Of a stretch of 64,000 nt of DNA, positions 1 to 64,000 are shown one piece after another. Position 1 is the first letter of the stretch. Every line of letters begins with the position of its first letter. The stretch covers positions 1,509 through 65,508 of the forward strand of contig JAUXAL010000008.1 in the NCBI GenBank assembly GCA_030619925.1, written 5' to 3'. The notes under the pieces are model-generated. The model was not told the origin of the DNA. It did not search any database and saw nothing but the letters and a program-made list of their open reading frames with translations. The stretch is from Phycisphaerae bacterium. GTDB lineage: Bacteria > Planctomycetota > Phycisphaerae > Sedimentisphaerales > Anaerobacaceae. Both the position numbers and the translations under genes were made by a program.

Positions 1-142
1 CAAGCCGAATACCGCTTAGAATGTCTTGCGGTCAGAATATAATGAGAAAAGAGGTGGGGCACTGAGGCTCTTGCAATGTGGCGAACACAATACGGTGACC
101 GGATACTCGAAGGGGCCGAAGCCAAAGTATTTGCCGAAGCAC

Positions 143-226
143 TGTCCTCTCTGCTCGATTCTTGATTCTTGATGCTGGATGCTGAATTCTCGATGTTCGA
201 ATTTCGTATGCTGTGTCCTGTATTCT
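143..226. repeat. array of 12 degenerate tandem heptamers (GATKCTN-like)
   Basis: Read in a 7-nt register: tgtcctc tctgctc gattctt gattctt gatgctg gatgctg aattctc gatgttc gaatttc gtatgct gtgtcct gtattct. Confidence 0.8.
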
Positions 227-444
227 CCATCAGTCCCGTAAGCCGTAGGATTTTTATTCTCCGCCAACATATTCGGAAATCGGTAAACGTACAAAATAAA
301 TCCGGTTATTGTTTTAAGAGAACTACCATTCACTTCGCTCACTGTGTTCGCTTAGTGGCTGCCACCCATCGTAAGCTTTAGACTATCAGATTTCAGTCTG
401 TTTGTCACGAAGTTTTCTGTGTTTTCTTGCAACACCGTTCTCAG

Positions 445-1200
445 TCAGTGTGATGTTCCGACATTGATTTTTTCTATCAGGCCTGGTAGTTCGCAAAGCC
501 GGTTTATTTTCCAGGCCCCTTCCGGTACTTTCTTTCCGGCATTAGTGTAAGCAGCCTTTAGAACAGCCTGCATGCCGGTTTTTACCGCAGGTTTAATGTC
601 CTTATCGATGCGGTCTCCTACGTACAATATGTTCTCCAGTGTCTCGCCAATCCTCTTGGCGGCGACTTTGAAGATCTGAGTATTGGGCTTTCGAAAATCA
701 AATTCGTATGAATAAACTCTAACCGTAAAGAAATCTAATATGCCCAATTGTTTTAGATGTTCGTCCAGAGAACAGCCGTTCACAAAAGTGTTGGAAACTA
801 TGCCGAGCTTTAGACCCAAATTTTTAAGTGCCGCTAAAGTCTCTTTTGTTTTCGGCTCAGTCTGACCAACTTGACTCAAAGGTTCATACCAAAGCCACGC
901 TAAGTGCCGCCACTGCTCTGGATTGAGCTTGACCCCCCTTTTTGTGCCGGACTTTCTTAGCAGTGCCAGCGTATCAAAATCCCTTCCGGTTATATTGGAA
1001 AGCCAATGCCATATGCGCAGAGCTATCAGGTTTCGCCAATAGTAGTAATTGAAACCGCCGACCGGCTGGCCTGAATTCTTGAGAAAATCGTACGATGATA
1101 TAGCTCCCTGCCGGAAAAGCCGGGTCGTATTGACTTGGCCGAAGTTCAGCAAAGTATCGCCGAGATCGAACAACACTGCCTTGATCTTTTTATCCGACAA
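445..1200 (-). CDS. HAD-superfamily hydrolase
   Basis: 251-aa ORF with N-terminal VLFDLGDTL (DxD-type motif I) and C-terminal VGDRIDKD motif, both typical of haloacid dehalogenase-like hydrolases. Confidence 0.7.
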   Translation of the reverse strand: MSDKKIKAVLFDLGDTLLNFGQVNTTRLFRQGAISSYDFLKNSGQPVGGFNYYYWRNLIALRIWHWLSNITGRDFDTLALLRKSGTKRGVKLNPEQWRHLAWLWYEPLSQVGQTEPKTKETLAALKNLGLKLGIVSNTFVNGCSLDEHLKQLGILDFFTVRVYSYEFDFRKPNTQIFKVAAKRIGETLENILYVGDRIDKDIKPAVKTGMQAVLKAAYTNAGKKVPEGAWKINRLCELPGLIEKINVGTSH

Positions 1201-1206
1201 TTGCTT

Positions 1207-2538
1207 TTACCTCAATGGCGGCAAATTATCCTCAAAAGATTGCCGTACCCACTCGAACATTTCCTCGTCTGATATCATCGATACCCTGTCGGCTGCATAC
1301 TCGGCGTCGATTCTGTCTTTTATCTTGGTTATACGCCGGTCATGCTTGGGAATTTCAATCTGGTACCTGGTCTCTATCCAGTGTTTGATACCTGCCGCTC
1401 CGGTCTTATCGGTAATTGCCACACCGACAGGGCGGTTGAGCAGCTTTTGGGTATCGAAGCAATTGTATATTTCCTCGTTCTTTAACAAGCCGTCTGCGTG
1501 GATGCCGGCCCGGGTAACATTGAAATCCTTTCCAACCAGCGGATAATTATGTGGAATCTCGAAGCCCGATTCCTTTCTTACGTACTCAGCCAGTTCTGTT
1601 ATCGCCGCATAGTTAACGCCCTCAGTCATTCCTTTCAGTTGGGCGTGTTCAACAACCAGCGCCTCCAGGGGCGGATTGCCTGTTCGCTCGCCACAGCCGA
1701 ATATCGCAGCGTTGGCGGCGCTGCAGCCGTACAGCCATGCCGTCGCAGCGTTTACCTGGACCTTATGCAGATCGTTATGGCCGTGCCATTCGAGCCGTTC
1801 GGACGGAACACCTATTTGTCGAAGCCCATAAATAAGTTTAGGGATGCTCCGCGGCAAAGAAACCCTCGCCCACGGCAGGCCAAATCCGAGCGTATCACAA
1901 AGACGAATCTTGATAGGCTTGTCATATTTTTTGGAAAGTTTCATTAACTCAGCGGCAAAAGGCAGTACAAAGCCTTCATAATCCGCTCGCGTTATATCCT
2001 CAAGGTGGCAGCGCGGAATAACGCTGCTATCTAAAGCGGCTTTGACAATATCAAGATACGCATTCATCGCCTGTGCCCGGGTCTTTCGTAGCTTCAGGAA
2101 TATATGATAATCACTTGCTGAGGTCAGAATGCCGGTTTCGCTGAGCCCCATTTGTGAGACCAGCTTAAAATCGGCCGCTACAGCCCTGATCCAGCCTGTT
2201 ACCTCGGGAAACTTGTAACCTCGCTCTTTGCACAGTTCTACCGCCTCTCTATCACGCTCTGAGTATAGGAAGAACTCACATTGGCGAATCAAACCCGTCC
2301 CCCCGTCTATTTCGTGCAATAAGTCGTAAATCTTAAGGATTTGCTCCGGCCTAAAAGGCGGCCGGGACTGCTGACCGTCGCGGAACGTCGTATCGGTTAT
2401 CCAGATTTCCTCCGGAATATCATACTCAACTTCTCGATTGTCGAATATCAACCGCGGAAATTCAGTGTACGAAAACGTCTGGCGATACAGATTGGGTTTT
2501 TCAACATTTACAAGTCTAAGGTTCTTATTAGCCATCAT
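1207..2538 (-). CDS. HMGL-like aldol-condensing enzyme of the homocitrate / isopropylmalate / Re-citrate synthase family
   Basis: 443-aa ORF with ITDTTFRDGQQ signature and WHGHND metal-site motif. The size and N-terminal extension resemble Re-citrate synthase-type enzymes of anaerobes; subfamily is not resolvable by eye. Confidence 0.7.
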   Translation of the reverse strand: MMANKNLRLVNVEKPNLYRQTFSYTEFPRLIFDNREVEYDIPEEIWITDTTFRDGQQSRPPFRPEQILKIYDLLHEIDGGTGLIRQCEFFLYSERDREAVELCKERGYKFPEVTGWIRAVAADFKLVSQMGLSETGILTSASDYHIFLKLRKTRAQAMNAYLDIVKAALDSSVIPRCHLEDITRADYEGFVLPFAAELMKLSKKYDKPIKIRLCDTLGFGLPWARVSLPRSIPKLIYGLRQIGVPSERLEWHGHNDLHKVQVNAATAWLYGCSAANAAIFGCGERTGNPPLEALVVEHAQLKGMTEGVNYAAITELAEYVRKESGFEIPHNYPLVGKDFNVTRAGIHADGLLKNEEIYNCFDTQKLLNRPVGVAITDKTGAAGIKHWIETRYQIEIPKHDRRITKIKDRIDAEYAADRVSMISDEEMFEWVRQSFEDNLPPLR

Positions 2539-2936
2539 TTATCTCCAAAGTCAGAAGTCAGAAAACAGAAGTCAGAAAAACTCTGCCAATTGTTCATTAA
2601 ACGATAAAGCATAGCATTGACTTCGTCATATCCATTATCCAACCTCTTATGCTCATCCTTCGTAATATACATACAATCTTTTGCAAAGTCTAACCATCCT
2701 CTTGTTTCTTCAGACGATCCTAAAGAATCATTTAGATGCCTAATGAGCACTTGCTCATATTTTCTTTTAGCAAATCCTTCGCGTATATTTATAGCAACTG
2801 ATCTCGATGAACGTCTCATCTGATCTGTTAATGAATATGTTTCTTTTTTAGAAAACTTCTTGGTTATCTCAAATATCTCCATAGCAAGCTGATAAACAAT
2901 CTGATATACTTTCAAATCTTTTACACTCTTAATCAC
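2535..2936 (-). CDS. four-helix-bundle protein (23S rRNA intervening-sequence protein / Avd-like family)
   Basis: DLKVYQIVYQLAMEIFEITKKFSKKETYSLTDQMRRSSRSVAINIREGFAKRK matches the family pattern. The start is set at GTG 2936 because the longer ORF (to 3071) runs through the tRNA-Leu gene. Confidence 0.65.
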   Translation of the reverse strand: MIKSVKDLKVYQIVYQLAMEIFEITKKFSKKETYSLTDQMRRSSRSVAINIREGFAKRKYEQVLIRHLNDSLGSSEETRGWLDFAKDCMYITKDEHKRLDNGYDEVNAMLYRLMNNWQSFSDFCFLTSDFGDK

Positions 2937-2959
2937 CGTTTTCTCTCTGTCTTCTGTAA

Positions 2960-3043
2960 TAGCCGAGGTGGGAGTCGAACCCACATGCCCATTACGGGCA
3001 GGGGATTTTAAGTCCCCAGCGTCTGCCGTTCCGCCACTCGGCC
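2960..3043 (-). tRNA. tRNA-Leu (anticodon UAA), type II with long variable arm
   Basis: Folded by hand: acceptor GGCCGAG/CUCGGCU, anticodon stem GGGGA/UCCCC with loop CUUAAAA, variable arm UGCCCGUAAUGGGCAU, T arm GUGGG-UUCGACU-CCCAC, discriminator A, no encoded CCA. Confidence 0.9.
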
Positions 3044-3235
3044 GAACGCAATAGGCTAACTTATCCGACAAAATTTTGCAAATTGTTTCCCGAAAAACTC
3101 AAAGGAGACAAACGTACAAATTGATCGCGGGAGTTATCCCGAAAAACATTCCATTCAAAACAACATGGACAAGGTCACAACAGCAAAGCTGGGATATAAC
3201 CTACTGTGGTTTGAACCGTGTTTTCGGGCAAGATG

Positions 3236-3607
3236 TTAGCTGAACTCTTTGAGAATCTCTTCGAGACTATCTACCTTTTTGACTAAGGGATGATGGAAAA
3301 ACATTGTTCGGCTTTCCACACCGGTCACGACGCGTATGGGTATCCTAGAGCCAATTGCTATTCCAAGTTCAACATACATTCCGACCCCCCGGTCATGTGG
3401 TAGAATAATGAGCATGTCGGCATCCTCAACACCGCGACTTTCTCTGATTGCAGCCTCTCGAGACGCCTCCGCATTCTTATCGTAAGGTCTAAGATGATCA
3501 ATTGTCGTCCAATCGAAAGTGATTTCATGCCCCGCATCTTTGAGTGCCTTTATCGCTTCTCTGACACTCCCCTCTACACCAACTTTACCAGATACAAAGA
3601 ATTTCAT
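3236..3607 (-). CDS. nucleoside 2-deoxyribosyltransferase-like (NDT/Rcl fold) protein
   Basis: 123-aa ORF. MKFFVSG N-terminus, ADMLIILP strand and GVGMYVELGIAIG motif resemble the D-x-G-x-x-x-E-x-G core of the NDT family. Last gene of a low-GC three-gene cassette. Confidence 0.5.
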   Translation of the reverse strand: MKFFVSGKVGVEGSVREAIKALKDAGHEITFDWTTIDHLRPYDKNAEASREAAIRESRGVEDADMLIILPHDRGVGMYVELGIAIGSRIPIRVVTGVESRTMFFHHPLVKKVDSLEEILKEFS

Positions 3608-3659
3608 CTTGTGGCAACCTAAGTCTGAAACTCGATTTTTCTTGTATGTTAATCAGATG

Positions 3660-4001
3660 TCACTTACCTACTGCTGTACGTATCTGCTGACCTTTCTCTT
3701 CCATCTGGGGGTCTCCAGACTTTTCTAAGGTTTCCGCAAGCGCAATTAAACTCTCCACGAGATCTTCCGAAGAAGCAGAAAACGTACCTTCCTCCTTTGC
3801 ATTTTCCAAGGCCTCCAATAGAACTTCAGTATAGCTCGCCAGCAATGCTTTGGGAATCATGTCTGGATATTTACAGAGACGAATCAGTCTTTCTGATAAT
3901 TGGCGTTCCAGTTCTTTTGTTCCATATAGCCATTTTTGCATCATAGGATCTGATTGGGAAGCTTTTTCCATAGATGCGGTAAATTCTTTCAGATGAGTCA
4001 T
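3660..4001 (-). CDS. small acidic all-helical hypothetical protein
   Basis: 113-aa ORF with GGAGG ribosome-binding site 7 nt upstream. It starts 17 nt after the stop of the nucleotidyltransferase gene. No recognisable motif and no HEPN Rx4-6H. Confidence 0.5.
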   Translation of the reverse strand: MTHLKEFTASMEKASQSDPMMQKWLYGTKELERQLSERLIRLCKYPDMIPKALLASYTEVLLEALENAKEEGTFSASSEDLVESLIALAETLEKSGDPQMEEKGQQIRTAVGK

Positions 4002-4018
4002 TGTCTATTACCTCCATA

Positions 4019-5068
4019 TTAAAACACTGCGTATTTTTGAAAAGTATTTTTGAACAGGGCGTCTTTATAGAATATCTGCTCCAAACTGGATTGAATGTTA
4101 TCACCCATTACTTGACATTGCTCTTTTAACTCTTCGCGGCTCTTGCTATCTCCACTGATGCATTTGAGTACATCTCGTTTATCTCCTGAAAGGATGCCTA
4201 TGAATTGGTCGTAGTTTTGCAGCAAAACTTTCATTGCTCTTTGTGATTCTTTGGACATCAAGTCAACATGCTTCGCTATCTGGGCCAATGGAGGTGCTAC
4301 AAGCGATTTCTTGAGATAGCTTTTGAGATGATCGTTAGTTTTTATTTTCTGATCGGTCAAAAGAACCGTTGCTAATGGACCGGCAAATAGAATCTTCCGT
4401 GTTATTCTTAGTTTTGCGAGCCGCAAATTTGAGTCACTACCGCGCCACCGCTTAGTCCCAAAATCAACCGCCATAGTTCTCCAGTACCTGACCAAATCGT
4501 TCAACAAGTACCTCGGAACCTTTGCCGGGCTGCCTTTACTGCGATTGGGTGGAAGATAGTCTGCACAGTATCTTTCCAAAATGTTATCAATGACTGTCGT
4601 ATGGGTCGTTCCCAAAGTAACTGGCTTTGACTCGCTTAAGAGAAGAATACGTCGCGTCATATTAGCATTTGTGTCGGATTCCAATCCTATACTCTCATAT
4701 AGGTTCGCTGCCACGACAATTTCGCTGAAAACATTTTGGCCTCCTCTTTCTCCAATAGGGAAATCCTTCTCCACTCTTTCCATAGCCTCAATTAGCTTGC
4801 GAGTTGTGTTTGGCGAAGCCCCATTTTGCAAGACATAGTAGTCGCAGTCCGACTGAAAAGAGCATTCTTCCCTGGCGATAGACCCGCACAAGACTATGTC
4901 AGTGTTTTCAAGATCATCAGGCTTGTCCTTTGAAAACTCCTTCTTCAGAGCATTCTCGTATCCACTTAACAATCGTTCTGAGGTTACCGACGCTTCCTTC
5001 AGTGCAGGCAATTCTATGCCTATCAATTTTGCTGCTTTGGCCAAATCACTGTGCATCGAAACCCACAA
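4019..5068 (-). CDS. pol-beta superfamily nucleotidyltransferase with C-terminal helical domain
   Basis: 349-aa ORF with the minimal NTase signature CGSIAREECSFQSDCDYYVL (G-S ... D-x-D) followed by a roughly 220-aa helical region. The ORF-track start is TTG; the first ATG is at 5056. Confidence 0.6.
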   Translation of the reverse strand: MWVSMHSDLAKAAKLIGIELPALKEASVTSERLLSGYENALKKEFSKDKPDDLENTDIVLCGSIAREECSFQSDCDYYVLQNGASPNTTRKLIEAMERVEKDFPIGERGGQNVFSEIVVAANLYESIGLESDTNANMTRRILLLSESKPVTLGTTHTTVIDNILERYCADYLPPNRSKGSPAKVPRYLLNDLVRYWRTMAVDFGTKRWRGSDSNLRLAKLRITRKILFAGPLATVLLTDQKIKTNDHLKSYLKKSLVAPPLAQIAKHVDLMSKESQRAMKVLLQNYDQFIGILSGDKRDVLKCISGDSKSREELKEQCQVMGDNIQSSLEQIFYKDALFKNTFQKYAVF

Positions 5069-5538
5069 TCCCTTCGGTGAAACACAAAATCCCTTAGGTA
5101 TCAGCTCGTAAAAAACTCATCAGAACTTGTTGAAACAATAAATAACTTTAGGCTAACAACACCTATTTTAATAAATTTAGTTGAGTTGGCCGTCAAAGTC
5201 AAACATATATTCTGCGTAAGTATCAATAATCATCAAAAAATTATCGCAGGCGAAATCAAATTCAAAGTCACGTTTTACGCTGAAAGACCTGCTTCTTGAT
5301 GATCTACACCCAGACCACACGTACAACTCTTTTTCCAATCCCTATTTAGGGATAGAAGTGTCCGGTCTCTATTTGTACTCCACTCACGATGAATTTCGAC
5401 CGACCTAACCCAAGCTCGAATGGTATTCTTAACTGCAAAAACGCAGTTTTTGGTATGTCTTAGGGGGGTATGGTGCGATTTTATTGCAAGTCGAAGTGGC
5501 TTTGACGGAGGATAGTTGGAAGATGAGCGAGAAAAAAA

Positions 5539-6948
5539 TCAGTGAAGAAATTTCTTGAAGCCAAATCGAAGCCTGAATCGACAAAGAAAATCTGCTATTC
5601 GCTGCCATACCTGGGCCAGGCTGACTCTCCAGCCAAGTGCTTTTAGCAGTGAATCGTTATCCGCTAATGAACGTGCCTTCTTAATCCTCTCGGCAGCGTT
5701 GGCCAGTCTGCCCATTGCCAGGTAAACAAAGGCCGAATCTCTTAAAGCCAAAACGTGCCCGCTCTGGATGTCAAGCGTGTGGGCAAAAAACTCTGCAGCA
5801 TCCCCAAGCACCCCTTTTATAGCCCTAACAACTCCAAGATAGTAATAGGCATCTGCGTTAACGCGATCGATATCAACAGCCTGCAGCAGGCACTGTGTTG
5901 CATAATCGAGCTCATCCATTCTCAAAAACATCGACCCCATAGAAACCAAAATATTCGCATCTTCAGGTGCCAGCTTCAATTCAGAAATCAGATAAGCTCT
6001 GCCCTTTTGTTCTTGGCCTTTCATTAATGCATACTGGGCCAGTCTATAGCATGGCCCTGCGAGTGTATTGTCCTTTTGCAATGCCTGACTAAATAGTTGC
6101 ACTGCCTGCTCATAGTCATTGTTGCTAAAAGCAATCTCCCCAAGATAGAACAAAGCGACTCCTGATGCCGGCTCAAGTTCGAGTATTCTGTTGAACTTTT
6201 CCTTTGCCGATTCGATCTCGCCGGTCTCAAGCATAAACAAACCGAAATCGAGAATAACATCAACGTCACCCGGGTTAACACGAAGCTCTGCCAGGAAATG
6301 CTCACGACTGTGTTTGTTGTCACCCGCGGACCAGTAGGCTTGAGCAATTCGATAATTGATTTGTGGGTGACTCGGCTCAAGTTCAGCCGTTCTTAGCCAG
6401 CAGCGAATGGCTTTTTTGTACTGGCCCCGAGCAAAAAGACTGTTGCCGATATTATAGTAGCACAACGCACAGTCCGGCTTTATCTGCTGGGCGAGGTAAA
6501 AAATCTGCTCAGCTAAATCGTGTAGGCCCATTTCAGTATAGGCAATTATTCGATTACAGTAGCACGGTTCAAACGCCGGATCTAATTCCTCGATAAGCTC
6601 GAAAGTTTCGATAGCCAGATCATAGTAGCACGTGCGGGTATAATCGACCGCCAGCGAGTTTAATATCTCTAAATCATCAGGGTTTAGCTGCAGGGCGATT
6701 TCGTATTCACTTGTCGCATCGTCAAACTGATTTATGGAATCCAACGTCAGCGCCTTGTTGAAATGCCACGAACTGTTGGAAGGGTTTATCTCAAGGGCCG
6801 TTTCTAATTCGGCAAGAGCTTGTGACATTTTGCCGTCTTCGTAAAGCTCAAAGGCTTTCCGCGCCGACTGTTCACCCTTTTCATAGGAGCCGAATTCCAT
6901 ATCTTCAAAAAGCATAGTCGCACCTTTACCCCGTCTATCACCCAGCAA
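5539..6948 (-). CDS. tetratricopeptide (TPR) repeat protein
   Basis: 469-aa ORF built of repeated 34-aa A/Y/L-rich units (e.g. ALELNPSNSSWHFNKA, ALQLNPDDLEILNSLA, AELEPSHPQINYRIA). Confidence 0.75.
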   Translation of the reverse strand: MLGDRRGKGATMLFEDMEFGSYEKGEQSARKAFELYEDGKMSQALAELETALEINPSNSSWHFNKALTLDSINQFDDATSEYEIALQLNPDDLEILNSLAVDYTRTCYYDLAIETFELIEELDPAFEPCYCNRIIAYTEMGLHDLAEQIFYLAQQIKPDCALCYYNIGNSLFARGQYKKAIRCWLRTAELEPSHPQINYRIAQAYWSAGDNKHSREHFLAELRVNPGDVDVILDFGLFMLETGEIESAKEKFNRILELEPASGVALFYLGEIAFSNNDYEQAVQLFSQALQKDNTLAGPCYRLAQYALMKGQEQKGRAYLISELKLAPEDANILVSMGSMFLRMDELDYATQCLLQAVDIDRVNADAYYYLGVVRAIKGVLGDAAEFFAHTLDIQSGHVLALRDSAFVYLAMGRLANAAERIKKARSLADNDSLLKALGWRVSLAQVWQRIADFLCRFRLRFGFKKFLH

Positions 6949-7267
6949 TTAAGCAGTTACACAACGGCGTTATCGCCCATAAAATACGCTCGGGTTAGCG
7001 GTTTTTGGCCGGCTCAAGACCTTTTTACCTGCGATAAAATTTTGCTGGTAATTCGGATTGTAAACTCTTACAATTGCACGGGTTAGTTCCCAGCACCGGA
7101 ACGGCATGAGCCGGAGTTCTTCTGCTGCTGGGCTGTTTTTCTGGAAAGCAGCCACCGAGAGTCTTATAATGTGTGACTGCTATATGGGTCGTAACAACGT
7201 GTGAATCTGGAATCGAATCGCGAGTCACGAACTGCGGGTCGCGAATATAATTGGGAGAAGCCAAGCT

Positions 7268-7735
7268 ATGATTAAAGAAGTAAAAGGTCAAGTAACAGCC
7301 GGCAAGGGCAATTACGCTATCGTAGTCAGCAGGTTCAACGAATTCATAACCTCTAAGCTGCTTGCCGGTGCGATAGATTGTCTCCAGCGTAATGGTGCTG
7401 CTGATAAACAGATATCCGTAGTCTGGGTGCCCGGTGCCTGTGAAATTACGCAAGCTTCCAAAAAGCTCGTACAGAGTGGCAAATACGTCGCGGTCATCTG
7501 TCTCGGCGCGGTCATACGAGGTCAAACCGCTCATTACGATTTTGTCTGTCAACAGGTAGCCCGAGGTATCGGACAAATCAACTACGATTCAGATGTGCCG
7601 ACTGTATTTGGTGTCCTCACCTGCGATACGCTCGAGCAGGCCGTCGAAAGAGCCGGGACGAAAATGGGCAATGCCGGCGCCGACGCAGCACTGACGGCGA
7701 TGGAAATGGCCAACGTGATGGAACAATTAAGTTGA
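7268..7735 (+). CDS. ribH: 6,7-dimethyl-8-ribityllumazine synthase
   Basis: 155-aa ORF with AIVVSRFNEFIT, VWVPGACE, CLGAVIRGQTAHYDFV and GVLT motifs characteristic of RibH. It precedes nusB as in many bacteria. Confidence 0.9.
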   Translation: MIKEVKGQVTAGKGNYAIVVSRFNEFITSKLLAGAIDCLQRNGAADKQISVVWVPGACEITQASKKLVQSGKYVAVICLGAVIRGQTAHYDFVCQQVARGIGQINYDSDVPTVFGVLTCDTLEQAVERAGTKMGNAGADAALTAMEMANVMEQLS

Positions 7736-7793
7736 TAGTTATGAGTTCATAGTTCATAGACTCTGAACAATGAACAAAGAACAATGAACTTTG
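7731..7793. repeat. 9 tandem degenerate heptamers spanning the ribH stop and nusB start
   Basis: gttgata gttatga gttcata gttcata gactctg aacaatg aacaaag aacaatg aactttg. The nusB ATG (7784) is the last 3 nt of one unit. Confidence 0.8.
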
Positions 7794-8197
7794 ATAGAAG
7801 AACAAGGGCCAGAGAACTGGCAATGCAGGCGTTATATCAGCTCGATGTGCAGGGCCCTGACGTGTTTGAGCTTTTAGGCCGGTTCTTTACGGAAGCAGAT
7901 ACAGACGAGTCTGTCCGAAAGCTTGCCTTGGATTGGACAAAAGGAACGTGGGAAAATTTGAAACAGTGCGACGAGCTGATAGTTGCCTCGATAATAAAGT
8001 GGCAATTTACAAGACTCTCACCTGTTGATAAAGGCATTTTGAGATTGGCGGTTTATCAATTGAAATTCTGTCCCGACATCCCGCCGAAGGTTGTGATAAA
8101 TGAAGCCATCGAGCTTGCAAAAAAGTTCAGTACTGATAAGTCACCCGCGTTTGTTAATGGCGTGCTTGATGCCATCCTTAAGAAGCTAAAAAGTTAA
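7784..8197 (+). CDS. nusB: transcription antitermination factor NusB
   Basis: 137-aa ORF with RARELAMQALYQLD N-terminus and FVNGVLD C-terminal motif. Conserved ribH-nusB synteny. Confidence 0.85.
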   Translation: MNFDRRTRARELAMQALYQLDVQGPDVFELLGRFFTEADTDESVRKLALDWTKGTWENLKQCDELIVASIIKWQFTRLSPVDKGILRLAVYQLKFCPDIPPKVVINEAIELAKKFSTDKSPAFVNGVLDAILKKLKS

Positions 8198-8265
8198 AGC
8201 GAAAAATGCAAAGTTTTGAATTTTTCAGTTATGGTTTTTCATTTTTAGCTTTAAGCTTTTAATTT
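8196..8265. repeat. 10 tandem degenerate heptamers (NNNNTTT-like) directly upstream of the ParA-like gene
   Basis: aaagcga aaaatgc aaagttt tgaattt ttcagtt atggttt ttcattt ttagctt taagctt ttaattt, then act-ATG. Confidence 0.75.
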
Positions 8266-8268
8266 ACT

Positions 8269-9216
8269 ATGAGAACGATTGCGGTATTAAATCAAAAGGG
8301 AGGAGTGGGAAAAACCACAACAGTGGTCAATACCGCAGCAGCCCTTGCTGCCGCGGGCTCAACGGTGGTCGCTATTGACTTTGACCCTCAGGCGCATCTG
8401 ACGATACACCTCGGCCTTGAGCCGCAAATCATCGAGTCAGGCTCATATAGGGTCTTGACTCAGTCAGCTAAATTTGAAGAGGAAATTCTGTTCGTGCGTC
8501 CGAATCTTTGGCTGCTGCCTGCAAACATCAACTTGGTTGGCGCCGAAAGCGAGCTGGTGAGTGTGGTCGGCAGGGAAACCATTCTGCGAGAGGCCATTCA
8601 AACGGCCGAAGATAAATTCGATTATTGTCTTATCGACTGCGGCCCTTCGCTCGGATTGCTGACCCTCAACGCTCTCGCTGCCGCCCAGGAGGTCTTGATA
8701 CCGCTTCAACCGCATTTCCTGGCCCTGCGGGGATTCGGAAAACTGCTGCAAACCATCGAACTTGTGAACAAAAGAATCAACCCGAATCTGAAAGTCAACG
8801 GAATTTTACTGTGTATGTTCGACAGCAGGGCCTCACTTCCGAATGAAGTCAAAGCCGACATCGAACAATTCCTCAGCAAAGCACGCGGAACCAACTGCGC
8901 CTGGGCACAAGCCCGGGTTTTACCCACCGTTATCCGAAGAAATATCAAGCTCGCCGAGGCGCCAAGCTATGGCAAAACAATTTTTGAATACGAAAAAAAT
9001 TGTCACGGCGTCGAAGATTACGGGAAAGTGGCCGAATTCATACACGCTGGGTTCCCTCAATTCCAACCACCGACACACCCTGACACACAGCCTGCTGCCG
9101 CCGAAAACCAGGCCAAGCCTCCCATCGAAATCAGAACAATCTCACAACCTGATTCTAAGACACCTGCGGAATTTACACAGACAACAACCGAGCAAAATCC
9201 CCCTGAATCCGGATAA
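8269..9216 (+). CDS. ParA/Soj-family P-loop ATPase with Pro/Thr/Gln-rich C-terminal tail
   Basis: Deviant Walker A NQKGGVGKTTT at the N-terminus and a ParA-like core. A roughly 60-aa low-complexity tail (PQFQPPTHPDTQPAAAENQAKPP...) follows. Confidence 0.8.
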   Translation: MRTIAVLNQKGGVGKTTTVVNTAAALAAAGSTVVAIDFDPQAHLTIHLGLEPQIIESGSYRVLTQSAKFEEEILFVRPNLWLLPANINLVGAESELVSVVGRETILREAIQTAEDKFDYCLIDCGPSLGLLTLNALAAAQEVLIPLQPHFLALRGFGKLLQTIELVNKRINPNLKVNGILLCMFDSRASLPNEVKADIEQFLSKARGTNCAWAQARVLPTVIRRNIKLAEAPSYGKTIFEYEKNCHGVEDYGKVAEFIHAGFPQFQPPTHPDTQPAAAENQAKPPIEIRTISQPDSKTPAEFTQTTTEQNPPESG

Positions 9217-9337
9217 CCGAAGTTTCGATATTGGTGCTCATAAAAGCCGCAAGCACAGTCGGGTCCCAATCTCCGCTCCGCGTTTTCGCGCCGACAAGCT
9301 TACCCCTGCGTAGTATGTGTTTTGGCCAGGGAAAAAC

Positions 9338-9458
9338 CATCCCCAAAGCCTTCGGCTTTGAGGCTGCCACCCAAATCGAAAATTTAAAATTTGAAATTCC
9401 CGGTGTGGCAGCCTCAAGCGCAGGACTCTAGCAAAGCGGAGTCCAAGCTTGGGGATGG
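9338..9458. repeat. about 120-nt imperfect nested inverted repeat in a 350-nt ORF-free spacer
   Basis: ccatccccaaagc (9338-9350) pairs with gcttggggatgg (9447-9458). gaggctgccac (9360-9370) pairs with gtggcagcctc (9405-9415). Inner hairpin ggactc...gagtcc. Confidence 0.6.
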
Positions 9459-9568
9459 CCATTTAAGCCACACATCGCTAAACACGTACCCTGCGTAGGC
9501 AGGGGGCAGCTAACGTCATCGCGATCATAACGCAGATAAAACGGTCCCGCCGAACGACTTCGGCGAGC

Positions 9569-10267
9569 TTAGTCGGACCAGCTTTTCTCTGAGATTAACT
9601 GTTGTGGGTTTTGCAATTGTTCTGCGATAAAGGCTAAAAACTGCGCCGCGTAGTTTCCGTTAATAACTCTGTGGTCAACTGCCAGGGACAGGCCGACCAT
9701 TTTTCGTACTGCTATTTTATCATTTTCGCCCCGATACATCGCCGTGGGCACTACATTACCGACGGCCAATATAGTGCTGGTTGGCGGCGGTACGATTCCC
9801 AAAAAGGAATCGATGCCGTAGGCGCCCAGATTGCTCAGCGCTATAGTTTCGCCTTCTATATCTTCAAGTGTCAATCGATTATCACGTGCTTTATCGGTCA
9901 ACGACGTTTCCTCGCGGGCAATTTCTGCCAACGTTTTCTTGCCGGCATCCTTCACCACCGGCACAACAAGGCCTTGCGGAGCGCTGACTGCAAAGCCGAC
10001 ATTGACGCGCTGGGCAATCCTTATATTGTCACCGTCAAGCTTACCTGCCGCGAGAGGATATTTTTGCACCGCCAGCCCCAGGGCACGAATATAGAAAGCG
10101 TTTGTGGTTATTTTGATGCCCAATGATTTTCTAAGTCTGGGCCGGATGGCCATTAGTTCGGTAACGTCTGTTCTTGACTCAACGTAAAAACAGGCCTTAC
10201 TCAGCTTGGATTCCAGCATCCTTTTGCCGGCGAGTTTCTGGATTCTGGTTAGTGGGATATGACGCAT
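9569..10267 (-). CDS. stand-alone 2-oxoacid dehydrogenase E2-type acyltransferase catalytic domain
   Basis: 232-aa ORF with SNLGAYG and LSLAVDHRVINGNYAAQF (the DHRxxDG active-site region, here with N for D). No lipoyl or subunit-binding domain. Confidence 0.7.
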   Translation of the reverse strand: MRHIPLTRIQKLAGKRMLESKLSKACFYVESRTDVTELMAIRPRLRKSLGIKITTNAFYIRALGLAVQKYPLAAGKLDGDNIRIAQRVNVGFAVSAPQGLVVPVVKDAGKKTLAEIAREETSLTDKARDNRLTLEDIEGETIALSNLGAYGIDSFLGIVPPPTSTILAVGNVVPTAMYRGENDKIAVRKMVGLSLAVDHRVINGNYAAQFLAFIAEQLQNPQQLISEKSWSD

Positions 10268-10670
10268 CTCGTATCTCGTTTCACGCTTCGGTTTCCATTT
10301 TGCGGCTAAGTCAGGTTCCGAATGTTTTATTATTTTTCTTCATACGTGCCGGGTCAATTGTAATAAGTTTGACACCGTGATGCAACTTTGATATAAGTAA
10401 TTGTCGTCACATCATTGTTCCTCAAGAAAAACTGGTATGATAAATTGGAAGCGGGGCCCCAAACGCAATAAGACGCGTGTAGGAGCCCAGGCAGATTGAT
10501 TATGAGAAAACGTAGCTTGCTAAGACATTTTTGTGAGGCGGCGGTATTATCACCGTCGAGAAGTAAAACAAGAACAGCGGTAAGCTCAGTAGTTGAAGGA
10601 ATTAGACAAATACTGTTTCCGCAACAGGAACTATTTAAGACGCTATGGCCTTACGAACAGGAGAATCAGA

Positions 10671-12215
10671 ATGAATAGACGGCAATTTTTGAAAACAGTA
10701 TCGGCAGGTATGTTTGTTCCAGCTTTGATATCGCGTCTTGCCGACGCCGAAGGCGCAAGTAACAAACCGAATATTCTCGTGATCATGGCTGACGATATGG
10801 GCTATTCCGATATCGGCTGCTATGGTGGAGAGATTAGTACGCCGAACCTCGACAGCCTGGCGGCAGGTGGAATGCGTTTTACACAGTTTTACAACTGTGC
10901 CAAATGCAGTCCGACCCGCGCATCTCTTCTGACCGGCCAGTACGATCAGGCTGTGGGAGTCAAAAACATGGAGCACGGCAGCACGTTCGCAGAGGTGCTG
11001 CGGGCTGCGGGCTATCGAACAATCGCCTCCGGTAAATGGCATCAGGACCCCCTTCCCACGACCCGTGGTTTCGACAGGTATTTCGGCTTGGCCGACGGGT
11101 GCTGTAATTATTGGAATCCCGGAACCAGGGCCAGACCCGGCGAGGGCAAGCCCGGCCGGAAAAGACCAACACCACGTCGCTGGGCCATTGAGGATAAAGC
11201 AATCATGGGCTATGTACCTGAGGACAAGAACTTCTACACTACCGATGCCTTTACGGACTACGCGGTCGACAGGCTCGATGAATATAAGGGTGAGGATAGA
11301 CCTCTTCTGCTGTATCTTCCGTATACTGCCCCTCATTATCCCCTGCACGCCTGGCCCGAGGACATCGCCAAATACCGCAACAAATACAGGATCGGGTGGG
11401 ACAAGATCCGCCAGCGCCGCTACAAGCGTCAGATCGAGATGGGCATTATCGATGCGAAATTTGCGCTCTCTCAACGGGATGAGCGTGTAAAGAAATGGGA
11501 TTTGCTCACCGAGTCGGAGAAGGACGCCGAAGACCTCAAGATGGCGGTATATGCCGCGATGATTGAATGCATGGATCGTGGGATAGGACGGGTGATTGCC
11601 AAACTCAAAGAAATCGGTAGATGGCGAAATACACTGGTGCTGTTTCTCTCTGATAACGGCGGCTGCGCCGAGACTCCTGATAGGACTCCTGACATACCGC
11701 CGGGACCTCTGGAGGGCTATCGGGCGTTAGGACCGGCCTGGGCCAATGCCAGTAATACGCCCTATCGGAAATACAAATCGACCGACTATGAAGGTGGCAA
11801 CTGCACGCCCTTTATTGCGTCCTGGCCCCGCGTGATCAAGCCGGGGCAGATCACCGAGCAGGTAGGGCATATTATTGATGTCCTCCCGACTTTTATGGAG
11901 GTCGCCGGGGCCGGTTATCCCGACCGGATCGATGGTAGAAAACTTAAGAGGCCGTCGGGAAAGTCGCTTTTGCCCATTTTCAAGGGCAGGAAAAGAAAGG
12001 GACATGATGTCCTCTATTGGCAGTTCGGCAATGCAAAGGCCGTTCGCAAAGGTGACTGGAAACTTGTGAAATACGGCCGTTCTGACTGGGAGCTATACGA
12101 CCTGGCCAGAGACAGGACGGAATTAAACGACCTGGCCGGACGATATCCGGACAAAGTCGAAGAGATGACCGGAATGTGGGAGAAATGGTGGACAAGTGTA
12201 GGGGGCAAGAAATAG
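10671..12215 (+). CDS. arylsulfatase-family (formylglycine-dependent) sulfatase with Tat-type signal
   Basis: MNRRQFLK twin-arginine leader after an AGGAGA RBS. PNILVIMADDMGYSD and CSPTRASLLTG (C-x-P-x-R) motifs. Start moved to ATG 10671 inside ORF 10593..12215. Confidence 0.85.
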   Translation: MNRRQFLKTVSAGMFVPALISRLADAEGASNKPNILVIMADDMGYSDIGCYGGEISTPNLDSLAAGGMRFTQFYNCAKCSPTRASLLTGQYDQAVGVKNMEHGSTFAEVLRAAGYRTIASGKWHQDPLPTTRGFDRYFGLADGCCNYWNPGTRARPGEGKPGRKRPTPRRWAIEDKAIMGYVPEDKNFYTTDAFTDYAVDRLDEYKGEDRPLLLYLPYTAPHYPLHAWPEDIAKYRNKYRIGWDKIRQRRYKRQIEMGIIDAKFALSQRDERVKKWDLLTESEKDAEDLKMAVYAAMIECMDRGIGRVIAKLKEIGRWRNTLVLFLSDNGGCAETPDRTPDIPPGPLEGYRALGPAWANASNTPYRKYKSTDYEGGNCTPFIASWPRVIKPGQITEQVGHIIDVLPTFMEVAGAGYPDRIDGRKLKRPSGKSLLPIFKGRKRKGHDVLYWQFGNAKAVRKGDWKLVKYGRSDWELYDLARDRTELNDLAGRYPDKVEEMTGMWEKWWTSVGGKK

Positions 12216-12435
12216 TCAACAGAAGGTAGTACTAAGATTCAGATTTCAGGTCGAGCCCAGGGAATTGAAGGAAATATGGCGTTATGAAACAAAACGTGAC
12301 AATAAGCCGCCCCAAAGACAGGATACGTTCGGCGTAATGTTCCGTCAGAATCGAGCATATTCTGGCATGTTTGTTGAATCCTGGGAAAATAATGATTCCG
12401 ACGATGAGCCCGGTTACTAAAAGGAGTTATGATAA

Positions 12436-12509
12436 TGGGCGATACAGGATTCGAACCTGTGACCTCACGGGTGTGATCCGTGCGCTCTAGCCAACTGAGC
12501 TAATCGCCC
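12436..12509 (-). tRNA. tRNA-Val (anticodon CAC)
   Basis: Hand fold: acceptor GGGCGAU/AUCGCCC, D arm GCUC-AGUUGGCUA-GAGC, anticodon stem CACGG/CCGUG with loop AUCACAC, T arm ACAGG-UUCGAAU-CCUGU, discriminator A. Confidence 0.9.
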
Positions 12510-12582
12510 CGTTGTTCGATTTCTCCTGATTGAATCAGGGGTTGAAAGTATAAATCATAAACCGCAAATCGTCAATCCCAAA

Positions 12583-12999
12583 TTAACTCGCGACAACATT
12601 GATACGTCCTAATTTGACACCCTTCATGCTCAATATGCTCTCGGCCACCTTATTGATTTCGCCGACACGTCCTCGGAGCACAATTACCTCCAGACAATTG
12701 TGCTCATCCAGGTGAACGTGCAGAGAAGAAATCACTTGCAGGGACGAAGCCAGAATATGCATATGTTGCAGGTCTATCAGCTTTTCCGTCAGCTTTGTCG
12801 AATGATGGTCGTAAACCAGAAATACGGCAGCGACCGCTTTGGATTTTGGATGCCGGAGACGCTCGGCGCTTAGCTGCCGGCGTACAAGGTCGCGTATCGC
12901 CTCGGACCGGCTCTGGTAACCCTGCTCGCCGATGAGCTTATCGAACTTCGTAAGCAGCTTTTTATCCAGTGATACCCCTATACGTTCGACTCGGTTCAT
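12583..12999 (-). CDS. nikR: nickel-responsive regulator NikR (ribbon-helix-helix plus ACT-like domain)
   Basis: RIGVSLDKKLLTKFDKLIGEQGYQSRSEAIRDLVR (CopG/RHH) followed by VYDHH and HVHLDEHNCLEV metal-site-like segments. Start set at internal ATG (MNRVERIG). Confidence 0.7.
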   Translation of the reverse strand: MNRVERIGVSLDKKLLTKFDKLIGEQGYQSRSEAIRDLVRRQLSAERLRHPKSKAVAAVFLVYDHHSTKLTEKLIDLQHMHILASSLQVISSLHVHLDEHNCLEVIVLRGRVGEINKVAESILSMKGVKLGRINVVAS

Positions 13000-13073
13000 T
13001 TTTGTTCCCTTTATTGAGCTTTGCGGCGTTAATACAATATAGTGGTCCATCACAACTCAAATGATGGATGAAT

Positions 13074-13167
13074 GTCATTCCTGCGAAAGCAGGAATCCAG
13101 ATGTATCGAAGTTCTGGATTCCGCATCAAAGCCTGCCCTGAGCAAAGCCGAATGGGTGCGGAATGAC
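13074..13167. repeat. 94-bp element with terminal inverted repeats gtcattcc(t)gc / gcggaatgac and two internal hairpins
   Basis: gtcattcctgc at 13074 and gcggaatgac at 13158-13167. Internal cctgc-gaaa-gcagg and ggaatccag...ctggattcc. Confidence 0.65.
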
Positions 13168-13245
13168 AATTCCTCAAATCATCTGTCACAGACCACCAGG
13201 GTGGCACCCTCAAACTTGTTTGGGGGTGTTCTCAACGAAAATCGA

Positions 13246-15120
13246 TTATGGCTTATGCACTTTAGTCTCTTTGCTCGTAACGTAGATTACCTGCTCGGCA
13301 AACAGATTCGGCGCGAATCTTACCGGGCCAAGACGCGTTTTAGTCAGCGGTATCTTCTCTTCCACCTTGACGCCCAGCTCTTTGCAAAACTCGTCAAAAT
13401 CTTTCATCGACAGAAAATGTATGTTCGGCGAGTTGTGCCAGCCGAAAGGCAACTGCTTAGTTACAGGAGCTTTACCACGCAGCGACAAGTGTACTCTGCA
13501 TCGCCAGTGGGCAAAGTTGGGAAAGCTCACAATCACTTTCTTGCCTACTCGCAGCAATTCGGTAAAAACCTTTTCGGGATTTTTTACCGTCTGCACCGTT
13601 TGCGACAGTATCACATAATCGAAGCTCTTGTCACCGTAATATCTCAGTCCCTGTTCAATATCCTGCTGAATAATCGGCAGCCGCCGGCAGACACAATCAA
13701 GCACAAGCTCCTGGTTAAGCTCGATGCCGTCGCCTTTTATGTTCTTGTCACGCACAAGATTGGCCAGTAACTCTCCGTCACCGCAGCCGACGTCAAGCAC
13801 TGTGCTGTTCGGTTCAATAAGAGATTCTATCAGCTCGTAATCCACACGCGCCCTGTGCGCGTGCTCAAACTTGCTGAGCTCCCGCATACTCCGTGCGTAA
13901 CACGAACACGGCTGCTGCTCTGTCTGAAGCCTGTAGGTAGCCTGTAAAAAACAGCAAATGAACCAGCCTAATATTTCCGGCTCTAATAAAAACGCATCAT
14001 GGCCGTAAGGCGATGCAATGTCACAATAACTTACGTCCTTCCTGTTTGCAGCAAGAGCTTCGACCATCGCCCTGGATTGAGCCGGCGCATAGAGCCAGTC
14101 ACTCGCAAAACTAACTACGAGGAATCTCGATTTGACGTTCGCAAAGGCCTTGTTTAACGACCCGTATTCCTTTTGCAGGTCAAAATAGTCCGCCGCCTTG
14201 GTTATGTACAGATAACTGTTCGCGTCGAACCTTTCCACGAAGGTCTGCCCCTGATAGTCCAGGTATGTCTCAACTGCGAACTCGGAGTTGAAATCGTAGC
14301 TGTATTGCTCGGCGCTTCGCAGTTTCCGACCGAACTTCTCGCGCATACCCTGTTCCGAGAGATACGTTATATGCCCAATCATTCGCGCAATTGCCAGACC
14401 TCTATCCGGGCCTCTTTTGTCTTCGTATTGTCCGCCGGCGAAGTTCGCATCCGCTAATATCGCATTTCGACCTACCGTATCAAACGCAATTGACTGTGCA
14501 CCAAGATGGCTGGTTGTAGCAATAGGTAATGCAGCTTTCACAAAGTCAGGATACTCAATCGCCCACTGCAGAACCTGCATCCCGCCAATCGAACCTCCAA
14601 TTACCGCCAAAAGCTGTTTTATCTCCAGCTTATCTAACAATAGCTTTTGGACCCTGACCATATCGGCTATGGTGATAATCGGAAAGTCCAAACCGTATGG
14701 CTTGCCTGTTTCCGGATTAATCGAAGATGGCCCTGTGGTCCCACTGCAGCCGCCGAGGAAATTTGAGCAAATAACGAAATACTTATTTGTATCGATTCCT
14801 TTACCAGGCCCGACCATAACATCCCACCAGCCGGGCTTTTTGTCATCAGCACTATTGTAGCCGGCAACATGAGCGTTGCCGCTGAGAGCGTGGCAAATTA
14901 AGATGGCGTTATCGCCGGCGGCATTAAGCTGCCCGTATGTCTCATAGGCCGCATCAATCGGAGCCAAGCTCTTGCCGCAGTCCAGCTCCAACGGCTGCTC
15001 CGGCTCCACCAGCCGTATTGTCTGCGTCTGCACAATGCCAACCGAATTTTTCCCAATCTCTGCCATAGCGCCAATTAAGTATAGCCAAAAACTTCCGCCT
15101 GTAAAGCCCCGCAGCGACAA
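13246..15120 (-). CDS. metX: fused homoserine O-acetyltransferase (MetX) and MetW-like methyltransferase-fold domain
   Basis: The N-terminal part has the MetX alpha/beta-hydrolase pattern (GGSIGGMQVLQW nucleophile elbow, ICHALSGNAHVAG). The C-terminal roughly 200 aa has the MetW pattern (VLDVGCGDGELL). A likely alternative start is at 15066 (MAEIGKN). Confidence 0.8.
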   Translation of the reverse strand: MSLRGFTGGSFWLYLIGAMAEIGKNSVGIVQTQTIRLVEPEQPLELDCGKSLAPIDAAYETYGQLNAAGDNAILICHALSGNAHVAGYNSADDKKPGWWDVMVGPGKGIDTNKYFVICSNFLGGCSGTTGPSSINPETGKPYGLDFPIITIADMVRVQKLLLDKLEIKQLLAVIGGSIGGMQVLQWAIEYPDFVKAALPIATTSHLGAQSIAFDTVGRNAILADANFAGGQYEDKRGPDRGLAIARMIGHITYLSEQGMREKFGRKLRSAEQYSYDFNSEFAVETYLDYQGQTFVERFDANSYLYITKAADYFDLQKEYGSLNKAFANVKSRFLVVSFASDWLYAPAQSRAMVEALAANRKDVSYCDIASPYGHDAFLLEPEILGWFICCFLQATYRLQTEQQPCSCYARSMRELSKFEHAHRARVDYELIESLIEPNSTVLDVGCGDGELLANLVRDKNIKGDGIELNQELVLDCVCRRLPIIQQDIEQGLRYYGDKSFDYVILSQTVQTVKNPEKVFTELLRVGKKVIVSFPNFAHWRCRVHLSLRGKAPVTKQLPFGWHNSPNIHFLSMKDFDEFCKELGVKVEEKIPLTKTRLGPVRFAPNLFAEQVIYVTSKETKVHKP

Positions 15121-15285
15121 ACTATTGAATGAAACTGCTGGTCATCCCGAAAACTAATTTGTAGTACATTCCTTAAACTACCAAAAACTTTTGAGGGTGT
15201 GGTTGCAGCTCTCCAATTCTATCCGCGCTGAAATTCTGGAACAAACGGCTGAAGCTCAATGAGCAGGTGAAAGAATATAAATGCG

Positions 15286-16167
15286 TTATTTTCTCCCCAA
15301 TTGCCGGATGACATCGACCAATGCCTGGGTTCCGTCCCGGCCTCGGCCCTGGGCCTGAAGGACGGCCAATAACTGCCTGGCTAAAGCCACACCCGGTAGG
15401 GGCTGCTTTAACTGCTCAGCATACTCGAGAACCAGCCGCAAATCCTTTTGTTGCAAATCAACCATAAAGGCAGGCTTCAAATCGCCGGCAATTACTTTTG
15501 GTCCCAGGGCTTTCAGCGAGTGACTTGCCGCAGCACCTGCAGAAGTTACTTTCAAGGTAGTCTCCAAATCCAGACCTGCTTTTTCGGCAAACGCAAGACC
15601 TTCGGCGAGGCTCATTATCGTGTGAATGACCATTATCTGGTTGGCCAGCTTTGTCATCTGCCCTGAACCGAGTGGGCCGCAATAGGTCACCGTTCGTCCC
15701 ATTACCTCCATAACCGGACGCACCTTTTCTACCGCTTCTTTCGGCCCGCCCATCATTATCGAAAGCTTGCCTTCTATCGCTCCTATTTCACCACCGCTTA
15801 TAGGTGCATCGATTAAGGTTACACCTTTACCTTCAAGAATTTGCCCCATCTCTTTTGTCGCCGCTGGTGATATGGTGCTCATATCTATGCAGATAAGGCC
15901 CGGCCTTGCTGCTGCAATTACGCCGCTCTTACCGAGCAATACCTGCCGAACATCGGGTGTGTCGGTGACACAGGTTATTACAACGTCACTGCGGTTCGCA
16001 ACATCGGCAGGATTTGCAGCCCAGGCTGCACCCTCGGTGAGGAGCTGCTCAGCCTTTGTTCTTGTGCGATTGTGGATGGTCAGCCGGTATCCCGCCTTTA
16101 ACAGGTTGAGCGCCATCGGCTTACCCATGATACCGGTACCAACAAAGCCGATTCTCTCTTTGGCCAT
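15286..16167 (-). CDS. NAD(P)-dependent 3-hydroxyisobutyrate / 2-hydroxy-3-oxopropionate reductase family dehydrogenase
   Basis: IGFVGTGIMGKPMALNL Rossmann motif and 6-phosphogluconate-dehydrogenase-like C-terminal domain, 293 aa. Confidence 0.8.
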   Translation of the reverse strand: MAKERIGFVGTGIMGKPMALNLLKAGYRLTIHNRTRTKAEQLLTEGAAWAANPADVANRSDVVITCVTDTPDVRQVLLGKSGVIAAARPGLICIDMSTISPAATKEMGQILEGKGVTLIDAPISGGEIGAIEGKLSIMMGGPKEAVEKVRPVMEVMGRTVTYCGPLGSGQMTKLANQIMVIHTIMSLAEGLAFAEKAGLDLETTLKVTSAGAAASHSLKALGPKVIAGDLKPAFMVDLQQKDLRLVLEYAEQLKQPLPGVALARQLLAVLQAQGRGRDGTQALVDVIRQLGRK

Positions 16168-16171
16168 CTTT

Positions 16172-16963
16172 TTACATCACCTCGAGCCGGCGACGAATGG
16201 CTTTTGTCCACCGGCAGCTTCGCATGTGCGAGAGGATAAGCAATAGCATTATCAGCAGCCAGTAACCGGTGAACCGCAAATAGTAAAGGATGGTAGAAAA
16301 TATGCCGCTGGTTTCAGCAGAATACCACTTTGCCAGCTCACAGGGAGTATACATCGCTCCCGTAACTACACAGCCAAATACACTCTGCCACGGCAACAGC
16401 AGAACCAGCATAACCAGCGAGATGAAAAATGCTCTGCAAATATGGTTTATTCCGCCCAGCCTGCCTACCAACGAAACCTTTAAGGCCAAAAGTATTGTCA
16501 GGCAGTAAAGCGTAGCTGTCAGTATAAGCACAGCGTTAACAAAGCGGACCAGCCAGGCCAAATGTCCGAATGTCATGCCAAATAGGGAGTTCGCTGACTT
16601 CGGCGAGCTCGGTCGGGCCGCGGCGGATTGCTGGGGCTCCACCGATAGGCGTCCTGCGGACTGCGGTATCGCTTCGGCTGGCTGGTTTGCCTTCGCGGCC
16701 ACCTTTTTTGCAGCCTCGTCAATGTCCTGTACGTTTTCACGTGGGACCCCACCTACAACAGCAGCCTCATTACCCTCGTTCTCTTCACAAGTTCCAATGT
16801 AGCCGGTATCTACGAGCCAGAAGGATATCTGCAGCAGCAGAAGACACGAAATTACGATTGCAAACAAAAAGTTTTTCCATCCTCTGACCACGTCAAAAAC
16901 ATCGAGGCAATCTTGAGTATCCGATAAATCTTTTGGTCTGGTCTGGTTTTCATTCATTTTCAA
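16172..16963 (-). CDS. hypothetical polytopic membrane protein
   Basis: 263-aa ORF with one N-terminal and about 4 C-terminal hydrophobic segments. It lies 4 nt upstream of the dehydrogenase gene (co-oriented). Confidence 0.55.
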   Translation of the reverse strand: MKMNENQTRPKDLSDTQDCLDVFDVVRGWKNFLFAIVISCLLLLQISFWLVDTGYIGTCEENEGNEAAVVGGVPRENVQDIDEAAKKVAAKANQPAEAIPQSAGRLSVEPQQSAAARPSSPKSANSLFGMTFGHLAWLVRFVNAVLILTATLYCLTILLALKVSLVGRLGGINHICRAFFISLVMLVLLLPWQSVFGCVVTGAMYTPCELAKWYSAETSGIFSTILYYLRFTGYWLLIMLLLILSHMRSCRWTKAIRRRLEVM

Positions 16964-17122
16964 ATCTCCTAATTTGGTTAATCGGTTAGTTAACTACTCA
17001 CCATTTCCACGAGCATCGAGCATCTGGTATCCCTTTTTGAATTATTATGTTTTGTGCCTGCTGTAAGTGCAAGGAATTTATTTGTGCTCAAAAGCGGGCT
17101 CCTTCTCTATGAGATTAGCCTG

Positions 17123-18448
17123 CTATTTCTCGCTCTTTATTTTGCGGAAACAACTTTTAGCTGCTTCAATAGTCTTTTCAATATCGGCCTTGCTGTGAGC
17201 TAATGAGACAAACATTGCCTCGTAAGCACTTGGAGCAAGATAAATGCCCTGCTCTAACATCTCCGCAAAGAATCTTTTGAACCGTTTTATATTGGTTGAC
17301 TGAACATCGGCAAAGTTCCGCACTTCTCTTTCAGTGAAGAAACAGCTCATAATCGAGCCGACACGATTAATTGTAACAGCAATACCAGCCTCTTTAGCGG
17401 CATCAGCCAGGCCGGCCTCTAACATTGCTGCTGAAGACTCAAGTCTGCGATAGCAATCTTCTTTTGTCAGTATATCGAGTGTCGCATTGGCTGCTGCTGT
17501 TGCGATTGGGTTGCCGGACAGCGTGCCCGCCTGATAGACCGGCCCGGTTGGGGCCAGCATATCCATGATATCGGCTCGGCCGCCGAGGGCCGCTGCCGGC
17601 AGGCCACCTCCAATGATTTTGCCTAAACAGGTAATATCAGCTTTTACCCCGAAAAGCTCCTGTGCTCCCCCGAGGGCCAAGCGAAAGCCGGTTATCACCT
17701 CGTCAAATATCAAAAGCGAATCGTCTTGGTCGCACAAATTCCGAAGCGTCTGCAAGTATCCCTCAACTGGTGGCACCACGCCCATATTCGCAGCGACAGG
17801 CTCAACGAGAACCGCTGCGATTTTTCCTTTGTGCGTTCCGAAGGCGGCCTTTGCCGCCTCGATATCGTTATACGGAATTACGACGGTCAGCTTCGCAATC
17901 GAATCAGGAACACCCCCACTCGAAGCGATGGCACCTTCGGCAAGGCCCGAGCCTGCAGCCACCAGCAATGAATCGCTGTGGCCGTGATAACAGCCGGCCA
18001 TTTTGATAATGTAGGGGCGGTTCGCGAACCGCCCGTACTTTTTTGGGGTATATGCACGGGCCAGCCGGATAGCGGTCATTACCGCCTCAGTGCCGCTGCT
18101 TACAAGCCGCACCTTCTCGATGGAATCAAAGGCGGCGATTATTTTCTTAGCCAGAGCAGTCTCAGCTAACGTCGGTGCTCCGAACGACGTGCCTTTCTCC
18201 ACCGCGGCGCCGATAGCTTTCAATACCTCCGGATGCGCGTGTCCGAGTATCATCGGCCCCCACGAGCCGACGTAGTCGATGTATTCATTGCCGTCAATAT
18301 CGTGGATTTTTGAGCCCTTTGCCCCGGCGACAAAAACAGGACCAATATCCACCCCGCCAAAGGCCCTCACCGGCGAATTGACGCCGCCCGGCAGACAATT
18401 ACACGCCTCGGCAAAGGCCTGTGCCGATTTATTTGACTTCTCTGTCAT
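17123..18448 (-). CDS. hemL: glutamate-1-semialdehyde 2,1-aminomutase
   Basis: LPGGVNSPVRAF, GCYHGH, DEVITGFR and CLGKIIGGGLP motifs. Start set at ATG 18448 (MTEKSNKS), since the upstream part of the ORF is heptamer repeat. Confidence 0.9.
   Translation of the reverse strand: MTEKSNKSAQAFAEACNCLPGGVNSPVRAFGGVDIGPVFVAGAKGSKIHDIDGNEYIDYVGSWGPMILGHAHPEVLKAIGAAVEKGTSFGAPTLAETALAKKIIAAFDSIEKVRLVSSGTEAVMTAIRLARAYTPKKYGRFANRPYIIKMAGCYHGHSDSLLVAAGSGLAEGAIASSGGVPDSIAKLTVVIPYNDIEAAKAAFGTHKGKIAAVLVEPVAANMGVVPPVEGYLQTLRNLCDQDDSLLIFDEVITGFRLALGGAQELFGVKADITCLGKIIGGGLPAAALGGRADIMDMLAPTGPVYQAGTLSGNPIATAAANATLDILTKEDCYRRLESSAAMLEAGLADAAKEAGIAVTINRVGSIMSCFFTEREVRNFADVQSTNIKRFKRFFAEMLEQGIYLAPSAYEAMFVSLAHSKADIEKTIEAAKSCFRKIKSEK
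18015..18034. repeat. perfect 20-nt palindrome inside hemL coding sequence
   Basis: gggcggttcgcgaaccgccc equals its own reverse complement. It encodes GRFANRP within an 8-aa segment absent from the ARxxTGRxKIIKFxGCYHG region as remembered for E. coli HemL. Confidence 0.85.
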
Positions 18449-18479
18449 CTGTCCTCTGTAATCTGTCCTCTGTCTTTCT
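18438..18479. repeat. 6 tandem heptamers (TNNTCTG) overlapping the hemL start codon
   Basis: ttctctg tcatctg tcctctg taatctg tcctctg tctttct. Confidence 0.8.
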
Positions 18480-18634
18480 ATCATAAGACGATTGGCGGCA
18501 AAATTCAAACTATTTGTATAAACTCCGGCCACAACAGTTTTTGCAGCCAGGGGAGGACTATTTTTCTTGCAATGCCTGCGCGATTTGCTAAACTCACAAG
18601 GTTTTAGAAATTTGTCTGAAATTGGAGCAAATGT

Positions 18635-21250
18635 ATGAATTTAGTCAAGTGGTTTAGAAAAAATAACAAGAAAGTGATGGCTGTTGTGGTCATCGTTATA
18701 ATGTTCGGCTTTATCGGCGGCGGCACATTACTACAGCAGCTTAGTCGAAGAGCAACAGGGCTGCACAAAACAATAGCCTATTTCGGGGACAATAAGAAAA
18801 TAACAAACCACGACATATACGTTCTGGCACGCCAAGAGCTGGACGTCCTCAGAATGCTCAGGGCAGATCAGCTGCTAAGGTCGCAGGATTTACTGGCAGT
18901 TCTGCTGGGCGAGCTGTTGTTTGCCGAGCAGAGAACGTCACCGGCGTTGTTCAATCCTATAAAACAAACGATAAGGACAAACCAGTATAGAATCAGCGAT
19001 AGACAAATCAGCGATATGTACAGACGCTCGGTGCCGAGCGGTGTATACTGGCTGCTGCTGAAAAATGAAGCGCAGCTCGCCGGGATTAGGGTGCAAAATG
19101 AAGAGGTGGGCAAACTGCTCGGACAGGCAATACCACAACTATTCAACGGCCAGACATATTCGCAGCGAATTGGAGCACTGATAAACCAGCACAGGATTCC
19201 AGAGCAGCGGATATGGACAATATTTGGTAAATTGCTGGCGGTATTACAGTACGCCCGTATGATTTGCTCAGGCGAAGATGTTACAAGCTCCCAGATAATG
19301 CATGCGGCGAGCTGGGAAAATGAAACAATGGACGTTGAATTTGTAGAATTTGATTCGGCCGTGTTTGCCAAAACTCAAAGCCAGCCGAGCGAAGAAAGAA
19401 TGGCTGAACATTTTGACAAATACAGAAAATTTGTTGCCGGCGCTGCAAGCGAGGAAAACCCCTATGGCTTCGGGTATAAGCTGCCGGACAGAGTGCAGCT
19501 TGAATACATGGCCGTCAAACTCGATGATGTTGCGCCCATAATAACGCCGCTTACGCACCAGGAGGCTGAGGAATATTACCAAAGAAATAGAGAACAATTA
19601 TTCACTGAACAGGTACCATTGAATCCGAACGACCCAAACTCGCCGCTGACCGAACGAATAAAAAGCTATGCCGAGGTTGCAGGTGCCATTTCAGACCAGC
19701 TTCGCAAGAACAAAATAAACTCCAAAACAGAGAGCATTTTGCAGGAAGCAAAGACACTTACTGAGGCTGATTTGGAAGATATAAATGATATGGAGTTTGC
19801 GAACCTCAGTACCGAGCGGCTTGCGGAAATAGTCGGCGATTATGAAACTGCCGCCGGGCAATTAAGCGAAAAACACAATATCAAGGTATATGCAGGCCGG
19901 ACCGGTCTGCTCAGTCCAATCGATATACAAACCGATGTTCATCTTGCGACGCTGTATTTACAAGACTACGGGTATAATCCGGTGGGATTGACTCAGATCG
20001 TGTTCGCCGTCGATGAGCTGGCCGTCAGCGAGCTTGCCCCCTTTGATATGCGAAAAAAGCCGAGAATGTACGTAAATATCGGGCCGCTAACAGATATGTT
20101 CGGACAAACAATGGCGCTTATACGGGTGATTAAAGCCGAAAAGGCTTCTGAACCGGAAACCATAAATCAAACCTTTAGCACCGGTACACTTGAATTTGAG
20201 CGAGATGAAGGACAGCTAAGCGAGGATGTTTATTCGGTGGAAGAAAAAGTAGCCGAAGACTTAAAAAAACTTGCTGCAATGGATACCACAAGAAGCAAAG
20301 CAGAAGAGTTCATTGAACTGGCGGCAAAGGATGGCTGGGAGAGCGCACTTGATAAGTTTAACGAACTCCACGAACGGCAAACCACGCAGAACGAGGGCGA
20401 CCCCAACGCGCTCACGACCCCAAACGCCGAAAAAAGCGTTTCGGAACCCTTCAAGCTGCAGAGTCTTACAAACCTGCGGAGGATATCAAGGGCGACATTA
20501 GAGACATTAGCTGTGCAAAGTGCGGGCAAGCCGGCGGCACAGTTCTTCCTGAGCGACCGTAAAAAACAGCGCCGGTTCATAGACCAACTTTATTCGCTCC
20601 TGCCGCAGGACAGTAACACCGTTGACACTGTGCCTTTGATTATGGAATTCAAGCCGGATATGAGCTACTATTGTGTAAAGAATATTTCAGTTAAGCGCCT
20701 TGGGCAGGAAGAGTACGAAGGACTCAAGGCGATGCGATTATACAGAGAAGATCATACTCAGACCCAGAGCCTGGCGGCGGTCTACCTTAACCCCGAAAAT
20801 ATATTAAAACGTATGGACTTCAGGGTACTGACGATTGGGGACGTTTCGTTGGCCGAGGGCAATAGCGGCACTACGAGTTTTGTCTTTACGGTAAGTCTGT
20901 TACAGGTTTCCAGCCAGACGGTAACAGTTGACTATGCCACAGCCGATGGCACGGCGACGGTGGCGGGCAGGGACTACCAGGACACTTCCGGAACCCTGAC
21001 ATTTAATCCTGGTGAGGTATCGCAGCCTGTGACGGTTCTGGTTAACGGAGATACGGAAGTAGAGCCGGATGAGACGTTCTACGTTAACCTCTCTAATGCC
21101 ACGAACGCCGGGATATCTGACAGCCAGGGCCTGGGAACAATCCAGAATGACGATCTGGCCAGGGCCGGTGAAGAACCAGCGGATGCCGATACGCCCACTC
21201 GTCCGGGCGAAGCCCGACGTAGCCCGGTAGAATCGGAGGCAGCATCGTAA
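18635..21250 (+). CDS. membrane-anchored PpiD/SurA-N-like protein with C-terminal Calx-beta domain
   Basis: 871 aa. The N-terminal KKVMAVVVIVIMFGFIGGG anchor and long helical region resemble PpiD-type chaperones. The C-terminal LTIGDVSLAEGNSGTTSFVFTVSL...VDYATADGTA...GTLTF...VNGDTEVEPDETF is a Calx-beta signature. Confidence 0.6.
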   Translation: MNLVKWFRKNNKKVMAVVVIVIMFGFIGGGTLLQQLSRRATGLHKTIAYFGDNKKITNHDIYVLARQELDVLRMLRADQLLRSQDLLAVLLGELLFAEQRTSPALFNPIKQTIRTNQYRISDRQISDMYRRSVPSGVYWLLLKNEAQLAGIRVQNEEVGKLLGQAIPQLFNGQTYSQRIGALINQHRIPEQRIWTIFGKLLAVLQYARMICSGEDVTSSQIMHAASWENETMDVEFVEFDSAVFAKTQSQPSEERMAEHFDKYRKFVAGAASEENPYGFGYKLPDRVQLEYMAVKLDDVAPIITPLTHQEAEEYYQRNREQLFTEQVPLNPNDPNSPLTERIKSYAEVAGAISDQLRKNKINSKTESILQEAKTLTEADLEDINDMEFANLSTERLAEIVGDYETAAGQLSEKHNIKVYAGRTGLLSPIDIQTDVHLATLYLQDYGYNPVGLTQIVFAVDELAVSELAPFDMRKKPRMYVNIGPLTDMFGQTMALIRVIKAEKASEPETINQTFSTGTLEFERDEGQLSEDVYSVEEKVAEDLKKLAAMDTTRSKAEEFIELAAKDGWESALDKFNELHERQTTQNEGDPNALTTPNAEKSVSEPFKLQSLTNLRRISRATLETLAVQSAGKPAAQFFLSDRKKQRRFIDQLYSLLPQDSNTVDTVPLIMEFKPDMSYYCVKNISVKRLGQEEYEGLKAMRLYREDHTQTQSLAAVYLNPENILKRMDFRVLTIGDVSLAEGNSGTTSFVFTVSLLQVSSQTVTVDYATADGTATVAGRDYQDTSGTLTFNPGEVSQPVTVLVNGDTEVEPDETFYVNLSNATNAGISDSQGLGTIQNDDLARAGEEPADADTPTRPGEARRSPVESEAAS

Positions 21251-21663
21251 TGACGCCGCGTTCAAAAGAAAACCATGTGTTGTTTTTACTGATTGTGGGG
21301 CTGCTGGCCTGGCTCGTGCCGGGGGCGGGACATTTTCTGCTCAAAGAAAAAAAACGCGCGATAATTATATTCGCGACTATTGTCCTGACTTTCTCCACAG
21401 GGTTATATGTCGGCTCAATCGGAGTTATTAACCCCGTCGGAGCAACACCGTGGTATGTGGCACAAATTATGAATTCGCCGATGGTCGCGGGCTTGGGGCA
21501 TTTGACTACAACGAGACATTATTTTGTCTACGGCAGGCCGAACGAAATCGGACAGATATACACGAGCATCGCGGGCCTGCTCAACCTTTTGTGTATTGTA
21601 AACGCCGTTTACCTGGCTCATCTGCGCAGGGCGGAAACCGACGGAGGCTCCAAATGTCGATGA
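21250..21663 (+). CDS. small membrane protein (3-4 TM, PGAGHFLL motif)
   Basis: 137-aa ORF whose ATG overlaps the upstream stop by 1 nt (TAATG). Hydrophobic segments throughout. Confidence 0.55.
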   Translation: MTPRSKENHVLFLLIVGLLAWLVPGAGHFLLKEKKRAIIIFATIVLTFSTGLYVGSIGVINPVGATPWYVAQIMNSPMVAGLGHLTTTRHYFVYGRPNEIGQIYTSIAGLLNLLCIVNAVYLAHLRRAETDGGSKCR

Positions 21664-21905
21664 TAGGTGCTTTTGTAGTGGCGAGCTTTACTGCGCCGGA
21701 AAAAATCGGAGCAAATCCGCAATCTATGCTGTGGCTGCTGCCATTAGTAGCGGCGATAGTCGTCGTCTATAAAGCGACAAAGCTGCCGGAAATAAAAGCC
21801 GGCAACTTCCTAAAAGAAGTAGCGATTCTATTCGGTTCAATTATTGTTTTTATAGTCATAATTTCGTTGGCCCTGTGCACTTTGGCGTGGCTGATTACGG
21901 AGTGA
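21654..21905 (+). CDS. small membrane protein (2 TM)
   Basis: Internal ATG of ORF 21450..21905, preceded by a GGAGG RBS and overlapping the upstream stop. MSMIGAFVV...LPLVAAIVVVY...FIVIISLALCTLAWL. Confidence 0.5.
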   Translation: MSMIGAFVVASFTAPEKIGANPQSMLWLLPLVAAIVVVYKATKLPEIKAGNFLKEVAILFGSIIVFIVIISLALCTLAWLITE

Positions 21906-21949
21906 TTGCCGCGCCCCCCCAATCCAGCCCACTTGAGCTCGCGGGCATT

Positions 21950-22660
21950 TTAATCATTGTCCTCTGGCGAAGTCTTTTTAAGGACGCCTAACTCGACAAG
22001 AGCGTTGAAAGCCGCTTTCTGCTCCGCTTCTTTTTTGTTTGTCCCCCATGCGCCTGGAAAACGACGCTCCTCGACAACCACTTCCAGCTCAAAGCATTTG
22101 TCGTGGTCGGGTCCTTTTTCATCGAGCAGTACATAGGTCGGTGTGGAATTAAACTGTTCCTGGACGTATTGTTGCAATAACGACTTGAAATTTCCCTGAA
22201 CTTGTTCTGCATCGGCTTGCTTAATTAGTGAACCGAAAATTCTCAGGATGAAACTGCGGGCAGCGTCAAATCCGCTGTCAATATAAATTGCAGCGATAAC
22301 AGCCTCTAATACACCGGCGGCAAGAGAGCCTGACAGCGCCCTGCTGGAGGCCATACCTTTACCGACTTTCAGGAATTTGTGCAGCCTGAGCTGCCTGGAG
22401 AGCCGAGCGCAGGAGCCGCGGGAGACAAGCATACTCTTTACTTTCGTTAAGTCGCCTTCAAGATAACCTGAAAACCTCTCGAAGAGGGTTTGACAAATAA
22501 CCACAGCTAAAACGGCGTCACCGAGAAACTCCAGCCTTTCATTACTTAAAAGACGATTATCAACCGCAGAGGAATGAGTAAATGCCTGGGCTAAAAGACT
22601 TTTGTCGGAAAATTTGTGACTTATTGTCTGCTCGAGCTGCTGCAGAGTTTCTTCATCCAT
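21950..22660 (-). CDS. rnc: ribonuclease III
   Basis: NERLEFLGDAVL catalytic signature and C-terminal dsRBD (GPDHDKCFELEVVV...GWGTNKKEAEQKAA). Confidence 0.9.
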   Translation of the reverse strand: MDEETLQQLEQTISHKFSDKSLLAQAFTHSSAVDNRLLSNERLEFLGDAVLAVVICQTLFERFSGYLEGDLTKVKSMLVSRGSCARLSRQLRLHKFLKVGKGMASSRALSGSLAAGVLEAVIAAIYIDSGFDAARSFILRIFGSLIKQADAEQVQGNFKSLLQQYVQEQFNSTPTYVLLDEKGPDHDKCFELEVVVEERRFPGAWGTNKKEAEQKAAFNALVELGVLKKTSPEDND

Positions 22661-22880
22661 ATTAATACGTCCTACTTCTATAAGGACCCTGCGAGCAGAT
22701 TACGAACACCGCTACAATCAGCGGTCTTCGTAGCCGGCTCAACAAGAAAAATATCACAATATCAAAGGATAGGCCATCTGTAAAGCTCCCTACATAAGTC
22801 CCCCTTTTGTCCCGCACCGATTGAGCTTAAGCTCACGCCTGATTGGCGCGGGTTCGCAAAATGGGAACTTGGCTTACCCG

Positions 22881-23216
22881 CTAACTTACCATTTGCAAGC
22901 TTGCTAAAGCAACAAACTTGTCATCAGCAATTTCAAAAATTCCATCAAGGCCGGTTACCGTAAAGATACCTTTGGTTGCTGCGGCGACGTTACAGAAGAT
23001 AAGCCGATGCCCGCAATCGCCCAACAGCTTGCGCAGCTTCAGTAGCTTCGAGAGGCTGGAAGAAGTTATAATATCCACGCTGGAGAAGTCAACTACCACC
23101 TCACAGTTACCTCTGTCACGCACCATCTCGGTAACGGTTTTGAGTTCCTCCCCCATTTCCGGCTCCTGGGGCAAGTCCACAAGTATGACATCTTCAGACC
23201 AATCTTGAATCCCCAT
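22881..23216 (-). CDS. STAS-domain protein (anti-sigma-factor antagonist family)
   Basis: 111-aa ORF with VVDFSSVDIITSSSLSKLLKL and GHRLIFCNV pattern typical of SpoIIAA/RsbV-like STAS proteins. Confidence 0.7.
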   Translation of the reverse strand: MGIQDWSEDVILVDLPQEPEMGEELKTVTEMVRDRGNCEVVVDFSSVDIITSSSLSKLLKLRKLLGDCGHRLIFCNVAAATKGIFTVTGLDGIFEIADDKFVALASLQMVS

Positions 23217-23810
23217 CTCAATCTCCTTTTTTCAAGTCAATAAAGCTTTCGGGGTTCCCATTTTGTAACTTATTGCAAAATAGGGTCTGTCGTAAGTTTC
23301 AGATGTTTTATCGGCACACGTTTGGACTAAGTTAAACCAAAAATAGGCTGATTTTTATTTGCCTTGCAACATGGACCTATAAAAACTGCTCTTTCTGTAT
23401 CTTCAGGCGGATGCTTAATACGAGCCGTTGAAAAAGGGTAAGAATTTTATTCCTTGTCTCTTTTTGATTTTAGCTTGAAGTGACCAATAAACTAATCTCA
23501 AAACTCTCGCTCCTTCGACAAGCTCGGGACAGGCTCCGGGCCTGTTCGCCCCGCCATAAGCGGGTCTTCGACTTCGACCTCGCCGTCCCTGCCTTTGAGC
23601 GAAGCCTGGACATTTTGAATACTATGTTGCCGGGTAGTATGACAAATCTTTTGTCTTCTTCGCTCATCGCGCTTCTTCTGGTTCCTGGTTATTTGGTCCG
23701 GCGTTTTCCGTATAAATTTATATTCGGCTGCGCTGCCCGGCTCTTCATTATATTAAAACACAGGATTTGCCTGGGAAGTACAACTATCTGACGTATTTTC
23801 TAAAAGATGC

Positions 23811-23839
23811 TTGTTATGATTACCTGGCGGTGTTATAAT
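23811..23839 (+). promoter_or_regulatory. sigma70-like promoter of the thi operon
   Basis: TTGTTA - 17 nt - TATAAT, about 20 nt upstream of the TPP riboswitch. Confidence 0.5.
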
Positions 23840-23859
23840 AATACCCTTGAAAAATTTGG

Positions 23860-23968
23860 TTTTGCCAGGGGAGCGGATGACCGGAGGCAAATCCGGGCTG
23901 AAGCTGAGAAATCGCCGAGAGTGGTGACCCTACGAACCTGATCGGGTTAGGACCTGCGAAGGGAGGCA
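23860..23968 (+). promoter_or_regulatory. TPP (THI-box) riboswitch
   Basis: ccaggggagc...gggctgaagCTGAGAaatc...ACCCtacGAACCTGATCgGGTTAGgACCtGCGaAGGGAgg matches the conserved THI element core. It lies upstream of thiS-thiG-thiH. Confidence 0.85.
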
Positions 23969-23987
23969 GATAAGAGTAAGTTTGAGG

Positions 23988-24013
23988 CCCCTCTTTCGCG
24001 GAGGGGTTTTTTG
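23988..24013 (+). terminator. intrinsic terminator (riboswitch expression platform)
   Basis: cccctc-tttcgcg-gagggg followed by tttttt, between the riboswitch aptamer and the thiS ATG. Confidence 0.75.
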
Positions 24014-24030
24014 TTTCGTAAGGTTAAAGA

Positions 24031-24243
24031 ATGGAAATGCTAAAAATAAATGGCGTTGAGAAACAGTTTCCGGCTGGGCAGCTACCTCCAACTGTAGCTG
24101 AATTGTTGAAGCAGCTGGGTATTGAGGCGGCAACGGTAGTGGCTGAAGTTGATGGTCAGATTATTGAATCCAAAAAGTTTGCCCGGACGCGACTGTGCAG
24201 CGGCCAGAGTATTGAATTGGTACGATTCGTGGCCGGAGGTTAG
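24031..24243 (+). CDS. thiS: thiamine biosynthesis sulfur carrier ThiS
   Basis: 70-aa ORF ending in ...VRFVAGG (C-terminal Gly-Gly), immediately upstream of thiG. Confidence 0.85.
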
Positions 24244-24286
24244 ATGCCAAACGCCCAAAAAAGGTATTTGGGGACCCGTTGATTGT

Positions 24287-25066
24287 ATGGATAAGTTAGT
24301 GATTGCAGAAAGACAGTTCAATTCCCGACTGCTTGTGGGAACAGGCAAGTTTGCATCGTGTGAGATTATGGCTGATGCTATCGAAAAGTCGGGCACCGAG
24401 ATCGTTACTGTTGCGCTTCGCAGAGTGGATATCGAAAACGAAAACGACGATATGCTAAGCGCAATTGACCGCAAAAAATATCTGCTGCTGCCCAACACTT
24501 CCGGTGCTCGCGATGCCGATGAGGCGGTCCGCCTTGCAAAACTGGCGCGGGCGGCAACGGGGATTGAATGGGTGAAACTCGAAGTTACGCCTGACCCGTA
24601 TTATCTGCTGCCGGATCCCGTAGAGACACTAAAGGCAGCCGAGATTCTGATAAAGGATGGCTTCGTTGTTCTGCCTTACATCAATGCGGACCCGATTTTG
24701 GCAAAGAAGCTTGAAGACGCCGGCGCTGCGACGGTGATGCCGCTTGGGAGCCCTATCGGTTCAAATCAGGGACTCAAGACCCGCTCGTCGCTGGAGATTA
24801 TAATCCAGCAGAGCAATGTGCCGGTCGTGGTTGATGCCGGGTTGGGGCTTCCCTCACACGCGGCCGAGGCAATGGAAATAGGCGCAGATGCAGTTCTGGT
24901 TAATACAGCAATTGCAACGGCGGCTGAGCCGACTGAAATGGCAAAAGCATTTAGACTCGCTGTTGAGGCAGGGCGGTTGGCTTATGAATCCGGGTCGGCA
25001 CCTGTCAGTAAAAGAGCAAGTGCTTCCAGTCCGCTGACGGGCTTTTTGAGAGATGAAAATGATTAG
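24287..25066 (+). CDS. thiG: thiazole synthase ThiG
   Basis: [19 protein letters not shown] start, NTSGA and [13 protein letters not shown] motifs. Start set at ATG 24287 within ORF 24149..25066. Confidence 0.9.
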
Positions 25067-26309
25067 CACACGGAAATATCTCGGCCCAGACATAAAAACG
25101 ATACTGGCTGAGAAGGGCCTCGATAGCAATGGCCGGCTCTGGCGCGACCGGCTGGAGAACACAAGTGGCAGGGAGGTTGAAAGAGCTTTGGCTTGCGCCA
25201 CCGGTAGCTATAGTTTGGAGAAGCTGTTGGCGTTTATCTCGCCGGCCGCTGAAGATTACCTTGAAGAGATGGCGCAGTTAGCCCGGCAGCTTACCGTTCA
25301 AAGATTTGGGCGGACAATCAGACTTTATGCCCCGCTGTATTTGTCCAATTTCTGCGTCAACAGCTGCCGATACTGCGGCTTCAATAGAGAAAATAAATTT
25401 AAGCGAACCAGATTGACCATTGAGCAGGCTCTTACCGAAGCTGATATTATCGCAGCCGAAGGTTTTAGAGACATACTGCTTGTCAGTAGTGAAGATAGAA
25501 AAATTGTTAGCATTGAGTATCTTACGGAACTTGCGAAGAAACTGAGAAGCAAATTCAGCTCTATCTCGATAGAAGTATATCAGATGGGCGTCGCTGAATA
25601 TGCAAAGCTCTTTGAGGCAGGTATTAAGGGAGTTACGGTCTATCAGGAAACATATGACCGGGAGGCATATGCATATTATCATCCTGCCGGCCCAAAGTCT
25701 GATTATGATAACAGATTAGACACTCCGGACCGCGTTGCTGCTGCTGGTATGCGCGAGATTGGATTGGGCGTTCTTTTGGGCCTGGTCCCGTTAGAAGTTG
25801 ACGGCTTACTTCTAACGGGACAGGCGGACTGGCGAGTTGAGACCCTGGCCTTAGCCGAACATGCTCACTACCTGGTCAAACGCTATTGGCGGTCGCGCGT
25901 GTCGTTTTCTTTTCCAAGGCTGCGGCCTGCGTACCCCGCCCCTGAAGCAGTGGCGGGGCAGTCCAAGCATCTACTTAGTGATAAGAACCTTGTACAGATG
26001 ATGATGGCACTGCGATTGTGCTTCGCTGATGCGGGACTGGTGCTGTCAACTCGGGAGCGCGCCGAATTGAGAGACCGTCTGATTAAACTTGGGACAACCA
26101 AAATGAGCGCGGGCAGCAAGACCTGTCCGGGCGGATATTCGGAGCAGACAGATGCCCCGCCGAAGGCGGGTATGATCAGACCCTGCGTTGCCGGGAGGCA
26201 ATTTGAAATTGACGATAGTCGCAGCCCGGCTCAAGTGGCCGCTATGATAAGGGCCCAGGGCGCCGAACCGGTTTGGAAAGACTGGGACAGCGCTTTTGAC
26301 GAAGATTAG
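25053..26309 (+). CDS. thiH: 2-iminoacetate synthase ThiH (radical SAM)
   Basis: [10 protein letters not shown] radical-SAM cluster motif, [16 protein letters not shown]-terminus. 418 aa, i.e. longer than remembered ThiH (about 377 aa) because of in-frame insertions. Confidence 0.9.
25787..25819. repeat. 33-nt perfect hairpin element (CCCGTTAGAAG ... CTTCTAACGGG) inside thiH
   Basis: 11-bp perfect stem 25787-25797 / 25809-25819 with an 11-nt loop. It encodes part of [13 protein letters not shown], which interrupts the conserved LGL / DWRV segment. Confidence 0.85.
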
Positions 26310-26404
26310 CAGGCCATGCAAATATCCGGGCGTCACACTTTTCCATCGTTATCAATTGGTGATGATTCCGGCCCTTTAATCTTGCCGGCCAGCGGCCGGT
26401 CTGC

Positions 26405-29400
26405 TCATGCCCGCCTTCGGTGGGCGAACTCTTTCATTGCACAATACAGAACCGGCACGACGAGCATCGTAAGTACTTCAATCGTCATTCCTCCAAAGGA
26501 AGGTATTGCCATCGGCACCATAATATCAGAACCCCTTCCGGTCGAGGTAAGCACGGGGATAAGCGCCAGGACCGTTGTGGCGGTTGTCATAAGACAGGGA
26601 CGAATTCTGCGAGTACCAGCCTCAACCACGGCCCGGCGGATCTGAGCAACTCCACGGGGCTTTTGGGCCTGGAACGACTGCCTGAGATACGTACACATCA
26701 CAACGCCATCGTCGGATGCAATCCCGAACAGCGCCAGAAACCCGACCCAGATAGCGACGCTGAGATTAATCGTGTGCACGTCGAACAGCTCCCGCATATT
26801 CACCCCGAACACGCCGAAGTTCAGGAACCACTCCCGGCTGTACAGCCATATCATTAAGAATCCGCCCGACCATGCGACAATTATCCCCGAAAATATCAGC
26901 AGGCTGGTCACGGTGGATTTGAAATGGAAATAGAGAATTATGAATATGATAAAAAGGGCCAAGGGTATAACTACGGAGAGTGTTTTCTGTGCGCGAATCT
27001 GATTTTCATAGCTGCCGGCAAAGACATAACTGGTTCCTCTGAGGTTTAGTCCGGGCAGAGAGTCAATCTTCTGCTCGGTAAGGGTGCGGCCTTGTTTTGC
27101 TGCTGTTTCCGAGGCATCCTCAAAAGCCTTGCTAAATGTTTCGGCTTGATGTTTGAGATACCGCTGACATTCTTCGACGACGTCAACCTCGGCGTGCCCG
27201 GGCTTCATATCAAAGAGTACGTAACCGACAAGAAATGTGTCCTCGCTCTTTATGGCCTGAGGACCACGCACATAGCGAATTTCCGCCAATTGGATAAGTG
27301 GTATCTGGGCCCCATCGGCTGATGGAACTAAAATCTTGCCTAACGTTTCGACCTGGTCCCGCAATTCGCGCACGTATCTGACTCTTACGCCGAATCGCTC
27401 GCGTCCCTCAACGGTTGTAGTAATGCGCCTGCCCCCTATCGCAACCTCAATAACATCCTGAACCTGCCCGATATTCATTCCATACCGCGCTATGGCCTGG
27501 CGGTTTATATCAATCTCCAGGTAGGGCTTGCCTACGATCCGGTCGGCAATTACAGCGGCCGGCTCTACACTGGGAACTTCCTTGAGAAAGCGCTCGATTT
27601 CCAGGCCAACCCGATCGATTGTGTTGAGGTCCGGCCCCTTGATCTTGACGCCCATCGGCGCGCGCATACCGCTCTGGAGCATTACTATTCGCGCGGCGAT
27701 AGGCTGCAGCTTGGGCGCACTGGTGGTGCCGGGAATCTTAGCGGCATTTACTATTTCGTCCCAGATATCATCCGGGTTCTTAATATGTTCTCGCCATTGT
27801 CTAAAGGGTCTGCCGTATTTGTCGCGTATGAGTTCGTTTTGGTCATCGCGGATAAATTCGCCGGCCTTTTTGTCGTATCTAAAGCGAATACGATGCCCGT
27901 CTTTGTCGGTCAGGTACTCCGGCTTGTAATTGATGACAGTTTCAATCATCGATATCGGGGCAGGATCAAGAGGCGACTCGACGCGGCCAATTTTTCCCAC
28001 TACCGAGTCGATCTCGGGGATGGACTGCAGGGCTATGTCCTGCTTTTGCAGGACGTCCAGACATTCTCCAATTGAGGCATGGGGCATAGTTGTCGGCATA
28101 TACAGAAATGAGCCCTCATCCAAAGGCGGCATAAATTCCTTGCCGAGTCCGGGAAAACTGTGCACCGCAGCAAACCACAATCTGTTCGACTTCAACTTCT
28201 CCGGCACAAAGAAAAAGACTCTGCCAAACCCAAGCCACACCATCAAAGCCACAACAACGACTACGCTGGGAATCGATAAGAACGCCGTCTTATGCCTGAG
28301 GCACCAGCCCAAAATGGCCGGATAGAACTTCTGGAAAACCTTGAAAAACGACAGCAGCCCACCAATCAGGAGAACGACAAACACGAGATTTCGCACTAAA
28401 CCTTTATCCGAGCCCAACGGCAGCCAGTGGCTGGCAAGTATTACGCCAACTGTGACCACTGCCGCGGCATTGGCAATCAGGGGCAGGAAACTGTTCACTC
28501 TCTTTGGGATGTAGTCTCTTGAGAGATGATAAAACCCGATTGCGCCGATGAGAACACCTATCCACCAGGTAAGCCGGAAAGCTGCTATAACAGCGACGAC
28601 AATTAATAATCCGCCCAATATGTATCGATTCAGTTTTTTGAGAGCGGCTTTTCTTGTGAACAGGATGTGGGCGGCCGGCGGGATTATGGTTAAAGCGACT
28701 ATTACCGAAGCGATTAAAGCAAAGGTCTTGGTAAATGCCAGCGGCTTGAAGAGCTTGCCTTCCGCCCCGGTCATCGTGAAAACCGGCAAAAAGCTGACGA
28801 TGGTAGTCGAGACGGCCGTTAGGACTGCACCGCCGACCTCGCTGGTCGCCTTGAAAACGACCTCGAGCTTGTTATCGTCCGGTGCTGCTTCGTCGAGGTG
28901 CTTTAGGATATTTTCACAAATGATTATGCCCATATCGACCATTGTGCCGATGGCAATCGCAATGCCCGACAGCGCCACGATATTTGCATCGACGCCGAAG
29001 GTCTTCATTGCGATAAAGCACATCAGCACGGCCAAAGGGAGCAGGCCGCTGATGAGTACCGAGCTTCTGAGATGCACCACCAAAACGATAACCACGATGA
29101 TTGTAACGAGAATTTCCTCGGTCAGAGCTGTGTTCAATGTGCCTAAAGTTTCGTAAATAAGGCCTGTGCGATCATAGAAGGGGACGATTGTCACCTGGGA
29201 AACCGTGCCGTCGGGCAGGGTTTTTTTGTCAAGTCCCGGCGATATCTCTTCGATCTTCTTTTTTACATTTTGGATGGCTTCAAGGGGATTATAGCCGTAG
29301 CGTACAACCACCACACCGCCGACGGCCTCGGCTCCACCCTTGTCCAGCGCGCCTCGCCGCAGTGCAGGCCCGTATGACACCTTCGCTATATCTTTAATGT

Positions 29401-30265
29401 AGACCGGGACATTCTCGTTAACCTTTATTACGGACATTTCTATGTCTGAAAGGTCCTCGATAAAGCCCAGGCCACGAATTACATACTCGACTCTATTAAT
29501 CTCAATCGTCCTGGCTCCGACGTCAATGTTGGACATCTTGACCGCCATAAATATTTCGTCCAAGCCAACGTTGTAGGCTCGCATCGCGTCGGGGTCCACG
29601 TCAATCTGATACTCTTTAACAAAACCACCCACGGAGGCTACTTCACTTATGCCCTCGGCAGAGAGCAAGGCATAGCGCACATACCAGTCCTGGACAGTCC
29701 GCAGCTCGTCCAGACCCCACCCTCCGGTCGGATTGCCTTGCTCATCTCGACCTTCGAGCGTATACCAGAAGATTTGTCCCAGTGCAGTTGCATCAGGCCC
29801 CAGAGCGGGCTGGACTTCTGCGGGCAGTGAACCGGTGGGTAAGCTGTTGAGCTTCTCCAGGACCCTGCTTCGTGACCAGTAGAAATCCACATCGTCCTCG
29901 AAGATAATGTAAATCGAGGAGAAACCAAAAAATGAGTAACTGCGAATAGTCCTGACCCCGGGAATACCCAGAAGCGAGACGGTCAGAGGATATGATATTT
30001 GGTCTTCCACATCCTGTGGCGAACGACCCATCCATTGGGTAAAGACTATCTGCTGGTTTTCCCCGATGTCCGGTATCGCATCGACCGGCACAGGGTCGCG
30101 AGGCAGACCCCAAAGGTCCCAGTCAAATGGGGCAACCATGACACCCCATCCGAGGAACATTATTACTAAAAGTCCCACAATCAGCTTATTCTCAAGGCAA
30201 AATCGTATTACCTTGTCTATCGGCGATTGTTTCTGAGCAAGCAGTCCGTCCATAATTTCATTCAC
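26405..30265 (-). CDS. cusA: CusA/CzcA-family heavy-metal efflux RND transporter
   Basis: 1286-aa ORF with 12-TM RND architecture and two large periplasmic loops. It is clustered with a CusB-like adaptor, a YHS protein and CsoR. Confidence 0.8.
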   Translation of the reverse strand: MNEIMDGLLAQKQSPIDKVIRFCLENKLIVGLLVIMFLGWGVMVAPFDWDLWGLPRDPVPVDAIPDIGENQQIVFTQWMGRSPQDVEDQISYPLTVSLLGIPGVRTIRSYSFFGFSSIYIIFEDDVDFYWSRSRVLEKLNSLPTGSLPAEVQPALGPDATALGQIFWYTLEGRDEQGNPTGGWGLDELRTVQDWYVRYALLSAEGISEVASVGGFVKEYQIDVDPDAMRAYNVGLDEIFMAVKMSNIDVGARTIEINRVEYVIRGLGFIEDLSDIEMSVIKVNENVPVYIKDIAKVSYGPALRRGALDKGGAEAVGGVVVVRYGYNPLEAIQNVKKKIEEISPGLDKKTLPDGTVSQVTIVPFYDRTGLIYETLGTLNTALTEEILVTIIVVIVLVVHLRSSVLISGLLPLAVLMCFIAMKTFGVDANIVALSGIAIAIGTMVDMGIIICENILKHLDEAAPDDNKLEVVFKATSEVGGAVLTAVSTTIVSFLPVFTMTGAEGKLFKPLAFTKTFALIASVIVALTIIPPAAHILFTRKAALKKLNRYILGGLLIVVAVIAAFRLTWWIGVLIGAIGFYHLSRDYIPKRVNSFLPLIANAAAVVTVGVILASHWLPLGSDKGLVRNLVFVVLLIGGLLSFFKVFQKFYPAILGWCLRHKTAFLSIPSVVVVVALMVWLGFGRVFFFVPEKLKSNRLWFAAVHSFPGLGKEFMPPLDEGSFLYMPTTMPHASIGECLDVLQKQDIALQSIPEIDSVVGKIGRVESPLDPAPISMIETVINYKPEYLTDKDGHRIRFRYDKKAGEFIRDDQNELIRDKYGRPFRQWREHIKNPDDIWDEIVNAAKIPGTTSAPKLQPIAARIVMLQSGMRAPMGVKIKGPDLNTIDRVGLEIERFLKEVPSVEPAAVIADRIVGKPYLEIDINRQAIARYGMNIGQVQDVIEVAIGGRRITTTVEGRERFGVRVRYVRELRDQVETLGKILVPSADGAQIPLIQLAEIRYVRGPQAIKSEDTFLVGYVLFDMKPGHAEVDVVEECQRYLKHQAETFSKAFEDASETAAKQGRTLTEQKIDSLPGLNLRGTSYVFAGSYENQIRAQKTLSVVIPLALFIIFIILYFHFKSTVTSLLIFSGIIVAWSGGFLMIWLYSREWFLNFGVFGVNMRELFDVHTINLSVAIWVGFLALFGIASDDGVVMCTYLRQSFQAQKPRGVAQIRRAVVEAGTRRIRPCLMTTATTVLALIPVLTSTGRGSDIMVPMAIPSFGGMTIEVLTMLVVPVLYCAMKEFAHRRRA

Positions 30266-30317
30266 TAAACCTGAACCAAAAAACGAAGTGCCTAAAGTGT
30301 AGTTTTTGTTTAAGGTT

Positions 30318-30436
30318 GTCGATGCTCGTATCGATGCTTGTCATAGAAGCTTGAAACTCGCTTTTCTTCGAGCATCCAACGTCGAGCTTCCAGTTCCGAT
30401 ACCAGCTTCGACACCGACAAACAAGCTTCTACAACT
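30318..30436. repeat. low-complexity leader with 7/14-nt periodicity upstream of cusA
   Basis: Units such as ttcgagc atccaac gtcgagc ttccagt tccgata ccagctt cgacacc gacaaac read in a fixed 7-nt register. Confidence 0.5.
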
Positions 30437-30517
30437 GGGCAACTTTTGCTCACTTTAGCTCAGTGCTGCACCCACAATGGTATTACTTCGGCGCCATTAC
30501 GTTTTCTCCTGCCCAGC

Positions 30518-30874
30518 TTACTGCTTGAACTGGGGCAGCTTCGCAATATACTTTTCAGGCTCTTCTTCAAATTTCTCCTTGCAGGGAGAACAACAGAAGT
30601 AAACCTTCTTGCCTTTATACTCGGTGAAAATGGCCTTGTTGATGGCACCACCCATAACTGGACAGGTGGTCTGCTCTACTACGGTAGCAACTGCCTCTGC
30701 CGATTCGTCCATCATAGCCATTTGTTCATGCCCCTGCATTTCCTGCATCCTTTCAGCAGGTGTCTCGGGGGAGGCCGGCTCAGACTTCTTGCAGCCGTTC
30801 AGCGCAATCAGTCCTACAATTAACAGGCCTGCCAGCAAAACAACCATCTCAAATTGTTTCGTTTTGTTGTTCAT
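30518..30874 (-). CDS. lipoprotein with Met/His-rich segment and C-terminal YHS domain
   Basis: Lipobox LIALNGC, MQEMQGHEQMAMMDE, then TTCPVMGGAINKAIFTEYKGKKVYFCCSPCKEKFEEEPEKY (YHS/TRASH-type). Confidence 0.75.
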   Translation of the reverse strand: MNNKTKQFEMVVLLAGLLIVGLIALNGCKKSEPASPETPAERMQEMQGHEQMAMMDESAEAVATVVEQTTCPVMGGAINKAIFTEYKGKKVYFCCSPCKEKFEEEPEKYIAKLPQFKQ

Positions 30875-30900
30875 TTTATTGCCCTTTCAAAATTAGGTTC

Positions 30901-32643
30901 TCAATCTTTCTTTTTGAATTGCGGCAGCTTGGCCAGGTACTTGTCCGGATCCTTCTCAAATTCCGGCTTGCAGCCGGGGCAGCAGAAATACACCTTCTTG
31001 CCTTTGTACATAGTGAAGAGGTCCTTGTCGATTGGCAGACCCATTACGGGACAGGTTGTCTGCTGGCCAATTTCATCTGCCGATAGCTCTGCTTTGGTTT
31101 CTGCGCCGCGATGATGACTCGCCGCTCCGGGCCCTCGTGGATTCATCATACTTGGCTTTGCCTGAATCTGCATAGCAGAGTCAATCTTGAAATTGCCGTT
31201 GGTTACAACAATTTCGCCTTCTTCTAATCCGGATTTTACAATATAGTAATCACCCACTCTGGGCCCAAGCACTACTTCTCTACCCTCATAAGTTGGTTTG
31301 TCCGCGTCGGCCTGCCGGACGTAAACCACCGCACGCTTTCCCGTAATCAAAGCTGCTGAGGCGGGAATAACCAGAGGAGCTTCGCCGGCGGCATCAACCT
31401 TGACATAGCCGAGCGATTCGGTGGTCACCAGATCCATACCGCAGATATCACAGGTGCCCGGCTGGTCTTTGACAACAGATGGATGCATCGGACAAATCCA
31501 CTTGCCTTCCATCTCAGCGTCCATCACCATACCTCCCTGGGCGACTTTTGCCCGCACCACCGCTCTGACAAACATCTCAGGCTTAAGCTTGCCGTCAGGG
31601 TTCTCAATATTGACCCGCAGCTTAACCGTTCTGGTCTTGGCATTGAGCACTGGGTCTCTAAAGCTTATTCTCCCTTTGAACACATCGCCCGGATACGCCT
31701 CGGTCGTAAATTCAACCTCTTGCCCGTATCGAATCCAGGGCAAATCGGATTCGTAAGCATCCAGTTTGACCCACAGCCGCGAGAGGTCTGCGACAGTGTA
31801 AATAGGTGTGCCCGTGTCGACGTACATACCTTCGGTGGCCTTTTTGTCGATGACTATCCCGCCCATAGGTGAATAGATTGTTATGTGTGTGACGGGCTCG
31901 CCGGAGTTCTCAATCCTGTCAATCTGGTCAGCGGCAAGGCCAAGCAGGCGTAGTTTTTCTCTGGCTGCCTTAAGTGTGGCAAAAGTGACCCTGGTAACAA
32001 GGTCAGAAGTTTCGGTCCTAATGTTGCCGGCGGCCCTTGAAGCCTGCAGCAGTTCGGCCTGGGCGCTGATTAGCTCGGGACTGTAAAGCTCGACCATATG
32101 GTCGCCCTTGCTAACCGTGATGCCGGTAAAATCCACGTAAAGGCGGTCGATTCTGCCGGGCACCCAGGCGGTAATATATTTGACCCGCGTTTCGTCAAAA
32201 TCGATTTTCCCGACCATTTGGATCTCGGCCGTAACAAACTTCCTCTCGGCCCGTGTAGTCTCAATCTCCATCAGCTTAATAGCCGCTTCGGAGAAGGAAA
32301 TCTGCCTTTCACCAACCACACCATCTTCAGTAGCTATCGGTATTAAATCCATAAAACAAATCGGGCACTTGCCCGGCTTTGGCTGGCGAATCTGCGGGTG
32401 CATCGAACAGGTCCACCACGTCTGTTCTTGCGTAACACCCTGCCGGCCGGGATGTTCGTGCTCTGCGCCGGCGGGGTGTTGTGAAAGTGATTTGAAAAGA
32501 TACCCCGCCACAAATGCAATAATTGCTATAAGTGCAATCTTAGCGGCCGTGCTGCGAAGCCATAATTTCTTTCCCCTGCTTTCCATGGCTAATATACCTT
32601 TCTTATATGATGTTACCTCTTTTGCAAGAACATTGTTCAGCAT
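30901..32643 (-). CDS. cusB: efflux RND periplasmic adaptor (CusB-like) with two heavy-metal-binding modules and a C-terminal YHS domain
   Basis: WTCSMHPQIRQPKPGKCPICFMDL and WICPMHPSVVKDQPGTCDICGMDL modules, membrane-fusion-protein core, C-terminal TTCPVMGLPIDKDLFTMYKGKKVYFCCPGCKPEF. Alternative start at 32586 (MESRGKK). Confidence 0.8.
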   Translation of the reverse strand: MLNNVLAKEVTSYKKGILAMESRGKKLWLRSTAAKIALIAIIAFVAGYLFKSLSQHPAGAEHEHPGRQGVTQEQTWWTCSMHPQIRQPKPGKCPICFMDLIPIATEDGVVGERQISFSEAAIKLMEIETTRAERKFVTAEIQMVGKIDFDETRVKYITAWVPGRIDRLYVDFTGITVSKGDHMVELYSPELISAQAELLQASRAAGNIRTETSDLVTRVTFATLKAAREKLRLLGLAADQIDRIENSGEPVTHITIYSPMGGIVIDKKATEGMYVDTGTPIYTVADLSRLWVKLDAYESDLPWIRYGQEVEFTTEAYPGDVFKGRISFRDPVLNAKTRTVKLRVNIENPDGKLKPEMFVRAVVRAKVAQGGMVMDAEMEGKWICPMHPSVVKDQPGTCDICGMDLVTTESLGYVKVDAAGEAPLVIPASAALITGKRAVVYVRQADADKPTYEGREVVLGPRVGDYYIVKSGLEEGEIVVTNGNFKIDSAMQIQAKPSMMNPRGPGAASHHRGAETKAELSADEIGQQTTCPVMGLPIDKDLFTMYKGKKVYFCCPGCKPEFEKDPDKYLAKLPQFKKKD

Positions 32644-32779
32644 TATTTAATGAAGCATAGCATAGATAGTCTTGAAGCGTTTGCAAATTATTTGTGTCGC
32701 TCGGCTGCTGCGAGGCCCAGACAGACGGTATAAAGACAAGCAGAAGCGCCACCATAGTCAGAACGGCTTGCACCTTCAT
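32603..32779 (-). CDS. possible 58-aa secreted Cys-containing peptide (below the ORF-track cutoff)
   Basis: Hand-translated: MKVQAVLTMVALLLVFIPSVWASQQPSDTNNLQTLQDYLCYASLNNAEQCSCKRGNII. There is a GGGGG-rich RBS upstream, and the ORF ends 17 nt before the alternative cusB start. Confidence 0.3.
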   Translation of the reverse strand: MKVQAVLTMVALLLVFIPSVWASQQPSDTNNLQTLQDYLCYASLNNAEQCSCKRGNII

Positions 32780-32862
32780 ATTCTTACCCCCTTAAATTGT
32801 ACTGTATAACCATCTCATTATACATCGGGAAAATTCGCGTCTGCGCACCAAAAAACCAACCT

Positions 32863-32877
32863 TACCCCTGCAGGGTT
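32863..32877. promoter_or_regulatory. second, imperfect CsoR-box-like palindrome upstream of the efflux genes
   Basis: TACCCCTGCAGGGTT, half-sites resembling the perfect palindrome at 33230-33246. Confidence 0.4.
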
Positions 32878-32916
32878 GAGAGCTGCCATGGTGAATCGCT
32901 TTTCTATGACCATATT

Positions 32917-33222
32917 CTATCCCCTGCGCGTTTGATGTATCAGTTTGACAATTTCATCCAGCTTTTGCTGTTTTTCTTTTTCAGAGCTTCCTCTTACGGC
33001 TTGGGTTACACAGTGTTGAAAGTGCTTTTCTAAAATCCTCTCTTCTACCCTGCCAAGGGCACCTTTGATGGCATATATCTGATTTAGAATATCAATACAG
33101 TATTTACGGTCTTCGATCATTCTTTGAACGCCGCGAACCTGCCCCTCAATTCGCCTTAATGCAACCAGGTTGTCCTTATGACTTGGATTTTTTTTCATTT
33201 CTTGTCCCTTTTGTATCTGCAC
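32917..33222 (-). CDS. csoR: CsoR/RcnR-family metal-sensing repressor
   Basis: LRRIEGQVRGVQRMIEDRKYCIDILNQIYAIKGAL...HFQHC pattern (C-H-C ligand set of CsoR). The likely true start is the internal ATG at 33198 (MKKNPSH). Confidence 0.8.
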   Translation of the reverse strand: MQIQKGQEMKKNPSHKDNLVALRRIEGQVRGVQRMIEDRKYCIDILNQIYAIKGALGRVEERILEKHFQHCVTQAVRGSSEKEKQQKLDEIVKLIHQTRRG

Positions 33223-33229
33223 TCCTGTT

Positions 33230-33246
33230 ATACCCCCTGGGGGTAT
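33230..33246. promoter_or_regulatory. putative CsoR operator (perfect 17-bp palindrome)
   Basis: ATACCCCCTGGGGGTAT lies between a TTGAAC and a TATAAC hexamer on the csoR strand. G/C-tract pseudopalindromes of the TACCC...GGGTA type are known CsoR operators. Confidence 0.6.
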
Positions 33247-33286
33247 GTTATGTTCAAAAAAAATAATCTTTTTTCACAATTCAGGC

Positions 33287-34417
33287 CTAAGCTGCTGTTT
33301 TTGGGGATATTGTACCACCTGCGATGATATTATCATTGCTGTCATAAAGCACGAGTTTTTGGCCGGGGCACGGTGCAAATTGAGCCTGGTCAAATTCAAC
33401 GGTGATATGTTCTCGGCTTGCATTAACAACTTTGCATGGCTGAGGGTCGCCATACGAGCGAATCTTGCCATAAACCTGCCTGCCGATAACCAGCTCTTCA
33501 GGTATAAGAACATTTATCTGATTTGCCCTTATAGTGCGGGAACTCACTTCCTCTCTGGTGCCCAGGGCGATGGTATTTGTCTCTGCATCTATTCTGCCCA
33601 CATAGAGCGGCTGACCGCCGGCGAAACCAACACCTCGTCTTTGGCCAAGCGTGTAATTGGCAATTCCTGTATGTGTGGCTATCTTGTTGCCCTGCATATC
33701 TGTTATGTCGCCATGCTGATTGGCTTCATCGCCAGTCAAAGCTGCCCGATAGTCGCCTTCTCCGGCAAAACATAATTCCATGCTTTCCGGTTTGTCGGCA
33801 ACGCTCAGGTTCAGTTGCGCGGCAATCGAGCGGACATGCTCTTTTGTCAGTTTCCCTAAAGGAAGAACAAATCTCGGGAGTTTTTCCGAAGCGATACCGT
33901 ACAGAAAATAGCTTTGGTCCTTGGCCTTATCTTCCGCTCTGCTGAGGCGTACTTGTCCGCCGGTTTCGGTAACCCGCGCATAATGACCCGTGGCAAGATG
34001 GCTAATCTCAAATGCTTCCTCCAAAAAATCCCAAACCAGTGAGAATTTCAGCAGTGTATTGCAGTCGACACAGGGATTTGGAGTTTGGCCTTTTGCGTAG
34101 GATCGGCGGAATGGTTCAATTATGAGCTGCTCGAAGGCTTCGGTAACATCAACAAAGTAGTGGGGTATGTCTAACTCATTGCAGACAAATGCCGCATCAG
34201 CTCCGCAGCAGCGGCGACTGCTTGAGCTGCACGAGACAGGAATCTTCATTGTGATACCCAGTACATCCCAGCCGTCTTCCTTGAGCAAATGTGCAGCGAC
34301 ACTGCTGTCCACGCCGCCGCTCATTAACACCGCTATTTGCTTCGAACGCGCCTTCTTAGGCGACCAGGCCGAGAAACTTGGTGGCAGCAGCTCGATGTTG
34401 TATTTGCCGACCGTCAT
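33287..34417 (-). CDS. mnmA: tRNA 2-thiouridine(34) synthase MnmA
   Basis: VLMSGGVDSSVAAHLL PP-loop, CNTLLKF and ATGHYAR motifs, 376 aa. Confidence 0.9.
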   Translation of the reverse strand: MTVGKYNIELLPPSFSAWSPKKARSKQIAVLMSGGVDSSVAAHLLKEDGWDVLGITMKIPVSCSSSSRRCCGADAAFVCNELDIPHYFVDVTEAFEQLIIEPFRRSYAKGQTPNPCVDCNTLLKFSLVWDFLEEAFEISHLATGHYARVTETGGQVRLSRAEDKAKDQSYFLYGIASEKLPRFVLPLGKLTKEHVRSIAAQLNLSVADKPESMELCFAGEGDYRAALTGDEANQHGDITDMQGNKIATHTGIANYTLGQRRGVGFAGGQPLYVGRIDAETNTIALGTREEVSSRTIRANQINVLIPEELVIGRQVYGKIRSYGDPQPCKVVNASREHITVEFDQAQFAPCPGQKLVLYDSNDNIIAGGTISPKTAA

Positions 34418-34431
34418 TACCTCTGAAAATC

Positions 34432-35352
34432 CTAATAGAAAAGTTCCGTACTCAAATACCTCTCGCCCGTATCAGGCAATACCACAACAACGAGTTTGTC
34501 GGTATTTGCCTTTCGCCTGGCTATCTTGACCGCCGCAGCCACAGCAGCCCCGGATGATATTCCTGACAGGATGCCTTCGGCCCTGGCCAGACGTTTTGCC
34601 ATGCTGAACGCCTCCTGATTTCCTATTTGAACGATCTCGTCAACAACTTCCATATTTAAAACGTCTGGAACAAAGCCGGCTCCGATTCCTTGAATCATAT
34701 GCGGACAAGGTCTGCCGCCGGAAAGTACCGGAGAGGCGGAAGGCTCAACAGCCACGATCTCGACAGAGGGCTTTCGCGATTTTAGCGTTTCGCCGACACC
34801 GGTAATCGTTCCGCCGGTACCTACGCCGGCAATAAAAATATCCACCAAACCGTCCGTATCCTTCCAGACTTCTTCGGCGGTAGTCTCCCTGTGTATCTGG
34901 GGGTTTGCAGGATTTTCAAACTGCTGCGGCATAAAAGCACCGTCGGTTTCTTTGAGAATCTCGCCGGCTTTGTTTATTGCGCCCCTCATACCTTCTTCAG
35001 CGGGTGTAAGCACAAGCTTTGCACCAAGCAGTTCCAGTATCTTTCTGCGTTCGGTTGTCATCGATTCCGGCATAGTCAAAATCAGCTTGTAACCCCTCGC
35101 TGCCGCGACCCACGCAAGGGCAATGCCGGTGTTACCGCTGGTCGGCTCCACGATGACGGTTCCAGGTTTGATTTTGCCTCGGCGTTCGGCGTCCAATACC
35201 ATGCTTACACCAATGCGGTCCTTGACGTTACTGGCTGGATTGAAAAACTCTAATTTACCTGCTATCCTTGCCTTACAGTCCTGGCCTATTTTGCTCAGCC
35301 ATACTAATGGTGTCTTGCCAATCAGCTCTGTCATATCTTTCGCTATATTCAT
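34432..35352 (-). CDS. cysK: cysteine synthase (O-acetylserine sulfhydrylase family)
   Basis: [16 protein letters not shown] (PLP lysine), [20 protein letters not shown] motifs, 306 aa. Confidence 0.85.
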
Positions 35353-35397
35353 TTCTCGACCTTCTAAAATTATGTCATAAAGCGGATTAAGGAACAG

Positions 35398-37719
35398 TTA
35401 TTTTTTTCGGCGTACTTTAACGCAAAAGTGGTCGCCGACGTTCTTAACTTCTATCACTTCTTGACCCTGGTGTGTGAAACTTTCCGGCACGTTCTTAGTA
35501 GGCTCGCCATCGTCAAGTAATACTTCAAGAATTTCTCCGGCGTCAATTTTTTCAAGCTCAATCTTGGCTTTAACAAAGTTCAGCGGACAGGCAACTCCTC
35601 GCAGGTCAACAGTGTGCTTTTGTGTTTGCGCTTTGTCTTCCGGAACGCCGGCATTGGCTTTTTGGGCGGCTGGTTTGGCCTTAAATTTAAGATTAGCATC
35701 GAGTGACAGGAAAAGTTCTTCTACTCGTTTTGCCAGGTCCTCGACCTGTGGCAGCAAATCGTCAATCGAGTTTCTATCTCCCATACGCCAGTCGATTGCA
35801 TTGTCAAGCAATTGTTGCGCTTGAGGTTTGACCCAGGCCGGCTCGATAAGATGCTTGCTAAAAGCAGCAAAAATCTCTCTGTCTTTTTTCGGCTCCAGGC
35901 CGAATATGACCAGAAGCGCTCTTGCCGCCGCGATAATTGCTTCATATACACTTTCGCTTTTGTCCTTCGCTGCCTGGGTTTTGTGTGCCGCCCTGATGGC
36001 TTCTTTGGCCTGGTCAACATCCAGTTTGATTACGTCCATTACCCCTGCTCCGCACTCACCGGGGCCTCTGCCGGCCAGTGAAAACGGCTCGGTCGCACCA
36101 AAGTCGTAGTAGTACTCATCCGGAAATTCCGGAGAAGAAAAGTCATCATATCGCTCGACAAGACCTTTTAACTGTTCTTTCTTAATCGCACCGGCTGCGA
36201 AGGCCTCAGCCAGCAGATCAGGTATTTTCTTAGCTGGAACTGAGCCGACCCTTTCCGCCAGATGTGCGGTACGCTCAGTTGTTTGGGCCCCAGCCAAAAC
36301 ATCATAGCACGGCATCAGCCTGCCATTGACTCGTTTGGCTCTGCCTTGAAATCCAATATCGGCGATGTAGTGATGTCCGCATGAATTAGGACAGCCGCTG
36401 ATTCTGATAATCGTTTCGCCCTGTTGCCTCGAAGCTTTGCTCTGGTTGAGCTTATCGGAAATTGCATCGGCCAAACCTCTCGAAAGGCAAAGTCCCAGTT
36501 TGCATGTCGCGGCTCCGGTACAGGTAACAATCTTGCCCCTGCCGTTGCCAGTTACATCAATACTAAGACCTTCCAAAGTGGACCTGACTTTTTCAATATT
36601 CTGCCGTGGCACAGATGTGATTAAAAGATTCTGCAGCTGGCTGGTTCTAACCAGGCCCTGACCGAATTTCTCTGCGGTCTGCCCTGTCTTGATTAGGTCG
36701 TCTGCAGGTATATCACCAAGATTCAGCCTGAGCATCACGGTAAATAGCCCTTCTGTCTTCTCAGCTAATACATTATGCCGGAGCGGTGACCGACTATTAT
36801 CGCTGTCGACCACTGACCTGGGGACTTCAAACTTTGAAGCGCCGGCTCTTACTTTTGGAATATCGCCTCGAAGGCCCTGGTTGCGAACTTCTTGCCGTTC
36901 AATTTTATATAGCTTGATAAATTCTTGCGTCCCAACCCGTGCGACCACGTATCGTAATCTCGCCTTGTGTTTATTTGACCTGTCCCCATACTTATCAAAG
37001 AGCCTTTTGATGGCCTCAGCTACTTCCAGGATTTCATTGTCGGTTATAAAGTCTTCGATTTTCAAACCTACGGCAGGATTTGAACCCAGCCCCCCTCCGG
37101 CGTAAACAGCAAAGCCCTTAACCCCATCTTTTTGGTGCGCAAAAAAGCCAAGGTCGGCCACTGAAGCAAATGCACAATCAGCCGAGCAGCCTGAAAAAAC
37201 TATTTTATATTTTCTCGGAAGATTGTAAGAGTTTTTGAACTGTAATAGATATTCAGCGGCTGCGAGCGCATACGGTGATACGTCGAATTCTTCTTTGGGG
37301 CAGACCCCCGCTCGCGGACACGCCGTAACATTGCGCACCGTATTGCCGCCGCCGCCGCGTGGTGAAAGCCCTACCTCAAGCAGTCCTTCAAGAACATCAG
37401 GTGTATCTTCGATATTAACCTCATGAATCTGAATATCCTGCCTTGTCGTAACGTGAACAATTCCATTGCCGTATGTCTTGCTTAATTGAGCGATTCGTTC
37501 TAACTGATACGGTAAAACAAGCCCGGCACCGATACGTATACGGACCATGTACTTACCGGCGGCCCTTTGCTCATAGACTCCCATAGGCACGCGATATGCT
37601 CGAAAGGCAACCGCGGAAGTTTGACCCTGGACAAATTTTTCAACCCGGCTGCGATAGGCGAAAGTGTCTTTTTTGACACTTTCCGGGATACGCAAAATAG
37701 GCTGTTTCACCTTACACAT
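35398..37719 (-). CDS. siroheme/4Fe-4S sulfite (nitrite) reductase fused to a C-terminal TusA/SirA-like domain
   Basis: Two NiR/SiR repeats with Cys clusters (TACPRAGVCP, SGCSADCAFA; TGAATCKLGLC, SGCPNSCGHHY). The last roughly 75 aa, VDLRGVACPLNFVKAKIELEKIDAGEILEVLLDD, carry the TusA CPxP-type motif. Confidence 0.75.
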   Translation of the reverse strand: MCKVKQPILRIPESVKKDTFAYRSRVEKFVQGQTSAVAFRAYRVPMGVYEQRAAGKYMVRIRIGAGLVLPYQLERIAQLSKTYGNGIVHVTTRQDIQIHEVNIEDTPDVLEGLLEVGLSPRGGGGNTVRNVTACPRAGVCPKEEFDVSPYALAAAEYLLQFKNSYNLPRKYKIVFSGCSADCAFASVADLGFFAHQKDGVKGFAVYAGGGLGSNPAVGLKIEDFITDNEILEVAEAIKRLFDKYGDRSNKHKARLRYVVARVGTQEFIKLYKIERQEVRNQGLRGDIPKVRAGASKFEVPRSVVDSDNSRSPLRHNVLAEKTEGLFTVMLRLNLGDIPADDLIKTGQTAEKFGQGLVRTSQLQNLLITSVPRQNIEKVRSTLEGLSIDVTGNGRGKIVTCTGAATCKLGLCLSRGLADAISDKLNQSKASRQQGETIIRISGCPNSCGHHYIADIGFQGRAKRVNGRLMPCYDVLAGAQTTERTAHLAERVGSVPAKKIPDLLAEAFAAGAIKKEQLKGLVERYDDFSSPEFPDEYYYDFGATEPFSLAGRGPGECGAGVMDVIKLDVDQAKEAIRAAHKTQAAKDKSESVYEAIIAAARALLVIFGLEPKKDREIFAAFSKHLIEPAWVKPQAQQLLDNAIDWRMGDRNSIDDLLPQVEDLAKRVEELFLSLDANLKFKAKPAAQKANAGVPEDKAQTQKHTVDLRGVACPLNFVKAKIELEKIDAGEILEVLLDDGEPTKNVPESFTHQGQEVIEVKNVGDHFCVKVRRKK

Positions 37720-37779
37720 CTCCGCCCTTTCACAATGGTTGCCGGCATTCTGGGTTCAATATTATCTCCAATACTAATT

Positions 37780-38484
37780 TCATTGCCTTCGGTGTAGCGG
37801 ACTTTTACTTGGAGTACCGTACTTGTGAACTATAGCTAAAACAGGCGAACGTGAAATGCCACCTGGGTTGATACCCGGCTGACCTTCGGGAATGGAAACA
37901 CCCAGTTCTGAAAAATACTCTTCCCAGGCGGCAAGAGTCTCCCCCGTGTCCGGATTCTTAAATGTCATCGGTTGTAATACAAATACAGGGCTATTATCAT
38001 TGGCCCGTAGGAATATTTCGTAAATCAGTTCTGAGCAATAGTAAGCCTTATTGTCAATGGCGAATACCTTATCATAAGGCTTTCCCTTCAAGGCAATAGA
38101 TTCTTTAAGCGCAGAAGGTATTAGAGGACGAAAAGGCTTCTTTAGACGTCCTACCACAACTTTAGGGCGGTGTCGGGCGTCAAAACTACGGTCAAGAAAA
38201 GTTTGCAATGGCGTTACCTCCACACCACTCGACACAGCTTCAATCACAACTAAATTGCCACCGTCGTCTCTCGCAACAACACCAACATGTGAAAAATTCG
38301 CTCCCTGGAATCCGGTTGTAACTTTTTCTATAGCATCGCAAAGAGGCCCACAATCGAGATCTTGAAAAAGTAAATCTCCCGGCTGAAGTGCAAAACTACT
38401 ATCTTCCCTAAAATTTATCTGGTTGCATCCGAAAACAGCCACGCTAATCGAAAGCAGCAATAAGGTCCATTTAATAGAACGCAT
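37780..38484 (-). CDS. YiiX-like permuted papain-fold (NlpC/P60-related) lipoprotein
   Basis: Lipobox SVAVFGC, PGDLLFQ, SHVGVV, IEAVSSGV, YYCSELIYEIF pattern. Confidence 0.6.
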   Translation of the reverse strand: MRSIKWTLLLLSISVAVFGCNQINFREDSSFALQPGDLLFQDLDCGPLCDAIEKVTTGFQGANFSHVGVVARDDGGNLVVIEAVSSGVEVTPLQTFLDRSFDARHRPKVVVGRLKKPFRPLIPSALKESIALKGKPYDKVFAIDNKAYYCSELIYEIFLRANDNSPVFVLQPMTFKNPDTGETLAAWEEYFSELGVSIPEGQPGINPGGISRSPVLAIVHKYGTPSKSPLHRRQ

Positions 38485-38505
38485 AACGTCCCCTGCAGTA
38501 ATTAC

Positions 38506-38913
38506 CTACTGGTCTATAATCTTCACCGGCACCTCAGTTACATTGCCGTTCTCTATAAGAAAACCCTTAACGGCGGGACAACTTGAATCCCGTAGGGAAA
38601 CTATCATATATGTTACGTCCGGCGTAAGTGACAGGCGAATATCTTCCTGCGAAGGTCTGGCCGGCGTGGCTGGGTGACTGTGATATATAGCCAGCATTTT
38701 GAGGCCGGCTGAGCGCATGTCCTTAACCACTTTAAACTGTTCTGCAGGTTCCATCATAAAATGGTCGCTGCTTTTATCAGCATTTGTCATTTTGTAGAGC
38801 TTTTCGACTTTACTGTCGCTGCCGGCAAGAATTCCACATGCTTCGATCGGCGCTTCAGCTTCGGCCTGTTTCAGCATTTGTTGAAAAATGTTATTTGGGA
38901 TTTCTAAATTCAA
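38506..38913 (-). CDS. JAMM/MPN+ metalloprotease (Mec/HcyD-like)
   Basis: EACGIL and IYHSHPATPARPSQEDI (H-x-H-x7-S-x2-D) JAMM motif. It overlaps the E1-like gene by 4 nt. Confidence 0.8.
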   Translation of the reverse strand: MNLEIPNNIFQQMLKQAEAEAPIEACGILAGSDSKVEKLYKMTNADKSSDHFMMEPAEQFKVVKDMRSAGLKMLAIYHSHPATPARPSQEDIRLSLTPDVTYMIVSLRDSSCPAVKGFLIENGNVTEVPVKIIDQ

Positions 38914-39725
38914 CGTTTACAGTCCTTAAGGTCGCATACAATTTGCTCTTCGTCCTTAAGTTCAGTTATTTGTGGATTTTCGCCACAGAGCCGACATTCC
39001 GGATTGCGCTTCAACCGCACCTTGCGAAACTCCATTGTCAATGCGTTATATGTAAGCAGTGTGCCGGTCAATAAGTCACCAATCCCCAGCAAATACTTTA
39101 TCGCTTCTGTTGCCTGCAATGATCCAACAACGCCCGCCAGCACACCAAGTACCCCTGCCTGCGAACACGAAGGTACTGCGTCCGCAGGTGGTGGAGCATG
39201 AAAAATGCAGCGGTAGCAGGTTGTCTGGCCGGGCAGTACCGTTATTAACTGGCCGTCAAATCTGAGAATCCCCGCATGCGAAAATGCTATCTTCTCAAAA
39301 TAGCAAGCGTCATTGACAAGAAATTTAGCAGGGAAATTATCTGTACCATCGATTACAAAATCATATCCGCGAATGACTTCTCTGATGTTGTCGGCTTTTG
39401 CCCGTTGATGGTAGGTTTTGACTTTAACATCGGGATTTATTGCTCGCATCTTGGCTTCGGCAGAGGCAACTTTTTCCACTCCCACATCACCGGTGTGATG
39501 AATTATCTGTCTTTGAAGATTCGTTAGGTCCACCTTGTCTGCGTCGATAATTCCAATTGTCCCGACCCCTGCCGCAGCTAAGTATAACGCTGCCGGTGCA
39601 CCCAAACCGCCGGCTCCGACAATCAATACCTTGGATGAAAGTAACTTCTCCTGCCCGGTACCGCCAACCTGTTCGAGTATTATGTGTCGACTATAGCGCT
39701 GTATTTGTTGCTCAGTTAATTCCAC
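38910..39725 (-). CDS. ThiF/MoeB/HesA-family E1-like adenylyltransferase
   Basis: VGAGGLGAPAALYLAAAGVG nucleotide loop, LQRQ, and two CxxC pairs (CYRC, CRLC). Confidence 0.85.
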   Translation of the reverse strand: MELTEQQIQRYSRHIILEQVGGTGQEKLLSSKVLIVGAGGLGAPAALYLAAAGVGTIGIIDADKVDLTNLQRQIIHHTGDVGVEKVASAEAKMRAINPDVKVKTYHQRAKADNIREVIRGYDFVIDGTDNFPAKFLVNDACYFEKIAFSHAGILRFDGQLITVLPGQTTCYRCIFHAPPPADAVPSCSQAGVLGVLAGVVGSLQATEAIKYLLGIGDLLTGTLLTYNALTMEFRKVRLKRNPECRLCGENPQITELKDEEQIVCDLKDCKR

Positions 39726-39927
39726 TTCCGCCTCCCATAAAATAGAGGAACTCCACCTTGTCGTTATCTTCGAGGGCTGTGCTTTCGAACTGGGCTCTTC
39801 TTAGAATCTGGCCGTTAAGCTCAACTGATACCATCTCCGGCATCTTTACCTTTTGTTCTACTAAAAGCTCGCCTACTGTCAAACCGTCACTAAAATCAGT
39901 CTCTTTACCGTTTATAATAAGTTTCAT
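39712..39927 (-). CDS. ThiS/MoaD-family sulfur-carrier protein with residues beyond the Gly-Gly
   Basis: 71-aa beta-grasp-size ORF ending ...FLYFMGGGSGIN. It overlaps the E1-like gene by 14 nt. Confidence 0.75.
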   Translation of the reverse strand: MKLIINGKETDFSDGLTVGELLVEQKVKMPEMVSVELNGQILRRAQFESTALEDNDKVEFLYFMGGGSGIN

Positions 39928-39929
39928 TT

Positions 39930-41174
39930 CTATTCCTCGAAAGCTTTTTTTATCGCCTGTTCAAAATCGTTCCTGATATCCTCGAAATCTTCAATACCTG
40001 CTGAAATTCTAATCATGTCCTCGGTAACCCCCATTTGTTTCTGCTGCTTTACCAAAAACTCATGAAAGATAGTAGACGAAGGGTGTATCACTAAGGTCTT
40101 CGCATCACCCAGATTCGCCAGGTTCTTCGCAAGCTTCAGCGAATCTATAAATCTAAAAGCCTTCTGTTTGTCACCAAGCCCAAATGTCAGTAGCCCACCG
40201 CCACTGCCGCCGAACAACTTAACAACCCTGCTGCGAAATTTGCTGTCCGGCAGACCCGGATAGTCTACCCAACAAACTTTTGGATGGTCTCGCAGGTATT
40301 GGGCCAATTTCTCGGCGTTTTCACAGTGTTTAACCATTCTGCCGGGAAGGGTCTCCAGACCTTGCAGCATCAGAAAAGAATTCATCGGTGCAGGACAACC
40401 GCCAAGGTCGCGATAAATCAAATTGCGCAGATGAGCAAGAAAGGCTAATTGGCCGACTCTTTTGGATAACTGCCTTATATCATCAAACGGCCCTGATTTC
40501 CAATCGTAGTTTCCGGTGTCAATTATTGCCCCGCCAATTGCAGTGCCGTGGCCGTTGATAAACTTAGAAGTCGAATGAACAACAATATCAGCGCCAAACT
40601 CTCCGGGCTTGAAAAGAACCGGCGTAGTAACGGTGTTATCGACAACAAAAGGTATGTTGGCCTGATGAGCAATTTCAGCAATAGCCGGTATGGCAGGCAC
40701 ATCCATTCGAGGATTGCCGATGGTCTCGACAAAAATCAGCTTTGTCTTGTTATTGACGGCTTTGGCGAATTGTTCTGTGTCTGCGGCATCAACAAAATTG
40801 GTTTTTACGCCGAACCGTCCCAGCGTATTCTCGAACAGAGATACCGTCCCCCCAAAAATACCTGCTGCAGCGATTATCACATCGCTGGCCCTGACCAGGC
40901 CCATCACAACGGATGCTATAGCCGCCATCCCGCTGGCCGTTGCGATGCAGCCGATTCCATTCTCGAGCTCCGTAAGCCTCGCCTCAAGAGCGGCGGTGGT
41001 AGGATTTGCGATCCGCGTATAGATATATCCGGGCGCTTTTCCGTCAAAAACATCGGCAAGCTCCTGTGCAGTTTTGTAGGCGTACGAAACCGTCTGATTG
41101 ATTGGTACTGCAGTTGCGCCGCTGGAGCTGTCACCAGTAAAACCACCATGTATAGCCAGTGTATCGGTCTTCAT
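39930..41174 (-). CDS. metY: O-acetylhomoserine sulfhydrylase (MetY family, PLP)
   Basis: HSTSKFINGHG (PLP lysine), YTRIANPT, ISAGIED motifs, 414 aa. Confidence 0.85.
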   Translation of the reverse strand: MKTDTLAIHGGFTGDSSSGATAVPINQTVSYAYKTAQELADVFDGKAPGYIYTRIANPTTAALEARLTELENGIGCIATASGMAAIASVVMGLVRASDVIIAAAGIFGGTVSLFENTLGRFGVKTNFVDAADTEQFAKAVNNKTKLIFVETIGNPRMDVPAIPAIAEIAHQANIPFVVDNTVTTPVLFKPGEFGADIVVHSTSKFINGHGTAIGGAIIDTGNYDWKSGPFDDIRQLSKRVGQLAFLAHLRNLIYRDLGGCPAPMNSFLMLQGLETLPGRMVKHCENAEKLAQYLRDHPKVCWVDYPGLPDSKFRSRVVKLFGGSGGGLLTFGLGDKQKAFRFIDSLKLAKNLANLGDAKTLVIHPSSTIFHEFLVKQQKQMGVTEDMIRISAGIEDFEDIRNDFEQAIKKAFEE

Positions 41175-41213
41175 TGAAATTCCCCTTTTATCGAAAAAAA
41201 CACATGCTATCTG

Positions 41214-41927
41214 TCATATCTGGTAGTCAAGTAAAGGTTTTGTATGAATGCCGCACTCACCGCCGCATTTACTCGTTCCAATCCATCGGCCTGCCCGTTC
41301 ATCCGCACCCTGGGCTATCTTCGTGCACGGCCAGCAGCCAAGCGACCTGTAGCCCTTCGCATACATAGGATTAACGCGCACCCTATTCAAGGCCAGATAC
41401 TGCCAAACCTCCCGCTCATACCAAATAAGAATGGGATTGAGTTTAATCAGGCCTTTGTCCAGCTCCTGTATCTCTTTGAAGTTCGTGCGCGTTCTGCCCT
41501 CGGTGCAGCGAAGGCCCGTAACCCAGCAGTCAACGTCCATCTCTTTGACGGCTTGTCGTGTCGGTTTGACTTTAAGGATTTCGCAGCACTTGTCTGGGTC
41601 GGTCTCATAGAGCTTTTCGGGAATTTCTTCGTCGTTGCTGAACACCCGCAACTCCGGATATCTTGATACCTCCTTGGCCATAAACTGCTTGGTCTCCGGC
41701 GGCTTGAATCTTGTTGTTACGATGAAGCCGCGAATCCTCGGGCTTACACGTTTGGCAAGGTGCCAGACAGCGCTGGAATCTTTGCCAAGACTGTTGGCAA
41801 CCACAAGTCGCTCACCGAATTCCTTGTAGGCTTGGTCAATCAGCCCCAGCGAACGCTCGACCTTCTCGGCAAAATTCAGTTTTTCAACAAGCTCTGTAAC
41901 ATTTTCTGCAACTTCTTCGATTAACAT
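41214..41927 (-). CDS. cysH: assimilatory APS/PAPS reductase (CysH family, Fe-S type)
   Basis: PAPS-reductase fold with CC...CxxC cysteines (DKCCE, GCWPCT) and C-terminal ECGIH motif. Confidence 0.75.
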   Translation of the reverse strand: MLIEEVAENVTELVEKLNFAEKVERSLGLIDQAYKEFGERLVVANSLGKDSSAVWHLAKRVSPRIRGFIVTTRFKPPETKQFMAKEVSRYPELRVFSNDEEIPEKLYETDPDKCCEILKVKPTRQAVKEMDVDCWVTGLRCTEGRTRTNFKEIQELDKGLIKLNPILIWYEREVWQYLALNRVRVNPMYAKGYRSLGCWPCTKIAQGADERAGRWIGTSKCGGECGIHTKPLLDYQI

Positions 41928-41965
41928 AATCTTAAATCTCCATGCAATCCAAATAATGTAAATTG

Positions 41966-42187
41966 CTATATTTCATATTCAGGGCTCTTTAATTTTCCGA
42001 ATTTCACGCGAATCCAGAGCCGCTCGTGAAAGTAGTACACACCAAGCTTTATCAGTGTGTCAGCTACACCGATCTCCGCGGCGAGAGTAAATTTCCTCGT
42101 GGCAAACCAGGCCACGGTAAAGGTAACCAATGTGGCGAGCGAGCGCCAGCTAAGGGTTTTCATTATGGTCCGAACGTGCGATTCCAC
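41966..42187 (-). CDS. DUF2061-type small membrane protein
   Basis: KTLSWRSLATLVTF...GVYYFHERLW pattern, a family commonly seen next to sulfate-assimilation genes. Confidence 0.6.
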   Translation of the reverse strand: MESHVRTIMKTLSWRSLATLVTFTVAWFATRKFTLAAEIGVADTLIKLGVYYFHERLWIRVKFGKLKSPEYEI

Positions 42188-42281
42188 TTTTTTTCGCCCC
42201 TAAATTGAAAGTATTCCCGTCGAAATACTGGGAATATAAGTAAAAAAAATATCATCTTCATAAAAACGCTGCTACTTCCAG

Positions 42282-42737
42282 CTAAATACTGTAATTGGGA
42301 GCACATGTCTCTCTCTTGGTTCGTTCAAATTCCACCAGCTCGGCAAAGGTCTTACTGTTACAAGCTTCGGATATCGCAGTGTTAACCTCTCGCCATAGTT
42401 GTTTAAACGCATCATCTCCAAAAAATGCTGCATTTCTGTTCGCTCTTCCTATCGCATCTGGAGCTACTGAAATCGGGCCTTGGATATATTCAATGACTTC
42501 TCCGACCGTCAGGTCTTTGGCATCCCGGGCCAGCATATAGCCACCGTCATTTCCTCGCCGTGAATCAACAAAACCCGCATGTCTCAGTTCATTCAGAATC
42601 ACTTCCAAAAACCGGGGCGGTACGTTTTGGGCACCAGCGATCTCGTGTATTTTCACCGGCTGACCGGAATCTCGCAATGCAAGCTCAAAAATGGACCGCA
42701 GAGCATATCGGCATTTCTTGGATATTCGCATTAGCAA
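42282..42737 (-). CDS. Rrf2-family transcriptional regulator
   Basis: MRISKKCRYALRSIFELA winged-helix N-terminus and SRRGNDGGYMLAR motif. First gene of the co-oriented sulfur cluster. Confidence 0.85.
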   Translation of the reverse strand: MLMRISKKCRYALRSIFELALRDSGQPVKIHEIAGAQNVPPRFLEVILNELRHAGFVDSRRGNDGGYMLARDAKDLTVGEVIEYIQGPISVAPDAIGRANRNAAFFGDDAFKQLWREVNTAISEACNSKTFAELVEFERTKRETCAPNYSI

Positions 42738-42767
42738 CTTATTCTCAACTATCTCAATCGGAATTAT

Positions 42768-42796
42768 AATATACGAAATTTGTGTCTCATTGTCAA
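42768..42796 (-). promoter_or_regulatory. sigma70-like promoter upstream of the Rrf2 gene
   Basis: On the minus strand: TTGACA - 17 nt - TATATT, about 30 nt upstream of the ATG. Confidence 0.5.
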
Positions 42797-43167
42797 CACT
42801 TTTTTGAAAAAATTTCTAAATTTCCTACTTCGAGGAGTCTGTCTGAGTAATAGGCCCCTTGAAATTCATAAGTAGTTGCAAACAAAAGGCTTAAGCGTTT
42901 TAGGCTCAAAGTCTCTAAGTTCTTTAACAGTAAAGAGTTACGCATTTTGACGGCAAATACTCGGACACGCTCCTATACAAAGCCGAAGAGACGTTTTTCC
43001 TGCATTTTTCGCAATGCGAGCACACGCTAAGTGGAAAATCGGGCTAATTCGTTCGATTGGGAACCAGCAAGCATAGGATTCTCAGGAGCCTTGAGCAAAC
43101 CTTTTAGTTGACTCTTAGAGAGCGTGTCTGAATCTGCCGCTGTTCTTTCTGGAATCAGAAGTGGTCT

Positions 43168-44697
43168 CTATAATTTTCTATCTAATTTTCGGTAACTGAT
43201 GGCCTCGGCGATATGTTCGGTCCGGATGTTTTCGGCCTCGGCGAGATCGGCTATTGTGCGGGCGACTTTGCAGATTTTGTCGTGGGCTCGGGCGCTTAGG
43301 CCGAATTCCGTCATCGCTTGTTTTAGAATAAATTCGCTTGCTGAATCGAGCTTGCAGAACTTCTCTACCTGTTTATGGCTCATTCTTGCATTGGTCATAA
43401 CCGCGCCGTCACTGAACCGCTTTGTCTGAACGCCTCTGGCCCTGATAACATCCTGCCTCATCGCCGATGAGTCCAGCTGACCTGACTTTGACCGAAGCCT
43501 GCCGAAGCTTATCGCAGGCACATCTATATGAATATCAATCCTGTCCACCAGCGGCCCGGATACCTTTGATAGATATCGCCTGATTTGCCCCGGCGTGCAG
43601 TTACATCTTCTCGCATCGCTGCCGAAATAACCGCACGGACAGGGATTCATCGCCGCGACAAGCATAAATTGTGCGGGAAATCTGATGGTCTTTTTCGCGC
43701 GTGAGACAATGACGAAACCGTCCTCCAACGGCTGGCGAATCATCTCAAGAATGTATCGTGGAAATTCGACAAATTCATCGAGAAACAATATCCCGAAATG
43801 GGCCAGCGACAATTCGCCGGGCCGCGGTGTTGTTCCGCCGCCGATCAAAGCCGGCCCGCTGGCTGAGTGGTGCGGCGTTCGCACAGGCCGAGTAGCCAGC
43901 AACGCCTTGTTCTTACCCAGCAGCCCTACTGACGAGTACACACGGGTAGTCTCGAGAGACTCTTCCAGACTCAGAGGCGGCAGAATCGTCGCTAATCTTT
44001 GCGCCAGCATCGTCTTTCCCGCTCCAGGTGGGCCTATCATCATGATGTTGTGTCCGCCGGCAGCCGTGACGGCCAGTGCCCGTTTGACGCTTTCCTGGCC
44101 CTTAACATCACTAAAATCAACTTCATAATTTGATGCTACGTCAAAAAGCTCCTCGACATCGACGGTAGTTGTCTCCAGCGGCAGCTGCCCTGAAAGAAAA
44201 CCTGCTGTCTGAGCAAGCGACCCAACTCCAAAGACCTCAATATCGGCAATTACTGCGGCTTCTTTGGCGTTGTCCAGGGGGGCTATCATTCGGCCAAAAC
44301 CGTTTGCCGCCGCGGTCATCGCCATACTCAGTACGCCATTGACCGGCCTGACCCTGCCGTCCAGAGCCAGCTCACCGACAATAATGATGTCATTAAGAGC
44401 CAAACTGACCAGACTGCCCTGACCGATGAGCATACCCAGAGCAATAGACAAATCGAAGGCAGGCCCCGCTTTTTTCACATCGGCAGGAGCCAGATTTATT
44501 AGCGACTGGGTTTTGGGATACTTATAGCCACAGTTAACAATTGCGCTTCTGACTCTCTCGATGCTTTCCTTCACCGCAGCATCAGGCAGGCCAACGATAA
44601 CGGACTTCTCAAATCCGCCCCGCGCAACGTCAACTTCCACCTCGCAGATTATCCCTTCAATACCTTCAAGTGTAACACTGTGCAGTCTGGCTAACAT
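43168..44697 (-). CDS. comM: YifB/ComM-family Mg-chelatase-like AAA+ ATPase
   Basis: N-terminal Lon-protease-like domain, Walker A MIGPPGAGKTM, GILFLDE Walker B, 509 aa. Confidence 0.85.
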   Translation of the reverse strand: MLARLHSVTLEGIEGIICEVEVDVARGGFEKSVIVGLPDAAVKESIERVRSAIVNCGYKYPKTQSLINLAPADVKKAGPAFDLSIALGMLIGQGSLVSLALNDIIIVGELALDGRVRPVNGVLSMAMTAAANGFGRMIAPLDNAKEAAVIADIEVFGVGSLAQTAGFLSGQLPLETTTVDVEELFDVASNYEVDFSDVKGQESVKRALAVTAAGGHNIMMIGPPGAGKTMLAQRLATILPPLSLEESLETTRVYSSVGLLGKNKALLATRPVRTPHHSASGPALIGGGTTPRPGELSLAHFGILFLDEFVEFPRYILEMIRQPLEDGFVIVSRAKKTIRFPAQFMLVAAMNPCPCGYFGSDARRCNCTPGQIRRYLSKVSGPLVDRIDIHIDVPAISFGRLRSKSGQLDSSAMRQDVIRARGVQTKRFSDGAVMTNARMSHKQVEKFCKLDSASEFILKQAMTEFGLSARAHDKICKVARTIADLAEAENIRTEHIAEAISYRKLDRKL

Positions 44698-44854
44698 ATT
44701 GTTCCCCTATTTTGTTGATTTGAAGGGTGCATTTTAAGACTTGTTTGCTATCACTGCAAGCAATTTTCAGCTCTTTCTGCGGATAGGGGTACATCTGCCG
44801 TTTGCGGAGAGTTCTTTTCTCAACTGCAGTTTCTTAGAGCAACTAACTTCAACA

Positions 44855-44918
44855 GTCATTTCGAGCGTAGCCCACACCCGTCATTTCGAGCGTAGCCGAA
44901 GGCGGAGTCGAGAAATCT
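44855..44918. repeat. direct duplication of gtcatttcgagcgtagcc plus GC hairpin tail
   Basis: gtcatttcgagcgtagcc at 44855-44872 and 44880-44897, followed by gaaggcggagtcgagaaatc. Confidence 0.7.
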
Positions 44919-44979
44919 GTTAAATAAGTTCTTCCTCTTTATCCTTTTCAGCATTCCGTCTATTAGAAACTCTTAGTGC

Positions 44980-45693
44980 TCACAGCCCCATGAACTGAAT
45001 GGCCAGGCCACAAAGCAATATGGTTGCCCCCGCTATAACGTGAGCAAAGCGTTGCACCTTGGCCAAAGGTAGAAAATTCACTCCCGTACTCGCAAGAAGA
45101 ACAATTCCTAACATAGTAGCAATGGTTGCTATGCCGAACACAAGGGCAACTAACAGCACGCTGAAGAAACCGTTTTTCGCAGCCGGATACATCAGTATGG
45201 GAATCAAAGGCTCACACGGCCCGAAAACAAAAATGACAAACAGCGTCCACGGTGTGATGTTTGAAGTGTTTTTGCCGTTGTGAACATGACTGTGCTTTTG
45301 ATGATGACTATGCCGGTGCGCGTGCGCGGTCTCGCCTGTGTGAACATGGGTATGCATATGGGGCTGGTTCCGGTACGCCCGCCGCAATCCCCAGACCAGA
45401 TACGCCAGCCCGAAGGCGATAAGCAGCCACGCTGCCAAGTTGCCCCGCGCCGATTCGATGAGCTCCAGCTTTTTGACCGCCAGGCCCATCGACACCCCTA
45501 TCAAACCCAGCACCACTGAACTTGCTATATGCCCAAGACCGCACAAGAAAGTTATGAAAGTAGTTTTGACTCGTGACCACTTTCGTGCCCATGACATCAT
45601 GATAAAAGGGAGATAATGGTCCGGGCCCAGCACAGTGTGCAAAAAGCCTATGGAGGCAGCGGTAATAACAAGAGCACTCAGTTCCGCTGTCAT
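44980..45693 (-). CDS. His-rich-loop metal transporter (NicO/RcnA-like Ni/Co type, tentative)
   Basis: 6 TM segments, GFLHTVLGPDHYLPF N-terminal motif and central HMHTHVHTGETAHAHRHSHHQKHSHVH loop. Confidence 0.45.
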   Translation of the reverse strand: MTAELSALVITAASIGFLHTVLGPDHYLPFIMMSWARKWSRVKTTFITFLCGLGHIASSVVLGLIGVSMGLAVKKLELIESARGNLAAWLLIAFGLAYLVWGLRRAYRNQPHMHTHVHTGETAHAHRHSHHQKHSHVHNGKNTSNITPWTLFVIFVFGPCEPLIPILMYPAAKNGFFSVLLVALVFGIATIATMLGIVLLASTGVNFLPLAKVQRFAHVIAGATILLCGLAIQFMGL

Positions 45694-45844
45694 AGCTCAC
45701 TCCTCGAAAGAACTAATATTCATTGTTGAAGCTTGCGCATAAAAATAACGAATTTGTGCTATCCAGTCAAGAAAGTAATTGACAGAAAAACAAGAGTTTC
45801 TTAAATAAGCTCATTTGATAACGAAATGTTTTCGAGGAGATTAT

Positions 45845-46177
45845 ATGGCATCGCCGGAAAAAGTTCTCGTCATAGATTTGAACAAAAACGCCGAAAACCA
45901 AAAGCTCTTGGATGGCAAGCCGCAGACCTGCGGAATGCGCTCCGGCAGAGTATATTTGGCCCCCGGGCAGGCCTGCGGCCAACATAGTACCGCCAATAAG
46001 GAGGAAGTGCTCGTTTTTCTTGCCGGCCAAGGCGAGCTGCTGATTGGCGAAAATGGCTCTTTTCAAGTCGGCCAGGACAAGGTATCTTATATACCACCGC
46101 ATACGGGACACGACGTTAAAAATATCGGCACCGAACCACTTGTTTACATTTATTGCGTTGCTCCCGTAGTCGAATGA
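45845..46177 (+). CDS. cupin-domain protein
   Basis: G-x5-H-x-(n)-E ... PPHTGHDVKN pattern. Start set at ATG 45845 after a GAGGAGA RBS. Confidence 0.65.
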   Translation: MASPEKVLVIDLNKNAENQKLLDGKPQTCGMRSGRVYLAPGQACGQHSTANKEEVLVFLAGQGELLIGENGSFQVGQDKVSYIPPHTGHDVKNIGTEPLVYIYCVAPVVE

Positions 46178-46394
46178 TTAAGCGAATAAAAATCACGAAA
46201 CTTAGCCGAATAGCGATTTCTAAGGCCGGTAGGCGAAATTTCGGCTCCGGGATTGTCCCGGCCATCGGCCAATCGCTCAAGACCCAAATCGCCCTGATGG
46301 GGCGAAGAACGCCGAAGTTAGTAGGGCTTGAACAGTAAATTGCCAGAAAGTAAGAAATTTTTTGAAAAAATTAAAAAATTTTGAAAAAAAGTGC

Positions 46395-46422
46395 TTGCAA
46401 AAGTTGTTACGGCGCCTATAAT
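46395..46422 (+). promoter_or_regulatory. strong sigma70-like promoter
   Basis: TTGCAA - 16 nt - TATAAT, preceded by an A/T-rich UP-like tract (ttgaaaaaaattaaaaaattttgaaaaaaa). Confidence 0.55.
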
Positions 46423-46531
46423 TGAGATTGTATTAATAGCTCTTTTCTTCTCATACATCTTGGCTTTGGTGAGGCAGTAGATACTTTATAAGTTTGCAGT
46501 ATATCCTCTAAATGAAAACCTGTCTCACAAA

Positions 46532-46565
46532 GGCTGGAATCATCAGGGTTCCAGCCTTTTCTTTT
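46532..46565 (+). terminator. intrinsic terminator about 135 nt downstream of the 46395 promoter
   Basis: ggctggaa-tcatcaggg-ttccagcc followed by ttttctttt. Confidence 0.7.
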
Positions 46566-46883
46566 GCGCCTCTGACTCGCCCAGCTCATCGGCAGCTAAT
46601 CGAGCTGACGCCTGACTGCTCTTTCTGCAGGCGTATTCCATTAACTGCCTGATATTCCCTGATGAATACTGCCTTGAACCGGGTAAGGGCCTGCCGTAAC
46701 CCCAAAGCTCCAAAGCTCTTGCAATCTCAAATTTGCCTTGATAGCGATTTCGTCATCTGGTAAAATGGACAAGCCTGTGAAAGGAGAAGCTATTTGTATC
46801 CCTTTGCATGTGAACCACTCTGATTTGCCAAACTTATAAAGCGAAATTGCGTGAAATAAGATAGTAAAAGAAAGGGTAACATT

Positions 46884-47675
46884 ATGCACAAGGCAAGAGG
46901 GTTTACCTTGATAGAGCTTCTGGTGGTAATCGCCATCATTGCGTTATTGATGGCGATATTGATGCCGGCACTGCAGCGGGTCAAGCAACAAGCGAGGACG
47001 GCTGCTTGTCAATCGAAGCTGCACCAATGGAGCCTTGCCTTTTCGATGTATGCGACTCAGAACGATGGGCGTATGTTCGCAGCTTATCACGGCGGCGGCA
47101 CTACGGACAGCGACGTCTGGGGCAACGCCCTTCGGCCGTACTACAAGGAACCTGATCTGCGCCTGTGCCCAACGGCCATGAAGGCTTACGATGAGGGTGG
47201 CTCGGTCACATTTGGAGCCTATCGCAGGTCTCGCTTGCAACATCATAATGATCACGGTCTCGGAAGCTATGGGCTAAGTACCTGGGCCGGTAATGCTCCG
47301 CTGGGAATGGAGGCACATTACCAATATGAGACTAAATATCAGTGGAGGCGTTTCGATGTTAGGGATGCAGGTTACATACCGCTGTTGATGGATGCCCAGT
47401 GGGTCGATGGCTGGGCAATGGCCGTCGATGAACCGCCGGAATATAGTGGTGAGCCGTGGCAGGCCCGCGGCGGTCACACCGGTGGTCTCAGGCGTTTCTG
47501 CGTCAACCGACACAACGGCTTCACAAACGGTCTTTTTATGGATTTCTCTGTCAGGAAGATTGGACTTAAGGAGTTGTGGGAGCTTAAGTGGCATCGAAAT
47601 TGGACCGAAGAGAGAGCCAACGCCGGCACGCCCGTATGGCCGGATTGGATGAGGAATTTTAAAGACTACGACTGA
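46884..47675 (+). CDS. prepilin-leader protein, DUF1559/H-X9-DG-like family (paralog 1 of 8)
   Basis: [30 protein letters not shown] (prepilin cleavage/methylation motif). C-terminal NRH-x9-DF and GLKELWELKWH motifs. Confidence 0.85.
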   Translation: MHKARGFTLIELLVVIAIIALLMAILMPALQRVKQQARTAACQSKLHQWSLAFSMYATQNDGRMFAAYHGGGTTDSDVWGNALRPYYKEPDLRLCPTAMKAYDEGGSVTFGAYRRSRLQHHNDHGLGSYGLSTWAGNAPLGMEAHYQYETKYQWRRFDVRDAGYIPLLMDAQWVDGWAMAVDEPPEYSGEPWQARGGHTGGLRRFCVNRHNGFTNGLFMDFSVRKIGLKELWELKWHRNWTEERANAGTPVWPDWMRNFKDYD

Positions 47676-47900
47676 AAATGATTATTAGAAAAAAGCGGGC
47701 AAAAGAGTCCTGATTTTGTCATACTTATAAAACAGGATTATCAAAAGTAAAGTAGTTCTGAAAGGAAAGCAGGAAGGAGTGGAAACACTCTGGGAATATC
47801 CGGGAAAATGTTGGTCCAAGTCCCCTAGCAATCCCCACCCGGAGGGTCTGGCTAGGCCTGCTTTCCTTCTCCTACGAGGAGATATGCAAGGAACACTATC

Positions 47901-48746
47901 ATGGGTAAACCAAGAGGTTTTACATTAATTGAGCTTTTGGTGGTAATCGCCATAATTGCGCTGTTGATGGCGATATTGATGCCGGCGCTCCAGCGGGTAA
48001 AGCATCAGGCAAGGACAGTCGCCTGTCAGGCCTTGCTGAAACAATGGGGCGTTATCTGGTCGATGTATTGCGATGATAACGATGGCAATTTCAGCAGAGG
48101 TCTTGTTGGCGGCTCTGGATGGCATCGTGGAGAATGGATAATTTGCCTGCGGTCTCTGTACCAGACAAAGACAGATATTCTCCGGTGCCCGTCGGCCACT
48201 AAACGGCACCCTAATGGAAACCAGTGGGGCAGCACGTTCTACACCTACTATATGCCGTTGGGCGGAAGCGGCAGCATAGGAGGCGGTGAAGAACCCAGCT
48301 ACGGGGGAAACAACTGGATTTATGACCCGGCGGCGGGCACAAGCGCGATTCAGGGCCGACCGGCTGCATGGAACTGGAGGACCAAAAACGTCAAAGGTGC
48401 GGCCCTCGCACCGGTCTTCGCAGATGCCATGTGGAGAGGAGGCGGGCCTTGCTATCGTACTAATGAGAGTGGTCCACTCGACCCTAAATTCAACCGCATC
48501 ATTCCGCCCGAATACGACGGTCAATGGATCAACTACTCCAACGAAATGATGCACTTCGCCATCGACCGACACAACGCGTTTGTAAACCACCTTTTCATGG
48601 ATTGGTCCGTCAGAAGAGTTGGTATTAAGGAGTTGTGGAAGCTCAAGTGGCATCGCCGGTTCAGCGTAAACGGCCCTTGGACCAAAGTCGGTGGTGTCCA
48701 GCCCAGCGATTGGCCTCATTGGATGAGAAAGTTTAAAGAGCACTAA
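47901..48746 (+). CDS. prepilin-leader protein, DUF1559/H-X9-DG-like family (paralog 2)
   Basis: [33 protein letters not shown]-x9-DW, GIKELWKLKWH. Confidence 0.85.
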   Translation: MGKPRGFTLIELLVVIAIIALLMAILMPALQRVKHQARTVACQALLKQWGVIWSMYCDDNDGNFSRGLVGGSGWHRGEWIICLRSLYQTKTDILRCPSATKRHPNGNQWGSTFYTYYMPLGGSGSIGGGEEPSYGGNNWIYDPAAGTSAIQGRPAAWNWRTKNVKGAALAPVFADAMWRGGGPCYRTNESGPLDPKFNRIIPPEYDGQWINYSNEMMHFAIDRHNAFVNHLFMDWSVRRVGIKELWKLKWHRRFSVNGPWTKVGGVQPSDWPHWMRKFKEH

Positions 48747-48877
48747 GAAAATCACCGCTGCACAAAAGAGCGCAACTGCCAAAAAGTTGATAGAAAACAC
48801 CCTATGGCAAGGCTGCGATTCACCGGCTTTAGGGCGGGAGAACCATATTTTGATACTTCGCATTAACAAGTTTAATA

Positions 48878-48906
48878 TTGCAAAAAAAACAGATTCAAGG
48901 TATAAT
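48878..48906 (+). promoter_or_regulatory. sigma70-like promoter upstream of paralog 3
   Basis: TTGCAA - 17 nt - TATAAT, 30 nt upstream of ATG 48936. Confidence 0.55.
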
Positions 48907-48935
48907 ACCTCCCAGCAAGGGGAAAGGGTGCTGGT

Positions 48936-49904
48936 ATGAACAAATCAAGGGGTTTTACCCCGTTAGAAATCAGTCGAACTTGTCTGACGACAGTCAAGAT
49001 TCGGAAGGTATCAGAGCTTCGAGCGGGATTTCTAACGGGCCCCGTTAGAGACCCGAAGGACAAAGGTTCTAACGGGGCGGGGTTTACATTAATAGAGCTT
49101 TTGGTGGTAATTGCTATTATTGCATTACTGATGGCGATCTTGATGCCCTCACTGCAGCGCGTAAAGAAACAGGCAAAGGCAGTTGTTTGCCGGTCGAACT
49201 TGAAGCAATGGGGTGTCGTCTTTGCGATGTATACCGGCGACAACGACGGCTCTTTCCCCAGTGGTGATGTTGATAACGCCCCCATTAAGGATCCGACGGG
49301 GCTGTGGATGTATGCGCTACGGCCGTACTACAGTGACGGACAGCTACGCCTCTGCCCAATGGCCACGAAACCTTGGACGAAGGGAGCCCGGCAGCCGTTT
49401 GCAGCCTGGGGGCCTATCTCCTCCTATGAGCCCGGCTACTGGCCTACTGAGCCCGACACTCCAGCGGCTAATTACCTCAGCTATGGGCTGAATGACTGGG
49501 TTCGCAATACTCCACAGAAGTCTTCTCGCGGACTGGGTGGTATAGATAGACTTCCCTTGCTCTGGAGGACTCCCAATGTTAAAGGTGCAGGTAATATACC
49601 GGTGCTTTTGGACAGCTCCTTTTTCGGGTCCGATCCATACCACACCGATCAACCTCCGGAATATGATGGTAATGTGGTGGTGGAATTCAATCAAAATGAA
49701 ATGAAGCGTTTCTGCCTCAACCGACACCAAAATGGGACGACAAACGGCGTTTTTGTGGATTGGTCTGTCAGAGAGATTGGGCTTAAGGAGTTGTGGAAGC
49801 TCAAGTGGCATCGAGAGTTCGACATATCCGGCCCCTGGACCCAAGCCGGTGGCGTCCGGCCGAGCGATTGGCCCGAATGGATGAAAAGGTTTAAAGACTA
49901 CTGA
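48936..49904 (+). CDS. prepilin-leader protein (paralog 3) with a 43-codon insertion in the leader
   Basis: MNKSRGFT[PLE...SNGAGFT]LIELLVV, NRH-x10-DW, GLKELWKLKWH. Near-identical to paralog 6 over most of its length. Confidence 0.8.
   Translation: MNKSRGFTPLEISRTCLTTVKIRKVSELRAGFLTGPVRDPKDKGSNGAGFTLIELLVVIAIIALLMAILMPSLQRVKKQAKAVVCRSNLKQWGVVFAMYTGDNDGSFPSGDVDNAPIKDPTGLWMYALRPYYSDGQLRLCPMATKPWTKGARQPFAAWGPISSYEPGYWPTEPDTPAANYLSYGLNDWVRNTPQKSSRGLGGIDRLPLLWRTPNVKGAGNIPVLLDSSFFGSDPYHTDQPPEYDGNVVVEFNQNEMKRFCLNRHQNGTTNGVFVDWSVREIGLKELWKLKWHREFDISGPWTQAGGVRPSDWPEWMKRFKDY
48959..49077. mobile_element. two adjacent hairpin (MITE-like) elements with CCGTTAGA(A) terminal inverted repeats, in frame in the leader of paralog 3
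   Basis: Unit A has a 13-bp perfect stem, cccgttagaaatc (48959-48971) / gatttctaacggg (49027-49039). Unit B has a 10-bp perfect stem, ccccgttaga (49040-49049) / tctaacgggg (49068-49077). Confidence 0.7.
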
Positions 49905-50009
49905 AAATAACCGTCCCGCAAAAACGAACAAAAAAATACGATTTTGCCGAACTTATACAACAAAATTGCGAAAAGGAAAGCGGCGAAAAGACACCGAAGG
50001 AGTATTGGA

Positions 50010-50933
50010 ATGGATAAACGAAAAGGGTTTACCCCGTTAGAAAGAAATCGGATTCGGAAGGTACCAGAGCTTCGAGGGCGAGTTCTCCGCAGTCCACAGG
50101 ATGGCCAAGCCCAGATGGCCAAGCCCATAACGGGGTTTACCTTAATAGAACTTTTGGTTGTAATCGCCATTATTGCGTTACTGATGGCGATCTTGATGCC
50201 CGCACTACAGCGGGTAAAGAAACAGGCACGAGGGGTCGCTTGCCAGATGAACCTCAAACAGTGGGGCATTATCTGGGCAATGTATTGTGGCGATAACGAC
50301 GGCTACTGGCTTAGCGGCGAAGGCCGTGGCAGCGGCAGATGGTGGTTCCAGCCGATGAGTGAGCTCTACACTGTTGAGGCAAAGATACGGGTCTGTCCCC
50401 AGGCCGCTAAACCTTCCGGTCGCGGGAAAATAGGTGCGTGGGCGGATCATGCTTGGATAGTCACAGACCCAGGCATTGAATATATAGGCAGCTACGGCCC
50501 GAATGGGTGGATGTGCAACCATCGGCCGGGAGCGTCAACAGTATGGAGCCGCCCGACTAAGGATAGTCAAGGCAGGCTGATGCATTGGAAGACCCCCAAT
50601 GTTCAGGGTGCGGACAATATACCGTTATTTACCGGTAGTTGGTGGGTTGATGCCTGGCCAAGGGACAATGACCAACCTCCTGATATTACAGCCACCTACG
50701 CGGCGATCCCGGATAGGCCTAATACAAATGAAATGGAGCGCAATTGCGTCAACCGGCACGGTGGATTCTTAAACGGCCTTTTTTGCGATTGGTCCGCCAG
50801 AAAAATTGGACTTAAGGAGCTCTGGACATTAAAGTGGCATAGAACTTACGACATAAACGGCCCCTGGACCAAAGCCGGCAATGCCCAGCCAAGCGACTGG
50901 CCGATGTGGATGAGAAGCTTTAAGGATTACTAA
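50010..50933 (+). CDS. prepilin-leader protein (paralog 4) with a 36-codon insertion in the leader
   Basis: AAGGAG RBS then MDKRKGFT[PLERN...KPITGFT]LIELLVV, NRH-x9-DW. An alternative internal start, [14 protein letters not shown], is possible. Confidence 0.8.
50034..50132. mobile_element. 99-nt insertion flanked by the 9-bp direct repeat GGGTTTACC, with termini CCGTTAG / ATAACGG
   Basis: GGGTTTACC at 50025-50033 and 50133-50141. The interior shares gattcggaaggtaYcagagcttcgag with the element in paralog 3. Confidence 0.7.
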
Positions 50934-50977
50934 TAACGCTTCCAACGCAACGAAGGGATACGAAACGAATATCATTT

Positions 50978-51796
50978 ATGAACAAACAAAAAGGGTTCAC
51001 CTTAATAGAACTTTTGGTGGTAATCGCTATCATTGCGCTGTTGATGGCCATATTGATGCCGGCGCTGCAGCGTGTCAAGAAACAGGCAAAAGCCGTTGTT
51101 TGCCAGTCAAACCTCAAGCAATGGGGCACTATCTTTGCCATGTACACCAACGACAACAACGGCTTCTTTTCCAGACGCACGCAGTCGGGCGGTCGTTGGA
51201 TAAATGTCCTGTACGACTACTACTATCGGGAGGAGAAGATACGCGTCTGCCCGATGGCGACAAAAATTAAGGTCCCGTACCCGCCCGGGTCCACTAGCAC
51301 ACTTGTAGTAGGTGGCGACAAATTTACGTCATGGGGCAAGATCGGTATGACGCCAAACGAAAGTTGGGGGCCAGTCGGTACCTACGGCAGCTACGGGATA
51401 AATGGCTACCTTTATGTGCCAGGGAGCGACCCATTGTACGGAAAGCCGGCTGATTATTACTGGAGAACTCCTAATGTCAAGGGTGGATATAATATACCGA
51501 TGTTTCTGGACGGCTGGTTCTTTTGCGGCTGGCCAGAGCATACCAATACCCCCCCGAACTACGATGGAGACAGATGGGCAAGTGACGCAAATGCAATGAA
51601 CCGTTTCTGCATCAACCGTCACGACGGATTCATAAACGGCCTTTTTTGCGATTGGTCCGCCAGAAAAATTGGACTTAAGGAGCTCTGGACATTAAAGTGG
51701 CATAGAACTTACGACATAAACGGTCCCTGGACCAAAGCCGGCAATGCCCAGCCAAGCGACTGGCCGATGTGGATGAGAAGCTTTAAGGATTACTGA
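50978..51796 (+). CDS. prepilin-leader protein (paralog 5)
   Basis: [33 protein letters not shown]-x9-DW. The last 162 nt are virtually identical to paralog 4. Confidence 0.85.
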   Translation: MNKQKGFTLIELLVVIAIIALLMAILMPALQRVKKQAKAVVCQSNLKQWGTIFAMYTNDNNGFFSRRTQSGGRWINVLYDYYYREEKIRVCPMATKIKVPYPPGSTSTLVVGGDKFTSWGKIGMTPNESWGPVGTYGSYGINGYLYVPGSDPLYGKPADYYWRTPNVKGGYNIPMFLDGWFFCGWPEHTNTPPNYDGDRWASDANAMNRFCINRHDGFINGLFCDWSARKIGLKELWTLKWHRTYDINGPWTKAGNAQPSDWPMWMRSFKDY

Positions 51797-51840
51797 TAAC
51801 GTTTCCAAAGCGGCGAGGAGATACAGAGCGAATGTCATTT

Positions 51841-52698
51841 ATGAACAAACTAAAAGGGTTTACCCGCCATACGCGTGGCGGGTTTACCTTAATAGAACTT
51901 TTGGTGGTAATCGCTATCATTGCGCTATTGATGGCGATACTAATGCCCGCACTGCAGCGGGTGAAGAAGCAGGCACAAGCAGTTAAGTGTCAGGCACACC
52001 TTAAACAATGGGGTGTCGTCTTTGCGATGTATACCGGCGACAACGACGGCTCTTTCCCCAGTGGTGATAACACCGCTCCTAATGATCCGACGGGAATGTG
52101 GATGTATGTGCTACGGCCGTACTACAGTGACGGACAGCTACGCCTCTGCCCAATGGCCACGAAACCTTCGAATAAGGGAGCCCGGCAGCCGTTTGCAGCG
52201 TGGGGGCCCATCTCCTCCTATGAGCCCGGCTACTGGCCTACTGAGCCCGACACTCCAGCGGCTAATTACCTCAGCTATGGGCTGAATGACTGGGTTCGCA
52301 ATGATCCACGGACGTCTTCTCGTGGACTGGGTGGTATAGATAGACTTCCCTTGCTCTGGAGGACTCCCAATGTTAAAGGTGCAGGTAATATACCGGTGCT
52401 TTTGGACAGCTCCTTTTTCGGGTCCGATCCATACCACACTGATCAACCTCCGGAATATGATGGTAATGTGGTGGTGGAATTCAATCAAAATGAAATGAAG
52501 CGTTTCTGCCTCAACCGACACCAAAATGGGACGACAAACGGCGTTTTTGCGGATTGGTCTGTCAGAGAGATTGGGCTTAAGGAGTTGTGGAAGCTCAAGT
52601 GGCATCGAGAGTTCGACATATCCGGCCCCTGGACCCAAGCCGGCGGCGTCCAACCGGGCGACTGGCCGCTATGGATGAGAAACTTTAAGGATTACTAA
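51841..52698 (+). CDS. prepilin-leader protein (paralog 6) with an 8-codon leader insertion
   Basis: MNKLKGFT[RHTRGGFT]LIELLVV. Start set at the ATGAAC conserved with paralogs 5 and 7. Confidence 0.85.
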   Translation: MNKLKGFTRHTRGGFTLIELLVVIAIIALLMAILMPALQRVKKQAQAVKCQAHLKQWGVVFAMYTGDNDGSFPSGDNTAPNDPTGMWMYVLRPYYSDGQLRLCPMATKPSNKGARQPFAAWGPISSYEPGYWPTEPDTPAANYLSYGLNDWVRNDPRTSSRGLGGIDRLPLLWRTPNVKGAGNIPVLLDSSFFGSDPYHTDQPPEYDGNVVVEFNQNEMKRFCLNRHQNGTTNGVFADWSVREIGLKELWKLKWHREFDISGPWTQAGGVQPGDWPLWMRNFKDY

Positions 52699-52742
52699 TA
52701 ACGCTTCCAAAGCAACGAAGAGATACGGAACAAATATCATTT

Positions 52743-53525
52743 ATGAACAAACAAAAAGGGTTTACCTTGATTGAACTTTTGGTGGTAATTGCTATCATTG
52801 CGCTGTTGATGGCGATATTAATGCCGGTACTGCAGCGGGTGAAGAAGCAGGCACAGGCAGTTAGGTGTCGGGCACACCTTAAACAATGGGGGGTCGTTTT
52901 TGCGATGTACACCGGCGACAACGACAACAAATTCATGCACTGGAATGCAGGCGTATGGGTGGAACCGCTCAGGCCCTATTATAAAGACGTTGGTGAGGCA
53001 ATGCGTGTCTGTCCGACAGCTACAAGGAGTCTTGAGGAAGGAGCTCTTCATACGTTTGCCGCGTGGGACAGGGTAAATACGTACACCAAGGATGAGAGGG
53101 TTTATCGCGGCAGCCTTGGTATCAACAACTGGGTTTATAACCGGCCGCCGGGCGCAGACACCTCAGCTCTTATGTGGGGCAATCCCTCTGCCAATAACTG
53201 GACGGTTACCGAGATTAAAGGCGCCAACAATGTACCGCTGTTTCAAGATTGCTGGCGCTGGGGCGGTGCTCCATATGACACACGGGATAGCGCTTCTCCA
53301 AGCGGCTGGAATGAGCCTCCCCCGTATGAAGACATTTTCACGAATGGTTTTGGGCGTTTCTGTCTGAACCGGCACAATGGGACAATTAATGGCTGTTTTG
53401 TGGATTTCACTGTCAGAGCAATAGGGCTAAAGGAAATGTGGAGGCTTAAGTGGCATAGAGTATTCGATATACATGCTGAGTCGCCGGTTTGGCCGGAATG
53501 GATGAACAATTTCAGGGATTACTGA
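52743..53525 (+). CDS. prepilin-leader protein (paralog 7)
   Basis: [33 protein letters not shown]-x9-DF, GLKEMWRLKWH. Confidence 0.85.
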   Translation: MNKQKGFTLIELLVVIAIIALLMAILMPVLQRVKKQAQAVRCRAHLKQWGVVFAMYTGDNDNKFMHWNAGVWVEPLRPYYKDVGEAMRVCPTATRSLEEGALHTFAAWDRVNTYTKDERVYRGSLGINNWVYNRPPGADTSALMWGNPSANNWTVTEIKGANNVPLFQDCWRWGGAPYDTRDSASPSGWNEPPPYEDIFTNGFGRFCLNRHNGTINGCFVDFTVRAIGLKEMWRLKWHRVFDIHAESPVWPEWMNNFRDY

Positions 53526-53624
53526 GAAACAACCCTTGCACAAAAACCCACAAAAGATTATACTGGACTTGCAAGACAAAACTGCAAAAAGTAAACCAGC
53601 GAAGAATACAGAAGGAGTATCATT

Positions 53625-54437
53625 ATGGGCAAACAAAAGGCTTTTACCCTGATAGAACTTCTGGTGGTAATTGCCATTATCGCTATATTGATGGCGATAT
53701 TGATGCCCGCACTGAATAAAGCCAGAGAACAGGGCAAACGTGCGGCCTGCCTGAGCAATCTAAAGCAGCTGACACTTTCATGGATTATGTATGCAGATGA
53801 AAACGACGACAAAATTGTTAGCGGCGACGGAGGTGTTTGGCACACATATAATGGGGTCGTTGAGACCCCCTGGGTCGGCAGGTGTTGGCACAGTAATTAC
53901 AGAGGCGGCGACCAGCTACCGGTGGAAGAGCAAAAACTTGAAATCAAAAAAGGAGCTCTATGGTCGTATTGTAAGAACCTGCAGCTCTACCGCTGCCCGA
54001 CCGGTACGCGAGGAGAGCTGGTAACCTATGCTGCAATGGATTCTATGAATGGTCATCCTCTGCCGAATAATCCCAAGGGCAGAGGTGCAGACGCCGTCAT
54101 AAAGAGATTGCTCATTAAGAAACGGCTCACGATTCGCAGCCCGGATCAGAGGATAGTTTTTATTGATGAAGGCTGGGTAACACCGGACAGTTACGCTGTT
54201 TATCAAAATAGACAAGAATGGTGGGACGACCCTATGGTGCGGCACGGTAACGGGACGAGCGTTTCTCTTGCAGATGGTCACAGCGAATACTGGAAGTGGA
54301 AAGGCCCCGAGACGATAAAGGGCGGCAAGCTGCGCGACCGCACTCACCCTTCCCAGCATGTTGTGCCTCAAAGCGAGCCGGGCCACGAGGATTTGTACAG
54401 AGTCAGGAAGTCCTGTTGGTGGGAGATAGAGGGTTAG
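53625..54437 (+). CDS. prepilin-leader protein with canonical H-X9-DG motif (paralog 8, divergent subfamily)
   Basis: [40 protein letters not shown]-terminal [19 protein letters not shown] (H-x9-DG). Confidence 0.85.
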
Positions 54438-54613
54438 ATAAAGCCATAGGCAATTTTTTGTGCTTCTTGTTTTTTGTTCGTCGGCCGTAGATAATCGAGG
54501 GACTCCTCAAGCTGATTCGTCAATAAGCAGGTACTGCGATGGGATTCTATGGTTCCGGTTCTGCTATCTGACGCAAACCTGTGTGCCTATCGGCTCAAGT
54601 TGGAAGGAGCTTT

Positions 54614-54895
54614 TTAACTGTGCGGCTTTCCGTTTATTAACGCAGCTAATAGGATATGTCTTAACCTGTCAACGCTGAGGTTGTTGAGGTAATCTTCGGT
54701 AAAATCCAGCTTAAATCGGCCTCTGAAATTTTTGATTCGTTTCTCAAGCTCGGTCCTGCCTAAAGCAGCGATTGAAGTAGTCGTTTGTTCGAAGTACTCT
54801 CTTGAACCCATCGTCTTGACCTTTGAAGGACCAATTCTTAATAAGTTGGATTTGCATTCAGTATCGTCCCTTGCGTCAACCCACTTCTGCGACAA
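54614..54895 (-). CDS. small hypothetical protein
   Basis: 93-aa ORF (or 65 aa from the ATG at 54811) with plausible helical composition (TELEKRIKNFRGRFKLDFTEDYLNNLSVDRLRHILLAAL). No recognised motif. Confidence 0.4.
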   Translation of the reverse strand: MSQKWVDARDDTECKSNLLRIGPSKVKTMGSREYFEQTTTSIAALGRTELEKRIKNFRGRFKLDFTEDYLNNLSVDRLRHILLAALINGKPHS

Positions 54896-54985
54896 ATTCC
54901 GTATCGCATTCCAAACCCTTAAATTAGCTTATTATTGGCCTAAAATTTTTTTGTCATTTTGCCGACCGTCTGATAACGTTGGGTT

Positions 54986-56035
54986 ATGAAGACGGAAAAG
55001 CTAAATTATCACCTGCCACCCGAGTTGATTGCCCAGCAGCCTCTTGGTATTCGAAGCGACTCGCGGCTGCTGGCTCTTAATCGCTCCAAAGGCGATATTT
55101 TGGACAGCCGGTTCAGCAAACTCGGCGATTTTCTCTCGCCCGGAGATTGCCTTGTGCTCAACGATACGAAGGTTTTGCCCGCTCGTTTTTTTGCACGTCG
55201 AACTACCGGTGGAAAACTCGAAGGTTTATTCCTCGCCCAAAATACTGATAGAACCTGGGATATAATGATAAAAGGTACACGCAAACTAAAACCCGGCGAC
55301 CTGTTATATCTGAAGGACAGGCAAAAAGATGATTTTTGCAAAGCAACTTTGCTCGAAAAGAAGGGTGACGGCAGATGCCGGCTGAAGCTAAAAACGGATG
55401 CAGACGCCGAGACTGTCCTCGATAGAATTGGCTTTCCACCACTGCCGCCATATATCAAACGTGACGACGACCCTGCTGTAGCCCAGGTGGATAAACTGCG
55501 GTATCAAACGGTTTATGCCCGCGAGCCCGGCGCCGTCGCGGCGCCAACCGCTGGGCTGCACTTTACAAACGGGCTGATCGAGCAATTAAAACAGGCCGGA
55601 ATCCGCTTTGCGTATATAACGCTGCATGTAGGAACAGGGACATTTAAACCGATAACCGCAGAGAATCTCGAAGACCACAAAATCCATCAGGAGCGGTTCA
55701 GCATCGACGAGAAAAACGCCCGGATAATAAACGCAGCAAAAAGCAAGGGCGGGCGAATAATCCCTGTCGGCACAACTTCGACACGGACCCTCGAGACAAT
55801 AGCCGCCGGCTCAAAAATCAAAGCCGTAAGTAGCACAACAAGTTTATTCATAAAGCCCGGCTATGAATTTAAAATCACCGATGCAATGATAACAAATTTT
55901 CATCTGCCGAAATCGACGTTGCTTGCACTTGTGGCGGCCTTTGCGGGACTGGAAAACATCCTCGCCGCTTACAATCACGCTATCGAGCAGCGATACCGCT
56001 TCTATTCCTACGGCGACGCAATGCTGATTATCTGA
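54986..56035 (+). CDS. queA: S-adenosylmethionine:tRNA ribosyltransferase-isomerase
   Basis: YHLPPELIAQQPL N-terminus, PLPPYI, GAVAAPTAGLHFT, GTTSTRTLE motifs, 349 aa. Confidence 0.9.
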   Translation: MKTEKLNYHLPPELIAQQPLGIRSDSRLLALNRSKGDILDSRFSKLGDFLSPGDCLVLNDTKVLPARFFARRTTGGKLEGLFLAQNTDRTWDIMIKGTRKLKPGDLLYLKDRQKDDFCKATLLEKKGDGRCRLKLKTDADAETVLDRIGFPPLPPYIKRDDDPAVAQVDKLRYQTVYAREPGAVAAPTAGLHFTNGLIEQLKQAGIRFAYITLHVGTGTFKPITAENLEDHKIHQERFSIDEKNARIINAAKSKGGRIIPVGTTSTRTLETIAAGSKIKAVSSTTSLFIKPGYEFKITDAMITNFHLPKSTLLALVAAFAGLENILAAYNHAIEQRYRFYSYGDAMLII

Positions 56036-56081
56036 AAAGCCAGGAACATAAAGCTAATTCGCTTCTGACCCCTGTAGTTAA

Positions 56082-57212
56082 TTACTTATACATCTTGTCA
56101 AAATAGTGCTGGGCGCTGACCACTGCACCTCTCATCACATCTTCAGCCTTGGCAGTCTCTCGCTTGGCGAGCACGTCCATCAGCCCGGCCGTATCCAGCT
56201 CTCGCGCAGCTTTTTCGCAGGCCTCCCAGCTCAGCACACTTCTTACCACTCTGTCGATTCCCTGCTCGCTGGTATCGTATGCCCGCGTTTGCATATCATG
56301 GCCTTTCCACCGGCTAAAGCCGGCCTGCTGGATAAGTCCCGCGATTGCAACGTTCATTCCGTTTACTCTGGCCCCGTGGTCGATGTCATACTTGCCGGGC
56401 CCGCCGAGAATAATACCGTCGTTGTAGCCCTGGCTGTTCAGATGCATATGCACCATCATATCGTTATCCAGCTCTTCGACTGTGTCGTATACGTGGTCAA
56501 GCCCTATCATTTCTGAATGTCCGAACTCTTTGTTTACACCTTTCTTATCTCTGGAAACTCCGAACTCATCCTCGATTTTTCTCCAGAACAAAAGCGCACT
56601 TGCCACCGTCGGGATTAACATCGCGGGGTGTCCCTCGTTCGGCTTCGGCTCAAAGCCTATATAGAGACTGCCACCTTTCTCTTCTTCGTATTTACACAAC
56701 CCGGCGATGCTTTCCTTGAGATTCTGATACATCTGCCGGATGCCGACAGTGGCAATGTCATAACCAAACGAGCCGTTCCAGATTATAAGCGATGGCGCCT
56801 TGTCCGCTTCCGGATGCCACGCCTTTTTGAGAGGCCCATAGGTCAAATCGACCGTCCTTGTGCCCAGGTCCTCAGCCGCCTTTCTTTCGTTCGCATCCAG
56901 CGACGCAACCCCGCCGTACGCAAAGTGACAATGCGCACCCGGCGTAACCATCGCCAGATACAGCCCCGTATCCACGAGCGCATCGGCCACCGCCGCGGCA
57001 TTGTCGTCATCGACTTCCGCATCGTAGTGTATCTCGATACCCAGCTCGATGTTGTCCGGCAGCCGTGGGGCGATTTTGTCGCCTACCAGCTTAATCATCT
57101 CCGGCGTGCCGAACTTGCCGCCCCACTCCGGCCGCATGTCCCCCGGCACAAACCCACCCTTACCCGGATTAAACGTCCATCTGCAAATACTATGCAAAGA
57201 TTTCTTTGCCAT
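56082..57212 (-). CDS. xylA: xylose isomerase-like TIM-barrel sugar isomerase (probable divergent class-I-type xylose isomerase)
   Basis: FEPKPNEGHPAMLIPTV, VNKEFGHSEMIGL and HMHLNSQ segments parallel the EPKPNEP, NPEVGHEQMAG and HIDLNGQ motifs of xylose isomerases. Start set at ATG 57212 after an AAAGGAG RBS. Adjacent to an FGGY kinase. Confidence 0.6.
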   Translation of the reverse strand: MAKKSLHSICRWTFNPGKGGFVPGDMRPEWGGKFGTPEMIKLVGDKIAPRLPDNIELGIEIHYDAEVDDDNAAAVADALVDTGLYLAMVTPGAHCHFAYGGVASLDANERKAAEDLGTRTVDLTYGPLKKAWHPEADKAPSLIIWNGSFGYDIATVGIRQMYQNLKESIAGLCKYEEEKGGSLYIGFEPKPNEGHPAMLIPTVASALLFWRKIEDEFGVSRDKKGVNKEFGHSEMIGLDHVYDTVEELDNDMMVHMHLNSQGYNDGIILGGPGKYDIDHGARVNGMNVAIAGLIQQAGFSRWKGHDMQTRAYDTSEQGIDRVVRSVLSWEACEKAARELDTAGLMDVLAKRETAKAEDVMRGAVVSAQHYFDKMYK

Positions 57213-57258
57213 TTTACCTGCTCCTTTCGGTTTTTTGCCACAAAGACACCAAGACATT

Positions 57259-57317
57259 CCCCACACGTAAGTGTGGGGTCTCTTTGTTTTTTCGCCTCCA
57301 CACATTTACATGTGTGG
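57259..57317. repeat. two hairpins with the same CCACAC/GTGTGG stem between xylB and xylA
   Basis: ccccacac-gtaa-gtgtgggg (57259-57278) and ccacacat-ttac-atgtgtgg (57298-57317). Confidence 0.7.
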
Positions 57318-57333
57318 TATCTTTCTTTGTGCC

Positions 57334-58869
57334 TTAGTGGCTCGTGGTCAATTGCCGTTTCAAAACATCTTCCCACCTTTTATAGGCCTCTTGATATGCT
57401 CCTGTTAGTTTTTCGTTGGGCTCGATTGTCTTGACAGGCTCTAAGCCGACAAAAGCATCCTCTGCTCCGCTGTAGATGCCTGCACCAATACCTGCTCCCC
57501 TCGCGGCCCCTTGCGAACCATCGGTATTGTATAGTTCCACGGTCGCGCCGGTAATCGTTGCAAAGGCCTCCGCAAACAGCGGACTCAAGAACATATTGGC
57601 ATTTCCCGCCTTGACGGTCTTTAGTTCAATTCCCATATTGCGCATTATCCCAAGCCCGTAATTCAGCGCAAAAACGATTCCTTCCTGGGCAGCCCTGAGA
57701 AAATGGGCCTTTTTGTGCACATTAAAATTCCATCCGTGAACAGATGCCCCTATATTCTTATTTTCCAGCGTTCTTTCAGCCCCGTTGCCATAGGGGAGTA
57801 TTACCAGCCCGTCGGACCCAACCGCAATTTTCGCCGCCAGTTTGTTCATCTGGTCATAGTCTAACGGCTGGCCGCTTTCAAAATTATGTTTCAACCAACT
57901 ATTCAGAATCCCCGTCCCGTTAAGGCAAAGCAATACACCGTACCTGGGACTGCTCTGTGAATGATTGACATGAACGAATATGTTTACGCGCGACTGCTGG
58001 TCATAGTTTTTCTTGTCGCTGATTCCGTACACCACACCCGAAGTGCCGGCCGTAACAGCGATTTGCCCGGGCTCTAATACGCCTAATGACAGAGCGTTAT
58101 TAGGCTGGTCGCCGGCCCTGTAGCTTATTTTGGTCCCGGCCTTAAGTCCCAGCTCATCCGCGGCAGCCGCTGTTAGCCGGCCCTGGACGGAAAACGTAGG
58201 GACTGTTTCGGCAACCAGCTTGGAGGAAATGCCGTAGTTTTCGAGCACAAATTCAGCTAATCCGTCGCTCTCGAAATCCCACATTATCCCTTCAGACAAA
58301 CCCGAGGGAGTCGTTTTTATCTCGCCGGTCATCTTCATCGCAATATAGTCGCCCGGCAGCATTATTTTATGAATTTTAGAATAAACCTCCGGCTCATTTT
58401 CTATGACCCATCTTAATTTCGACGCTGTAAAATTGCCCGGCAGGTTGAACAATCTTTTGAGGCACTTTTCTTTCCCGATATCTTCTGCCGCCTTTTCGCC
58501 GATATGCACTGCTCTGCTGTCGCACCAGATTATCGACGGCCTCAGCACCTCTTTATTTTCATCCACCACAACCAGTCCGTGCATCTGGTACGAAATCCCA
58601 ATCGCCTCCACATCCTTTAGCGTATAGCGTTTAGCGTTTAGTTTTCTATCCGCTGTACGCTGTACGCTATTCGCTATCTCTCTTGTGGCTTTCCTGACGT
58701 GCTCCCACCAGACTTCAGGGTGCTGCTCAGCCCAGCCTAACTCTTCTGCGACAATCTCCAATTCTTTTTCCGGCGAAGTCGCCGTCGCTAGCACCTTACC
58801 CGTCTGGCCTTCCATCAGCGTTGCCTTTACGGATGAGCTTCCAACATCGTATCCCAATAATAACGCCAT
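57334..58869 (-). CDS. xylB: FGGY-family carbohydrate kinase (probable xylulokinase)
   Basis: LLGYDVGSSSVKA N-terminus, ISYQMHG, GDQPNNALSLG, GTSGVV motifs, 511 aa, upstream of the isomerase gene. Confidence 0.75.
   Translation of the reverse strand: MALLLGYDVGSSSVKATLMEGQTGKVLATATSPEKELEIVAEELGWAEQHPEVWWEHVRKATREIANSVQRTADRKLNAKRYTLKDVEAIGISYQMHGLVVVDENKEVLRPSIIWCDSRAVHIGEKAAEDIGKEKCLKRLFNLPGNFTASKLRWVIENEPEVYSKIHKIMLPGDYIAMKMTGEIKTTPSGLSEGIMWDFESDGLAEFVLENYGISSKLVAETVPTFSVQGRLTAAAADELGLKAGTKISYRAGDQPNNALSLGVLEPGQIAVTAGTSGVVYGISDKKNYDQQSRVNIFVHVNHSQSSPRYGVLLCLNGTGILNSWLKHNFESGQPLDYDQMNKLAAKIAVGSDGLVILPYGNGAERTLENKNIGASVHGWNFNVHKKAHFLRAAQEGIVFALNYGLGIMRNMGIELKTVKAGNANMFLSPLFAEAFATITGATVELYNTDGSQGAARGAGIGAGIYSGAEDAFVGLEPVKTIEPNEKLTGAYQEAYKRWEDVLKRQLTTSH
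58618..58678. repeat. two mutually complementary blocks of tandem heptamers inside xylB
   Basis: tagcgta tagcgtt tagcgtt tag (58618-58641) and cgctgta cgctgta cgctatt cgctatc (58651-58678). The blocks can pair (agcgtttagcgt / acgctgtacgct, 10 Watson-Crick pairs plus 1 wobble out of 12). Confidence 0.75.
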
Positions 58870-58938
58870 TTAATTATCCCTTTTATAATTTACTATTTAC
58901 TACTCTCCCCCCACGTGTTTTCTTTAAAAAATGTTTCA

Positions 58939-59101
58939 CCCCTGGCCTTTGGCCGGGGTAACTTTTTCTCGCCGTTGATTTAACCAAAAAAGGGCTGGCC
59001 AAGCCAGCCCTTAATTTCCTTTTATGTTTAGCCCCCGGCTTTGCCGAGGGTTGCTTTCCCGTTATGTTTAGCCCCGGCCTCTGGCCGGGGGTTGCTTTTT
59101 T
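58939..59101 (+). repeat. family of GC-rich hairpins preceded by ATGTTT(ag/ca)CCCC and followed by T tracts
   Basis: cccctggcc-ttt-ggccgggg (58939-58958), gggctgg-ccaag-ccagccc (58992-59010), ccccggcc-tct-ggccgggg + ttgctttttt (59072-59101). Direct repeat ttatgtttagcccc at 59021 and 59061. Confidence 0.65.
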
Positions 59102-59517
59102 CTTTATTACTCCGGCGGCACAATGGTAATCTCGTCTTGGCCCTTGATGCGGCCATTGTTAACGTTGCGCACAATTATGGTCTGGTTGAGCCGGCTGTGG
59201 AATTGTTGGAGCTGGTCGATGCCTATGCGAAGATGGACGGCTCGGCTCCAAGTTTGAACAAAGCTATGGAGTTGATGGGCAAATTCTACCGGGAGAGCAG
59301 AAAACCTGCCCATTAGCGCCTTATCTCACCTACCTCGCAATTTAACCGGAGAGAACGCTGAGAGCGCAGAGAAAAAATTGAAATCAAAAAAACTCAGCGG
59401 TCTCTGCGAGCTCGGCGGTAAAAAAAACAAATTCCTATACATCGGGACTTACAGCCTTACCTGTCATTGCGAGTCCGCCTTAGGCGGACGTGGCAATCTC
59501 AAATCAACTTTTTCCTC

Positions 59518-60471
59518 TTACAGCGTTCTGCGTCTCCGCAGCCAGCCAAGAAAACCTAAGCCGATGCTGCCAAGCACAACAGCGCCGGGCGCGGGGATCA
59601 GGACGATTTTGCCATCGTGGCTGATATAGAAATCATTGCCAATCAACTCGCCGCTGGCCAGTGTACCGGTCAGATATCTTGAAGGTTCATCCCACGGGAA
59701 GCCGCCAAGTATACTGGTAAGTTCACCGTAACCAAAGGGGACTCCATCGACGGCAAAATCCGACCCGATTATTGTTAAGATGCCCGATTGGTCTACAAGC
59801 AAGTAATCTCCTATCGACCCGCCGGAGATATCTACCAGGCTGCTGCCGACGGCTCTCAGGTAACTTCCTATCGACCCGCCGGAGATATCTACTTGGCTGC
59901 TGTCGTAGGCGATCAGGGGACCTCCTATCGACCCGCCGGAGAAACTGACCTGGCCGCTGTCGTAGGCCCCCAGCCACATTCCTATCGACCCGCCGGAGAA
60001 GCTGATCTGGCTGCTTTCGAAGGCGCTCAGGATATCTCTTATCGACCCGCCGGATAAACTGACCTGGCTGGTGCCGGCGGCGTCCAGCCAACCTTCTATC
60101 GACCCGCCGGACATATCTACCTGGCTGCTGCCGTAGGCAATCATGATGTCTCCTATCGACCCACCGGAGATATCTACCTGGCTGCTGTCGTAAGCATACA
60201 GGCCGGCTCCTATGGAGCCGCCGAGGATATTTACTCTGCTGTCTTCGTACGTTAGCAGGTGGTACGTTATGCTTCCGCCATCGAGGAGGTTGACTGTGGT
60301 TCGCATCGCTGTGGTGGCCTGGTAATCAACCCGCACATCTTCGTTGATTTCGTAGTCGATATCGTAGGTGGCGCCACCCGTCAAGTTGATATACCCGAGT
60401 ACCGGCGAACCGGCCACAGATAGCACTACAGCCATCACCCAAACTGTCGTTCTTGCATTTTCCATTTTCAT
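59518..60471 (-). CDS. secreted repeat protein with C-terminal PEP-CTERM-type sorting signal
   Basis: Signal peptide MKMENARTTVWVMAVVLSVAG after an AAGGAGAG RBS. Nine 19-aa GGSIGxxLxAYxSSQVDIS repeats. C-terminal IPAPGAVVLGSIGLGFLGWLRRRR. Confidence 0.8.
   Translation of the reverse strand: MKMENARTTVWVMAVVLSVAGSPVLGYINLTGGATYDIDYEINEDVRVDYQATTAMRTTVNLLDGGSITYHLLTYEDSRVNILGGSIGAGLYAYDSSQVDISGGSIGDIMIAYGSSQVDMSGGSIEGWLDAAGTSQVSLSGGSIRDILSAFESSQISFSGGSIGMWLGAYDSGQVSFSGGSIGGPLIAYDSSQVDISGGSIGSYLRAVGSSLVDISGGSIGDYLLVDQSGILTIIGSDFAVDGVPFGYGELTSILGGFPWDEPSRYLTGTLASGELIGNDFYISHDGKIVLIPAPGAVVLGSIGLGFLGWLRRRRTL
59767..60279 (-). repeat. nine tandem 57-bp (19-codon) coding repeats
   Basis: Protein repeats start at residues 81, 100, 119, 138, 157, 176, 195, 214 and 233 of ORF 59518..60519, each beginning with GGSI. 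Confidence 0.8.
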
Positions 60472-60953
60472 CTCTCCTTCCAAAAAATCGTTAGTATTTA
60501 TAGCGCACCTAATGCGCACGAATACGACCCTAAGACCTCCAAAACCTCAAATACAATGAATTGCATATACTCTCCTCCAGAATTTTTTCCTTCTTTTTCT
60601 TAACTTGAGAATGGGCAATACCGAGGAAATAACATATCATCTCATTGTCATCACCTCCTCTCTAATTGGGGCGGAATGCTCTTTTTCCGTTCGCGCCCTT
60701 GCTGCATTTGGCTCAAAGAGCAAGCGTTTTTTTGATGCAAAGCTTGATGGAAAGCAAAACAACCCTTCTCACTACTACTCCATCGTATTGAATGTAAATG
60801 ATATATTATCGGACTGGTGCAAAACAGTCAAGCTAATTTTCCCACTTTTCGGAAAAAGTGCCGAGATCGCCGCCCATCCAGCCTCGCCCGATTCCGCTAA
60901 CGAGCCACGAGCCGCGAGCCACGGCTGACGAATCACAAGTATCGAGCATCCAG

Positions 60954-61001
60954 TCTTCCGTCCTCTGTCGTCTGTCCTCTGTCTTCCGTCTTCTTTTTTC
61001 T
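60954..61001. repeat. about 7 tandem heptamers with the same TCNTCTG consensus as the hemL leader
   Basis: tcttccg tcctctg tcgtctg tcctctg tcttccg tcttctt tttctg. Confidence 0.75.
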
Positions 61002-61689
61002 GCCCTCCAACTTTAGCTCACTTCCTGCCGAGCCGTGGCTCTGGCACGGCTGGTAGGCACTTTAATTTACTTTAGTTCACTATTCACAAATCAACTAATT
61101 AACCAAATAACTAATCAACCCCTGACTCATCCACTCATTTTCCCATCACCCCACCATATACAACCACCTCCACCCCACCCGCCGCAACGTCCGATAATCT
61201 TTAGCGTTTCCTATCTTCCCTAAACTAACAAAATGTTAATTTTTAAAAAGTGCTCATTTTTACTCATTTTTGCCTAAAAAGCGCGCGTTTTTATGAATTT
61301 ATAACCAATTCATACTCACTTTTTCGTCATTTTTTGACGTTTTTATCTTATCCAACTTGCCTAAACTACGCATAATGACACACCAATCCTCGTTTTTGGC
61401 CGAAATACCAACGTCCTCACAGAAATGAACCTAAAAAACCTAAAAAACCCCAATTTTCCCAAAATTTCAAAAATTTCAGTTCTCAATTCTGTTAATCTAC
61501 GTAAGAAATTTATGGCTTTGTCTTGTCTGGTCTTTTTCGGATCATTAATACTGCCATTTGACCATCCGCGGGTGATGTGTGCGTTTGTGAAATGGTTTCA
61601 GTATTGCTTTGAGCTTTGCAAACATCCTCAAAATTGTTTGGGGTTGCGCTCAACTGCCCGAACTGTCCAACCCAGTTCACACACGGTCC

Positions 61690-63075
61690 TCACGCCCTTA
61701 GTTTAACACCGGCCGAAACATCCTGCTCCCAGGTGGCCAGCTCATCTTCAAGTGCCTTGACTCTCTCCGGCTCGGCCTCGGCAAGATTCTTCTTTTCAGC
61801 GAGGTCATCATCGAGGTTATAGAGTCTTATATCTTTGCCCTGAACCAGCAGTTTCCATGGCCCTTTGCGGACGGCCCTTTCTTTTCTGTAGCGCCAGAAC
61901 AGCGTCCGCTTCGGCACTTTTCGGCCCTCTACCAGCATCGGTAGAAGGTCGATACCATCGAGCTTCAGGCCCGCCGGCAGTTTTGCCCCGGCGATTGATA
62001 CCATCGTAGCAAACAAGTCCATCCCTAAAGCCGTCTGGCCCGTAACCGTCCCGGGTTTTATTCTCCCCGGCCAATAGGCAACAGCCGGGACGCGGTGCCC
62101 GCCTTCCCATAAGCTGCCTTTGTAGCCGGATAGTGCACCGTTGGAGCCGTTCTTGGTAGCGCCGTTGTCGGAACAGAAAAAGATAAATGTCTTGCGTTCC
62201 AGCCCTAAGCGCTTGACCGTCTCGACAATTCGTCCGATACCCTCATCCATCACCTCGACCATTTCCTTATACGCCCGGGTAATCTCCTTGCCTTTGGCTT
62301 TTTTGCCCTTCCTGCCGCCACCCAGACGCTCCGGCGGGTCGTCCCGGCCCTGGTAAGGATAGTGCGGCGCCTCATGCGGCAGATACAGACAAAATGGTTC
62401 GTCCTTGTGCCGCTCTATAAAATCTATCCCGTGCCTGGTTATCAAATCAGTGCAGTAACCTTCTTCGGGGACCTTCTCGCAATCCTTCCACCAGTCTTCG
62501 AAGCCGGCCCCGTCGATATGCGAGTGATAATCAACATTGCCACTGACATAACCGATAAACTCGTCGAACCCCTGCCTGGCTGGATTGAACTGGACGTTGT
62601 AGCCTAAGTGCCACTTGCCGAAAATGCCCGTCGCGTAACCGTGTTTTCTGAGCACCTCGGCAAAGGTTATTTCTTCCAGCGCAATTCCGGTTTGTCGAGT
62701 CGGCCCTTTTGCATAGATGACGCCCTCGATGCCGCTGCGCTGCTGGTAGCGTCCCGTCAGCAGCGCCGCCCGTGTCGGACTGCACACCGGACAGTTGGAA
62801 TGATAATCCGTAAACTTCATTCCCCCTTTCACCAAGGCATCGATATTGGGCGTCTGTATCTTTTTGCTGCCATAGCAGCCAACGTCCCCGTACCCTAAAT
62901 CATCCGCCATAATCAGGATTATGTTGGGCCGTTCTGCCGCCGTCTTCGAGAAACCACCCACTTTGCCTGTTGAGCAGCCGTAGTTCGGCATCGCCATCGC
63001 TGCTGTTCCCCCAATCGCGAACTTAATAAATTCCCGTCGATTCACCCCGTTAAAAATCCTCGCTTTTTGTCTCAT
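61690..63075 (-). CDS. arylsulfatase-family (formylglycine-dependent) sulfatase with Tat-type signal
   Basis: MRQKARIFNGVNRREFIKF leader after an AAGGAG RBS, PNIILIMADDLGYGD and CSPTRAALLTG motifs. Start moved to ATG 63075, since the upstream ORF part is repeat element. Confidence 0.85.
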   Translation of the reverse strand: MRQKARIFNGVNRREFIKFAIGGTAAMAMPNYGCSTGKVGGFSKTAAERPNIILIMADDLGYGDVGCYGSKKIQTPNIDALVKGGMKFTDYHSNCPVCSPTRAALLTGRYQQRSGIEGVIYAKGPTRQTGIALEEITFAEVLRKHGYATGIFGKWHLGYNVQFNPARQGFDEFIGYVSGNVDYHSHIDGAGFEDWWKDCEKVPEEGYCTDLITRHGIDFIERHKDEPFCLYLPHEAPHYPYQGRDDPPERLGGGRKGKKAKGKEITRAYKEMVEVMDEGIGRIVETVKRLGLERKTFIFFCSDNGATKNGSNGALSGYKGSLWEGGHRVPAVAYWPGRIKPGTVTGQTALGMDLFATMVSIAGAKLPAGLKLDGIDLLPMLVEGRKVPKRTLFWRYRKERAVRKGPWKLLVQGKDIRLYNLDDDLAEKKNLAEAEPERVKALEDELATWEQDVSAGVKLRA

Positions 63076-63090
63076 ATTCTTACTCCTTTT

Positions 63091-63146
63091 GAAATCTTGA
63101 CTCTTGACTGTCGTCAGACAAGTGTCGTCAGACAAGTTTCTAACGG
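63091..63146 (-). repeat. partial copy of the CCGTTAGAA hairpin-element family in the sulfatase 5' leader
   Basis: The minus strand reads ccgttagaaa-cttgtctgacgaca-cttgtctgacgacagtcaag-agtcaagatttc. The 20-mer cttgtctgacgacagtcaag is identical to 48979-48998. Confidence 0.75.
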
Positions 63147-63152
63147 CGTTCA

Positions 63153-64000
63153 TCACGGCGTAGCCAGATACAAACGTTTATTCGCCGCGGCGGTTCTTTT
63201 GACGTCCATCTTTATCATTGCTCTGTCATACGTCATCAGGCCGTTTACCTCAATTTCCACATCGGTCGTCTGCGTATATACTCCGGCACACAGGCCACCG
63301 CCAATCAGCGAACGCAAATTATCGAGCAGAACTAAGTACGCATCGGTAAGTTCCTCACTGGTTTTATAACTGCGGTATCCCCAGTTCTTTTCGTCCTGCC
63401 AGGTGTGGCCTTTGACCGGCAGGCCGAGACCGCCGAACTCACCGAGCACCGCAGCGCGTTTTTCTTCCGTTGGTGGCGCAGCCGGGCCGGGGTACTTGTG
63501 AATATCGTGCACGTCACCGACCCTGCGGTCGGCCCAGCCGCTGGCCTGGTTCACCAGACGCGTTGGGTCGCGCTTCTTGACCAAATCGGCGATCCGCGCT
63601 GTGTCGTATTGTCCCCAGCCTTCGTTAAAGGGCACCCACATCACGATACAGGGATGGTTGCCGAAAGCATCGATGAGGCGCTTTAACTCCAGTTCAAACT
63701 GCCCGGCTGACTCATCGCTGCGCTTGATGTCGGGACCCTTGCGACCAACATGCCGGTCGCCGTTGGGCATATCCTGCCAGACCATCAATCCCAGCTTGTC
63801 GCACCAGTAGTACAGCCGTGCAGGTTCTACTTTGACGTGCTTGCGCAGCATATTACAGCCCAACCGCTTCAATACCTCGATGTCATAGCGCAGCGCTTTA
63901 TCTGTCGGTGCAGTGTACAGCCCGTCAGGCCACCAGCCCTGGTCGAGTGGGCCGAAGTGAAACAGTGATTTATTGTTCAGAAAAATCCGCGTAACACCGC
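63153..64000 (-). CDS. glycoside hydrolase family 2 (C-terminal part; gene continues beyond the window)
   Basis: The frame stays open to position 64000 (hand-translated GVTRIFLNNKSLFHFGPLDQGWWPDGLYTAPTDKALRYDIEVLKRLGCNMLRKH). WVPFNEGWG contains the GH2 acid/base NE motif. Confidence 0.75.
   Translation of the reverse strand, partial: GVTRIFLNNKSLFHFGPLDQGWWPDGLYTAPTDKALRYDIEVLKRLGCNMLRKHVKVEPARLYYWCDKLGLMVWQDMPNGDRHVGRKGPDIKRSDESAGQFELELKRLIDAFGNHPCIVMWVPFNEGWGQYDTARIADLVKKRDPTRLVNQASGWADRRVGDVHDIHKYPGPAAPPTEEKRAAVLGEFGGLGLPVKGHTWQDEKNWGYRSYKTSEELTDAYLVLLDNLRSLIGGGLCAGVYTQTTDVEIEVNGLMTYDRAMIKMDVKRTAAANKRLYLATP

Follow-up and report, generated by a model that had tools for sequence, protein, structure and literature searches.

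A tandem array of eight prepilin-type genes in a Phycisphaerae genome, with seven predicted members of an unmodelled branch of the H-X9-DG/DUF1559 superfamily and in-frame inserts in three leaders

Eight consecutive prepilin-type genes (G1–G8), all on the + strand, exactly fill positions 46884–54437 of the 64,000-nucleotide stretch of DNA analysed here (the window), so that the co-oriented array reported in a first-pass annotation of this DNA was borne out by the ORF listing (Table 1). A prepilin signal, which that annotation had assigned to every gene, was found in all eight by both PF07963 (N_methyl; 28.7–41.2 bits, cut-off 21.2) and TIGR02532 (24.3–33.9 bits, cut-off 16.3), and each leader showed the class III signal features, namely Gly or Ala at position -1, F+1 and E+5, followed by about 20 hydrophobic residues. 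In the alignment, the N-terminal helix was invariant and position -1 was occupied by Gly in G1–G7 and, in a small departure from the earlier wording, by Ala in G8. With regard to the C-terminal motif proposed for the first seven genes, a common form, RH-x9/10-D[FW][ST][VA]R.[IV]G[LI]KE[LM]W.LKWH, was indeed shared by G1–G7 (consensus start C-x-[N/D]-R-H-x9/10-D-[F/W]-[S/T]...GLKELW.LKWH), but the original wording did not hold for G2, which reads A-I-D-R-H, nor for G7, which reads D-F-T. Only G8 aligned with the canonical RH-x9-DGH, as had been stated. The array is well beyond chance: DNA repeat families connect all eight genes, and the motif was found again in 229 of 270 retrieved homologs. 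Its flanks hold unrelated housekeeping genes (Mg_chelatase-like, DsbD_2, cupin, QueA, TIM barrel and FGGY kinase), with no ABC transporter among the flanking genes examined, and a scan for sigma-70 promoters and terminators gave nothing significantly over shuffled sequences.

Table 1. Coordinates of the array genes and of features within them (G001, a genome of the same genus; C13 and C39, other contigs)
Feature	Positions	Strand	Description
G1	46884..47675	+	263 aa; H-X9-D[YWF]S subfamily; FCVNRH-x9; G001 ortholog 91% identical, dN/dS 0.20
G2	47901..48746	+	281 aa; H-X9-D[YWF]S subfamily; FAIDRH-x9-DWSVRRVGIKELWKLKWH; closest paralog on C39, 92%
G3	48936..49904	+	322 aa as the ORF reads; H-X9-D[YWF]S subfamily, x10 spacing; G001 ortholog 90% identical
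G3 leader insert	48960..49088	+	129 nt, in frame, with second GFT codon copy; two strong hairpins, z -3.9
G4	50010..50933 (ORF listed from TTG 49944)	+	H-X9-D[YWF]S subfamily; G001 ortholog 95% identical
G4 leader insert	50034..50141	+	108 nt, in frame, with second GGGTTTACC copy; z -3.3
Repeated junction	50771..51070	+	gene 3' end, 35–44 nt spacer and next 5' end; repeat family D3
G4 3' end	50772..50933	+	97–100% DNA identity to G5 3' end (51635–51796); gene bodies 40–60%
G5	50978..51796	+	272 aa; H-X9-D[YWF]S subfamily; protein used for modelling; closest paralog in C13 array, 75%
G6	51832..52698	+	288 aa; recent G3 duplicate, 91% aa identity, dS 0.19–0.20, dN/dS 0.26
G6 leader insert	51865..51888	+	24 nt, in frame; palindrome CGCCATACGCGTGGC with GGGTTTACC copy; z -4.7
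G7	52743..53525	+	260 aa; H-X9-D[YWF]S subfamily; FCLNRH-x9-DFTVRAIGLKEMWRLKWH; G001 ortholog 95% identical, dN/dS 0.09
G8	53625..54437	+	270 aa; prepilin-type; separate 13-member paralog cluster; literal RH-x9-DGH

No Pfam or NCBIfam model covers the globular domain of the G1–G7 family. PF07596 (gathering score 23.3 bits) had no match among G1–G7 at E<=0.1 and scored 19.4 bits with G8, below the cut-off and over profile positions 2–28 only; its matches in the whole genome span mainly the first 30–160 profile positions. TIGR04294 (cut-off 19 bits) matched none of G1–G8 at E<=0.1, and all nine of its matches in the genome lie outside C6, the contig holding the window. Near the C-terminus, G1–G7 read H-x9/10-D-[F/W], and a literal H-x9-D-G is present in G8 only. 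The suggested link of the array to the H-X9-DG/DUF1559 superfamily was upheld by profile comparison, in which hhalign matched the G1–G7 group (A3) to the G8-like group (A4) at 96.5% (E 8e-10, 151 columns), laying RH-x9-D[WF]S of the former over RH-x9-DGH of the latter, and by two DG-keeping members of the family (same BLAST cluster, C124) that match TIGR04294. On these two grounds the G1–G7 family is a divergent H-X9-DG branch, and its H-X9-D[YWF]S subfamily merges gradually with the group of canonical R-H-x9-D-G-H proteins that contains G8. Judged by sequence, G1–G7 belong to a large, unmodelled H-X9-D[Y/W/F]-S branch of this Planctomycetota superfamily, and G8 to the branch with the canonical motif.

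The family is very large, type IV pilin-like (class III signal peptide) and ranges over Planctomycetota and Verrucomicrobiota. The 4.0-Mb genome itself harbors 43 paralogs of the G1–G7 type, and public data yielded 7,702 representatives of 50%-identity clusters at E<=1e-3 (1,258 at E<=1e-30), a lower bound that places the family at no fewer than 7,700 such clusters. DUF1559 paralogs number 68 in P. limnophila and 74 in R. baltica (PMC10632474, PMC2754498). The residue that follows the motif Asp in 229 homologs was Y in 93, W in 49, F in 44 and G in 4. R214, H215, C42, C91-P92, W74, W241 and W265 did not vary across 84 sequences, and D225, C211 and N220 hardly did. In agreement with the earlier statement that the function of the family is not established, the literature searched gave no function for DUF1559, and nothing functional was found in that on H-X9-DG/TIGR04294 or on prepilin-type proteins in Phycisphaerae.

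Structure prediction gave a confident AlphaFold (AF2) model of G5, with a pLDDT of 92.8 over the full length and of 90.6 over the globular part. The model predicts an N-terminal helix at residues 9–59, H215 ahead of a strand at 218–223, D225 in the turn before a strand at 228–232 and a helical GLKELW segment; the C-terminal motif of the subfamily (C-x-[N/D]-R-H-x9-D-[Y/W/F]-S) is a beta-hairpin motif. Foldseek searches against PDB, run with the full model and with the globular domain alone, and against BFVD, run with the globular domain, returned no neighbour at E<0.7, neither a binding protein nor a lectin; among PDB sequences, the family profile matched pilin N-terminal helices only.

Although genuine, the array is typical of its lineage and no surprise; as one of 14 arrays (of 9, 8, 5, 5, 4 and 3 genes, and eight of two) among 95 prepilin-type genes, it is not special in its own genome either. 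Contig neighbours of the arrays are heterogeneous, as are the contexts of two homologs on long contigs; carbohydrate-related genes, which may be common throughout the genome, are frequent nearby. Most paralogs of the array are 57–68% identical at the DNA level, with both ends conserved (80–93% over the N-terminal 55 codons) and a middle region at 30–50%. Local duplication, gene conversion and leader remodelling, all three postulated from the first reading, are supported by the G3/G6 duplicate, by the 3' tract shared by G4 and G5 and by the leader inserts, respectively. G3 and G6 have stretches of 100% identity but different leaders and flanks. The near-identical 3' ends of G4 and G5, despite dissimilar gene bodies, indicate a gene-conversion tract, and the repeated junctions (further copies at 51634–51933 and 52536–52835, 80–85% identity) are a signature of unequal crossing-over. 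Genes similar to G2 and to G5 are located elsewhere in the genome. Comparison among related genomes showed that the queA-linked array varies in size, with eight, six and three genes in G000, G001 and G003, respectively, and none in G002 and G015; the six-gene array of G001 is syntenic and has one-to-one orthologs of G1, G3, G4, G7 and G8. These dynamics are real, and the changes in array size appear to fit birth-and-death evolution. In contrast, the description of the array as diversifying was not supported: orthologs of the two same-genus genomes are 90–96% identical with dN/dS of 0.09–0.28, which points to purifying selection on each paralog, and every pairwise estimate among paralogs was below 1 (0.16–0.61).

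The most unusual item of an array otherwise ordinary for its lineage is found in the leaders of G3, G4 and G6, where additional in-frame codons separate a relic K-G-F-T from the true G-F-T-L-I-E, the latter beginning at 49080 in G3. G4 likely starts at ATG 50010; the internal ATG 50115 would yield the leader MAKPITG. The hairpins of the G3 insert pair CCCGTTAGAAAT with ATTTCTAACGGG and CCCCGTTAGAG with TTCTAACGGGG, the core GATTCGGAAGGTAYCAGAGCTTCGAG is common to the G3 and G4 inserts, and the G6 insert recurs identically in an unrelated paralog (C110:12403). In the whole genome, in-frame palindromic leader inserts were found in 11 of the 95 prepilin genes, all 11 in frame, and the inserts are located exactly 3' of the relic G-F-T codons. 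The G001 orthologs of G3 and G4 have no insert, and comparable leader inserts also occur in metagenomic homologs. Rfam (E<=5) gave nothing over 46000–55000, so the leader hairpins do not correspond to a described RNA family; CUGACGA, which the G3 insert contains, was considered as a hammerhead-like element, a reading rejected for want of Rfam support. Of the 26-nt core of the G3 and G4 inserts, the genome contains two copies only and 30 relatives contain none, and its interpretation as a high-copy MITE was discarded on these counts.

As noted at first reading, no machinery genes lie in the window: Peptidase_A24, T2SSE, T2SSF and secretin models were all without a match on C6, and no gsp genes were found on this contig. 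Elsewhere, the genome encodes a single Peptidase_A24 prepilin peptidase (PilD-type, contig C75), 13 T2SSE-type ATPases, 16 T2SSF domains (about 8 platform proteins) and 8 secretins. Genes for GspG-like proteins of 102–163 aa adjoin the E-F operons, and the array proteins are about twice that size; TIGR01710 (GspG, cut-off 88.85 bits) was not reached, with 30.6–38.7 bits over the N-terminal 55–63 residues only. Among 31 relatives, the family has 0–50 copies and T2SSE 10–17. Copy number correlated with genome size (Spearman rho 0.70, p 1e-5) but not with ATPase count (rho 0.11, p 0.56), and the idea that the two track each other was rejected; six of the 31, with 10–15 ATPases, have no copy of the family at all. 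We count this pattern as accessory, client-like behaviour.

Based on these results, we favor, with moderate confidence, the interpretation that the array encodes PilD-processed, membrane-anchored periplasmic modules with differing specificities, optionally carried on pseudopili; processing, location, use of filaments and ligand are all part of what is proposed. Each protein would enter the cytoplasmic membrane, and the PilD-type peptidase would cleave it after G/A(-1). The near-invariant hydrophobic helix would keep the protein anchored with its globular domain of about 230 residues, a fold without match, facing the periplasm, possibly acting as a tethered module; alternatively, a type IV filament machine might lift it onto a short pseudopilus. 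A periplasmic, membrane-tethered location is suggested by four homologs in which the prepilin signal is swapped for a Zn_Ribbon_1 and DUF4190 two-TM anchor and the globular domain is kept; other homologs bear the same domain on a plain signal-anchor. The variable middle of the domain may set the specificity of each paralog, and our favoured guess, modelled on the archaeal bindosome, is ligand capture, perhaps of glycans; given that Foldseek finds no binding-protein or lectin neighbour, a binding module is to be read as an analogy only. The array would grow and shrink by tandem duplication, unequal crossing-over at the repeated junctions, short conversion tracts and the arrival of copies that originate at other loci, and purifying selection would retain individual paralogs.

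An enzyme or a metal/cofactor site would also fit with how strictly C, R-H, D and several W/Y residues are conserved. If the invariant R-H...D, Cys and aromatics were such a site, the paralogs would be membrane-anchored periplasmic enzymes differing in substrate; the H...D-G-H of the canonical branch resembles a metal triad, and the same lineages fuse prepilin signals to enzyme-like domains, as in an N_methyl and Pel9A-like beta-helix protein beside a homolog. Nevertheless, the searches matched no enzyme family or fold, and a catalytic or metal site conserved throughout the superfamily is difficult to square with the variant branch, in which DGH has become D[YWF]S and the second His is gone; we hold the enzyme reading to be very unlikely. 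That the proteins are structural, i.e., major or minor subunits of type IV filaments whose paralogs offer different fibre surfaces, is rather unlikely as well, even though the canonical short leader with F+1, E+5 and P22, N-terminal codons as alike as expected for subunits sharing one assembly machine, and the wealth of ATPases and secretins would suit it, together with the fibres from crateriform structures proposed in polysaccharide uptake in planctomycetes (PMC12673574). Against it count the size of the proteins, GspG and pilin equivalog scores far under cut-off and confined to the N-terminus, a copy number uncorrelated with ATPases and the Zn-ribbon/DUF4190-anchored homologs, unable to polymerise as pilins.

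A repertoire of exposed adhesins or antigens under fast diversifying selection or phase variation, the first proposal for this array, would account for the highly variable middle region between conserved ends, the very labile copy number across genomes and the middle-region dN/dS of up to 0.49–0.64 in the G3/G6/H3 lineage, and the leader inserts could in principle tune expression. It is nonetheless unlikely in view of the dN/dS values below 1, the close similarity of orthologs, the lack of any invertible or slippage-prone switch among the features seen and the cytoplasmic-membrane-anchored homologs, which argue against obligatory release or surface exposure. The assembly in 141 contigs (92.8% complete), the identical G3/G6 stretches and the three similar gene junctions would also be compatible with a mis-joined array in a metagenome-assembled genome, with G6, for instance, as a strain variant of G3; this is highly improbable given the low identity of most paralogs, the distinct leaders and flanks of G3 and G6, the syntenic array in the same-genus genome and similar arrays on many contigs.

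The prepilin-type H-X9-DG/DUF1559 proteins are one of the largest paralog families of Planctomycetota and relatives. New here is a branch, missed by curated models, that retains R-H-x9-D with an aromatic residue and Ser in place of G-H, a globular domain confidently modelled yet with no neighbour among solved structures, and the occurrence of this domain on ordinary membrane anchors, which narrows its site of action. The gain is one of tractability, not of function: constructs suited to structure determination and to ligand screens are defined, and orthologs are told apart from lineage-specific copies. The part odd to a specialist is the in-frame inserts embedded in leaders. We also entertain, as a doubtful proposition, two linked ideas: that the H-X9-D[YWF]S proteins are a bacterial counterpart of the bindosome and that the leader inserts are a small element, mobile or templated, of a kind not described before. 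If true, the former would be a pilin-anchored, periplasm-facing ligand-capture set of novel fold, employed by Planctomycetota in the uptake of macromolecules, and the latter would target the conserved DNA of prepilin leaders and do no harm, given that the prepilin peptidase removes the leader.

With regard to known systems, the comparison with the bindosome, in which Sulfolobus sugar-binding proteins with class III signal peptides are assembled by the Bas system (PMC3047682), concerns the way of working only: a pilin-type signal on non-filament proteins with diverse extracytoplasmic domains, served by a type IV filament-like machine. The bindosome is archaeal, and the array proteins are related to ABC-type solute-binding proteins neither in sequence nor in fold and have no neighbouring ABC transporter; membership is not claimed. 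GspG and type IVa pilins share with them the short basic leader, G/A at -1, F+1, E+5, P22, an N-terminal helix of about 50 residues and the reliance on a PilD-family peptidase, one of which the genome encodes, but the array proteins carry a globular domain of roughly double the size, in which no similarity to a pilin head was detected, no E, F or secretin genes are adjacent and copy number is unrelated to machine number. TIGR04294/DUF1559 (PF07596, SBP_bac_10) proteins resemble G1–G7 in their prepilin signal, length (about 250–350 aa), tandem arrays and dozens of paralogs per PVC genome. G1–G7 differ in the exchange of the Gly and His of D-G-H for [Y/W/F]-S and in a conserved tail, [VA]-R-K-[VI]-G-L-K-E-L-W-x-L-K-W-H-R...W-P-x-W-M-x-x-F-K-D-Y, that is missing from the G8-like group, while both keep, in the globular domain, the Cys past the helix, the C-P motif and R-H-x9-D.

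The plus strand between positions 46884 and 54437 was filled by eight genes (G1–G8). All eight passed Pfam N_methyl and NCBIfam TIGR02532, the sole models passed by any of them, and the N-terminal helix was invariant in the protein alignment, so that the tandem prepilin array of the first-pass annotation was real and rightly described. With regard to the C-terminus, the alignment gave RH-x9/10-D[FW][ST][VA]R.[IV]G[LI]KE[LM]W.LKWH for G1–G7; a shared motif therefore stood, while the consensus proposed earlier was not followed by G2 (A-I-D-R-H) and G7 (D-F-T). As had also been claimed, the canonical motif was confined to the eighth gene (RH-x9-DGH in G8), its Gly-His being exchanged in the D-[FW]-[ST] of G1–G7. 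Residue -1 of G8 was Ala. DNA repeat families joined all eight genes. Around 320 nt upstream of G1, a promoter-like sequence was followed by a terminator-like hairpin, and a second promoter-like site was also present.

Coordinates of the array genes, leader inserts and related loci (G000, the window's own genome; C, its contigs; L, other loci carrying homologs)
Feature	Position	Strand	Remark
Promoter-like TTGCAA-16-TATAAT	46395-46422		pair with next row, 46395-46559
Terminator-like hairpin	46529-46559		13-bp stem, T-run
Second promoter-like site	46738-46766		extended -10
G1	46884-47675	+	ORF list
G2	47901-48746	+	ORF list
G3	48936-49904	+	ORF list
G3 leader insert	48960-49088	+	129 nt, in frame
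G4	49944/50010-50933	+	ORF list; two starts given
G4 leader insert	50034-50141	+	108 nt, in frame
G5	50978-51796	+	ORF list
G6	51832-52698	+	ORF list
G6 leader insert	51865-51888	+	24 nt, in frame
G7	52743-53525	+	ORF list
G8	53625-54437	+	ORF list
Other G000 genes with leader insert	C3:20168, C27:15080, C45:932, C82:18312, C109:7105, C110:12403, C115:22269, C139:3127
Orphan leader elements	C40:8960-9120		G000
G8-like gene with variant array	C13:18093-26255, C39:8051-10002, C82:16763-21103		G000
G8-like gene with variant array	L110:3868-9200, L111:3460-6387
N_methyl/beta-helix protein	L109:8044-9942		632 aa

Neither PF07596 nor TIGR04294 detected any of G1–G7; G8 scored 19.4 bits against PF07596 (cut-off, 23.3) and did not match TIGR04294. 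In a profile–profile comparison, the variant globular domain aligned with the G8-like domain over 151 columns (96.5% probability, E 8e-10), with C-x-N-R-H-x9-D-[WF]-S falling on R-H-x9-D-G-H and with the post-helix Cys and the C-P motif aligned as well. Furthermore, two paralogs of the variant cluster, both on contig C124, keep D-G-S and match TIGR04294. Taken together, these observations identify G1–G7 as a divergent and unmodelled branch of the H-X9-DG superfamily which lies outside the formal curated families. Planctopirus limnophila and Rhodopirellula baltica carry 68 (two of them essential) and 74 DUF1559 paralogs, respectively (PMC10632474, PMC2754498), and the literature found mentioning DUF1559 gave no function for it.

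A structure of G5 was modelled with AlphaFold2 from an 84-sequence alignment (pLDDT 92.8; 90.6 for the globular part alone). The model comprised a helix at residues 9–59, as in pilins, followed by a mixed domain in which GLKELW formed a short helix. Since R214-H215 preceded strand 218–223 and D225 lay in the turn ahead of strand 228–232, H-x9-D corresponds to a beta-hairpin, whose turn would be the position of the canonical Gly of DG. C42, W74, C91-P92, R214-H215, W241 and W265 were invariant in the 84 sequences, and a C42–C91 disulfide is plausible. Foldseek searches of PDB and BFVD returned no neighbour beyond the pilin helix, and a sequence search of the PDB matched pilin N-termini only.

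The array had been proposed to be a diversifying repertoire of surface or secreted proteins that undergoes local duplication, gene conversion and leader remodelling. Diversification was not supported by the orthologs, which were 90–96% identical with dN/dS values of 0.09–0.28, indicating purifying selection; middle-region values of 0.49–0.64 were restricted to the G3/G6 lineage. Local duplication and gene conversion, on the other hand, were borne out. G3 and G6 shared 91% amino acid identity (dS 0.19–0.20, dN/dS 0.26), and the last ~160 nt of G4 and G5 were 97–100% identical, the gene bodies being 40–60% identical, which is a gene conversion tract. The junction formed by a gene 3' end, a short spacer and the next 5' end was repeated three times at 80–85% identity, as expected under unequal crossing-over. 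Apart from G3/G6, paralog pairs had dS values of about 0.8 or more, mostly at saturation, so these paralogs are old. The closest relatives of two members show that the array is no monophyletic local burst: the G2 protein was 92% identical to that of C39:9172-10002, a gene adjoining a G8-like one, which points to a variant gene having been duplicated recently between loci, and the gene closest to G5 belonged to the C13 array (75% identity). Array size also differed between relatives. The queA-adjoining array of the same-genus genome G001 held six genes, namely one-to-one orthologs of G1, G3, G4, G7 and G8 and an extra gene without counterpart in the window's genome, while related genome G003 had three queA-linked array genes and G002 and G015 none. 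The history of the array is thus one of birth-and-death evolution under purifying selection.

Leader remodelling was confirmed in G3, G4 and G6, whose in-frame inserts separate a relic K-G-F-T from the true G-F-T-L-I-E; no insert was present in the orthologs of G3 and G4 from G001. These inserts folded far better than shuffled sequences (z from -3.3 to -4.7) and matched no Rfam family. Across the genome, hairpin-forming inserts occupied that leader position in 11 of the 95 prepilin genes, spread over several paralog clusters, and all 11 were in frame and stop-free (chance from frame alone, ~6e-6). An origin as random footprints of excision is made less likely by the identical 24-nt copies in G6 and C110:12403, a unit whose relative in C27:15080 is tandemly doubled. 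Seven occurrences of the 5' junction GGNYTNRCCCCGTYAGAA were counted in G000, and a single one across 200 other genomes belonging to the class. One of the seven copies, on C40, lay outside an intact prepilin gene. Orphan leader elements were observed on that contig, where CCCGTTAGAAAT...TTCTAACGGG hairpins come after a 24-nt unit, and the minus strand there resembles a decayed prepilin start (ATGGACAAAAATTTAAACCCCGTTAGAAAC...). Among 270 homologs retrieved, a prepilin motif was found in 232, at least 15 of which had leaders of the form M..K.GFTPLE...(F); similar leaders were present in the metagenomic homologs P0029, P0108, P0140, P0157, P0210, P0145, P0076, P0078, P0100, P0136, P0170, P0182 and P0218. 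We infer that the inserts are small palindromic insertions, mobile or templated, probably tolerated because the leader is removed.

The host genome (4.02 Mb, 141 contigs) contained 95 prepilin-type ORFs in a regular-expression census. When the sequences beyond the helix were clustered by BLAST, G1–G7 fell in a cluster of 52 (variant motif in 43, DGH or DWH in nine) and G8 in a separate cluster of 13. Array sizes were 9, 8, 5, 5, 4, 3 and 2 (eight times), with 37 singletons, so that the window array is the second largest of many. G5 matched at least 7,988 clusters at 90% identity, which derived from Planctomycetota MAGs and, if named at all, carried no annotation beyond 'prepilin-type N-terminal cleavage/methylation domain-containing protein' or 'type II secretion system protein'. 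When the globular domain by itself served as the profile query, 7,702 representatives of 50%-identity clusters were retrieved at E<=1e-3, of which 1,258 stayed within E<=1e-30. Full-length relatives in species genomes bore Phycisphaerae, Sedimentisphaerales, Pirellulales or Planctomycetota labels; Verrucomicrobiota relatives were roughly 35% identical. In 229 motif-bearing homologs, the H-to-D spacing was nine residues in 224, D was followed by Y (93), W (49), F (44) and only four times by G, and S stood at the second position in 201, which gives C-x-[N/D]-R-H-x9-D-[Y/W/F]-S as the family motif. The window array is an ordinary example from a family that is very large but uncharacterised, and in part unmodelled.

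The array is flanked by unrelated genes: Mg-chelatase/ComM-like, DsbD_2 and cupin upstream; QueA, a xylose-isomerase-like TIM barrel and an FGGY kinase downstream. The reported absence of prepilin peptidase, ATPase (T2SSE) and platform (T2SSF) genes from the window extended to the whole contig, on which no secretin was found either. Elsewhere in the genome, 13 T2SSE-type ATPases, eight secretins, about eight platform proteins and only one detectable Peptidase_A24 were observed; every genome sampled of the order (G000 and 30 relatives) had 10–17 such ATPases; a set of type IV filament machines so large and so constant is unusual. Family copies ranged from 0 to 50 in 31 related genomes, uncorrelated with the ATPase count (rho 0.11, p 0.56) and following genome size (rho 0.70, p 1e-5). 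This is the behaviour of an accessory client of machinery that is itself conserved.

In four metagenomic homologs (P0125, P0129, P0148, P0163), the prepilin signal was not kept but replaced, the globular domain standing behind an N-terminal zinc ribbon and a DUF4190 two-TM anchor. Others, including P0138, P0151, P0161, P0203 and P0206, had a plain signal-anchor whose sequence, ..FTKKD.VV..GC.., resembles a prepilin motif that has degenerated. Both architectures provide indirect evidence that the domain acts tethered to the cytoplasmic membrane as a periplasm-facing module, filament incorporation not being obligatory. G8-like genes recurred inside or at the end of variant arrays, an arrangement found at 4 of the 13 G8-like genes of G000 and also beside queA in two related genomes, which hints at a functional pairing. 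Neighbours of other arrays encoded GFO/IDH/MocA oxidoreductase, 3-keto-disaccharide hydrolase, sulfatase, and lectin-like proteins of the LamG and F5/8-C types, a list that may point to carbohydrate processing. Directly upstream of the homolog at L109, a protein was observed that combines prepilin N_methyl with a Pel9A-like/chondroitinase-B-like beta-helix; in this lineage, a pilin-type signal is thus used on an enzyme-like domain of the polysaccharide-lyase type. The closest analogy in function, and an analogy only, is offered by the archaeal bindosome, whose sugar-binding proteins bear class III signal peptides (PMC3047682).

Follow-up and report, generated by a model that had tools for sequence, protein, structure and literature searches.

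In-frame nested palindromic insertions, probably of mobile origin, in the leader of a pilin-like gene of a Phycisphaerae bacterium

The DNA analysed here, which we call the window, is a stretch of 64,000 nt from a Phycisphaerae bacterium (assembly GCA_030619925.1, contig JAUXAL010000008.1, positions 1,509-65,508, forward strand). It contains several prepilin-type paralogs, and the leader of paralog 3 comprises 49 residues compared with six in its sister paralogs (Table 1). An earlier note made from the sequence had described this gene as MNKSRGFT followed by 43 codons and a second GFT, and the translation of the open reading frame bears this out. GGTTTTACC is located at 48951-48959 and GGGTTTACA at 49080-49088, deletion of the 129 nt between them restores a plain leader of 15 residues, and the insert is, as had been claimed, free of stop codons. 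Paralog 3 exhibits the Gly/Phe-x-x-x-Glu motif (the slash marks the cleavage site) and the hydrophobic helix of the prepilin N-terminal domain. Profile PF07963 (N_methyl) covers residues 48-70 only (29.1 bits, cut-off 21.2), so that the second GFT alone is recognised by this profile, and TIGR02532 matches residues 48-69 (25.7 bits, cut-off 16.3). An exact-protein look-up returned no identical protein on record.

The insert can be resolved into three nested insertions with gains of 66, 21 and 42 nt, each of which is divisible by three. Two hairpin units had been proposed before; there are indeed two perfect hairpins, but the layout is one of three nested parts and not of two units side by side. 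The 13-bp perfect inverted repeat of the first hairpin (48959-48971 / 49027-49039) was found as described, while the second stem, previously given as 10 bp, is a perfect stem of 11 bp (49039-49049 / 49068-49078). Element 1 has a total length of 83 nt, which amounts to 62 nt without the nested module and to 66 nt when the TTTA repeat is then counted, and its final G has been pushed away to position 49082 by element 2. The 21-nt module in its loop is missing from paralog 4 and from the leader of the P0028 type, PLEINR-IRKVSKLRAGFLTG; an identical 21-mer lies inside the sulfatase copy, and at least 120 metagenome contigs contain a 20-mer of the module, for the most part outside GTTAGAA elements. 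Element 2 adds 38 + 4 = 42 nt, corresponding to 14 codons. Within the window, CCGTTAGA occurs nine times compared with 1.3 occurrences expected, a count that none of 100 shuffles reached.

Table 1. Positions of the pilin-like gene, the parts of its insert and the further copies in the window.
Feature	Position	Strand	Description
Paralog 3, prepilin-type gene	48936..49904	+	322 aa; 49-residue leader, then FTLIELLVV; based on ORF and domain profiles
Left TTTA of element 1 target-site duplication	48954..48957	+	Within the first Gly-Phe-Thr codons; sequence reconstruction
Element 1, main part	48958..49039	+	Left end CCCCGTTAGAA, right arm ...GATTTCTAACGGG; 13-bp perfect inverted repeat
Nested hairpin module, 21 nt	48978..48998	+	ACTTGTCTGACGACAGTCAAG, encodes TCLTTVK; in element 1 loop; missing from paralog 4 and P0028-type leader
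Left CGGG duplication of element 2	49036..49039	+	Bases of element 1 right arm; reconstruction
Element 2, 38 nt	49040..49077	+	CCCCGTTAGAG...GGTTCTAACGGGG, in element 1 right arm; 11-bp perfect repeat; CGGG/CGGG flanks
Right CGGG duplication of element 2	49078..49081	+	Reconstruction
Last G of element 1 and right TTTA copy	49082..49086	+	Makes the second Gly-Phe codons with 49080-49081
Paralog 4 copy, 104 nt, decayed (50032-50135)	50028..50139	+	TTTA/TTTA; core ATTCGGAAGGTAYCAGAGCTTCGAG common with element 1
Paralog 6 hairpin, 20 nt (51863-51882)	51859..51886	+	CCCGCCATACGCGTGGCGGG; TTTA/TTTA; same Gly-Phe-Thr site, different sequence
thiH copy, 35 nt (25786-25820)	25782..25824	+	Flanks CTGG/CAGG; in frame, adds 13 residues
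Sulfatase copy, 104 nt (63045-63148)	63041..63152	-	TGAA/TGAA; in frame, N-terminus of Tat-signal sulfatase

The CCCCGTTAGAA/TTCTAACGGGG ends are found at four loci of the window, and the further copies are all in frame. The paralog 4 copy contains a 14-nt tandem duplication (50100-50127) and contributes 104 + 4 = 108 nt, or 36 codons. At exactly the position of the thiH copy, Escherichia coli ThiH shows a gap of 12 residues, and the protein with its insert still reaches 431 bits against TIGR02351 (cut-off 380 bits). Deletion of the sulfatase copy yields the N-terminus MNRREFIK in a protein that matches PF00884 and, weakly, the TAT_signal profile (residues 38-57); this copy includes an in-frame AAGGAG-N8-ATG (ATG at 63075-63073). 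Paralog 6 had been credited with a plain leader, which is wrong, as a 24-nt insert of its own occupies the same position (MNKLKGFT-RHTRGG-FT). Its mature part is 91% identical to that of paralog 3 and its insert is different; the same insert type is also present in orthologue P0004 (locus L124). In paralogs 5 and 7 the site is empty.

The comparison with paralog 6 and with orthologues, which had been suggested as a check, revealed sites that are empty, differently filled or occupied by a remnant (orthologues with 80-85% identity). In orthologue P0005 (84% identity) the site is empty (GGTTTTACGTTAATAGAA), and P0003, P0002 and P0004 each have other fillings. Homologues P0028 and P0094 have leaders that are 22 codons longer, which equals the 62 + 4 = 66-nt form of the element, and the same pilin position is occupied in Omnitrophota (L063) and Riflebacteria (L088). 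Database proteins of the GFTPLE type, to which the earlier note had referred, do exist: FT-PLE leaders are found in 21 of the best 120 homologue clusters. The element is present in 21 of 120 homologues and in 11 of 41 prepilin N-termini, a mixed and non-random sample. In these homologues the upstream GFT decays (RFT, DVS, TFS, VLS), whereas the downstream motif invariably has Gly or Ala before Phe. Because the same loop type in one orientation accounts for 10 of the 21 PLE-type leaders, part of the spread among pilins may reflect inheritance or gene conversion rather than repeated insertion. For several of the long-leader homologues, Pfam gives a faint match at most.

The element is defined by 11-bp inverted ends, CCCCGTTAGAA...TTCTAACGGGG, with the almost invariant core CCCGTTAGA, a variable and often self-pairing loop and a total length of about 27 to 104 nt. 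A genome scan located the hairpin at a minimum of 120 genome loci in Omnitrophota, Patescibacteria, Planctomycetota, Nitrospirota and Desulfobacterota, and the core is spread over at least eight phyla, with phylum labels that are those of metagenome bins and possibly mis-assigned. A perfect 4-bp repeat flanks 67 of 123 copies, with 14 different repeat sequences, and in 54 of the 123 at least five of six flanking bases agree, compared with about 10 in a shuffled control. Among the duplications TTTA is the most frequent, representing 43% of the 67 perfect cases against a background of 1.7% (an enrichment of about 25-fold). In general, the preferred targets are of the form TTNA (TTTA, TTCA and TTGA), TTAA being rare (1 of 67). 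Core positions 2-10 are nearly invariant among 128 copies validated by their duplication, and the outermost pair shows covariation, being C-G in 92 of 123 copies and T-A in 15. Lengths are divisible by three for 32 of the 34 copies within ORFs of at least 150 codons compared with 39 of 89 copies elsewhere. Besides pilins, the hosts include ThiH, sulfatase, MiaB, ABC ATPases and intergenic DNA. As only 3 of 123 genome-wide copies reside in prepilin leaders, the prepilin leader is not a specific target of the element. The copies have the shared terminal inverted repeats of MITEs, a target-site duplication whose length is fixed and whose sequence varies, and the presence/absence polymorphism known from these elements. 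Rfam yielded nothing at the gathering threshold for the whole window and nothing at E <= 1 for positions 48850-49150, the insert had no blastn match among the plasmids and phages of cultured-organism collections, and full-text literature searches by arm sequences, by leader peptides and by element type together with phyla returned no description of the element.

Taken together, we regard it as probable that the insert does not belong to the pilin design and consists of stacked palindromic mobile elements of the non-autonomous kind. This supports the proposal of the earlier note that a mobile hairpin element has been inserted in frame in the prepilin leader and regenerates the G/FT motif; mobility is substantiated by the same ends and 4-bp duplications in the unrelated thiH and sulfatase genes, in paralog 4 and at no fewer than 120 loci of other genomes. 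The observations that had been named as contrary evidence were not made, as no downstream start codon was found within the insert, many further copies exist and relatives are without the insert.

According to the mechanism that we propose, elements would enter by a 4-bp staggered cut with a preference for TTNA, above all TTTA, and would thereby generate the 4-bp target-site duplication. In the first step, the 62-nt element would have been inserted into the TTTA of GGN-TTT-ACN (Gly-Phe-Thr); in further steps, to which we assign no order, the 21-nt hairpin module would have entered the loop and the 38-nt element the right arm at CGGG. With the gains given above the frame would be kept at each step. 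Copies in coding DNA would survive only with a length that is a multiple of three and a stop-free frame (PLE...LTG or PVR...SNG), and leaders and signal peptides would be the sites that tolerate copies best, so that copies would accumulate there.

Other explanations of the structure were considered and rejected. An insertion of the IS200/IS605 type 3' of TTAC does not fit because the flanking repeats vary between copies and match within a copy, as is the case for a true duplication. A 6-bp duplication (GTTTAC) is excluded because the left hexamer does not match at its first base, nor the right hexamer at its last. In an integron attC site the order of GTTAGAA and TTCTAAC is reversed, and an archaeal-type bulge-helix-bulge intron is incompatible with a stem that is perfect and free of bulges.

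The end of the element (...CTA ACG GGG) together with the duplicated TTTA creates the junction Leu-Thr-Gly/Phe-Thr directly before the hydrophobic helix. The peptidase site is thus rebuilt mechanically from the GGGG end and the duplicated TTTA, and the upstream Gly-Phe-Thr-x-x-Glu of the leader is a by-product of the duplication. As judged from the sequence, translation would run from the original ATG through the insert, and the prepilin peptidase would cut at the second Gly/Phe and leave the mature protein unchanged. The profile match at this position only and the decay of the upstream copy in homologues suggest that the second Gly/Phe is the functional site. The insertion is probably harmless here, since it restores the site of cleavage and the leader is removed in any case. 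For regulated long leaders, which had been offered as an alternative, the present analysis yielded no evidence.

Among the competing explanations, a conserved functional RNA or DNA hairpin, which would act just behind the start codon of secreted-protein genes by regulating translation or the stability of the mRNA or as a protein-binding site, and be kept by selection, fares best but seems unlikely to us. It would agree with the stable stems (the insert region has a predicted fold of -63 kcal/mol, z = -2.9), with covariation not only of the outermost but also of inner pairs, with the occupation of the same pilin-gene position in three phyla, and with the in-frame Shine-Dalgarno sequence and ATG of the sulfatase copy. 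However, the same element is found in the middle of enzymes (ThiH, MiaB, ABC ATPases) and between genes, pilin leaders hold very few of the genome-wide copies, close orthologues and paralogs lack the element or have other fillings, and Rfam has no match even at E = 1. In addition, 37 single-sided compared with 5 compensatory changes indicate that the core is kept as sequence and lend no support to a purely structural, RNA-like conservation of the arms.

We consider it very improbable that the insert is untranslated, be it that translation starts downstream and the insert belongs to the 5' UTR, or that ribosomes hop from the first to the second Gly-Phe-Thr as in T4 gene 60. In bypassing of the gene 60 type the codons for take-off and landing match, the take-off site is directly followed by a stop codon, and the gap is left untranslated. 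Gly-Phe-Thr codons on both sides of a strong hairpin resemble such take-off and landing sites, and the copies of paralog 4 and the sulfatase have internal in-frame ATGs as potential starts. In paralog 3, however, there is no in-frame ATG, GTG or TTG between 48939 and 49088, the first Gly-Phe-Thr is not followed by a stop codon, and the gap is an open frame. Bypassing would work without maintenance of the frame, yet of the 34 copies within ORFs 32 are in frame and stop-free, and each of the three nested parts is a multiple of three.

Least probable of all is that the insert represents an old long leader of the pilin family, comparable to type IVb pilins, or that the 10-mer is a DNA uptake sequence in inverted pairs: PLE...LTG leaders are common in the family (21 of 120), and CCCGTTAGAA agrees at 7 of 10 positions with the Neisseria uptake sequence GCCGTCTGAA, a lead only, but close relatives have empty sites, the flanking 4-bp duplications vary in sequence, the thiH copy is a true insertion with respect to E. 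coli ThiH, and uptake sequences originate by substitution and are each confined to a lineage, while the core is common to at least eight phyla.

Within the mobile-element interpretation, our best guess for the mobiliser, by analogy, is a trans-acting DDE (Asp-Asp-Glu) transposase of the IS1380/piggyBac type. Searches of 1.76 Mb of element-rich DNA and of the window revealed neither a transposase nor an autonomous copy, including a parent element with the same ends as expected for MITEs, and solo arms amount to only three in the 1.76 Mb. Long-range arm pairs (L024, L086 and L088) were dismissed as parent insertion sequences because they enclose ordinary genes. When 930 ORFs from 255 loci were clustered all against all, the groups comprised pilins, ABC ATPases, LamG proteins, kinases and sulfatases, and no transposase was among them; Pfam detected no transposase among 25 ORFs of the window, and phmmer with the ISEcp1 transposase gave no hit in 2,695 ORFs, a search of low sensitivity over a small part of each genome. 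Two features weigh against mobile elements: at 25-27 nt the smallest copies would be exceptionally short substrates for a transposase, and covariation of the outermost pair is not predicted by plain protein-recognised ends.

A more far-reaching and, as a whole, rather tentative reading is that of an undescribed transposase-orphan family of ultra-small palindromic elements, which share a 9-nt core across at least eight phyla, are mobilised in trans and live in proteins. Its hosts would be uncultured groundwater and sediment organisms including the CPR (Candidate Phyla Radiation, Patescibacteria) and possibly DPANN archaea, and its enzyme would be widely shared or travel horizontally, perhaps being of the IS1380/piggyBac type with precise excision. 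A single record, L039, is labelled as Aenigmatarchaeota. Prepilin and Tat/Sec leaders would then serve as a reversible, near-neutral reservoir, with donation of start signals or lengthening of leaders as possible consequences. If this reading is true, the elements would be parasites of a new class, residing in frame within coding sequences, and could at the same time be used to trace how DNA is exchanged between episymbionts and their hosts.

Insertion of such elements would account for the long leaders and duplicated Gly-Phe-Thr motifs in thousands of "pilin-like" proteins of Planctomycetota and Omnitrophota, which gene callers and domain models partly mishandle. It would provide a clear example of cleaved-off protein sorting signals as tolerant landing sites for mobile DNA, in which a protease site is recreated by molecular accident from a GGGG end and a TTTA duplication. 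In-frame palindromic insertions have been thought to be largely specific to Rickettsia, and the present copies point to a widespread family in poorly studied phyla. Masking the elements would help alignments, start-site calls and structure predictions for metagenome-assembled genomes.

The closest behavioural parallel is found in the Rickettsia palindromic elements, small palindromic repeats that are located in frame in many unrelated genes and leave the protein intact (PMC10969869). Similarly, nearly all copies in ORFs keep the frame here, and ThiH still scores as ThiH. Rickettsia palindromic elements, however, are about 100-150 bp long, are confined to Rickettsia and encode conserved peptides, whereas the present element measures 27-104 nt, has a clear 4-bp duplication, is conserved only at its ends and occurs in at least eight phyla. 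Rfam and literature string searches revealed no sequence relationship, so that the element is similar in behaviour but not a member. Like bacterial MITEs (Correia/NEMIS, ERIC, MITEAba12 and others), the element has terminal inverted repeats and a target-site duplication, contains no ORF, occurs in high copy number, is found nested and occasionally supplies neighbouring genes with expression signals. It differs from them in that the smallest copies (25-27 nt) are essentially two abutted ends, no parent insertion sequence was found, and the range of phyla is far wider than that of described families. PiggyBac elements have CCC ends and duplicate a 4-bp target, which is TTAA and only in rare cases TAAA, TCAA or CTAA, and IS1380 is their prokaryotic outgroup (PMC10813416). 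The left end of ISEcp1 begins with CCTAGATTCTACG, and IS1380/piggyBac ends in general start with CC(C) and are flanked by an A/T-rich duplication of 4-5 bp, similar to the CCCC...GGGG ends and 4-bp duplication seen here. Unlike piggyBac, the element prefers TTTA, TTCA and TTGA, and no IS1380-like transposase was seen in the examined loci; the link to IS1380/piggyBac is one of resemblance only. REP elements are short, high-copy palindromes that are sometimes located in genes, and their description does not mention a target duplication (PMC3733652). Like REPs and REPINs, which are mobilised by RAYT (REP-associated tyrosine) transposases, the element is a high-copy short palindrome with no transposase inside; REPs and REPINs carry an asymmetric GTAG or CGTC tag and are mainly extragenic, whereas the element is symmetric, generates a 4-bp duplication and has neither tag. 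Finally, as in the leaders of type IV prepilins and pseudopilins, the downstream junction of paralog 3 presents Gly(-1)/Phe(+1)...Glu(+5) and a hydrophobic helix, but in contrast to the short prepilin leaders of its sister paralogs, its long leader contains a second, upstream Gly-Phe-Thr-x-x-Glu.

The earlier note's reading of an in-frame mobile hairpin in a prepilin leader is supported, with refinements. Named homologues place the organism in Sedimentisphaerales/Phycisphaerae. The P3 reading frame, one of eight tandem prepilin-type genes, starts with MNKSRGFT and continues through 43 stop-free codons into a 23-residue stretch. Both Gly-Phe-Thr triplets are at the positions first proposed, and removing the 129 nt between them restores the six-residue leader of the neighbouring paralogs 5 and 7. 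The insert contains inverted repeats built on CCCGTTAGA(A)/(T)TCTAACGGG, whose octamer occurs nine times in the window versus 1.3 expected, and the region has a folding energy of -63 kcal/mol (z = -2.9). Whereas the 13-bp stem of the earlier note was confirmed, the second is a perfect inverted repeat of 11 bp, not 10 bp, and base-by-base reading of the junctions resolved the supposed two hairpin units into three nested insertions, namely element 1, element 2 and a 21-nt module, ACTTGTCTGACGACAGTCAAG. Neither paralog 4 nor the homologues whose leader reads PLEINR-IRKVSKLRAGFLTG have the module. The insertion gains of 62 + 4, 21 and 38 + 4 nt (66, 21 and 42) are all multiples of three, and the P3 insert is very probably a set of mobile elements nested in one another, with a 4-bp duplication. 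The 20-nt hairpin CTTGTCTGACGACAGTCAAG, nested in element 1, is in its own right a very abundant independent repeat of sediment metagenomes (at least 120 contigs, loci L126-L245), usually in the context TTCGAWA-(20-mer)-ATTCGAA or at the tip of other longer palindromes, and only four of 115 copies lie within a GTTAGAA element.

Features of the P3 insert and related features in the window
Feature	Position (strand)	Length	Flanks	Remark
Tandem prepilin-type genes	46884-54437			eight genes
P3 ORF	48936-49904 (+)
Gly-Phe-Thr triplets of P3	48951-48959; 49080-49088
Element 1	48958-49039 plus G at 49082		TTTA 48954-57 / 49083-86
Element 2	49040-49077	38 nt	CGGG 49036-39 / 49078-81	within right arm of element 1
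21-nt module	48978-98	21 nt		hairpin in loop of element 1
20-nt hairpin	48979-48998; 63102-63122 (-)	20 nt
thiH copy		35 nt	CTGG/CAGG	adds 13 residues
Sulfatase copy	(-)	104 nt	TGAA/TGAA	N-terminus
Alternative sulfatase start	63073-63092 (-)			AAGGAG, 8-nt spacer, in-frame ATG
Paralog 4 copy		104 nt	TTTA/TTTA	decayed
Paralog 4 tandem duplication	50100-50127	14 nt, twice		perfect
Paralog 6 hairpin	51863-51882	20 nt	TTTA	CCCGCC...GGCGGG
TPP riboswitch (RF00059)	23857-23981 (+)			57 bits
AcrB/CusA-type transporter ORF	26405-30265 (-)	1286 aa

The same ends recur in the window in thiH, a sulfatase gene and paralog 4, always in frame, which identifies a dispersed element and not a pilin feature. 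E. coli ThiH shows a 12-residue gap exactly at the position of the thiH copy, and the element-bearing protein still scores above the ThiH equivalog cut-off; a TPP riboswitch lies upstream of the thiamine-biosynthesis genes that include this thiH. Without its copy, the sulfatase begins with MNRREFIK, a textbook twin-arginine start. The sulfatase copy itself offers an alternative start, MRQKARIFNGVNRREFIK, and this Tat-signal protein may thus have gained a new ribosome-binding site and start codon from the element; similar ATG-bearing copies are present at loci L241, L144 and L199. The paralog 4 insert contains GATGGCCAAGCCCA twice in tandem and an in-frame ATG that would yield the short leader MAKPITG|FT, a leader type also seen in the homologues P0001 and P0007. 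The transporter ORF exceeds its Pfam model by about 250 aa and matches it in three separate stretches; it, too, may contain insertions.

The proposed mobility was borne out when one genome per species was scanned for the exact pattern, which gave no fewer than 120 loci. Among the loci listed, rough counts from record titles are about 33 for Omnitrophota, 27 for Patescibacteria, 24 for Planctomycetota, 14 for Desulfobacterota and relatives and 12 for Nitrospirota/Thermodesulfovibrionia, with a few each in Gammaproteobacteria, Elusimicrobia, Riflebacteria, Actinomycetota, Clostridia and one Aenigmatarchaeota bin; all these records are metagenome bins, so that isolated unexpected labels, and the archaeal one in particular, are uncertain. 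The hairpin is also present in ten IMG/VR viral contigs (L246-L255) and had no match in plasmid and phage collections from cultured organisms. L039, a 6.4-kb contig binned as Aenigmatarchaeota (a DPANN archaeon), carries it three times. Unless L039 and the IMG/VR contigs are mis-assigned, the element crosses domains and travels on viruses.

The flanks of the copies carry a transposition signature. The six bases on either side agree at five or more positions in 54 of 123 copies, compared to about 10 in a shuffled control. Since the left hexamer does not match at its first base, nor the right one at its last, the duplication measures 4 bp, and the outer C...G is part of the element. Perfect 4-bp duplications (67/123 copies) are predominantly TTTA (43%), TTCA (13%), TTGA (10%) and CGAG (9%), each with a background frequency of 0.5-1.7%. 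When perfect 11-bp inverted repeats of any sequence were sought together with flanking repeats of 4 bp, almost only this family was recovered, in loci fetched for containing it. At core positions 2-10 of the 128 copies that a duplication validates, one-sided changes number 37, compensatory changes five and other changes five. The outermost pair and the pairs from position 11 inward covary. The core thus has the look of a site recognised by a protein and set within a hairpin. A few copies (L004, L063, L125, L027, L015) have compensating changes in both arms, such as CCCCGTTACAA/TTGTAACGGGG and CCCTGTTAGAA/TTCTAACAGGG, with perfect duplications kept, and the outermost pair can be C-G or T-A, even among the copies inside the window (T-A in the thiH copy; 15/123 genome copies). 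Neither the compensating changes nor the switching is predicted by simple protein-recognised ends.

Within genes, the element nearly always keeps the reading frame. The length of element plus duplication is divisible by three in 32 of 34 copies wholly within ORFs of at least 150 codons and in 39 of 89 copies outside them. Two frames of the left arm, CCCGTTAGAA, encode PLE or PVR and the third contains TAG; in the right arm two frames encode LTG or SNG and the third contains TAA. Survival is therefore limited to in-frame copies, and to two of the three phases, matching the observation. An Omnitrophota MiaB-like radical-SAM protein (L104, 735-2360 (+)) contains a 27-nt form in frame (...TRPVRNAISNGARPE...) and is another housekeeping enzyme tolerating the element.

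The favoured target TTTA is contained in GGN-TTT-ACN, and insertion creates a left junction GGN TTT AC|C CCG TTA GAA (Gly-Phe-Thr-Pro-Leu-Glu) and a right junction CTA ACG GGG|TTT ACN (Leu-Thr-Gly-Phe-Thr). Direct reading thus upholds the regenerated G|FT, with Gly(-1) supplied by the G run of the element and Phe(+1) by the duplication. The 120 best homologue clusters include 64 short leaders, 21 PLE-type inserts (54-150 nt) and six mini-hairpin inserts. Across the whole of the fetched DNA, 11 of 41 prepilin N-termini have the right arm directly against Gly|Phe, among them those of Omnitrophota L063 and of Riflebacteria L088, where two elements lie in tandem, both samples being biased towards P3 relatives or loci fetched for carrying the element. 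Among close relatives of P3, the site is empty (P0005), holds a 53-nt element (P0003) or a variant whose arms, CCCTGTTAGAA/TTCTAACAGGG, have compensating changes (P0002), and in the orthologue P0004 (L124) and paralog 6, whose mature part is 91% identical to P3, an unrelated 20-nt TTTA-flanked hairpin at the same Gly-Phe-Thr gives the leader type GFT-RHTRGG-FT; six of the 120 homologues carry an insert of this sort. These differing fillings indicate a site repeatedly hit or remodelled. Nevertheless, only 3 of 123 copies genome-wide lie in pilin leaders; the leader tolerates the element but is not its specific target.

Translation starting downstream, which would reduce the insert to untranslated sequence, finds no in-frame ATG, GTG or TTG in P3 48939-49088, so that a pilin with a cleavable N-terminus requires translation of the insert from ATG 48936. 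The stem begins 22 nt past this ATG, which would put it outside the footprint of a ribosome at initiation, so that initiation need not be blocked. Prepilin peptidases cut behind Gly(-1), on the cytoplasmic side and adjoining the hydrophobic helix; on this basis the second site should be used, leaving the mature protein unchanged. The N_methyl profile matches residues 48-70 only, and in homologues the upstream Gly-Phe-Thr has decayed (RFT, DVS, TFS, VLS), whereas at the downstream site Phe is invariably preceded by Gly or Ala. Translation through the insert with cleavage at the second site is probable.

The window contains no transposase. In the 1.76 Mb of fetched DNA, neither a full-length element nor a recurrent transposase was found, and solo arms numbered only three. 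The 5'-CCCC ends and the 4-bp A/T-rich duplication of the element resemble those of IS1380; in ISEcp1, a member of IS1380, the left end is CCTAGATTCTACG. A likeness also exists to the eukaryotic relatives of IS1380, the piggyBac elements, with CCC ends and duplication of TTAA, rarely TAAA, TCAA or CTAA (PMC10813416). Mobilisation of the IS1380/piggyBac type is a tentative suggestion from this likeness. REPs within genes are on record (PMC3733652), and in-frame life inside genes has been described for Rickettsia palindromic elements (PMC10969869). With no match in Rfam and no description found in the literature, the element is outside any described family found. Its behaviour is that of an RPE or MITE, but it is unusual in its very small size (down to 25-27 nt), its missing parent element in the DNA fetched, its identical 9-nt core over many phyla, its covarying outer pair and its rebuilding of a protease site.

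Follow-up and report, generated by a model that had tools for sequence, protein, structure and literature searches.

The prepilin array and the insert of paralog 4

The window, i.e. the whole 64,000-nt stretch of DNA that was analysed, carries a tandem array of eight prepilin-like paralogs. The 9-mer GGGTTTACC occurs six times in the window, each time at the Gly-Phe-Thr codons of these paralogs; therefore, the repeat is not random. The cleavage motif is uninterrupted in paralogs 1, 2, 5, 7 and 8, whereas the leaders of paralogs 3, 4 and 6 carry inserts (Table 1). With 92% identity between their mature parts, paralogs 3 and 6 nevertheless harbour different inserts at the same site. Paralogs 4 and 5 share 95–98% identity over their last ~180 nt and only ~50% in their middles. 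Gene conversion among tandem paralogs could spread inserts without fresh transposition.

An earlier, sequence-only reading had described the paralog 4 insert as flanked by an exact 9-bp direct repeat and had attributed it to the transposition of a non-autonomous element. Its description of the letters is accurate. The two 9-mers lie 108 nt apart, and the exact repeat is limited to 9 nt, the neighbouring bases being unlike (a/g on the 5' side, c/t on the 3' side). The 99 nt between them start with CCGTTAGAAA and end with ATAACGG, which gives, when the adjoining bases are counted, inverted termini of 9 bp (ACCCCGTTA / TAACGGGGT). They share the 26-mer GATTCGGAAGGTAYCAGAGCTTCGAG with the paralog 3 insert (48998–49023) and include GATGGCCAAGCCCA in tandem (50100–50113 and 50114–50127). 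The insert is in frame and devoid of any stop codon, and an ATG in the same frame is found inside it at 50115.

The two Gly-Phe-Thr motifs of paralog 4 are not equivalent. The first, G/FTPLE, keeps the Glu at +5 and is followed by no hydrophobic helix, whereas the second displays Gly at -1, Phe at +1, Glu at +5 and a hydrophobic helix, as class III prepilin signals do. Likewise, the Pfam N_methyl domain is found at residues 42–63 of paralog 4, compared with residues 1–27 of the uninterrupted paralog 5. The prepilin peptidase is expected to cleave at the second, intact G/FTLIELL site. The leader would reach 41 residues, against about 6 without the insert; the mature protein would probably be little affected, and the insert may be neutral.

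Table 1. Paralog 4 and its insert, and the other copies of the window (positions are those of the window)
Feature	Coordinates	Strand	Remarks
thiH copy	25782..25824	.	Perfect 14-bp stem 25785–25821; element by model 25786–25820 (35 nt)
Paralog 3 leader insert, nested pair	48954..49086	.	Units A and B; inserted lengths 87 and 42 nt
Paralog 3 unit A	48958–49039 and outer G 49082	.	Duplication TTTA 48954–57 and 49083–86
Paralog 3 unit B	49040–49077	.	Within terminal CGGG of A, duplicating CGGG (49036–39, 49078–81)
Prepilin-like gene, paralog 4	50010..50933	+	307 aa from ATG 50010; SD GAAGGAG upstream; leader 41 aa through insert
Left 9-mer GGGTTTACC	50025..50033	+	Flank GGG, duplication TTTA, first two bases of element CC
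Left target-site duplication TTTA	50028..50031	.	Register from 123 copies and mod-3 test
Palindromic element, 104 nt	50032..50135	.	Outer pair C...G; left terminus CCCGTTAGAAAG; degenerate right terminus CATAACGGG
Subfamily-specific 26-mer GATTCGGAAGGTACCAGAGCTTCGAG	50051..50076	.	Also in paralog 3 insert and metagenome copies
42-nt secondary interruption of original right arm (GAGTTC, then TAACGGGG)	50086..50127	.	Includes tandem 14-mer GATGGCCAAGCCCA x2; position ambiguous by 1 nt
Right 9-mer	50133..50141	+	Last three bases of element GGG, TTTA, flank CC; encodes predicted functional Gly-Phe-Thr cleavage motif
Right target-site duplication TTTA	50136..50139	.	Sequence, and register on 123 copies
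Paralog 6 leader insert	51859..51886	.	20-nt mini-hairpin CCCGCCATACGCGTGGCGGG (51863–51882) between TTTA 51859–62 and 51883–86
Sulfatase copy	63041..63152	-	Tat signal peptide N-region; element 63045–63148; TTCA/TGAA at 63041–44 and 63149–52

A dispersed family of palindromic elements

The element is neither pilin-specific nor genome-specific, but belongs to a palindromic family present in many phyla. The termini of this family, C·CCCGTTAGAA…TTCTAACGGG·G, form a hairpin (its inverted ends are also given as CCCCGTTAGAA). In public genomes, the pattern CCCGTTAGAA-N(3–33)-TTCTAACGGG was found at at least 120 loci from Omnitrophota, Patescibacteria, Nitrospirota, Desulfobacterota and Planctomycetota, several of them on contigs of 130–750 kb, the phyla being taken from the record titles of the matches listed; chance matches are estimated at ~17 for the whole collection. 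One match from Aenigmatarchaeota is also among the matches listed. In several phyla, the palindrome is found with its own target duplications in unrelated genes and in intergenic DNA. Some matches, by contrast, are plainly not insertions. Locus L077 is in a region of an EF4-like gene that seems to be native, given what LepA sequences look like. Viral contigs gave only 10 matches, some with flanking repeats and others that look like ordinary terminators; they provide at most weak support for viral vehicles.

The cores are 24–104 nt long, many of them 24–31 nt. In 107 of 123 copies, (C)CCCGTTAGAA and one or two additional paired bases form a perfect stem of 11–13 bp. Stem positions 11 and 12 covary, with four types of Watson-Crick pairs (C-G, T-A, A-T and G-C). 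A stem that is perfect to its outermost base pair through covariation would point to a requirement for structure rather than for sequence.

The paralog 4 copy keeps only 8–9 bp of this stem, and its predicted fold displays a terminal 8-bp helix (-36.2 kcal/mol, z -2.2). This copy is homologous to unit A of paralog 3 and to the elements of loci L124–L126. Among these, L126 is an intact relative located at the same prepilin codons, and the intact right arm that it carries, GGGGAGTTCTAACGGGG, is the basis for considering that the arm of paralog 4 is interrupted. An 18-mer of the 42-nt interruption, GGATGGCCAAGCCCATAA, was also found in L046, its sole match, where it adjoins another CCCGTTAGAA arm. 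The interruption is not flanked by a 4-nt repeat. The paralog 4 insert is most probably a degenerate, composite copy of a dispersed MITE-like palindromic family, lying in a leader that is normally removed. The interruption, including the 14-nt tandem duplication, would have been gained after insertion. As its right arm is interrupted by 42 nt, this copy is probably no longer mobile.

The window harbours five copies of the family at four sites, two of which display perfect stems of 13–14 bp, as well as two mini-hairpins related to it, one in paralog 6 and the other at a second site of thiH. The paralog 3 hairpin has perfect arms of 13 bp. The mini-hairpin of paralog 6 is a member of a related family, CCCGCC...GGCGGG, that shares this target and also occurs at L127, with flanking repeats of its own. 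In the sulfatase gene (Pfam Sulfatase; the TAT_signal match is weak and below the curated cut-off), the insert of 108 nt is in frame (MN/AVRN...IFNGVN/RREFIK) and shares a 21-mer with unit A of paralog 3. The thiH copy is flanked by a repeat with one mismatch (CTGG/CAGG), and its insert of 39 nt encodes 13 residues; exactly these 13 predicted residues are lacking in the solved ThiH structure 7pd1 and in the homologue 4wcx. No record identical to the proteins of thiH, paralog 4 or cysK was found.

The family is apparently undescribed so far. A keyword search of the literature retrieved general papers on MITEs, REPs and Rickettsia palindromic elements (RPEs) but no description of this palindromic family, and searches with the string CCGTTAGAA and with peptides such as GFTPLE and FLTGFTLIE retrieved unrelated primers or nothing. 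A search of the prepilin array region against Rfam (E up to 10) gave only a chance ctRNA match, located outside the inserts.

Target-site duplication and target preference

Although the flanking repeat of paralog 4 is 9 nt long, only TTTA is duplicated. Indeed, the 9/9 match combines a 4-nt duplication with a chance identity between the C/G-rich ends of the element and its flanks: GGG is a Gly codon on the left and the end of the element on the right, while CC is the start of the element on the left and flank on the right. In other genomes, pilin-leader copies have GGA, GGC or GCA as their left Gly codon and always GGG as the right one; therefore, the additional matches of paralog 4 are coincidental.

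The cross-genome comparison leads to the same register. Among the matches listed, 69 of the 123 copies from other genomes are flanked by an exact direct repeat of 4 nt, always in the same register, whereas such copies averaged 11.0 and never exceeded 22 in 1000 shuffles of the flanks, and the adjacent registers fit only 0–3 copies. The duplicated tetranucleotides are of 14 different sequences, all YNNR; 40 of the 123 copies display more than one mismatch in the flanking repeat (again among the matches listed). Models with duplications of 5 or 6 nt fit only 29–36 and 12 of the 123 copies, respectively, and inverted instead of direct flanks were found in only 4 of the 123. A duplication of 9 nt is ruled out by the cross-genome flanks and by the mod-3 test described below. 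A 4-nt duplication is thus retained because of the register test, the inserted lengths that are multiples of three and the 13 extra residues of thiH, which are as predicted. Five of the six insertion sites of the window agree with this model and keep the frame, namely those in three prepilin leaders and in a Tat signal peptide, and one of those in thiH.

To the question whether all copies are flanked by 9-bp duplications, the answer is that an exact flanking repeat is more frequent than expected, but is 4 nt long. The 9-mer itself, raised as a possible preferred target, is not one: the preference is for a symmetric, hexamer-like G/TWWA/C, the commonest form of which, GTTTAC, is found within the Gly-Phe-Thr codons of the cleavage motif of prepilins. 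Some copies are nested, each with its own duplication (L086, L047, L021, L054, L090 and, in the window, paralog 3). It had been argued that copies lacking flanking repeats would point to recombination or slippage; the repeats that were found, including those of the nested copies, favour transposition. The initial claim holds in that a non-autonomous element with inverted repeats was inserted and duplicated its target site, whereas the length of the duplication and the preferred target had to be revised, and the element proved to be a composite copy from a wider family.

Preservation of the reading frame

The effect of insertions on reading frames was assessed by taking the inserted length as core + 2 + 4 and by counting as intragenic any copy that is spanned by an ORF of 150 aa or more. 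Among the matches listed, the inserted length is a multiple of three in 32 of the 33 intragenic copies, against 29 of the 69 copies without a spanning ORF. That nearly all the intragenic copies are multiples of three implies that they are translated. Two of the three frames of the termini are stop-free (PLE...FLTG and PVR...SNG), and only these two are used by the intragenic copies. With a less stringent threshold (ORFs of 80 aa or more), 54 of the 123 copies listed are located inside an ORF that continues through the element.

Probable insertion of a mobile element and alternative explanations

Taken together, these data make it quite likely that the paralog 4 insert originates from a small, non-autonomous, MITE-like palindromic mobile element. 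Three other explanations have been considered.

The hairpin could be a functional part of the gene, either as an mRNA structure past the start codon that tunes translation or stability, or as a long pro-peptide selected in Planctomycetota. Such a role would be consistent with the GFT-PLE...FLT-GFT layout common among the prepilin-like proteins of this phylum, with the stable stems and the four pair types found at the covarying positions 11 and 12, and with the resemblance of the element start CCG-TTA-GAA (Pro-Leu-Glu) to positions +3 to +5 of the cleavage motif (Leu-Ile-Glu). However, the palindrome also occurs in other phyla and within intergenic DNA as well as unrelated genes, where it is flanked by target duplications of its own, and the use of two reading frames means that the peptide is not conserved. 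Moreover, five of the eight paralogs of the array lack the palindrome, the near-identical paralogs 3 and 6 carry unlike inserts, the right arm is broken in paralog 4, and the inserts have no Rfam match. A functional role is therefore unlikely.

Much the same facts of the array could be read without any transposition, the doubled Gly-Phe-Thr and the intervening DNA resulting from unequal recombination, slippage or gene conversion. The 5' ends of the tandem paralogs are nearly identical, the contrast between the ends and middles of paralogs 4 and 5 is a mosaic typical of gene conversion, the paralog 4 insert includes a 14-nt tandem duplication, and the 26-mer shared with paralog 3 could reflect a common origin of both inserts. 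This explanation is nevertheless already disfavoured, and we consider it very improbable: the inserted DNA is unrelated to pilin sequence, the family termini are found with their own 4-nt repeats in thiH, in the sulfatase leader and at at least 120 loci of other phyla, and slippage yields neither conserved inverted termini nor nested copies.

Lastly, the identical GGG-UUU-ACC triplets on both sides of the hairpin could allow ribosomal bypassing, with take-off from one set and landing on the other, so that some ribosomes would skip the insert and produce a short-leader prepilin. Known bypass inserts (phage T4 gene 60, and the byps of the mitochondria of the yeast Magnusiomyces) are untranslated and often out of frame or with stops, and programmed bypassing involves a stop or hungry codon behind the take-off site. 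The family resembles them as a mobile intragenic hairpin inserted between matching codons, and matched 9-nt sites do surround a stable hairpin in paralogs 4 and 6; but no stop codon follows the first motif, the gap is open and in frame so that skipping is not needed, the intragenic copies are almost all multiples of three, which implies translation, and the two sets of triplets differ from each other in paralog 3 as well as in other genomes, all of which makes bypassing extremely improbable.

Comparison with known palindromic and mobile elements

The nearest counterparts of the family are Rickettsia palindromic elements and MITEs. Rickettsia palindromic elements, which are ~100–150 bp long, are confined to Rickettsia. 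They are palindromic repeats devoid of transposase that are found in frame in unrelated genes and are translated (PMC10969869). The family described here similarly includes in-frame palindromes in unrelated ORFs (thiH, the sulfatase leader and the prepilin leaders in the window; in other genomes, 32 of 33 intragenic copies preserve the frame). However, going by the descriptions of RPEs, it is set apart by its cores of 24–104 nt, its other termini, its presence in many phyla, and a clear 4-nt duplication with a target consensus. The relation to RPEs is therefore an analogy and not a membership.

MITEs are defined by terminal inverted repeats (TIRs) of at least 10–15 bp and a target-site duplication of 2–10 bp, and typical prokaryotic ones are 50–800 bp long and ~90% intergenic (PMC11602168). 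Like Correia elements, Nezha and ERIC, the present family displays TIRs (~10 bp or more), a duplication, a small size without coding capacity or transposase, and dispersed and nested copies. It differs from typical MITEs in that many copies are shorter than 35 nt, form a single near-perfect hairpin and, for 54 of the 123 listed, lie in ORFs.

The family also resembles REPs and REPINs, which are very short hairpin-forming repeats, and its small size is easier to reconcile with a folded single-strand substrate. In that system, REPIN pairs or longer hairpins are the mobile unit, on which RAYT, a Y1 HUH enzyme encoded by a single-copy gene, acts in trans; REPs are not known to be flanked by target duplications. 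They are extragenic and are marked by a GTAG or CGTC tag (PMC3733652). The present elements are often intragenic, lack such tags and have variable 4-nt repeats, and no Y1-like ORF was found in the window; in these features, the family does not fit the REP/REPIN-RAYT type.

Two other systems were discarded. IS608 inserts 3' of TTAC, which resembles TTTAC, the commonest flank of the family, and hairpins are central to recognition in IS200/IS605 elements. However, elements derived from IS200/IS605 have no inverted termini and no duplication, and their flanking tetra- or pentanucleotide, on the left side only, is fixed for each element; the inverted termini, the constant ends and the variable direct repeats (14 tetranucleotides) of the family rule out such an origin, including an IS608-like targeting of TTAC. 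Integron attC sites are imperfect palindromes bounded by the inverse core RYYYAAC in 5' and the core GTTRRRY in 3' and are found in cassette arrays. GTTAGAA and TTCTAAC resemble these boxes, but in the opposite order (GTTAGAA in 5'); furthermore, the copies are single and dispersed rather than in arrays, and their flanking repeats lack the TT start required by the crossover.

Putative mechanism of insertion and mobility

The data are consistent with a model in which a roughly symmetric target, G/TWWA/C, would be opened by a staggered cut of 4 nt, repair leading to the duplication of the four target nucleotides, and in which the enzyme would act in trans. With C as the first base of the element and G as its last, a hexamer such as GTTTAC would be rebuilt on both sides. 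Since the GGG-TTT-ACC codons contain GTTTAC, every prepilin-like gene would be a good target. The leader would be tolerant, two of the three terminus frames being stop-free and the inserted residues falling in the part that is removed, and only frame-preserving copies would persist within genes.

As noted by the sequence-only reading, there is no transposase in the window, even when gap ORFs of at least 70 aa are included. No recurrent transposase was found among the 1174 clustered ORFs of the 120 listed loci, which include only housekeeping families and the pilin family. Long-range pairs of arms with matching flanks (L028 and L047) enclose ordinary genes and no transposase, and in BLAST searches no plasmid or phage sequence matched the inserts of paralogs 3 and 4. 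A parent insertion sequence with the same ends was thus not found in the loci or in the plasmid and phage searches, scans of the collection being unable to span kilobase gaps. As neither an autonomous partner nor an enzyme was found, mobility is deduced from structure only.

By the standards of a classical double-stranded DDE synaptic complex, cores of 24–31 nt are very short. Because many cores are in this range, the staggered-cut model may be mechanistically wrong, though it fits the footprint. It could tentatively be proposed that the family represents a distinct class of ultra-small mobile hairpins (units of ~30 nt), moved as folded single strands by an unrecognised enzyme acting in trans. 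If so, these elements would have crossed phylum boundaries and, given the Aenigmatarchaeota match, possibly domain boundaries; their stop-free termini would have evolved for persistence in genes, and cleaved leaders (prepilin, Tat) would be safe havens.

Consequences for gene annotation and genome analysis

Palindromes inserted in frame within genes, for which Rickettsia is so far the best-known example, would also occur in many uncultured phyla, and the 4-nt duplication and symmetric target consensus, which distinguish the family from RPEs, would provide clues for finding the enzyme. More generally, N-terminal leaders that are cleaved off, whether prepilin or Tat, may tolerate the insertion of mobile elements within genes. 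In metagenome-assembled genomes, hairpins of this kind can be a source of error for gene callers and homology searches. Knowledge of the element should help start-codon calls, leader annotation and signal-peptide prediction. Dozens of prepilin-like proteins from Planctomycetota display leaders of the GFT-PLE... type in which modules are mixed and matched, and the doubled GFT and long variable leaders of many of them would correspond to selfish DNA inserted in the codons of the cleavage motif.

Inserts in the leaders of the prepilin array

Eight paralogous prepilin-like genes lie in tandem at 46884-54437 and have a common N-terminus, whose methylation motif is recognised by Pfam. In three of them (paralogs 3, 4 and 6), an insert, different each time, separates two Gly-Phe-Thr codon triplets. 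Identity between paralogs 3 and 6 reaches 92% in the mature parts; since such near-identical genes hold different inserts, their comparison implies separate insertion events. Paralogs 4 and 5 share 95-98% identity over their final ~180 nt and ~50% in their middles, and paralogs 3 and 6 share 92% identity overall, a mosaic that suggests gene conversion within the array.

Features of the inserts and of related copies in the window
Feature	Position	Strand	Description
Paralog 4 start	ATG 50010	+	homologous start; GAAGGAG just upstream
Element in paralog 4	50032-50135		target duplication TTTA at 50028-31 and 50136-39
Paralog 3 insert			129 nt including duplication
Paralog 4 insert			108 nt including duplication
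Paralog 6 insert			24 nt including duplication
thiH copy	25785-25821		termini CCCGTTAGAA / TTCTAACGGG; hairpin with perfect 14-bp stem
Sulfatase copy	63045-63148		gene start; termini CCCGTTAGAA / TTCTAACGGG; 21-mer common to paralog 3 unit

Anatomy of the paralog 4 copy

As the sequence-only reading had described, the 9-mer GGGTTTACC occurs at 50025-50033 and 50133-50141, and the 99 nt in between start with CCGTTAGAAA, end with ATAACGG and include a 26-mer common to paralog 3 and a tandem 14-mer. The bases outside the two copies of the 9-mer differ. The insert keeps the reading frame and contains no stop. The flanking repeat is exact, but the 9-nt target duplication deduced from it shrinks to 4 nt (TTTA). 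Indeed, the nine matching positions comprise these 4 nt, 3 nt of a Gly codon GGG that chances to equal the last GGG of the element, and 2 nt where the first CC of the element equals the CC of the flank. Where other genomes have a copy in a pilin leader, the Gly/Ala codon on the left reads GGA, GGC or GCA and the one on the right GGG, supplied by the element; because the left codon varies and the right one does not, only TTTA(C) is duplicated in paralog 4.

A metagenome scan with an internal 24-mer common to the inserts matched four loci. Locus L126 carries an intact relative of the paralog 4 element at the same codons, with right arm GGGGAGTTCTAACGGGG; L123 carries an in-frame copy, between perfect GCCCGC flanks, in an ORF that is not a pilin; the remaining two, L124 and L125, are pilin remnants in decay. 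Set against L126, paralog 4 has its right arm (GAGTTC ... TAACGGGG) split by 42 nt at 50086-50127, within which the 14-nt tandem duplication falls, and an 18-mer of this interruption also adjoins another CCCGTTAGAA arm at L046. The paralog 4 copy retains an 8-bp terminal helix and folds modestly better than shuffles (z -2.2), compared with z -3.5 to -7.1 for intact copies. It is one decayed copy within a far broader family. The insert also contains an in-frame ATG (50115-50117) that would give a normal-length leader, preceded by a weak, distant AGGA and no other SD-like signal; it is a possible alternative start, produced by the 14-nt duplication.

Other copies in the window

Two palindromic units, both with CCCGTTAGAA / TTCTAACGGG as termini, make up the paralog 3 insert. 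Unit B lies within the CGGG that ends unit A and has duplicated this 4-mer; once unit B is removed, unit A is flanked by TTTA and fits the 4-nt model exactly. As the same termini recur in thiH and in a sulfatase gene, the insert is part of a palindromic family with dispersed copies and is not pilin-specific; no Rfam family matches it. Opposite the thiH insert, ThiH 7pd1 and its homologue 4wcx show a gap of exactly 13 residues, i.e. 39 nt (35 + 4), the length predicted by the model. The sulfatase copy, which is on the minus strand, accounts for 108 nt (104 + 4) with an exact TTCA duplication; without it, the gene regains the start ATG-AAT-CGA-CGG (MNRREFIK), which overlaps the stop upstream. 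It is an in-frame insertion in a Tat signal peptide, within the n-region. An SD-like AAAGGAG lies in this insert (63041-63152), as does an in-frame ATG (MRQKARIFNG...), so that translation could now begin inside the element.

Paralog 6 carries a 20-nt hairpin from a second family, CCCGCC...GGCGGG, which has the same 4-nt ends and target as the CCCGTTAGAA family and also displays duplications of its own at L127. A 15-nt mini-hairpin of this second family, CCCGCCGAAGGCGGG, occurs at a second thiH site (26156-26170), within another 13-residue excess over the solved ThiH 7pd1. No clean 4-nt repeat was seen in its flanks, and 15 nt are by themselves insufficient to explain 39 nt.

Relatives in other genomes

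When the leader of paralog 3 was used as a protein query, it retrieved many prepilin-like proteins from Planctomycetota, of the form GFT-PLE(I/V)..., with interchangeable modules. The palindrome is read either as CCG-TTA-GAA ... TTT-CTA-ACG-GGG (PLE...FLTG) or as CCC-GTT-AGA ... TCT-AAC-GGG (PVR...SNG), the third frame containing TAG and TAA; as it is read in two frames, the conserved entity is the nucleic acid and not the peptide.

The pattern CCCGTTAGAA-N(3-33)-TTCTAACGGG, searched in 596 Gb with one genome per species, matches at least 120 loci, for ~17 expected by chance according to our own arithmetic. Among the matches listed, record titles include Omnitrophota, many Patescibacteria lineages, Nitrospirota/Thermodesulfovibrionia, Desulfobacterota, Planctomycetota (Phycisphaerae, Pirellulales), Clostridia, a gammaproteobacterium and one Aenigmatarchaeota archaeon. 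Several matching contigs are 130-750 kb long, so that, at least for these, misbinning does not explain the spread.

In other phyla, in-frame copies at L042, L050 and L111 add ~10-19 residues each to conserved housekeeping genes; judging by the residues on either side of the copies, the products resemble TsaD, UvrA and the 5'-3' exonuclease domain of DNA polymerase I. On a JGI metagenome contig (L121, 500-830), a prepilin-like leader almost the same as the paralog 3 leader is followed by more nested elements, with no pilin body; the gene, called as a 135-aa protein (P0002), apparently consists almost entirely of repeat elements. The pattern also occurs without flanking repeat inside an EF4/LepA-like gene (L077, 2410-2442), where the residues PVRMRYRASNG presumably match native LepA with no extra length. 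This match appears to be chance or convergent rather than an insertion, a caution against censuses by pattern alone.

Target duplication and target site

Most copies have short direct repeats of variable sequence in their flanks, such as tttac[...]gtttac, ttgac[...]gttgac, cgagc[...]gcgagc or ctcat[...]atctcat. With the register left[-5:-1] = right[+2:+5], 69 of 123 copies among the matches listed carry an exact 4-nt repeat, versus a mean of 11.0 (maximum 22) when flanks are shuffled between copies, and 0-3 in adjacent registers; more than half of these copies are thus flanked by duplications, as transposition had led the sequence-only reading to expect. Fewer copies agree with a duplication of 5 nt (29-36) or 6 nt (12). 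The base outside CCCG pairs with that outside CGGG (C-G 90, T-A 17, A-T 3, G-C 3).

The duplicated 4-mers are YNNR without exception, TTTA/TAAA (32) preceding TTCA/TGAA (9), and G and C are favoured just outside; the target consensus is therefore a symmetric GTWWAC, of which TWWA is duplicated. Insertion regenerates the target hexamer on either side, and elements within elements, each with its own duplication, occur at five loci (L086, L047, L021, L054, L090). The suggestion that the 9-mer itself is the preferred target gives way to a GTTTAC-like site, which the Gly-Phe-Thr codons GGG-TTT-ACC do contain.

Frame preservation and the prepilin leader

The inserted length, taken as core + 2 + 4, is divisible by three in 73 of the 123 copies (p = 4e-9 versus one third). 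The proportion is 32/33 for copies spanned by an ORF of 150 aa or more, and only 29/69 for copies without a spanning ORF. Intragenic copies use only the two stop-free frames.

The prepilin GFT codons contain the commonest target. Of the 28 GTTTAC/GTAAAC sites in the window, seven lie at prepilin GFT motifs, including four that are the paired copies around the paralog 4 and 6 inserts; no insert was found at the remaining sites, outside these motifs. Prepilin peptidase cuts type IV prepilins next to the hydrophobic helix. By analogy, it would cleave paralog 4 at the intact GFTLIELL site, after G, and extra residues upstream would be tolerated. Inserts likely persist in the leader through such tolerance, the most likely consequence for paralog 4 being a longer leader that is cleaved off.

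Mobilization and classification

The window contains no transposase, in agreement with the sequence-only reading. Near the at least 120 loci, the only recurrent protein families are housekeeping ones and the pilin family, and only ordinary genes lie between long-range arm pairs. No similar DNA was found in plasmid and phage collections; the palindrome occurs on 10 viral contigs, with flanking repeats in a few. The target symmetry and the 4-nt stagger suggest a dimeric DDE-type enzyme. Many copies, however, are only near-perfect hairpins of 24-31 nt, and covariation is seen at stem positions 11-12 and in the outermost pair; a folded single-strand substrate may fit these two features better.

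Transposition is thus essentially the right idea, corrected for a 4-nt duplication, a GTTTAC-like target and membership of a wider family, which is of more interest than the effect on paralog 4. By structure, this family is a MITE (see PMC11602168 for definitions), with inverted termini, target duplication, no coding capacity, and dispersed and nested copies. By behaviour, the nearest are the Rickettsia palindromic elements, inserted in frame in many genes (PMC10969869). The family is neither a REP/REPIN nor an IS200/IS605 derivative, an attC site or a bypass element. The literature searched mentions neither its sequence nor the leader motif, and the family seems undescribed so far.

Other repeats

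A different widespread palindromic repeat, GTCATTCCTGCGAAAGCAGGAATCCAG ... GCGGAATGAC, lies at 13073-13170; when translated, it gives the spurious 'IPAFAGMT' and 'FLRKQESR' peptides known from many metagenome-assembled genomes. At L027, a CCCGTTAGAA element is nested in a copy of this type (gtcattcccgcttg[...]caagcgggaat). The intergenic region 58938-59092 contains three related GC-rich hairpins (ACCCCTGGCCTTTGGCCGGGG, AGCCCCCGGCTTTGCCGAGGG and AGCCCCGGCCTCTGGCCGGGGG), with TTGCTTT or T-runs after each one. They resemble a terminator-like unit in repeated copies and have no relation to the CCCGTTAGAA family.
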